DNA of 25,477 bases from a virus (lineage: Duplodnaviria; Caudoviricetes), in IMG/VR virus record IMGVR_UViG_3300049139_000009, positions 1 to 25,477 of that record; one strand, 5' to 3'. The position numbers were made by a program, and so were the translations under genes. This document shows positions 1 to 25,477 of the stretch, piece by piece (position 1 is the stretch's first letter; the number at the start of each line of letters is the position of its first letter). The notes under the pieces are model-generated. The model saw only the letters and a list, made by a program, of their open reading frames with translations, did not search any database and had not been told where the DNA came from.

Positions 1-1703
1 GGGCGGGATGCTGCGACCGTCCACGACAGGCGGGACTCGCCGACCGCGACCGATTGGCGGGACTCGCCTACGGCCACCCGGTCAAGGGTGCGGGTCGGCC
101 CGACCGTTACCGTCAGGTCCACGAACAGGCGTGCGCCGCCGCCGGTTGAGGAGATCGTGACGGACGCGTCAGCCCCGCCCGATGCTCCAAGCTGTCCAGC
201 CCCGAACGCGGTGATGGTGCTCGCCGTAACTGACCCGCCGGACGTGGCCGGCGTGCCCGCTCCCGACGCGGTGACGGATGCCGCCGCTTCGCCCCCGCCC
301 GACATGGCGAGGCTGCCCGCGCCCGAGCTGGTCGCCGTGACGGTCGAGTCTGCGCCGCTGGACGTGGCAGGACTGCCCGCCCCCGCTGTCGAGGCGGTGA
401 CCGTGGCGTCTGCCCCGGACGATGTGGCAGGACTGCCCGCGCCGGACGCCATGGCGTCCACGGAAGTCGCAGCGCCACCCGCCGGGCCGGGACTGCCCGA
501 ACTCGACACGACAGCCGTCACGTCCGCTTCAGCGCCACCCGCAAACGCTGGTGACCCGGCGCCGGACGACGACACGGACACCGTGGCCTGCGACCCGCCC
601 GACACAGCGAGAGAGCCGCCGCCCGCCGCCGAGGCGGTGACGGTCGCAGCCGATCCGCCCGACACATCCGCGTGCGTAATGGTCAGCTTGGGGTCCTGCG
701 TCGTACCGTCCTGGTCGGAGGAGGACAGGATAACAAGGTCCCACACCCCAAGACTGGGCGGGATCATGGCGCGGTGCCGTGACCCGTTCAACATCACGTA
801 GACAACGCCGGTCCTAAGGTTCGTCGCCGCGAAGAACGCAGACTCCGACGTCAGCGTCTTGTATGCGCCGGTCGCTCCCATGCCGCTGGTGTCGAGCGAC
901 GCCAGCAGCGGGTAACTGGGGAGACTGGCCGGGGGTGTCCAAAGCGCGACCTCAACTGTCGCGCCCCAATCCTTCTCCCTGGCCTCGATGACGAAGTCCA
1001 TGTCGGAGGCGTCGGACACAAGCCACACCGACAGGTCCACCGCCGACACAACATCCGTGTCAGCGATGGCGGACGTGTCGAACGACAGAAACGCCTCGTG
1101 GATTGCGTAATCCGAGAAGTCCGCGTCATAAATCTGCCCGACGTAGAGAGAGGCGCTGTCGTCGTTGACCCCAAACAAGAGGCTGCCATTTGCGGCGGTG
1201 GTGTAGTCCACATCGATGCATTGAAGAAACCCGTCCGAGGCGTCCGGGTAGATCGTGGTGACGGTGCCTCGGGTCCGCCACCCCTGCGGGTTGGGCGTCT
1301 CCTCGATCGAGTCCCAAACCGCTTCATAGAACGCTTCGAGCGGATCGGCCGTGACAGTCCGGGCGGTAGTGCGCTGCTGCGGTTCGCCGATAAGCCTGAC
1401 GGGATTGCTCCGGTCAAGGCCCGGCGACTCCGGGATGCCCGAGCGGGGCACGGTCGGCGGGTTGATGATGCGCCTGTGCGGGTCGATCGGGAGTTCGTTG
1501 CCCTGCTCGTCGAACAGCTCGACCCAAACGTCAACGCCGATGACCTCGCCCTTGGCGTCGAGAATGAGTTCAGGCTGTTGCGTGACGACAAGCCGCCGGT
1601 CACCTCTCGCCTTCGTGAGGCGTTTGCCGCCGCCGCTCCGCCAGTCTGCGCTGGTGGCCGCCTTGACCGCTTCGGCCCGCGCCCTCCGGTTGAGGGATGC
1701 CAT
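1..1703 (-). CDS. Minor tail/fibre or receptor-binding protein (>567 aa, 3' end outside window) with a DNRLRE/CBM96-like domain and nine 20-aa Gly/Ser/Ala/Thr repeats
   Basis: Translated by hand: ATG at 1703 after a GGGGAGGGG SD, and no stop down to position 1 (MASLNRRARAEAVK...EAFLSFDTSAIADTDVVSAVDLSVW...SSSDQDGTTQDPKLTITH...repeats...DLTVTVGPTR...). It is absent from the ORF track because it has no stop in the window. Confidence 0.85.
   Translation of the reverse strand, partial: MASLNRRARAEAVKAATSADWRSGGGKRLTKARGDRRLVVTQQPELILDAKGEVIGVDVWVELFDEQGNELPIDPHRRIINPPTVPRSGIPESPGLDRSNPVRLIGEPQQRTTARTVTADPLEAFYEAVWDSIEETPNPQGWRTRGTVTTIYPDASDGFLQCIDVDYTTAANGSLLFGVNDDSASLYVGQIYDADFSDYAIHEAFLSFDTSAIADTDVVSAVDLSVWLVSDASDMDFVIEAREKDWGATVEVALWTPPASLPSYPLLASLDTSGMGATGAYKTLTSESAFFAATNLRTGVVYVMLNGSRHRAMIPPSLGVWDLVILSSSDQDGTTQDPKLTITHADVSGGSAATVTASAAGGGSLAVSGGSQATVSVSSSGAGSPAFAGGAEADVTAVVSSSGSPGPAGGAATSVDAMASGAGSPATSSGADATVTASTAGAGSPATSSGADSTVTATSSGAGSLAMSGGGEAAASVTASGAGTPATSGGSVTASTITAFGAGQLGASGGADASVTISSTGGGARLFVDLTVTVGPTRTLDRVAVGESRQSVAVGESRLSWTVAASR
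123..662 (-). repeat. Nine tandem degenerate 60-bp coding repeats (20 aa, e.g. SGGSAATVTASAAGGGSLAV, SSGADATVTASTAGAGSPAT)
   Basis: Exact 60-nt periodicity: gacgtggc/gacatggc/gacgtggc/gatgtggc at 241, 301, 361 and 421. In frame with the 1..1703 CDS. Confidence 0.9.
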
Positions 1704-1728
1704 CGCCGCCCCTCCCCGTCAGGTGCGG

Positions 1729-2070
1729 TCAGGCCGCGTCGTGGTCGATCGCTGTGGATGCGGCCAGCAACGTGTACGTGCCCGCCGTGGCAAACGCCTG
1801 ACTGGCAAGGTCAGCGCCGCCGTAGTTGGTGCCGGACGTGGACGCGGAGAAACCGCGCCACCCTGCGACCGTCGAGCTGGCCGGCACATCGAACACCAGG
1901 TTCGCGTTCGGCCGGACCAGGCCAGCGCTCGCAGCCGTCCAGGTGACGGCCTTGCGTGCGTAGCTGCCGCCGACCAGCTCGATGCCGGAACCGTCCACCA
2001 GCCCGATATGCGTGATCGCCGTTCCGCCCGCCTGTGCGGTCAGGTTCAGATAGGTGTCAGCCATCGCCAT
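1729..2070 (-). CDS. Small beta-sandwich virion/tail-fibre-associated protein (mycobacteriophage Gp80-like), copy 2
   Basis: 113 aa; GGAGGAG SD 6 nt upstream; motifs ELVGGSYARKAVTW, LVFDVPA, FSASTSGT typical of this family. Confidence 0.7.
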   Translation of the reverse strand: MAMADTYLNLTAQAGGTAITHIGLVDGSGIELVGGSYARKAVTWTAASAGLVRPNANLVFDVPASSTVAGWRGFSASTSGTNYGGADLASQAFATAGTYTLLAASTAIDHDAA

Positions 2071-2095
2071 GGGTTACTCCTCCGTGCTCGTTAGG

Positions 2096-2395
2096 TCAGT
2101 CGCTCTGCTGCTGAATGTGTTCGTCGAACCGCTCTTCGAGGCCCTTCACCGACACGGCCACCCGATCGACGGCATCTCGCAGCGTCGAGCCGTGGTTGGG
2201 GTACAGCTGTTCCTCGATGGTCGCGAGACGCACCATCACGCCGGGCCGTTCCGGGACGCCGGGCCGGGCGGGTTCGCCCTGTAGGTCGTCAACGGCGTCA
2301 CCCATCTTCTTCAGGAACTTGATCAGCTTCACGGCGACAGTGACGCCCCCGGCGAGGGTCACCATTGCGATGCAGACGGCAAGGATCTCGGTCAT
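2096..2395 (-). CDS. Holin-like / lysis-cassette membrane protein (one N-terminal TM, coiled coil, PNHGSTLRDAVDR motif)
   Basis: 99 aa from MTEILAVCIAMVTLAGGVTVAV. The NHGSxLRDAVDR motif is typical of actinophage lysis-cassette membrane proteins. The ORF-track 5' extension overlaps the upstream gene. Confidence 0.65.
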   Translation of the reverse strand: MTEILAVCIAMVTLAGGVTVAVKLIKFLKKMGDAVDDLQGEPARPGVPERPGVMVRLATIEEQLYPNHGSTLRDAVDRVAVSVKGLEERFDEHIQQQSD

Positions 2396-2435
2396 GGCAG
2401 AAATGGGCCCTCCCCTTAGTGCCTGGTTGGGGGGT

Positions 2436-5240
2436 TTAGGCGGGAGACAGCTCCCACGTTGTCTCCCATAGCCGCGTGCCGTGTGACCACCTGTGGGCGA
2501 TGGCCTCGATGAAGAAATCGGCGTCGATGCCAAACCCGGTGTTGTGGTCCGCCACCAACCGGATCTTGTCTCCGACCCTGCGGCGGGCAGCCTGCGCCCG
2601 GTAAGCCGCCGACTTGGTTGCGTAGAACGACAGCGACACGATCGGCCGGTCGTCGCCGTGCGTGGCCAACACCAGGTCTGCGTACACCTGCGCGTCAGTG
2701 GACGTCGCAAACAGGTTGGCCGGGTTGGTGTAGGTCCGGATCGCGTTGTGTTCGTCCTGTGAGCTGAAGTCGTCGGCCTGGACGAGCTGCTGATCGCCCT
2801 GCACCAGCGGAACCCCGGTCACCTCGATGTTCTCGTGAACCTGCGTGGTGCCGCCGAGCGAGGCCACGTAGCCGATGGTGAACTCCGGGTTCGCCCCGGA
2901 CGGAGTGCCGCCAGTCACGGGCGTGACGGCACCGGTGGCCGGCCCACGGATGGCAATGGTGCGAGCGTCCCAGTCGACCCAGTAGTCCCCAGTAGAAGCG
3001 GACAGGGCGAACGTTCCCGGATTTTCCGATGCAAGCCCGTTCACCTGCCGTTGAGCCGTCCCCACGATCATGCCGTAGGTAATGCCGTCGCCCAAGTCAT
3101 CCTCGGCCGATGCGGACTCGCCGTTCGTATAGCCGGAGGGGATACCGCTATGCGATACGGACCCATCGGCGACCTCGTACTCGGCCTGGTACGCCGCGAT
3201 GACGAGGGCGGGTAGCGCGCCCCACGGGAACGCCAACGACGGAGGATTCGGGCTGGTGTCCGCCCCGCCCGTGAAACCGCCCACCGCTATGCCGTCGAGA
3301 CTGCCATGCCAACCGGTGACGTGAATGACCTGGACGGCCCACGGAAAGTCGCCGAAGGCGGCGAGGGCTACGTTCGTGCCGCCCTCGACGCCAGTCGCGA
3401 TCTTCGCCAAGACGAGGGGAGAGTACGAGACAAAGGACCAGCCCTCTGGCCAGTCGGCGGTGACGGAGCAGACGATCAGTAGGAGATCTCCCGCGTTCAC
3501 CGTGGAGGGCATGGCGACGTCGAATGTTCCACTGGCCGAGCTGGAGGACTGGACGTCCACGCTGATCCCGGTAGGCGGACCGGGTGCGGCGACGTTTCGC
3601 GTGTGACCCGTCCACCGTACGACCGTCCCGTCATAGGCGGCCTGCAACGCCTGCGTCTCACCGGAGGCGAGCGAGTACGGGCCAGGGTCGGTGAACAGGA
3701 TGGCCTCCGCGCCCTCCAGCCACGGGGACACGCCCGCCACAACCCGGTTGAACACCTCACGCCGCCAGTCGTACGGCTCCAACCGGTGATAGCCGAACTG
3801 GCCACCGGGGGCATCCGTGAACGCCGCCAGGGCCAGCGCACCGTCGCGGGCGGACCGCGACGCGAACGAGATTGGCCCTTCCTGCGCCTCGTACAGGAAC
3901 CCGAATTCGGTTTCCTCGACGCGCCGCGCCACCTCCATAGCGCTGGTTCCGTCGAGCGCGAAGGCCCCGGTCGAGACGTCGCCCTCGTCGATGACACCCG
4001 GCGGATGCAGCAGATTGGAGCCCGCCAAGACGTTGCCGACGAGCAGTCCCGTCTTGCGGCCGGTGATGGACGCGGGCGGCGAAATGTGCTGTGTGGCCAG
4101 CTTGGACAGCCAGCCTTCGCCGGTCAGGGTCGCGATCTTCTCGGGGCCAGGGGAGACGGACGCCGCCACTTCGGCTATGTCGCCCGTCCACAGCACGCCC
4201 TCGACCTGTTCGGGCAGACCGGCCCAGGCATAGAGGTTGTCGATCTCCGGGCGGTTGTCGTCGGTGAACCATTCCGCGTAGATGCCGACCGATTCGGCGC
4301 TCTCGTTGATCGTCGTCCCGACGAACAGGGGGACGCCCTCTAGGTACGCGACCACGATCGAGCCCTCGACGAGGACGCCGATCGTCGCTCCTGAGTACAC
4401 CTCGACGCCGAGCCCGGCGACTTGGAATTCCACCCCCGCCACAACGTTGACCAGCCGGAGAGACGAGGTCGTTACGTCGAGTACGCACACGCTGTAGTTG
4501 TCGCTGTCCACGTACCGGTAGACGATGCCGGCCTCGTTGCCGATGATGCCGAGGACGCTGATCTGTGCCTGCACGTAGTAGTCCGCGGTCCCGACATCCA
4601 CGACGGCGATGTGTGTGTTGCCCTCGCTGGTCGCGACGGCCCGGCTGCTCTCGATGGTGAAGTCGTTGGCGAGCGGTTCGACGTAGGTCAGGCCGCCCTC
4701 TTCGCTTCCCAGCGGCCCATTTGCGCGCCGGAACCGGTCCCTGGTCAGGGTTGCCGGGTCGGGGTTGGCCGCGCCGGCAGTGCGGACACGGACCTTCCGC
4801 CCGGTCTTGAGCGAGAACGGGGCGGCGTTCAGCGGCGACGAGGCGTTGAAGTAGGAGAACCGGTCATCATCGTTGCGCAGCGACAGTCGCAGCTTGCCCG
4901 GACCGGACTTGCCGGTGAGCAGCGACGGCCAGTCTCGGCCGGTGAACGTCTCCGCCGACAGCACGTAGGCGGTGATGTCCTCCCCTGGCTCGTCGAAGTC
5001 GCCATCGTTGTCGAAGTCCCACTCGACGATGATGTCCGACGCGGCTTGGGGTGCGCTCGCCTTGACCGATGCGGCGCCGCCGATCTCAACCCCGCCCGAG
5101 CCGGTGGCCACCCCCACGTAGAGGAGAATGTCGACATCCGCAGTGCCGCCGATCTCGACCCCTCCGGAGCCGGTGGCGGACCCGATGAGGTCGAGTTCTT
5201 CGGATGCGAGGAGCTGAAACAGAGCGGCGTGCCCGGCCAC
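2436..5240 (-). CDS. Large tail-tip (baseplate hub/Tal-like) protein with inserted lectin-like and beta-sandwich domains
   Basis: 934 aa. Hub-like segments EDITAYV...GR...PGKLRLSLRNDDDRFS...GRKVRVR and a C-terminal RVGDKIRL...FFIEAIAHRW...WETTWELSPA; located downstream of the tape measure. Confidence 0.75.
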   Translation of the reverse strand: MAGHAALFQLLASEELDLIGSATGSGGVEIGGTADVDILLYVGVATGSGGVEIGGAASVKASAPQAASDIIVEWDFDNDGDFDEPGEDITAYVLSAETFTGRDWPSLLTGKSGPGKLRLSLRNDDDRFSYFNASSPLNAAPFSLKTGRKVRVRTAGAANPDPATLTRDRFRRANGPLGSEEGGLTYVEPLANDFTIESSRAVATSEGNTHIAVVDVGTADYYVQAQISVLGIIGNEAGIVYRYVDSDNYSVCVLDVTTSSLRLVNVVAGVEFQVAGLGVEVYSGATIGVLVEGSIVVAYLEGVPLFVGTTINESAESVGIYAEWFTDDNRPEIDNLYAWAGLPEQVEGVLWTGDIAEVAASVSPGPEKIATLTGEGWLSKLATQHISPPASITGRKTGLLVGNVLAGSNLLHPPGVIDEGDVSTGAFALDGTSAMEVARRVEETEFGFLYEAQEGPISFASRSARDGALALAAFTDAPGGQFGYHRLEPYDWRREVFNRVVAGVSPWLEGAEAILFTDPGPYSLASGETQALQAAYDGTVVRWTGHTRNVAAPGPPTGISVDVQSSSSASGTFDVAMPSTVNAGDLLLIVCSVTADWPEGWSFVSYSPLVLAKIATGVEGGTNVALAAFGDFPWAVQVIHVTGWHGSLDGIAVGGFTGGADTSPNPPSLAFPWGALPALVIAAYQAEYEVADGSVSHSGIPSGYTNGESASAEDDLGDGITYGMIVGTAQRQVNGLASENPGTFALSASTGDYWVDWDARTIAIRGPATGAVTPVTGGTPSGANPEFTIGYVASLGGTTQVHENIEVTGVPLVQGDQQLVQADDFSSQDEHNAIRTYTNPANLFATSTDAQVYADLVLATHGDDRPIVSLSFYATKSAAYRAQAARRRVGDKIRLVADHNTGFGIDADFFIEAIAHRWSHGTRLWETTWELSPA

Positions 5241-5243
5241 GAT

Positions 5244-5972
5244 CTACCCCCCGACGATCAGGTACACCGTCGTGTTGTCTACGGCTTCTGACCAGTTCGC
5301 ATCCACCTGAAGCTGATTCGTGGCGTTCGCGTAGTCGACAATGCGGCGGGTGCGCTCGGCCACGGATACGCCGGACCCGGCGCCCTCCAAGATGACGATG
5401 ATCGCCCCGTTATAGAAGTCGTCCGTCTTCTGGTCGCCCGCCGCTAGAACGAGCGTGTCCGAGCCCGTACCGGCGCCTTGCGCGGTGCCGCGCCGGTCGA
5501 GGTCGAGCAGGGCAGCGACAACGGACGCGGTGATCTCCGTGACCGCGTCCGTAGCCAGTGCCGACGCTGTCACCGCGCCTGACGCGAACGATGCCGACGT
5601 GATACCGCCCGACGCAACCGGGAGACCGCCGGTAGCCGACGCGGCGAACAGCGCGTCATACACGGCTTCCTCGACGATCTGGAAGTCCATCCGGACGGGC
5701 AGCGCGCCCGACTCGTTCACGGCCAGCATGAGCGCGCCCACGGTGTTCGTGTCGGTGGCGTCCAGCTCACACAGGTAGTAGCCGATCTCGTCATGGACAA
5801 GGGCGGTGTTATCACTCTTCTGCGCCATGTCGCCCGCGTTCTTCGACAGGCGGACGTCAGCCTGAGAGATGGTGAGCCCCGTCTCGGCGGTCGCGCCATC
5901 TGTGGAGTCGACGAACGGGCCGACCATCACGTTCACGGCGGTGGACTGGCGGATGATTCCGGCGAGCGCCAT
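5244..5972 (-). CDS. Minor tail / virion structural protein
   Basis: 242 aa, GAGGTGA SD. N-terminal Ig-like segment, Ala/Ser/Thr linker (ITSASFASGAVTASALATDAV) and C-terminal DDFYNG...RRIVDY domain; lies in the tail module. Confidence 0.7.
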   Translation of the reverse strand: MALAGIIRQSTAVNVMVGPFVDSTDGATAETGLTISQADVRLSKNAGDMAQKSDNTALVHDEIGYYLCELDATDTNTVGALMLAVNESGALPVRMDFQIVEEAVYDALFAASATGGLPVASGGITSASFASGAVTASALATDAVTEITASVVAALLDLDRRGTAQGAGTGSDTLVLAAGDQKTDDFYNGAIIVILEGAGSGVSVAERTRRIVDYANATNQLQVDANWSEAVDNTTVYLIVGG

Positions 5973-5976
5973 ACCG

Positions 5977-6627
5977 TCACCTCACTCCTTGCATGGCGTA
6001 GTGCATGGACCTTGGGGCGTTGCTCTGTGGCGGTGCGGGGCGAATCGCGAGAGTGGCCGCCGATCCGTTTCCGGTCCCGCCAGAGAACGCCGCAGGGTCA
6101 TCTGATGCGGCGTTCAGCGCCCTGTACGCAACCCGCGTTGCGGTCGAGGTTGAGATGGAGGTGGTGTAACTCGTCGGAGATGTCGTGGGGGCGCTGTTAT
6201 ATCTGGCCGCTACGGCTATCCAGAGAGTGTCCTCGGTGGCCCAGTTGACTGGGTCCAACGAGGGCGGATTCTGGCCGGTCGCGAAAGCGACTTCCGGCGG
6301 TGTGGTCTTGTGTGCGCCAGAGATGACCAAGGTCTGGATGCCGGCCGTACTCCATCCGGACCCGCTGAAGCCCACGGTAACCGTGGTGCTCGATCCGGCG
6401 TTCGCGGCGATCAGGTATGCAACCGAGAGGTACGACGTGCTGGCAGTGGTACCAGCGAGCGAACCCAACTGACTCCACGACTGGCCGAGCAGCGAGCTTA
6501 CGACTAGGTCCTTCGACCCGCTCCCGTCTGCCGCTTCTGCGATCAACAGCACGAGGTCACCTTGGCTGCGGGCAGGCACAGCGCCGGAGACGTCAACGGA
6601 CGTAGCGGTGATGGTGGGGAATGCCAT
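5977..6627 (-). CDS. Minor tail protein, single beta-sandwich (putative carbohydrate-binding) domain
   Basis: 216 aa, Ser/Thr/Ala-rich; shares GDLxLLI, NPPSL..W and TxAIR motifs with an internal domain of the 934-aa protein. Confidence 0.7.
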   Translation of the reverse strand: MAFPTITATSVDVSGAVPARSQGDLVLLIAEAADGSGSKDLVVSSLLGQSWSQLGSLAGTTASTSYLSVAYLIAANAGSSTTVTVGFSGSGWSTAGIQTLVISGAHKTTPPEVAFATGQNPPSLDPVNWATEDTLWIAVAARYNSAPTTSPTSYTTSISTSTATRVAYRALNAASDDPAAFSGGTGNGSAATLAIRPAPPQSNAPRSMHYAMQGVR

Positions 6628-6630
6628 CGG

Positions 6631-7050
6631 TCAGTCCCCCGTATCGGCGAGCGTGATACGCGGAGTCACGCGGATTGCTTCGCCTTCGAACTCGATGACC
6701 AGCGGGGATGTGAACTCCTCAAACCACTGCAACGCCCCGTCCGATGTGCGGGTGACGTAGTACCCATAGAGGGTCTGCGCGGTCTGGTCGGTGCTGCTGA
6801 CGAACGTCTGCTGTGCGTAGGAGCCCGTGCACGGGTCGCCCGGCGTCGTCGTCCACGAGCCGCCCGTCAGCGCCTTCGACGAGTAGCCGGTGAACGTCGC
6901 CGCCGTGAAGTCCGACTCGTCAAGCGCTTCGATCTGCCCGGCGGTCAGCCCGTCCGTCACGTCGTTCTGGAACAGGTGAAGGGTGTAGCCGACAGCGAGG
7001 ATCGCGTCCAGGAACGCCTCTTCACCCTGGTTGACCACCACGAGCGTCAT
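6631..7050 (-). CDS. Small beta-sandwich virion/tail-fibre-associated protein (Gp80-like), copy 1
   Basis: 139 aa from MTLVVVNQGEEAFLDAIL; ATGA overlap with the upstream stop at 7047-7050; motifs ATFTGYSSKAL, QQTF, YGYYV. Confidence 0.7.
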   Translation of the reverse strand: MTLVVVNQGEEAFLDAILAVGYTLHLFQNDVTDGLTAGQIEALDESDFTAATFTGYSSKALTGGSWTTTPGDPCTGSYAQQTFVSSTDQTAQTLYGYYVTRTSDGALQWFEEFTSPLVIEFEGEAIRVTPRITLADTGD

Positions 7051-7331
7051 CGGGAACCCCTCACTGCTTGCGCCTCGTCGAGGCGTTCCGGGCACAGGTG
7101 CCTGATGTGGACGTCGATGTCGATGCCGGCCGACTGGTTGGCGGACACCGCGAATGCGAACAGCTCGGCCGGTGAGTGGCACAGCGCCCGCATGTTGTCG
7201 CGGAGCTTCGGCCAGTCTTCGACCGGGCCGCGCGTCTGCTCGACGTCGGCCCGGTGCGCCTGCTCGTCGTAGGTGTGGCCGCCGCATGCGGTCAGTGCCA
7301 CCAGCAGCAGCCCAGCAGCTAGCGCCCTCAT
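7047..7331 (-). CDS. Small lipoprotein
   Basis: MRALAAGLLLVALTA|CGG has a basic N-region, hydrophobic H-region and LTAC lipobox; ATGA overlaps at both ends. Confidence 0.8.
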   Translation of the reverse strand: MRALAAGLLLVALTACGGHTYDEQAHRADVEQTRGPVEDWPKLRDNMRALCHSPAELFAFAVSANQSAGIDIDVHIRHLCPERLDEAQAVRGSR

Positions 7332-9547
7332 GCCGTCACAGCCCCTCTGAATCCGCCGTTAAGGAACTCGTCCCGGATGAGCGCCACCAGGTCACGGTCA
7401 GAGCGGATGGACCCCTGTACGTACAGGTTCACGGTCACCCCGCCGCCGCCCCCGGTCTTGCCGAGCATGTTTTCCGACTGGCCGTTGGGGATCACGGTCG
7501 AGCCGAACGGCAACCGCACCAGTTCGGGGCCCTGCTCGCCGACGAGGGTCATGTTCGAGCGCGGGCCGCCACCAGCCGCGCCAGTGATACCGCCGTGCGC
7601 CCGGTTCTTCGCCGCGAGGGCAGCGTCAGCAGCCGCGCTGCCGTTGTAGATCGTGTTCACGGTGACGGACACGGTCTTCGACTTGATCGACGCGAGTTGC
7701 GCCTTGGCCTGCGCTACCGCCGTCTTGAGTTGGGCGATGTCGGCGTTCAACTTCGATCGGCGTTCTCGGGTCAACTCCGGATTCTGCAACTCCTTACGGG
7801 CCGTGGCCAGCCTCGACTGGAGCGTGCTGATCTCGGTGTTGATCGCCGACTTGTACTCTTTGACCAGCTTCGGATCGCCGAGCGCGACGATAGCTTCGGC
7901 CTTCTTCGACAAGAGCTGCGAGATTTCAGCGTTGAGCGTGGCTCGACGCTCTTTTGAAATCTCAGGGTCCATGAGGGCCGTACGGGCAATGTCGAGCTTC
8001 TGCTGAAGGTCGAAGATGTTCGCCTTCAGCTCGACGGCCTTGCCCGCCTCCTGCGCTGCCCGCTTCCACTCGCCGACCTTGGCGATAGCGGTGTCGAGCC
8101 CGGCCACCATCTTGCGGCCGATCTCTTCCATGCCGGGGATGCTGCTGATCGCCTCGCCGACCGTACGCAGTACGCCGAGCACCTTCTCTGCGAAGCCCAA
8201 AATGATCTCTGTCGCGCCGACGAAGACGCCGGAGAGCACCACGCTGAGATTGTTGACGACGCCGAGCATCGTGCCGAAAAAGCTGATCAGTCCGGAAATG
8301 GCGCTGATCACGGCAGGTATGGCTTGGAGCAGGCCAACGAAAAGCGTGGAGATCGTGGACTTGTTTTCCGACACATTTCGTGCCAAATCGGTCAAAGAGG
8401 ACGCTATGCCAGAAAAGACGCCCTTTAGCTGTGGTCCGATCTGATTGAGCAGGCCATTGAAGGCGTCCGTCAGCGGTTGCATGGCGGGGGCAAGTTCCTT
8501 CAGCCCGTCACCCAGGTTCGATATGAAGTCCTGTAGCGGCTGCTTCATGGACGCGAACGCGTCAGCGAACGCGGGCTTGAACTCGGCTCCGACTTCCCGC
8601 ACCTTCGCCCGGACCGTGTCGAGGACGCCGACCAGCGGTTGCGCTACTTCCTTGAAGCCGTTCGTGATGTCGCGGTTCAAGTCGGCGAACTGCTCTCGCA
8701 GCTTCTCGGCCTGCTTGTTCGACTCCGCGACGCGCTTCTGTTCGGCCTTAGACCATTCCTTGTTGATCTCCTCGACGTGCATGAGCATGCTCACGCCGAG
8801 CTTGGCCAGACCCGCACCGAAGCCGAGCACCAGGGCGCCGCCGATGAGCGCACCAGCGGCACCCGCCGCCGGGATGGCGGCACCAGCCACCGCCCCAATG
8901 AGCGCCGGACCGGCGGCCGAACCAGCGGAGCCAAGCACGGACTTCAGCCCGCCGACGAGCGCACCCGCGCCCGCTTGCGCCGCGCTGGACATGCCGGACA
9001 TCAGCTTCGCGCCGATGCCACGGCCGGACCCGTCCGCTTCGCCGCCGAGCGCACCCCACTGCCCGATCAGGAGACCGCGCACAAGGTCAGTTCCTCGAAG
9101 CACGCCGGTACGCAGCCCGCCGGCCAACCGGTCGCCGATGCTGCCGCCCGCACGCTCGGCCTCGCCCTCGGCTCCCCGGAACGTGTCGGTAAGCGACCCC
9201 TGCACCTGCGACGTGCCAGCAGACACGGCGGACACGAGCCCGGACGCCAACCGCTCGCCGATGCTCTTGCCCGCCCCATCGGCCTCGTCGGCGACGCCTT
9301 GGAAGGTGGACGAGAACGAACCCCGGATGCCCTCGGCGCCGCCTTCTGCGGCGTTCTGCGCACCCTCGGCCAGACTGGTACCGATCTGCTTGCCCGCCGC
9401 GTCTGCGTCGCTCACAGCGCCCTGCATGTGGCCACTGATCGACGACCGCACCTTCGCGAACGCGCTGTTCGTACGGGCCGTCACGCCGGAGAACAGCGCC
9501 CCGGTCTTGTCCTTGCCGGTGATGACGATCTCAACTTCGTTCGCCAC
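7328..9547 (-). CDS. Tape measure protein (~739 aa)
   Basis: Likely GTG start at 9547 (MANEVEIVITGKDKT). Ala/Gly-rich helical repeats, a central hydrophobic stretch and a C-terminal VGEQGPELV motif; directly follows the chaperone genes. Confidence 0.92.
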   Translation of the reverse strand: MANEVEIVITGKDKTGALFSGVTARTNSAFAKVRSSISGHMQGAVSDADAAGKQIGTSLAEGAQNAAEGGAEGIRGSFSSTFQGVADEADGAGKSIGERLASGLVSAVSAGTSQVQGSLTDTFRGAEGEAERAGGSIGDRLAGGLRTGVLRGTDLVRGLLIGQWGALGGEADGSGRGIGAKLMSGMSSAAQAGAGALVGGLKSVLGSAGSAAGPALIGAVAGAAIPAAGAAGALIGGALVLGFGAGLAKLGVSMLMHVEEINKEWSKAEQKRVAESNKQAEKLREQFADLNRDITNGFKEVAQPLVGVLDTVRAKVREVGAEFKPAFADAFASMKQPLQDFISNLGDGLKELAPAMQPLTDAFNGLLNQIGPQLKGVFSGIASSLTDLARNVSENKSTISTLFVGLLQAIPAVISAISGLISFFGTMLGVVNNLSVVLSGVFVGATEIILGFAEKVLGVLRTVGEAISSIPGMEEIGRKMVAGLDTAIAKVGEWKRAAQEAGKAVELKANIFDLQQKLDIARTALMDPEISKERRATLNAEISQLLSKKAEAIVALGDPKLVKEYKSAINTEISTLQSRLATARKELQNPELTRERRSKLNADIAQLKTAVAQAKAQLASIKSKTVSVTVNTIYNGSAAADAALAAKNRAHGGITGAAGGGPRSNMTLVGEQGPELVRLPFGSTVIPNGQSENMLGKTGGGGGVTVNLYVQGSIRSDRDLVALIRDEFLNGGFRGAVTA

Positions 9548-9764
9548 TACCGCCCACCCCCTGACCACTGAGTTCTTCGAGAGCGAGCAGGCGTAGGAAC
9601 TCGGCGTCCTCGTTGAGGAGCTGCGAGGGCAGACAGTGGAAGCGCTGGCACATGGTCAGCACCCACCTGGCGCGCTTTAGCTCGCGAGGCTCTGTGACGA
9701 CACGTCCATCGGGATCGACGCCGCCAGGGACGGCTCTCCACCTGGCGACGTCTGCGGCAAAGGG
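9531..9764 (-). CDS. Tail assembly chaperone -1 frameshift extension (lambda gpGT analogue)
   Basis: The -1 frame is open from the heptamer C CCT TTG (9758-9764) to 9531 and encodes ...MCQRFHCLPSQLLNEDAEFLRLL, typical of gpT-like domains. Confidence 0.75.
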   Translation of the reverse strand, partial: PFAADVARWRAVPGGVDPDGRVVTEPRELKRARWVLTMCQRFHCLPSQLLNEDAEFLRLLALEELSGQGVGGSGERS

Positions 9765-10099
9765 GCGGGAACACCGCTGACCGCGTCCGCCCACGCCGTG
9801 ATGATGGTCATCACGAAGTCGAGGTCCTGCGCGAGCAGGCCGTCAATGTCGGCAGGGACGGGCTGGTCGTCGTCGTCTTCGAGGTTCCACGACACGAGCA
9901 CTTCGGCGAACCGTTCGAGCAGGTCCCGAATGCCCTCCATCTCCTCGGCCGTGGGAGTGGCCGAGAGCTTCAGGTCGAGCAGCGGAGCCATGTCGAGCAG
10001 TGCGCCCGTGGACATGGACCGCGCCTTCACTTCGAGGCCGTCCAGGTCGTCGGTGAACACCAGCTTGTAGACCTTGCCGGGCCGCTTGAACCCAGCCAT
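9677..10099 (-). CDS. Tail assembly chaperone (gpG analogue)
   Basis: 140 aa from MAGFKRPGKVYKLVF; VSWNLEDDDDQPVP motif; between tail tube and tape measure. Confidence 0.85.
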   Translation of the reverse strand: MAGFKRPGKVYKLVFTDDLDGLEVKARSMSTGALLDMAPLLDLKLSATPTAEEMEGIRDLLERFAEVLVSWNLEDDDDQPVPADIDGLLAQDLDFVMTIITAWADAVSGVPAPLPQTSPGGEPSLAASIPMDVSSQSLAS

Positions 10100-10100
10100 G

Positions 10101-10511
10101 TCAGGCCGACCAGGTAGGCACGGTGCCATCGGAGAGGACGCCGGGCGCCGACCATGTGAGCTCGCCGCCCGCGCCGCGAGACAGCGCGTAATCGGTGTAA
10201 AGCACCTCAGGCGCGAGCGTCTGACCCGACACGGTGATCGTGGTGGTACGCGCCACGCTGGTCGAGGACACCGTCTTGAGCACGACGTGAGACATGCTGG
10301 CCGCGTCGTTGAAGACGCCGTTCAGCGTGATGCTGAAGTCGGCGAGCAGAAGCAGCCGCTCCATCGCGCTCTTGTCGATGCCGGTGACGTCCTGCACGGC
10401 GCGGGGCGTCGAGAATTCGAAGTTTGTGACGTCGTTACGGATGTCGCACACGCTGCCGGTCGAGTCGTCAACGGACAGGGCGCTCCACGCGAGGCCGGAT
10501 TCCTTGGCCAA
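10101..10511 (-). CDS. Major tail (tube) protein, short form
   Basis: TTG start (MAKESGL...), 136 aa; QDVTGIDKSAMERLLLLADFSITLNG tube motif; immediately upstream of the chaperone. Confidence 0.8.
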   Translation of the reverse strand: MAKESGLAWSALSVDDSTGSVCDIRNDVTNFEFSTPRAVQDVTGIDKSAMERLLLLADFSITLNGVFNDAASMSHVVLKTVSSTSVARTTTITVSGQTLAPEVLYTDYALSRGAGGELTWSAPGVLSDGTVPTWSA

Positions 10512-10533
10512 CGGACCCACCTTCTCTCTGTTT

Positions 10534-10574
10534 GGGCATGCAAAAGGGCCCACCGCAGAAGCGATGAGCCCTTC
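10534..10574 (-). terminator. Hairpin plus U-tract (13-bp stem, 2 G.U pairs); 41-nt element copy B
   Basis: - strand GAAGGGCTCATCGC-TTCT-GCGGTGGGCCCTTTTGCATGCCC, intergenic. Confidence 0.7.
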
Positions 10575-10590
10575 GTGGTCGCCGGGTTGG

Positions 10591-11037
10591 TTACTGCCGT
10601 TCGATCTGTTCGGCTAGGCGCTCTTGGTGAAGCGCGAAGTCCTCGGTCCAGTCGGCGGCGTTGACGTGCTTGCGCACCTGACCGGCCGGGTTGCCCCGCC
10701 AGTCGCCGCCACGGACCAGGTACACCTCAGGCCGGGCAAGCCGGACCTGATGCGGGGCGAAGCAGCGCTGACCGGAGACGAACTCGAAGACGGTCATGCC
10801 CGCCTCGTCGCGCCGTTCGGTGTACCTGCGGCCTGACTCGCGCCGGATGTAGTGGGCTTGCTGCTGGCCGAGTTCGGTCCGCTCGTCAATGAGGGACTGC
10901 CACCCGCTAGCCATCGCCGCGCACTCGATCTCTTCGCATGTCGCCGGCCGCCAGTGAGTCGAGGGCGGGGCCACTACCTGGTAGGTCTTGAACGCGGTCG
11001 AGGGCAGTACCGGGGTGATCCTGTTGACGGGACGCAT
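10591..11037 (-). CDS. Conserved-looking phage hypothetical protein (148 aa, possible metal ligands) between the two tube genes
   Basis: MRPVNRITP... with TGATG coupling at 11035-11039; HWRPATCEEIEC, QRCFAPH and GGDWRGN motifs. Confidence 0.75.
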   Translation of the reverse strand: MRPVNRITPVLPSTAFKTYQVVAPPSTHWRPATCEEIECAAMASGWQSLIDERTELGQQQAHYIRRESGRRYTERRDEAGMTVFEFVSGQRCFAPHQVRLARPEVYLVRGGDWRGNPAGQVRKHVNAADWTEDFALHQERLAEQIERQ

Positions 11038-11780
11038 CAGAACGCCACCGCCACCGGGTTGACCGCGACGAGGACAGAGAACGAGGCCGCGGTGAAGGTG
11101 CCGGTCGTGACGACCCGTAGATACCGCTCGATGGCCTGGTCTGACGCGGTGGCGATCCGCTGCGAGGTGGGGCCGGTGGCTGCGGCGAACGCGCCGCCGG
11201 TCACGTCTGCGAACGCATCGGCGCCGCCGTCGTCGTCGGACTGCTGCAGCTTGACCGTGACGGACGTGCCGGTGAACGCGGTCACCTGTAGGTACGCCTG
11301 CAACCCGTGGGTGCCAGCCGCGCCCATGTCCACGGACGTGCCGTTGGTGGCTGCCGTGTCGGCCCGTACGCCCGCCGTGAGCTGCGTTCCCCATTCCAGG
11401 CCGTACGCGTTTGCCGCCGCCTGTACGTCGATCGTGAAGCTGCCGTCATCGCCCCGTGTGGGGGCGTAGTCGATCTGCTTCCCGACCATCGCAGCGCCGG
11501 ACCCGCCGAGCGTGGTCCCGCGAAGGTAGGTGACGATCTGGTCGGTGGTGGGCAGCGCGGACAGTCGCGGGTGCGCCCTGCCGGTGGCCGGGTTGAACCA
11601 GGCCGAGAACTCGATCGCGCCGTCCCGTAGGCCGCCGATCCGCTCGGGTGCCAGCTTGTCGATGCCGGTGACCTCAAGCGGGGCCGGGCCGCCGCTGATG
11701 CTGCCGAGCGAACCGATGTCGCCCGACAGGTCGTAGCCCGCCACGAGCAGGCGGTCACCTAGCCCTGACTGCTTCGCCAT
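11037..11780 (-). CDS. Tail tube-like protein with extra C-terminal beta-sandwich domain (247 aa)
   Basis: MAKQSGLG... with TGATG coupling; EVTGIDKLAPERIGGLRDGAIEF is paralogous to 10101..10511. Confidence 0.75.
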   Translation of the reverse strand: MAKQSGLGDRLLVAGYDLSGDIGSLGSISGGPAPLEVTGIDKLAPERIGGLRDGAIEFSAWFNPATGRAHPRLSALPTTDQIVTYLRGTTLGGSGAAMVGKQIDYAPTRGDDGSFTIDVQAAANAYGLEWGTQLTAGVRADTAATNGTSVDMGAAGTHGLQAYLQVTAFTGTSVTVKLQQSDDDGGADAFADVTGGAFAAATGPTSQRIATASDQAIERYLRVVTTGTFTAASFSVLVAVNPVAVAF

Positions 11781-12238
11781 CACGCCTCCTGTGTCCAAAC
11801 GTCGTTGATGATCATTGGGAGCGTGATCGTGAAGACCCGATACAGGACGTTGTCCTGCGAGATGTAGCCCGCCTGCCCCGACAGGCTCGCGCCCGTCTGG
11901 CCGAGCAGGTCCACATTGCGGACGAGGCCGCCGAGATCGAAGTCGCCGGAGTAGGCCGACATGAGCGCGTCCACTGCGGTCAGCATGTTGGGGTCGATCG
12001 CGTCGGCAGGCTCTTGGAGCATCGACGTGTAGATGCGGACGTTAAGCACGAGGCGCGCGGTGGTGGCGCGTAGCCCTGATCCGGAAGGGACGGGACCGAT
12101 CTCCTGTACCCATACGGCCCCTGTGAGGCCGCTGCCGGGCGCTGAGGCCGGTTCGTGTCCGTTCACCCGTTCGAAGTGCCCGAGGGCCAGAGCGTGGCTT
12201 ACAGCGGCGTTCATGATGCCTGTGGTGTCGAGGCTCAC
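11780..12238 (-). CDS. Tail terminator / tail completion protein
   Basis: 152 aa; size, position before the tube genes and DFDLGGLV motif. Confidence 0.65.
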   Translation of the reverse strand: MSLDTTGIMNAAVSHALALGHFERVNGHEPASAPGSGLTGAVWVQEIGPVPSGSGLRATTARLVLNVRIYTSMLQEPADAIDPNMLTAVDALMSAYSGDFDLGGLVRNVDLLGQTGASLSGQAGYISQDNVLYRVFTITLPMIINDVWTQEA

Positions 12239-12621
12239 TGCATTCTCCGCAGATACTTCGGCAAGACCCGCTCGGCGGTGACCTTCGCAAGCGCCTGTAG
12301 CCGCTGAGTCGCTACCCGCCAGTGGTTGTAGCCCCGGAACCTCGTAGCAGGGGCGTTACGGCTGCCCGTACCTGCCAGCCACGGCCCGTAGATCACGCCC
12401 CCATCGGTGACCACCCGGTCACCCGCCGCCCGGTCCGTCTGAATCTGATTCCGGTAGTACGGCGTCTGAGTGCGTAGGACGCGATCGAGCTGCGTCCGGA
12501 CGATGTTGACGCCAACCTCGGCGATCTCCCGCTCGGCGTCGTCGATGAACGCCTCGACGGCAGCAGCCGCACGCCCATCGAACGCAGGCCCCGCCGAGCC
12601 GGTGCTGACCTTGATCTCCAT
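12235..12621 (-). CDS. Neck/tail completion protein (HK97 gp10-like position)
   Basis: 128 aa, basic; VIYGPWLAGTG...FRGY motif; synteny. Confidence 0.6.
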   Translation of the reverse strand: MEIKVSTGSAGPAFDGRAAAAVEAFIDDAEREIAEVGVNIVRTQLDRVLRTQTPYYRNQIQTDRAAGDRVVTDGGVIYGPWLAGTGSRNAPATRFRGYNHWRVATQRLQALAKVTAERVLPKYLRRMQ

Positions 12622-13662
12622 CTACACCCCTCGAATCCGTGCCTTGCGCCCGTAGGCGGTGTACGCCTGGTCGCGGATGTCTCGAAGCGCACGGCCGGCC
12701 GCCTCGCGCTGGTTGTCGCCGGACCCGACCGTGCGGGCGTAACCGGACTGGCGTTGCAGCAGCGTGTTCAGCGCCTCGGCGAGGCACAGTTCCCGCACCA
12801 GGCCGGGCAGCTCATGACGGGCAATGGCGGTCGCGTCGTCATGAGCCGCTGCAGTGGTGCCGAGCGCGCCACGCTCGACGGTCAAAGCGCGCGGCCCGTA
12901 GACGGCCGAGCCGGTATGGGTAGCCAAGACCGACCCATCCCATGCCCTCTTGACCGTGATCAGGTTGCCCGCGATGTCGACAATCAACATCCGCTCGGAG
13001 TCGAGTAGCAGCACCTCGTCCACCGCGTACGCCGTGCCGTCCTCGACGAGGACAGACACGTCAGCGTTGGACGCGGTCAGGTCGGCCTGCAACGTCTGCC
13101 CAGTGCTAGCCATTGACCTGCCGGTGATGACCATGCGCTCGTCTCCGATGCGCAGGATGTCGCCTACGCCTACCGCTGCGGAGTCGGACACGGTCACGGC
13201 GGTCGAGCTGGTGTCGAGGGCTGCGGCGAGTGCCCCGGCGGGTGCTTCGCCCGCGCTGTAGCCGAACACGCCTGTGATGGCGATGGCTCGTTGGTGGGTG
13301 CCGCCGGACCCGAACGCTGACGACGAGTCGATGTCGATCTCGACGTGCGTGTATGGCGGGCCGTCGTCGGGCCGTAGGAAGTAGTCGGACGAGGGGATCT
13401 CCTCGTCGGCCACCATGAGGACCGCCACCTCGATCAGCTCGTGCTGGTCGAGCCACAGACGCCACGATCGGGCGCGCTGCGGGTTGGGCCAGTCGAAGTA
13501 GCGCGTCCCGGTCCACGGGTAGAAGCGGCGATGTAGCAGCCCCTCGATGGTGCGCGAGGCGGAGTCGATGGCCTCGTCTACCTGGCGGTCACTGCGGGCC
13601 GTCAGCTTCACGTCAAGGGCGGCCTTCACCCGTTCCCTGGTGGTGTACCAAATGCTGCTCAC
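12622..13662 (-). CDS. Head-to-tail adaptor with inserted beta domains
   Basis: 346 aa; adaptor-type N-terminus (YTTRERVKAAL...AIDSASRTIEG...RRF), AIAITGVFGY, and C-terminal PGLVRELCL. Confidence 0.75.
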   Translation of the reverse strand: MSSIWYTTRERVKAALDVKLTARSDRQVDEAIDSASRTIEGLLHRRFYPWTGTRYFDWPNPQRARSWRLWLDQHELIEVAVLMVADEEIPSSDYFLRPDDGPPYTHVEIDIDSSSAFGSGGTHQRAIAITGVFGYSAGEAPAGALAAALDTSSTAVTVSDSAAVGVGDILRIGDERMVITGRSMASTGQTLQADLTASNADVSVLVEDGTAYAVDEVLLLDSERMLIVDIAGNLITVKRAWDGSVLATHTGSAVYGPRALTVERGALGTTAAAHDDATAIARHELPGLVRELCLAEALNTLLQRQSGYARTVGSGDNQREAAGRALRDIRDQAYTAYGRKARIRGV

Positions 13663-13690
13663 GGGTGCCTCCCAGGGCGGTCAGGCGTCT

Positions 13691-14020
13691 TCAGTTGTCA
13701 GCCGGTCCAGGTCCAGCCGTCGAACCTGCAGCGGAGTTGCCCTTGCGGGTCCGCTTGGAGTGGTTCGCCGTCGTTGGGGCAGGCCGAGGGCGCGGCGTCT
13801 CGCTCGGCTTCTCGCTCGGCTGCGGCTTCTGCGGCGATGTCGAGGAGCTGTTCCCAGGCGATGGCGGCACCTCCTCGGGAGTGGTGGACGCGCCACCATG
13901 ACGGGTGATCTTCGGCATGGGCTGTCCCTGCTCTACGAAGTCGGTCGATTGGCAATGAGGGCACCCAGGCAGCCCCACCGCGTAGGCGGTGGAGCAGCCC
14001 AGGCACAGCCACAGAGCCAT
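13691..14020 (-). CDS. Small Zn-ribbon protein with disordered Pro/Ser-rich tail (109 aa)
   Basis: TGATG coupling at 14018-14022; WLCLGC...GCPHC (2 x CxxC), then MPKITRHGG and a low-complexity tail. Confidence 0.65.
   Translation of the reverse strand: MALWLCLGCSTAYAVGLPGCPHCQSTDFVEQGQPMPKITRHGGASTTPEEVPPSPGNSSSTSPQKPQPSEKPSETPRPRPAPTTANHSKRTRKGNSAAGSTAGPGPADN
13698..13862 (-). CDS. Nested out-of-frame 54-aa protein (WEQLLDI...CPNDG...CRFDGW) with apparent ATC start
   Basis: Strong SD GAGGAGGT (13869-13876), 6-nt spacer, then ATC GCC TGG GAA; protein-like helix plus paired CxxD motifs. Confidence 0.6.
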   Translation of the reverse strand: MAWEQLLDIAAEAAAEREAERDAAPSACPNDGEPLQADPQGQLRCRFDGWTWTG

Positions 14021-14439
14021 CAGGCCCCGAGCGCCGGCAGATTCGCGGGCGTCCGCTGGACGGCGAGATCGTGCACGATCGCCTTGACCAGACCCGACGC
14101 GCCCGCCGAGCACTTCACGTACACCTTGCCGTCCGGCAGCGCCGTCGCCGGGACGTAGAACACAGCGGTGCCGGACGCCACCACAACCGCGTTAGATGCG
14201 GTCTGCGTGGTGTCGACCCACGCGGCCGAACCGTTCGTCGCCGTGTTCGTGGACTTCCTAGTGACGATGTTGCCGGGGGTCGCGTAGCTGCCGCCGAACG
14301 TGTCCGCCACGGTGAGCGTGAACGTGTCCGCGCCGGTTACAACGAACGTCACACCGGCCGCGTCCTTCAGGCTGACGCCGATGCCGGCCGCGATCGGGAC
14401 CACGTTGAAGAGACGGCCGAGACCTTCCTGTCCTGCCAT
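14020..14439 (-). CDS. Putative capsid decoration/cement protein
   Basis: 139 aa, beta-rich, directly downstream of the major capsid gene; AGAGGAAGG SD. Confidence 0.6.
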   Translation of the reverse strand: MAGQEGLGRLFNVVPIAAGIGVSLKDAAGVTFVVTGADTFTLTVADTFGGSYATPGNIVTRKSTNTATNGSAAWVDTTQTASNAVVVASGTAVFYVPATALPDGKVYVKCSAGASGLVKAIVHDLAVQRTPANLPALGA

Positions 14440-14483
14440 GGGTGTTGCCTTCCTCTTGGGGTGTTAATGCCAGTTCGGAACGG

Positions 14484-14515
14484 GCCCCGCCGGGGAGTTG
14501 AAGGCCCGGCGGGGC
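14484..14515 (-). terminator. GC-rich hairpin after the major capsid gene
   Basis: gccccgccggg-N10-cccggcggggc, perfect 11-bp stem just past the capsid stop; no clear U-tract. Confidence 0.55.
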
Positions 14516-14524
14516 TGGCGTACG

Positions 14525-15853
14525 TCAGGCCCGAGCCGCGATCTTGACGAACGGGGACAGGGTGTTGGTGCCCTTCTTGGGCGTGATGGCGCTGTTCAGC
14601 CACGGCCGACCGTCAGCACGCTGGATGATGCGGACGGCGGTCTGGTCGGTGTCGAACTCGACGTGCTCGGACGTCGCCATTTGCATCTGCTGACGGTCGC
14701 CGATCAGGTAGTACGACAGGTCGACGAAGTTGAGGTCGCCCGCGTCGCCGAGGGTTTCCGCCTTCTCCGTGAAGATGACCGGCCTGCCGAGGATGCTCAT
14801 CGGTGGGCCCTCGACGCCGTTGTTGAGCCAGATGGCGCCGCTGCCAGTGCCGCCGGGCGCGGCCATCGTGGCGAGCTGCGGGAAGGTGTCGATGTTCGCG
14901 ATCCACACAGCGCCGCCCAAGCTCGACGGCAGCATGCGGGCGTACATCCCTACGACGTTCTCCCAGGTGATCGTGTCGGCGGCCTGAGAGCCGCCCTTGG
15001 CCACGGACACCGCAGCGTCGGCCTTGAGGAAGCCCAGCGGCTCACCCACGCCAGTGCCGGAGAAGAACGCGGAGTCCTCGGCGAACGACAGGGCAAGCGG
15101 CCACTTCTGCGAGAGAAACGCCTCGAAGCTGGTGATGGAGTCCGCGAACAGCTCGTTCGGGACGATCGAATAGCCCGTGAGCTTCTTCGCGTCGAGGACC
15201 ACCCTCCCGAACTTGGCGGACGACTTCTGGAGTGCGCCAGCCTCCTCTGTCCAGTACGCGATCATGCCGCCGAACACGGAACCCGCGTTCGTGGTCGAGT
15301 CGATCGTGGGGAACGGGACGCGGGCCGACTCCATCGGCACGACCATGGCGCGCGGACGCACGATGGACGTCTCCAGCGACGTCTGAAGCAGGGTGGACCG
15401 CAGCGACTCGGGGACGAGGAAACCACCGTCAGACGGGACGGCCGAACTGTAGTCGTTGCGGATCTTCGCGCGCTTCGCGGACGCCTCGGGCGACTGGCTG
15501 TTGTACCAGATGGTGCGCAGGTAGTCGGCGGTGTCGGTGAACTCGGCGTCCAGGACAGCGCCCAGCGCCTTCGGGTTGTAGCCAGCGCCGCGGTCCTTCG
15601 GAGCCGGACGGGACGGGTCGAGGTTGAGCCGCTTGACGTTGTCGACCTGGTTGTCCTTCAGCCACTCGGCGAGAACCCGCTGAGTCTCCTCACGCACCTG
15701 AGTGGCGACCGACTCGTCCTTGGCCTTGATGGCGTCGGCGTAGTTCTTCACGAACTGGCCGAAGGTGCCCTCCTTGAACAGGGCCTCGACCTTGGTCCGG
15801 TCCGACAGGATCTCTTCCAGCTCGGCCGGAGCCGTGGGGACGGTGGTGGTCAT
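14525..15853 (-). CDS. Major capsid protein (HK97 fold)
   Basis: 442 aa; DGGFLVPE, WTEEAG, AKKLTG, GTGVGEPLG, ILGRPV and RADGRP motifs. Confidence 0.95.
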   Translation of the reverse strand: MTTTVPTAPAELEEILSDRTKVEALFKEGTFGQFVKNYADAIKAKDESVATQVREETQRVLAEWLKDNQVDNVKRLNLDPSRPAPKDRGAGYNPKALGAVLDAEFTDTADYLRTIWYNSQSPEASAKRAKIRNDYSSAVPSDGGFLVPESLRSTLLQTSLETSIVRPRAMVVPMESARVPFPTIDSTTNAGSVFGGMIAYWTEEAGALQKSSAKFGRVVLDAKKLTGYSIVPNELFADSITSFEAFLSQKWPLALSFAEDSAFFSGTGVGEPLGFLKADAAVSVAKGGSQAADTITWENVVGMYARMLPSSLGGAVWIANIDTFPQLATMAAPGGTGSGAIWLNNGVEGPPMSILGRPVIFTEKAETLGDAGDLNFVDLSYYLIGDRQQMQMATSEHVEFDTDQTAVRIIQRADGRPWLNSAITPKKGTNTLSPFVKIAARA

Positions 15854-16611
15854 CGTGCTGCCTCCTCAAAGGCTCGCCTGAATGCGTCAGGGTCGAACTG
15901 GAACACCGGCTCGGCCGGAAGCTCCTCGCGCACCGGATCGGCCGGCGGCTGGTTGATGACCGGCTCGGGCGCGGATGCCCTGCCGGAGTAGTTGAAGATC
16001 GACAGGTCCCACGTGTTGGTCTCGGCGGGCTTGCCGCCTAGGACCTCGTCAGCCAGGCCAGCGGCCACGGCCTCGTCAGCCGAGTACCAGGTCTCTGCGA
16101 CCATCCGTGAGCGCCACTCCTCGACGGTGCCGCCCGCACGCTCGGCGTAGATCGAGGCGATGTTGTCGCTGACCTTGTCGAGCAGGTCGGCAGTCGAGCG
16201 CATGTCGGCGGCATTGCCGATCGCGACGCTGTGACCCTCGTGGATCATCATGGTGGCGTTCTTCGCCATCACCACCCGGTCACCAGCCATGGCGATCACG
16301 GACGCGATGCTCGCGGCCAGCGAATCCACCGTGACCGTGACATGTGCGGCGTGACTCTTGAGCGCCTGCATGATCGCGATGCCGTCGAACACATCCCCGC
16401 CGGGGCTGTTGACGTGCAGCTCGATCCGCTCGGCGGTGATGCCCTGCAGCTCGGCCACGAAGTCCTGAGCCGTGACGCCCCAATAGCCGATCTCGTCGTA
16501 CACGTGGATCGTCGCCGCATCGGCGGCTGTGGTCGCGTTCTCGATCCGGTACCAGTCAGTGCGGCCCTGCCGGAGGCTAGCTCGGGGGCGGGCCGTCTTG
16601 AGCCGTTCCAT
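15850..16611 (-). CDS. ClpP-like prohead maturation protease
   Basis: VNSPGGDVFDG, LAASIASVIAMAGD (catalytic Ser), MMIH, ETWYSADEAVAAGLAD. Confidence 0.93.
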   Translation of the reverse strand: MERLKTARPRASLRQGRTDWYRIENATTAADAATIHVYDEIGYWGVTAQDFVAELQGITAERIELHVNSPGGDVFDGIAIMQALKSHAAHVTVTVDSLAASIASVIAMAGDRVVMAKNATMMIHEGHSVAIGNAADMRSTADLLDKVSDNIASIYAERAGGTVEEWRSRMVAETWYSADEAVAAGLADEVLGGKPAETNTWDLSIFNYSGRASAPEPVINQPPADPVREELPAEPVFQFDPDAFRRAFEEAAR

Positions 16612-17800
16612 TGTTCCTCCCCACGAACCTCATCTTTGGTAGCCCCATGGCCTCGGCGGCGTCATCGGGGTGGTAACCGGCGTCGACCAGCTCCCGCGTG
16701 GCCTTGGCTCGGGAGTCGCGCTCCTTGTTCTCGGCTTCCGCGTTGCTCGGCACCGGGTTGTCGTAGTCGAACTCGACGCCCTGGCCGGTCGAGCCGAACA
16801 TGGGCAGAAAGCTGCTGTTGAGCGCCTGCTTGAACCGCTCAAGGCGGGGCGTGGTCAGCATCTCGGCGAACCATGCGGCCGAGGCGTCGGCGGTTGCCCG
16901 GTTGACGTCGTCGATGTCGCCGAGGGAGAACCCGCTGATCCCGAACGCCTCGCGGATCACGTCGCGGGAGACGCCTCGCAGCTCAACGAACTGCATATCT
17001 CTCTGCGAGAACTTGCGATCCACCCACTTGCCGGTCTCCAGGATGGCCACCCGGTGGGCGTTCGCCACGCCCTTGTGCTGCTCGTTCCAGCGGGAGCGGA
17101 GCTCGTTGAACTCGTCGTCGCCCATCCGCCGGTCAACCTCGATGATCCCGCCCGGTTCGGCCGAGTTCATGAAGAAATTCCGGTTCCACTCGGCGCTGTA
17201 CCTGGTCGAGTCCAGATCCGTCAGGATGCTCTGGACAGGCCCCATGCCCCTATACGGGTCGAGCGGGTTGGGCATCCGCAGTTGGATGACCTCGTCCTTT
17301 TCGAGCGGCACCTGTTCGCCATCAGGGCCCGTGTAGACGTAGCCCGACAGATAGTCAGTGGGGTGTGGTACCGGTGCGATCCTGTCCGGGCGGACGGGCC
17401 ACAGTTCCAGCGGGATGGACCGCATAGCCGGGTTACGGGCGACGACGAGCCAACCTTCGCCGGTCAAGTCGACGTGCTGTTGCTCCGACTCGACGAGTAG
17501 CTGTCGGGTGAAGAACGGGTTCGGCTTGTTCCAGATGTCGAGGGCTAGGTGTTTGGTCACCTCGACGCGGTCTTCCTTCTTCCCGCTTGGGGCCTTACGC
17601 CATAGCCGCCAGTTGACTTGCGCCGTGGCGGTCGAGGTGCGGTTGACGATGGAGAACAGCGTTCCTACGCTGCCCATCGCTCGCATCTGCGCCTCGCGGT
17701 CGTTGCGGTGGAAGAGAGGCAGCCGGGATGCGGCACGTCCGGTGTAGGGGACGGGCGCCCGGTTGAGTAGCCCGGCCACGCCGCCGATGAGGGACCTCAC
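16577..17800 (-). CDS. Portal protein (HK97 family)
   Basis: GTG start in a GTGA overlap; KPNPF, LTGEG, LWPVRPDR, RGMGPV, FFMNSAEPGG motifs. Confidence 0.93.
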   Translation of the reverse strand: MRSLIGGVAGLLNRAPVPYTGRAASRLPLFHRNDREAQMRAMGSVGTLFSIVNRTSTATAQVNWRLWRKAPSGKKEDRVEVTKHLALDIWNKPNPFFTRQLLVESEQQHVDLTGEGWLVVARNPAMRSIPLELWPVRPDRIAPVPHPTDYLSGYVYTGPDGEQVPLEKDEVIQLRMPNPLDPYRGMGPVQSILTDLDSTRYSAEWNRNFFMNSAEPGGIIEVDRRMGDDEFNELRSRWNEQHKGVANAHRVAILETGKWVDRKFSQRDMQFVELRGVSRDVIREAFGISGFSLGDIDDVNRATADASAAWFAEMLTTPRLERFKQALNSSFLPMFGSTGQGVEFDYDNPVPSNAEAENKERDSRAKATRELVDAGYHPDDAAEAMGLPKMRFVGRNNGTAQDGPPPS

Positions 17801-17976
17801 GTCTTGCTCCCCCCGGTGATGCGCCACTCAAGGACGAAGGCGGACACCCCGGCGACGGCGAGGCCGGCGGGTAGGGCGATGGCCCATGCCGCAGCGGTGA
17901 GCAGCGCCAGGCCCGCGATGACGAGCAGGACGGGCATAGCCGGGGCGAGGCGTGCGAACACGCTCTTGCGTTCCAC
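17797..17976 (-). CDS. Small two-TM membrane protein between TerL and portal
   Basis: AAGGAGG SD before GTG at 17976; 59 aa, almost wholly hydrophobic. Confidence 0.7.
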   Translation of the reverse strand: MERKSVFARLAPAMPVLLVIAGLALLTAAAWAIALPAGLAVAGVSAFVLEWRITGGSKT

Positions 17977-17987
17977 GTCGGCCTCCT

Positions 17988-19313
17988 TCACATCCAGCGG
18001 ATTCGGGGGCGGGTGCCTAGGTCCCGCTCGGCGACGAGGTAGCGCATGGCGTCACAGCCGTGGTCGTTGTCCTTCACCGGGGTTTCCTTCGGCGGCTTGC
18101 CGGGCGAGGTGTCCCACACGTATCCGGGCAGCTCGTCGGCGGTGCAGGTGGGACGTTTCGCATCGACGAGGGCTTGATCCGTGTGGACGATGGAGTCACG
18201 CAGGATGTACAGCCGCGGCTTCCCGTCCCCGGCGGGCCGTAGCCGCGCCTGCACGGCTTGAATACCTTCGGTGACCTTCTTCTTCGCGGCCACGGTGGAC
18301 ATGCCCAGCTCGCGTTGCAGGACCGCGCGACCTTCTGCATCGTGATCGCACACGATGGCGCGCGGTCGGGGCTCAGTCCACTTACCGTCAGCGTCGGTGA
18401 CTTGGTCGAGGAAGTCTCGGGCGTGCTGGTCCACGGTCTTCTGTGTGGCGTACAGTTCTCTGTACAGGTACAGCCTGCCGTCGTCATCCTCGGCGAACCA
18501 CTGGGTTACCTGTGGGTTGGTGAACCCGAAGTCGACGCTTACCCACCTGGTCCAGTCGTCAGGAATGGGGAACCGGTCGATCAGGTGGACGGCCGGGTCG
18601 TACCCGTCGAAGACGAGGCCCTCGGCGGCCACCCACTTGCCCCATCGCATCCGCTGGTAGCGGGCACCGGTCAGGCTTTCCAGTCTCTCCAGGTAGGCCG
18701 CGCCGTACTCTGTCCACTCCCCGTCCTGGTACATGCGCGGGTTGTCCTCGTGGCGGCTGTACAGGATCGTGCAGCGTCCGCCGTCAGCGCGCAGCTTGAG
18801 GTGATGCGTTGGCGGTCCGGGGTTGGTCGCCATGATGAGCTGCTGATACGACAGGCGTCCGTTCCGCAAGCGGGTGACGATGGTGTCGATGTCCTCTTCG
18901 GTGACCTCGATCGCCTCGTCAATGAAGCAAAGGTCGTACTCGGTCGAGAGCAGCCGGGTTGCCCGGTCGAGCCCGCCCACCGTGATGGTGGACCCGTTGG
19001 CGTACCGGAACGCTGCAGGCTCCTGGGCCGATCCGCCGTAGAAGCGGAGCAGGCCCGCTGAGATCGCCTCGGCCGCGACCTTCTGCCGGAAGGTGACCAG
19101 GGTGGACGCGGTCAGCGAGGCGTGCGTCTTGCGGACGATGAGCGCTCGCACCTTCGGCGTGTTGAGGCATGCGAGGTGAAGTTTCATCAGAGCGCCCACG
19201 CTCTTGCCCGTGCCGGCCGCACCGGACAGCAACACCTCGTTGTCTTTGCGGGTGAGCACGTCGAGGGCAGCGCCTCGCGGCTCGAACCGTACGACGGAGG
19301 GGGTTGCCAGCAT
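17988..19313 (-). CDS. terL: Terminase large subunit (PBSX-like); start may be GTG 19319
   Basis: Walker A GAAGTGKS, Walker B FIDEA, ATNPG coupling motif, nuclease VDFG and NDHGCDAMRY. Confidence 0.95.
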   Translation of the reverse strand: MLATPSVVRFEPRGAALDVLTRKDNEVLLSGAAGTGKSVGALMKLHLACLNTPKVRALIVRKTHASLTASTLVTFRQKVAAEAISAGLLRFYGGSAQEPAAFRYANGSTITVGGLDRATRLLSTEYDLCFIDEAIEVTEEDIDTIVTRLRNGRLSYQQLIMATNPGPPTHHLKLRADGGRCTILYSRHEDNPRMYQDGEWTEYGAAYLERLESLTGARYQRMRWGKWVAAEGLVFDGYDPAVHLIDRFPIPDDWTRWVSVDFGFTNPQVTQWFAEDDDGRLYLYRELYATQKTVDQHARDFLDQVTDADGKWTEPRPRAIVCDHDAEGRAVLQRELGMSTVAAKKKVTEGIQAVQARLRPAGDGKPRLYILRDSIVHTDQALVDAKRPTCTADELPGYVWDTSPGKPPKETPVKDNDHGCDAMRYLVAERDLGTRPRIRWM

Positions 19314-19325
19314 GGTCACCCCCTG

Positions 19326-19787
19326 CTATCTGAGAGCGTCCGGGTCTACGCCGACGACCTCGTACCGGAGGCCGCCTTCGATCTCGACGGCCTGCTTGAC
19401 CGGGGTGTTGAACCCGTACAGGTCTGCTCGCTGCTTCTCGATCGCCAGGACGACCCGGATGGCGTCGAGGACAGGGCCCTGATCCGGGATCGGGACACCG
19501 TCCTGCATGACGACCTTGCCGTGCTGGACGATCACGTGCTCGGCGTCGAGGACTGCGTTAGCCCGGACGAGCAGCGCGTCAAGCCGGTCCGCCTGCTCTG
19601 CCCGATATAGGGACACCTCTTCGGCGGGGATCTCTTCAAGCGCCTGCTTGTACACCTGGTGTGCGCGCTGCCGGGTAACGCCGAGCTGGTCGCCGATCGC
19701 CTGGAACGAGATGCCGGTACGCCGGAGCTTGAGGACCTGCGCCTTCTGCCGGGCGGAGTCTTCCTTCTGCGCAGGGGACTGGGGCAT
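19326..19787 (-). CDS. terS: Terminase small subunit (N-terminal HTH)
   Basis: LRRTGISFQAIGDQLGVTRQRAH HTH; AAGGAG SD; directly upstream of TerL. Confidence 0.8.
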   Translation of the reverse strand: MPQSPAQKEDSARQKAQVLKLRRTGISFQAIGDQLGVTRQRAHQVYKQALEEIPAEEVSLYRAEQADRLDALLVRANAVLDAEHVIVQHGKVVMQDGVPIPDQGPVLDAIRVVLAIEKQRADLYGFNTPVKQAVEIEGGLRYEVVGVDPDALR

Positions 19788-19827
19788 GTCAACCGCTCCT
19801 TTGGTGTCAAGGGGATCGACGTTCTCG

Positions 19828-19868
19828 GGACATGCGAAAGGGCCCGGTCCGTGTTGACCGAGCCCTTC
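19828..19868 (-). terminator. Hairpin plus short U-tract; 41-nt element copy A, in the late-operon leader
   Basis: - strand GAAGGGCTCGGTC-AACACG-GACCGGGCCCTTTCGCATGTCC. Confidence 0.6.
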
Positions 19869-19899
19869 AGCGCCATGTGCCCCGTGGCTATCAGATCAG

Positions 19900-19928
19900 A
19901 GCATGTCAGTAAGTGGTTACTTGCGCAA
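19900..19928 (-). promoter_or_regulatory. Candidate late promoter: TTGCGC-N17-CATGCT
   Basis: AT-richer intergenic patch, 17-nt spacing; the -35 lies in the palindrome TTGCGCAA; the -10 is non-consensus. Confidence 0.35.
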
Positions 19929-20705
19929 CTAGCTGGCCTGCTCGACGGGGATCATCAGCGCTGCGATGTCGCCGAGCCGGTAGACGTTCCTCCCCTTCTC
20001 GTCCACGCCGGACGGTTGGAGCTTGCCCCGTGCCGCCCACGTGCGGATGAGTTCGGCCGTGATCGGGTAGACGAGGATGCTCAACGCGTAGGCCGCTTCT
20101 GGGGGGCGCATGCTCATCACTTCCATGGCGGCGAGCATGCCGTCCCGCTGCTCTGTGACGCTGTAGGCGGGGCGTTGCCCGTCCTCGTCCACGCAGACAC
20201 GGCAAACGGCCTGTGGGGCGTCCTCGCGGGCGTACAGCGGGTTACCGCATCCGCAGTACCCGGCGAACACCCGGTCGCGGGGACGGTCGATGACGTTCCA
20301 CACGTCTCTGACCGCGTCCCGGATCTCGACGACGGCATCGGCGCCGGCGGGGTGGTGGCGCAGCCACATCACGTGACCAAGCAGCCAGCGGGACATGGGG
20401 GCGAGGCCGTCGAGCGGGTGGGGGATGCCCCGCTGATCGGAGACGAGGTCACACCAGGTGGCGAGTACGGTCTTGAGTCGGCGGCCGAGGGCATCGGCGT
20501 CGAGGTTGACGGGCATCGGCTTCTCGTCGGATCGGCCACCGCCCGCATTGCCCGCGCCCATCTTGGCCTGCCGGTAGGCGGTCGTGTCGAGTTCGGCGTC
20601 CAGGCCGGGGATGTCTTCGAGGCTGCGGCGTAGGCCCTCGCCGCATCGGGTGCACACGTTGGCGTAGTCGCCGGTCTGGGCACCGCACAGTTCGCAGATG
20701 GTCAT
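19929..20705 (-). CDS. Zn-binding plus C-terminal MerR/Xis-like HTH protein; candidate late-gene regulator
   Basis: CELC...CTRC, CGCG...CRVC and TAELIRTWAARGKL...YRLGDI; last gene before terS. Confidence 0.7.
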   Translation of the reverse strand: MTICELCGAQTGDYANVCTRCGEGLRRSLEDIPGLDAELDTTAYRQAKMGAGNAGGGRSDEKPMPVNLDADALGRRLKTVLATWCDLVSDQRGIPHPLDGLAPMSRWLLGHVMWLRHHPAGADAVVEIRDAVRDVWNVIDRPRDRVFAGYCGCGNPLYAREDAPQAVCRVCVDEDGQRPAYSVTEQRDGMLAAMEVMSMRPPEAAYALSILVYPITAELIRTWAARGKLQPSGVDEKGRNVYRLGDIAALMIPVEQAS

Positions 20706-20755
20706 GGGTTCCCCCAAGGGTTGCGCTAAGGGTTGGGCGGGGGGTACTCGCTAGT

Positions 20756-20785
20756 GAGGGGTACGGCGCTTGAGCCGTACCCCTC
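20756..20785. terminator. Perfect 12-bp intergenic hairpin
   Basis: gaggggtacggc-gcttga-gccgtacccctc, 6 nt past the DUF4326-fusion stop. Confidence 0.55.
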
Positions 20786-20791
20786 GGGTGG

Positions 20792-21973
20792 TCAGGCGTC
20801 GGGGGTCACGGCCGGGCCACGGAACGCCATCTTCAGCGCCTCTTCCTCGCTGACGCGCGGGCCGAGGATGTTTTGAGCCGCGTCGGAGGAGCGCACCACT
20901 TCGTACGTCTCGCACATGTCCGTGATCGGGATCAGTTCGTCCTCGGCGTCCTCCCACATCGGGCGGACGATCGGGACGTTGTCCTCGTTGAACGAGTGGA
21001 TCGGGTGAGCCACCGTGAGCGCCTGCCCGTCCACGGTCGTCATGTGGGCGATCGCAGTGAAGCCGGACCCGTCACCGCCCATGAGCATCTGGCCGAGCCC
21101 CGACTTGGCCATCGCGTGCGACATCATCTCTTTCGTCTGCTCGTAGAACTCGTGCCGCCACGGGGACAGGAACGTCATCGCCCGCATGGCGGCGGAGTGA
21201 CCGAACAGGTACCGGGTGATCGGCCGGCCGTCGTACTCGTAGCTGATCGAGTAGATGTCGCTGCGCTCGTCCTCTTCCTCTTCCATCCAGAACAGGATCA
21301 GGTCCTCGCAGGAGATGCCGGACACGGCGGAGAAGTCCTCCATCCACATCAGGGTCTTCAGCCCGTCCTCGTCGGCCTCGTCGTCGAAGGCGAGCGGCAC
21401 GCTGCCGTAGCCGAACCAATTGAGCGTCTGGCCGTGGCCGGGGACGAGGCGGTGTTCGTGGCAGAACGCGGCGACCGCGCGGGAGTAGGCGAGAGTGTGG
21501 GGCAGCATCGGCTGCAGGCGGTTCCTCGCCTCGATGAACTCGCTGAATCCCTGGCCCCACGTGTTTTCGTCGCGGAAGCAGTGCGAGAGCTGGTCGAGCT
21601 CGACCACGGTCATTGTGTCGCCGGAGGCGGGGGCGTCACCCCACGGGATGTTGGCGACCGAGATCAGCAGATCGGCGTGACACCCCTGGTCGAGGTCGCA
21701 GCCGCACACGAGGTCGTAACCGCGAAGCTCGTCCATCGCGTCCCTGATCGTGATGCGAGGCAGGTCCGGGCGGGCCTGGACACCCTCGTCGCTGAACAGG
21801 TCGCGCCGATAGGCGGCAAGGGACTCTTGCAGGGTGTACGTGCCGCCGTCCTTGATGGTCTTGTACGGGTTACCCCACCGGCTCGCGCGGGTGACGACCT
21901 TGCTGTTGGCGGGCTTGCGCCACCCCTTGCGCTGGTTGCGGGGCGGCATCTGGTGGCGGATGGGCTGGGTCAT
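20792..21973 (-). CDS. DUF4326-domain protein fused to an acidic C-terminal region
   Basis: VTRASRWGNPY...LRGYDLVCGC...CHADLL is the DUF4326 signature; GGAG SD before ATG 21973. Confidence 0.8.
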   Translation of the reverse strand: MTQPIRHQMPPRNQRKGWRKPANSKVVTRASRWGNPYKTIKDGGTYTLQESLAAYRRDLFSDEGVQARPDLPRITIRDAMDELRGYDLVCGCDLDQGCHADLLISVANIPWGDAPASGDTMTVVELDQLSHCFRDENTWGQGFSEFIEARNRLQPMLPHTLAYSRAVAAFCHEHRLVPGHGQTLNWFGYGSVPLAFDDEADEDGLKTLMWMEDFSAVSGISCEDLILFWMEEEEDERSDIYSISYEYDGRPITRYLFGHSAAMRAMTFLSPWRHEFYEQTKEMMSHAMAKSGLGQMLMGGDGSGFTAIAHMTTVDGQALTVAHPIHSFNEDNVPIVRPMWEDAEDELIPITDMCETYEVVRSSDAAQNILGPRVSEEEALKMAFRGPAVTPDA

Positions 21974-21988
21974 GAGATGCTCCAAGCT

Positions 21989-22015
21989 GGCCGGGCACCT
22001 AGGGAGTGCCCGGCC
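21989..22015. other. Perfect 10-bp intergenic hairpin
   Basis: ggccgggcac-ctaggga-gtgcccggcc. Confidence 0.55.
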
Positions 22016-22022
22016 GTGGTCG

Positions 22023-22436
22023 TTACGGGGTGGACAGGTGGCCGGTCAGGTCACAGGACTGGACGTGGTCTTCGCCGCGGCGGGTCATCTCTGCCTGGTA
22101 GCCCTCGACGGGCTGGCCGTGGAAGGCGAGCGCCTTGGGGTCGAGCAGGGCGAGGGCCTGGCAGGACAGGTCCGATGCGTCCACGACGAGCCGCTTTGCT
22201 TCGGCCGTGATCTCGGCCATGCGGTCGGCCCGGTAGAGCGTGGCGGCACAGCCTTCGCAGGTGAGGTCACCGCAGAGAACGGGCTCGCCGTTGCGGTAGG
22301 CGTTGCGGGTGACCGGGCAGATCAGGTCGAAGTCGATGCGCATGGGGTCGTCCGGCTTCGCGTGACGCCAGCGGCGCCAGTCGGCACGAAGGTGGCGGAC
22401 CTGCCGGCGAATCGCCTTGTGGCTGGTGCTGGTCAT
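22023..22436 (-). CDS. Hypothetical phage protein with Cys cluster
   Basis: 137 aa; GAGAGGA SD; ICP...LCGDLTCEGC. Confidence 0.7.
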   Translation of the reverse strand: MTSTSHKAIRRQVRHLRADWRRWRHAKPDDPMRIDFDLICPVTRNAYRNGEPVLCGDLTCEGCAATLYRADRMAEITAEAKRLVVDASDLSCQALALLDPKALAFHGQPVEGYQAEMTRRGEDHVQSCDLTGHLSTP

Positions 22437-22471
22437 GGTGTCCTCTCGGGTGTTGTGCTTGGGTGGGGGGT

Positions 22472-22498
22472 GCCGCCCCTGTTAGGACCAGGGGCGGC
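22472..22498. other. Perfect 10-bp intergenic hairpin
   Basis: gccgcccctg-ttaggac-caggggcggc. Confidence 0.55.
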
Positions 22499-22506
22499 CA
22501 GCTCGT

Positions 22507-22800
22507 TCACGGGGTGTGGGTCTCGCAGCGCGGGCCGATACAGCCGTGGGTTGTCACCCGGTCGGTGCTCGCGCAGTGCTTCTGCCGCTTGGCGGACCAG
22601 TAGCCGCACTGCTTGAGGGCGACGACGAGGCGGGGGTCCTCGCTGCGGTAGTCGGACTCGTTGCGGGCGAACCGGGTCATCTCGGCCGGGCGGTGCCCGA
22701 TCCCGCCGTTCATCCAGCAGCGGGTGCAGGAGTGCGGGCGGGGGCGGCCGGGCAGCTCGGCGGGCTTGTAACCGAAGTTCGGGATCTGGTTGGCGCTCAT
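22507..22800 (-). CDS. Small Cys/His-rich (Zn-finger-like) protein
   Basis: 97 aa; GAGGAG SD; HSCTRC...H and C...C...CETH. Confidence 0.65.
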   Translation of the reverse strand: MSANQIPNFGYKPAELPGRPRPHSCTRCWMNGGIGHRPAEMTRFARNESDYRSEDPRLVVALKQCGYWSAKRQKHCASTDRVTTHGCIGPRCETHTP

Positions 22801-22802
22801 GA

Positions 22803-23051
22803 TTAGTTCTCCTCGCTGCGGCTGTTGAGGTTGCGAAGCTGTGCGGTGGTGGCCTGGAAACTGGCGGTGCGGCGCTTGATGTCGTCGAGCTGCTCGGCGC
22901 GCAACTCCCGATTGGCTTCGATCGCAGCCAGGTAGTCGGCCCGGTAGCGGTCGCGGGATTCACGGAGCAGACGCCGGTCGGTGTTGGCCAGGGCGAGAAG
23001 CAGGACGGTGGCGAGCAGGGCCACGTAGGCGATGACGAACGCGATGGTCAT
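22803..23051 (-). CDS. Small membrane-anchored coiled-coil protein
   Basis: 82 aa; N-terminal TM helix then a charged helix; AAAGGGA SD. Confidence 0.7.
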   Translation of the reverse strand: MTIAFVIAYVALLATVLLLALANTDRRLLRESRDRYRADYLAAIEANRELRAEQLDDIKRRTASFQATTAQLRNLNSRSEEN

Positions 23052-23066
23052 GATTGATCCCTTTGG

Positions 23067-23609
23067 TTAGGCCGCGATCAGGGCGGCGGTGGGGCTGGTG
23101 AAGCGGGTGCGAGGGTCGCCCGTGTAGCCGGGCAAGTTCTGGACGCGCCACATGTGGGCGACTTCGGCGGCCTGCTCAGGGGTGTCGTAGGTGCCCAGGT
23201 GGGTGACGATGCCCTGCGCTTTGCCGTAGGCGGTGAACCGCTTGCCGCTCCTGGCCACGCCCCGGTAGCCGGACTTCGCGGTGCACGCCCGGTTGGCGGC
23301 GTTCTCCTGCGCGGTGGCCCAACGCAGGTTCGCCATGCGGCAGTCGAGCCGATCGCCGTTGACGTGGTCGATGTACCGGCCGTCCCGGACTTCGGCGCCC
23401 ATGATCCAGCGGTGCAGCAGAACCATGGTTCCCCGGTCCCACAAGGCGGCGTAGCCGTGGGAGCCACGGCTGAGCTTGCGGCCGGCGAGGCGGTCGGCAG
23501 CCTCCTCGTCCACCCACACCGGGATGAATCCGTCCGGGGTGGACACGGGGAGCTGCGTGGCGCTGGGGTCATCGAAGCTAAGGGCGGGCTGGAACAGGTT
23601 GGTGATCAT
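23067..23609 (-). CDS. HNH endonuclease with AP2 DNA-binding domain (homing-type)
   Basis: LHRWIMG...IDHVNGDRLDCRMANLRWAT..EN..N followed by SGYRGV...HLGTYDTPEQAA. Confidence 0.9.
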   Translation of the reverse strand: MITNLFQPALSFDDPSATQLPVSTPDGFIPVWVDEEAADRLAGRKLSRGSHGYAALWDRGTMVLLHRWIMGAEVRDGRYIDHVNGDRLDCRMANLRWATAQENAANRACTAKSGYRGVARSGKRFTAYGKAQGIVTHLGTYDTPEQAAEVAHMWRVQNLPGYTGDPRTRFTSPTAALIAA

Positions 23610-23690
23610 GTCTCACTCCGTTGTCCGTGGGGGCTGATGGCTAGCCAGGTCCCGCCCGGATACAGGCGGGTGTGGATCTTCACGGGGGTC

Positions 23691-23778
23691 GGAGTGAAGG
23701 GTTATGTAGGGTTTTCCGAAACTCTCCACATATGTACGGATGGGGGTTATCGGGAAACCCGCCACAACCCTTCACTCC
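23691..23778. repeat. 29-bp imperfect inverted repeat; candidate replication origin
   Basis: GGAGTGAAGGGTTATGTAGGGTTTTCCGA (23691-23719) versus the reverse complement of 23750-23778, GGAGTGAAGGGTTGTGGCGGGTTTCCCGA; central ACATATGT palindrome. Confidence 0.75.
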
Positions 23779-23784
23779 CGCAGG

Positions 23785-25140
23785 TCAGCGCGTTTCGTCT
23801 TGCTCGACGGTGAGCATCAGGCCGGGATAGACGCGTCCGATGTTCGTGTTCTTCTTCGTGAAGCCGCGCGCCTGCATGGATCGGGCGAATTCGACCTCGC
23901 TGCCGGGCACCTCTCCGCCCGCCAGGCACCACCCGGTCCAGGCGGCGAACAGGTCCCGCGCCTTCTCTTTGCCGTACGACGTTTCGCAGGTGCGCTCGTT
24001 GAGGAATCGGGCGAGTACGTCGCTGTCCGCCTGGTACTTGTCGGTGCGCGTCTTGACGATCTCGGGCGGGTTGAGGCCGTTCTGCTGGTAGTCGAGCCAT
24101 CCTTCGTAGGCCCAAGCGATCACGGTGGACTTGGCCGCCTTGAGCCGGTCGGGGAGTCCGCCGTCTCTCTCGTCCGGCGGGATGACCTCGTCGAAAGGGA
24201 CGACCAGGATTCGGCGCCACACGGCAGGGTCATCACCGGACACGATCGGCAGGTGGTTCGTCAGCATGATCAGGGTGTGGGACGGGTCGAACGTGATGGG
24301 GTTCTTGTGCATCAGGTTCGCCTCGATGGGGTCACCACCGACCAGCCTCTTCATGGTGGCTTCGGCGAACCTGCGCCCCTTCTCCGTCTCGGAGCAGAAG
24401 GCGAGCCGCGCCCCACGGAGTCGCATCTTGAACGCGCCGTGCCGCTCGTGCTTGCTCTCCATGAGGATGGCCGGGTCCACCTCGATGGCGTAGTCCCCGA
24501 ACGCCTCCATGACCGCGTCACGGAACGTGCCCTTACCGTTCGCTCCGGTCCCGGTCAGGATCGGCATCACGTGCTCGGTGACCTTGCCCAACATGGCGTA
24601 GCCGATGAGCCTGCGGACGAACGCGCGGACGTCGTCGTCGGGGAGGATGCGCCGAAGGAACGTCTCCCACTCGTAGTCGGGATCGGTGTGCAGGTTGCCG
24701 CCGGACACCTTCGTGATCAGGTCGTCTCGGCGGTTCGGATGATCGGCCCCGGTCTTGAGGTTGAGGGTGTTCGTCGGGGTGTTGAACAGGTACGGGTCAG
24801 CATCGAGTGCCTTGGACGAGGTGGAGATAGGCGGCAGGGCGGATGCGATCTTCAGCATCCCTTCAAGGCCGTTCGCCGATTCGGACCGCCGGATGTCGGC
24901 GAGCAGGTCATCGCGGGCCGGGCCGGTGAAGTCGGCCAGCGACTTGACCGCCTGCTTCGTGGTGGCGACGGCTGCCTTGATGTCGGTCCGCTCGTCGTCG
25001 AGCTGCCACCGGGAACCGTCCCACCTGTGCCAGCCGAGGCTGTGCACGTGGCGGAGTGAGGACGAGTGCTCCCTGACGAACCGCTCCGCCATGCGGAGCT
25101 GTCCCCGGTGCAGCTCGACGGGCTTGGTACTGGTGTTCAC
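23785..25140 (-). CDS. D5/P4-family SF3 replicative helicase (phage/plasmid primase P4 C-terminal type)
   Basis: D5-N region (WHRWDGSRW), Walker A GTGANGKGT, Walker B FCSE, motif C LTNH, arginine finger AVWRR, C-terminal wHTH. Confidence 0.93.
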   Translation of the reverse strand: MNTSTKPVELHRGQLRMAERFVREHSSSLRHVHSLGWHRWDGSRWQLDDERTDIKAAVATTKQAVKSLADFTGPARDDLLADIRRSESANGLEGMLKIASALPPISTSSKALDADPYLFNTPTNTLNLKTGADHPNRRDDLITKVSGGNLHTDPDYEWETFLRRILPDDDVRAFVRRLIGYAMLGKVTEHVMPILTGTGANGKGTFRDAVMEAFGDYAIEVDPAILMESKHERHGAFKMRLRGARLAFCSETEKGRRFAEATMKRLVGGDPIEANLMHKNPITFDPSHTLIMLTNHLPIVSGDDPAVWRRILVVPFDEVIPPDERDGGLPDRLKAAKSTVIAWAYEGWLDYQQNGLNPPEIVKTRTDKYQADSDVLARFLNERTCETSYGKEKARDLFAAWTGWCLAGGEVPGSEVEFARSMQARGFTKKNTNIGRVYPGLMLTVEQDETR

Positions 25141-25477
25141 CGGACCCCCTGGAGACGTCGGGGGTTACGCATTCCGGCGGTGAGTCCGCTTCGAATGGTC
25201 GCCTCGATTTGTCTCGGATTGCTGTTGCTGTCGTGGTCCAGGCCAACCGCATAGGCGGCCTGTGTCAGGGCGTTCTCGGCGTCGAGCTGGTCGAGGGCAC
25301 CAGCGCCTACGAGCGTGCCGAGGATGAACGCGGATCGGTTGAGGGTGTCGTTGCGGCCTTGGCCTTGACTGCGGGCGTCCATGACCCGCTGGACTTCGCC
25401 CTGCACGGCCGATGTGACGTACCGGTCGCGGAACTGGGGGAGGTTCACCGGGCGTTGCTGCGGCACGGGGGCGGGCT
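25137..25477 (-). CDS. C-terminal helical domain of a bifunctional primase/polymerase (5' part outside window)
   Basis: GRNDTLNRSAFILG...EATIRSGL..G...PR motif; frame open to the window edge; GTGA overlap with the helicase. Confidence 0.8.
   Translation of the reverse strand, partial: PAPVPQQRPVNLPQFRDRYVTSAVQGEVQRVMDARSQGQGRNDTLNRSAFILGTLVGAGALDQLDAENALTQAAYAVGLDHDSNSNPRQIEATIRSGLTAGMRNPRRLQGVR

Follow-up and report, generated by a model that had tools for sequence, protein, structure and literature searches.

Organization of the gene A/gene B locus

The window, by which we mean the entire 25,477-nt virus record analyzed here (GC ~66%), is a head module of an actinobacterial phage. Its structural genes are encoded on the minus strand and comprise those for the terminase, portal, Clp-type protease, HK97-type capsid protein and a 139-aa protein, together with gene A, the head-tail adaptor gene and the tail genes (Table 1). 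The ATG of gene A overlaps the stop codon of the 139-aa gene (TGATG), and the gap between the gene A stop and the adaptor start is 28 nt. Tight coupling of these two positions as a general rule was rejected, as the gap varies widely among loci. A sigma-70-type promoter was sought in positions 13400–14700, and none was found.

Table 1. Coordinates of the genes and signals discussed in the text (window numbering)
Feature	Position	Strand	Remarks
Gene B, 54 aa, nested in gene A	13698..13862	-	ATC 13862-13860 to TGA 13700-13698; 54 codons
Putative B start ATC	13860..13862	-	ATC in 108/190 stand-alone relatives; part of Pro-Ser in the A frame
Shine-Dalgarno (SD) sequence of B, GAGGAGGT	13869..13876	-	6-nt spacer to ATC; inside the A coding region; –15.3 kcal/mol
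Gene A, 109 aa	13691..14020	-	ATG 14020 to TGA 13693-13691; Cys4 zinc ribbon, MPKIT motif, linker, overprinted tail
CxxC-x10-CxxC zinc ribbon of A	13952..14005	-	In frame upstream of MPKIT in 97/127 motif hits
Overprinted A tail, rich in Ser/Thr/Pro/Lys	13691..13861	-	+1 frame of B
MPKIT-motif ATG, likely second in-frame start of A	13916..13918	-	Weak SD here, –5.8
Major capsid protein	14525..15853	-	PF05065, phrog_10; context gene
139-aa beta-sandwich protein, probably capsid cement/decoration	14020..14439	-	AF2 pLDDT 93.9; upstream of gene A
Head-tail adaptor	12622..13662	-	phrog_442, E 3e-10; downstream of A/B; most constant neighbor of B

A sequence-only reading had proposed that a second gene is nested in gene A, and its coordinates, SD sequence, 6-nt spacing, lack of a usual start codon and adjacent stop codons were all confirmed in the window. 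The first bases of the A and B stop codons are 7 nt apart, the nearest in-frame ATG, GTG or TTG lies 31 codons upstream of the ATC, and the B frame is open for 85 codons upstream of it. The SD sequence of B is the strongest among the 15 gene starts listed in the window. Because 17 near-cognate codons on the same strand have comparable SD sequences (–12 kcal/mol or better), the window alone is suggestive and does not prove an ATC start.

Probable initiation codon of gene B among relatives

We gathered 264 loci in addition to the window, comprising 80 of the 349 IMG/VR matches, 120 among the pattern matches listed and 64 genome loci. Eleven loci in which no anchor or N-terminal Trp was found were dropped and 54 duplicates were removed, leaving 200 loci, from which 10 actual or possible C-terminal domains of long ORFs were set aside. 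The first codon of B in the 190 stand-alone copies was ATC (108), ATG (49), GTG (31), TTG (1) or ACG (1). A metagenome follow-up set of 43 loci (12 duplicates, 4 skipped and 27 new) added 10 ATC, 2 ATT and 12 NTG starts, with 3 unresolved. CTC and GTC were absent from this position in all copies examined, though an internal Ile position would permit them.

The homologue check proposed for the 54-aa peptide thus yielded relatives in 349 IMG/VR stretches, and inspection of start codons and SD sequences revealed ATC accompanied by a strong SD. It is by this comparison, with ATC in 108 of 190 copies and start-like codons in the rest, that the claimed initiation at ATC was borne out, and we consider it very probable that B is initiated there. 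An upstream canonical start was rejected: at 58 of the 107 ATC loci, the B frame is closed by a stop no more than 6 codons upstream, and no other start is present; at 83 of 107, the next upstream stop in the B frame is reached without any canonical start. At four loci (L127, L141, L164 and L263), residues are inserted before the conserved Trp, and the ATC remains at SD distance.

Natural ATG alleles also exist. In contigs from two other studies that share ~93% identity with the window, the B start site itself reads ATG, and a third contig has ATC. Among the differences listed (20 of 31 differing places), those of the ~93% contigs reproduce P0003, add no stop to A and leave the SD unchanged from that of the window. 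On a tree of two flanking proteins (88 rows, FastTree, B excluded), the ATC/NTG label required 15 changes, compared with 24.7 in shuffles, and at least 9 changes were forced by well-supported branches; this tree gives no direction, and recombination may inflate the count. An assembly error behind the ATC was rejected, as the codon recurs in distinct relatives and in a contig of another study. The contig of run X1 is identical to the window over positions 13400–14300, and X1 may be the origin of the window DNA.

The expectation that standard annotation would miss or mis-start B was correct on both counts: the NCBI record P0179 is gene A with its tail, and P0010, P0022 and P0132 are mis-started calls with spurious N-terminal extensions of B. 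Gene callers lose B in approximately half of the B loci.

Relatives of B were found in prophages of Streptomyces, Nonomuraea, Kitasatospora, Actinomadura, Lentzea and other actinomycetes (64 genome loci, a few of which are MAGs bearing other labels). Judging from these sequences, the nested B cassette is a family-wide trait, present in many phages of soil actinomycetes.

Strength of the SD sequence

The median SD energy was –13.25 kcal/mol at the 108 ATC loci, compared with –7.3 at 72 non-nested NTG loci and –4.6 at 3,170 other ATC triplets. Of the 17 windows compared at each locus, the SD site of B ranked first in 98 of 106 ATC loci, and the aligned spacing was 4–6 nt in 88 of 108. At nine loci picked by eye, in which B starts with NTG and A nevertheless reads through the B start, the median was –10.1, weaker than the –13.25 of the ATC loci (p 3e-5; this and the following p-values overstate independence, as the loci are related by descent).

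Downstream pairing of the SD bases is more frequent in ATC loci (median 5.2) than in NTG loci (2.2). A hairpin that sequesters the SD and is opened by ribosomes translating A was nonetheless rejected: the opening energy did not differ from that of NTG loci (p 0.10), and swapping the downstream halves between loci made no change (p 0.85 and 0.26), so that no specific structure was supported. Folding of 45 nt on each side of the start likewise revealed no locus-specific hairpin.

Predicted fold and role of protein B

A profile search for B retrieved 681 representatives at E ≤ 0.001. In the AF2 model (pLDDT 85.8, pTM 0.46), a helix spans residues 3–21 and two strands (34–37 and 43–45) form a short hairpin knuckle; B is accordingly predicted to consist of an N-terminal helix and a Cys/Asp zinc knuckle (CPND...CRFD). 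That Asp replaces Cys in these paired motifs, as the sequence-only reading held, is supported by natural Asp/Cys swaps at both knuckles: the two Asp positions were Asp/Asp in 298, Cys/Asp in 16 and Asp/Cys in 12 of 332 distinct motif strings. These swaps, together with a His at the first position in Streptomyces phage Dagobah, support a predicted role of the residues as metal ligands.

Searches of PHROGs, Pfam, and PDB sequences and folds matched B to no named family or fold and to no decoration protein. No PDB fold reached E ≤ 0.001, and the best rows were non-significant matches to zinc ribbons in subunits of ribosomes and polymerases. The best viral fold row is unnamed (TM 0.67, E 0.019) and the best VIA Z was 2.3, values that have no bearing on fold novelty. 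A likeness to Rieske proteins was dropped, with weak rows only (E 0.31). The plasmid search gave no match, and the direct phage search was blank; with a relative as the query, it led to Dagobah, the one cultured phage with the same module. The Dagobah protein HUN42_00015 (MT711977), annotated as hypothetical, is a likely B homologue (47% over 49 aa to P0008, E 0.04) and, like B, is encoded directly upstream of an adaptor homologue (46%, E 2e-59). It differs in its start codon, an ATG that overlaps (ATGA) with an unrelated gene upstream, and in its motifs, which read CPVH and CPFA where B has CPND and CRFD. No mass spectrometry was found in the main text available for the Dagobah paper, and no virion proteome in the available text of PMC7650747 and PMC11302927.

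The architecture of longer relatives bears on function. Among the best 150 of the 681 matches, 50 exceed 190 aa and all 50 carry the B module at the C-terminal end, with 13 containing at least two copies. The linkers before the module in long proteins consist of Ala, Thr, Gly, Val and Pro, and a domain scan of 30 long proteins identified DUF4082 in nine (one below the curated cut-off) and LamG in two. All five fusion loci with enough flank occupy the same slot before the adaptor gene, which lies within 1.5 kb downstream of B in 85 of 91 ATC, 56 of 68 NTG and 5 of 5 fusion loci. This layout resembles that of display proteins such as Hoc (PMC7602432), which suggests a virion anchor; from gene order and domain architecture, we somewhat favor a role of B in docking on the phage head or neck. 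As in T4 Hoc and T5 pb10 (PMC7602432), B would combine display domains with a small module encoded in the head gene cluster. It differs from both in lacking a sequence or fold match to them and in its predicted helix and zinc knuckle.

A role of B, also started at ATC, as a non-structural assembly or nucleic-acid-binding zinc protein appears unlikely, albeit to be taken seriously. Small zinc ribbons often bind nucleic acid, and the best structural rows, although not significant, were of that kind. However, fusion to DUF4082 or LamG through Ala/Thr/Gly/Pro linkers is better suited to surface display, and the up to three tandem copies of the module in the same gene slot also argue against this role.

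The long profile matches P0019–P0164 and the loci L095, L119 and L227 represent a large unnamed family of 200–700 aa, encoded between the capsid genes and the adaptor, which has DUF4082, LamG or unknown domains and ends in one to three B modules.

Gene A and its overprinted tail

A family search with gene A gave nothing significant. The zinc ribbon is absent upstream of MPKIT in 25 of 127 motif hits. The first codon of MPKIT is ATG in 106 and GTG in 14 of these 127, and the median SD there is –9.4, compared with –4.3 at 485 internal ATGs. MPKIT is thus likely, on sequence grounds, to be a second in-frame start across the family that gives a short A isoform. MPKIT may also be a docking peptide with variable cargo: one 472-aa protein (P0150) carries it and ends in a B module.

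Two architectures of A were distinguished. The +1 frame crosses the B start in all 107 ATC loci, compared with 45 of 84 canonical loci (a canonical group that still includes some C-terminal-domain loci). Canonical-start B genes have a stop within 12 nt upstream or overlapping in 64 of 72 non-nested loci, and the ATGA of Dagobah is of this kind. The motif-bearing A is the read-through frame in 91 of 94 ATC loci. In the 107 ATC loci, A stops 4–19 nt past the B stop in 78 and inside B in 19. The end of A carries a motif that we take to be SAP/HeH-like, matched by a pattern of our own, in 9 of 38 canonical loci with A stopping at B and in none of 100 motif-defined read-through loci. Its presence together with read-through in L022, and probably in L272, indicates that the two are not exclusive. 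Five related ATC loci (L023, L045, L048, L064 and L092) represent natural cases in which part of the tail has been lost, with the A stop falling within B at the GEPL codon.

Selection in the two frames

We estimated selection in each frame from 20 disjoint pairs of nested loci. For B, pN/pS was 0.50 and omega 0.53 (CI 0.41–0.67, uncorrected); for the A tail, omega was 1.15 (CI 0.90–1.44). B is thus under purifying selection. The A tail is, given this value, not conserved by position and is constrained by composition only. The per-frame check proposed with the sequence-only reading therefore came out in favor of B and against positional conservation of the A tail, and the dual-coding picture needs refinement: B stands as a conserved gene, and the A tail is an overprint rather than a conserved partner. 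In this same-strand nested pair, selection is accordingly found in both frames, by pN/pS for B and by composition alone for A. Across 76 sampled copies, B shows no variation at its two Cys, its two Asp or its GEPL motif.

The compositional constraint is pronounced. Over the 107 ATC loci, the A tail contains one Cys, one Trp and no Tyr in 5,808 residues. Leu codons in nested B genes are 98% CTC and 0% CTG (n=313), compared with 38% and 42% (n=249) in canonical B genes, a group that again includes some C-terminal domains; the CTC share in the adaptor gene of ATC loci is 43.5%. Codons giving Glu, Asp or Lys in the A frame are enriched in nested B (CGA, 51% versus 13%). At 17 loci with the A stop inside B, CTC usage within B falls from 42/45 before that stop to 17/34 after it (p 1.5e-5), and hydrophobic, Cys or stop codons in the A frame rise from 21/522 to 74/473. 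Synonymous divergence of B is lower than that of its neighbors in the same pairs (0.24 versus 0.36, 0.22 versus 0.30 and 0.20 versus 0.27). Antisense and +2 frames are open in 81 and 71 of 87 ATC loci, compared with 37 and 25 of 51 comparison loci. Given that it is the +1 frame that carries the A motifs, we read this as a by-product of T loss at third positions.

Overlap with gene A and the choice of ATC

We consider the overlap with A to be probably the main cause of the ATC start. In relatives whose A ends at B, the start codon of B is ATG or GTG with a weak SD, as in ordinary coupling; where A reads through, the B start is almost always ATC with a very strong SD. By the genetic code, an NTG start would place TGN in the A frame, encoding Cys, Trp or stop, ATT would give Phe or Leu (TTN) and ATA would give Tyr or stop (TAN), so that a polar A residue would be obtained only from ATC (Ser) and ACG (Arg). 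The synonymous codons of B are bent in the same direction, toward a polar A tail, and relax past the A stop. Ribosomes would then start de novo at the ATC, with the strong SD offsetting the weak codon. The likely origin would be a single G-to-C change in an ATGA overlap, which would delete the A stop and create the ATC at once. The base after the ATC is A in 48 of 108 ATC loci, where ATG would make a stop in A. B itself would bind zinc via Cys-x2-Asp pairs and serve as a virion anchor, bare in this phage and joined to lectin-like domains in relatives.

A reads through at L163, the only credible instance of an ACG start, and two read-through loci carry an ATT start. NTG under read-through occurs in the nine loci picked by eye, in L268 and L278 and in the two ~93% contigs. 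The constraint is therefore a bias and not a ban, with Cys and Trp disfavored in A. NTG occupies the B start in 9 of 118 read-through loci, compared with 2 of 646 internal Leu/Val codons, a contrast that fits a trade-off between a gain at the B start and a cost to the A tail.

It had been suggested that an ATC start could hold expression low or make it IF3-sensitive. If the codon served to keep B below the level of A and the capsid genes, the overlap would be a passenger, which we regard as rather improbable. Near-cognate codons yield 1–2% of AUG in E. coli (10.1101/063800). ATC persists across long branches, is also kept where A stops early inside B, and is retained in L230, though its A stops 9 nt upstream. 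On the other hand, the SD is the strongest of its neighborhood, which opposes low output, and the excess of NTG at the start over internal codons is expected if B gains and A pays. L230 still has NTC in 9 of 9 Leu/Val codons, so that its frame change looks recent or erroneous. The weaker SDs of the nine NTG read-through loci accord with dosage tuning too, and both causes may act together. A purpose of low expression or IF3 control is not our first choice because two close contigs have ATG with the SD unchanged among the differences listed, and the overlap suffices as an explanation.

At L230 (positions 3980–4010), the motif-bearing A lies in the B frame and the B codons are of the nested type, which points to a recent indel or an error.

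Alternatives to initiation at the ATC

IS911 orfA/orfB combines an AUU start with a –1 frameshift. Its two ORFs are arranged like A and B: they overlap, the downstream one is read in the –1 frame of the other, and an SD lies within the upstream one. An SD-stimulated –1 frameshift from A into B would produce an A-B fusion in which the ATC is an internal Ile codon. A always crosses the site, B serves as a C-terminal module in natural fusions, and in one natural protein (P0150) the PKIT motif and B are fused in frame. However, no X-XXY-YYZ heptamer was present in 57 narrow-window loci, and XXX stood at a P-site position in 9 of them. The codon is always start-like and never CTC or GTC, ATC alternates with ATG among close relatives, and in the extended forms the ATC tracks the SD and not the Trp. 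We therefore consider a frameshift very improbable. Frameshift stimulators have been described for IS911 (PMC5009743); B differs in having no slippery heptamer and, in the 45 nt folded on either side of the start, no conserved stimulatory hairpin, and in being fully nested. That B is an untranslated shadow of a conserved A tail is barely credible, even though ATC is a weak start, given that selection falls on B residues and not on A positions, that the Cys, Asp and GEPL residues do not vary, and that B remains intact past the A stop.

Comparison with known near-cognate starts

The ATC start of Deinococcus dnaA was shown by N-terminal mass spectrometry (PMC2830850). B resembles this case as a conserved ATC start of a real gene that is mis-annotated in databases; it differs in being a phage gene with a putative start tied to read-through of an overlapping gene, whereas dnaA is a host gene and nesting is unmentioned in the available text of that report. 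The AUU starts of E. coli infC and pcnB (10.1101/063800, PMC2830850) are likewise near-cognate starts of functional genes, but their codon is regulatory (IF3 autoregulation in infC), whereas B has ATG alleles in close relatives. As in infC, pcnB and dnaA, the codon of B stands where homologues have ATG or GTG, an SD lies at working distance and there is no usable canonical start upstream. AUC initiation in E. coli, at 1–2% of AUG (10.1101/063800), is a further precedent for an ATC start. Counting against it, the available text of a Ribo-RET study of M. tuberculosis reports that ATC starts were not generally enriched (PMC9094748).

Both elements, a near-cognate start and a nested gene in a phage, have precedents. 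What appears new is that the two are coupled at more than 100 loci, that the genetic code offers a reason for this and that ATG alleles occur naturally; no earlier description or account of the A/B cassette was found in the literature searched, which covered few subscription papers. Taken jointly, a conserved nested B gene, an SD-led ATC kept by the read-through tail of A and a metal-binding head or neck anchor form what is probably the best explanation of the locus. More tentatively, it may be the protein encoded in the alternative frame that selects the start codon: a disordered tail that excludes Cys, Trp and hydrophobic residues would leave hardly any usable start but ATC, with an extra-strong SD in compensation and a toggle between ATC and ATG among close relatives. 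The 330-nt cassette would then encode long A, short A and B, the last a bare form of a zinc-knuckle anchor with which actinomycete phages display lectin-like domains on the virion.

The few confirmed bacterial ATC starts have usually been interpreted as regulation, and the overlap offers a testable non-regulatory cause, with more than 100 phage and prophage loci that keep ATC and known natural ATG alleles. The family thus provides a natural series for SD strength against a weak codon in Actinobacteria and for selection on overprinted disordered tails. B is an unnamed, widespread small protein and, by analogy, a candidate display anchor for Streptomyces phages.

Neighboring genes

The 139-aa protein is probably, according to its model, a cement protein. 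Its Foldseek rows are weak only (YomS, E 0.015; a phage 7-7-1 capsid chain, E 0.037), and the Atlas lead is Bbp16 for 15% of a cluster (score 0.86). This beta-sandwich encoded after the capsid gene also weakly resembles chains in Milano particle structures. The adaptor has 346 aa, with its phrog_442 match limited to residues 6–158; the middle contains two similar beta-rich repeats that might be involved in collar formation.

Several other minus-strand genes were noted. The region at 9547–10129, before the tape measure gene, is a tail assembly chaperone region with a short ORF in another frame, and a small ORF with a lipoprotein-like N-terminus (LTAC) lies between the tape measure gene and the next tail gene (6631–7287, 7047–7331). 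An apparent two-domain protein whose N-terminus matches phrog_464 is encoded at 20792–21985, and an HNH endonuclease gene (23067–23609) adjoins the primase-helicase gene.
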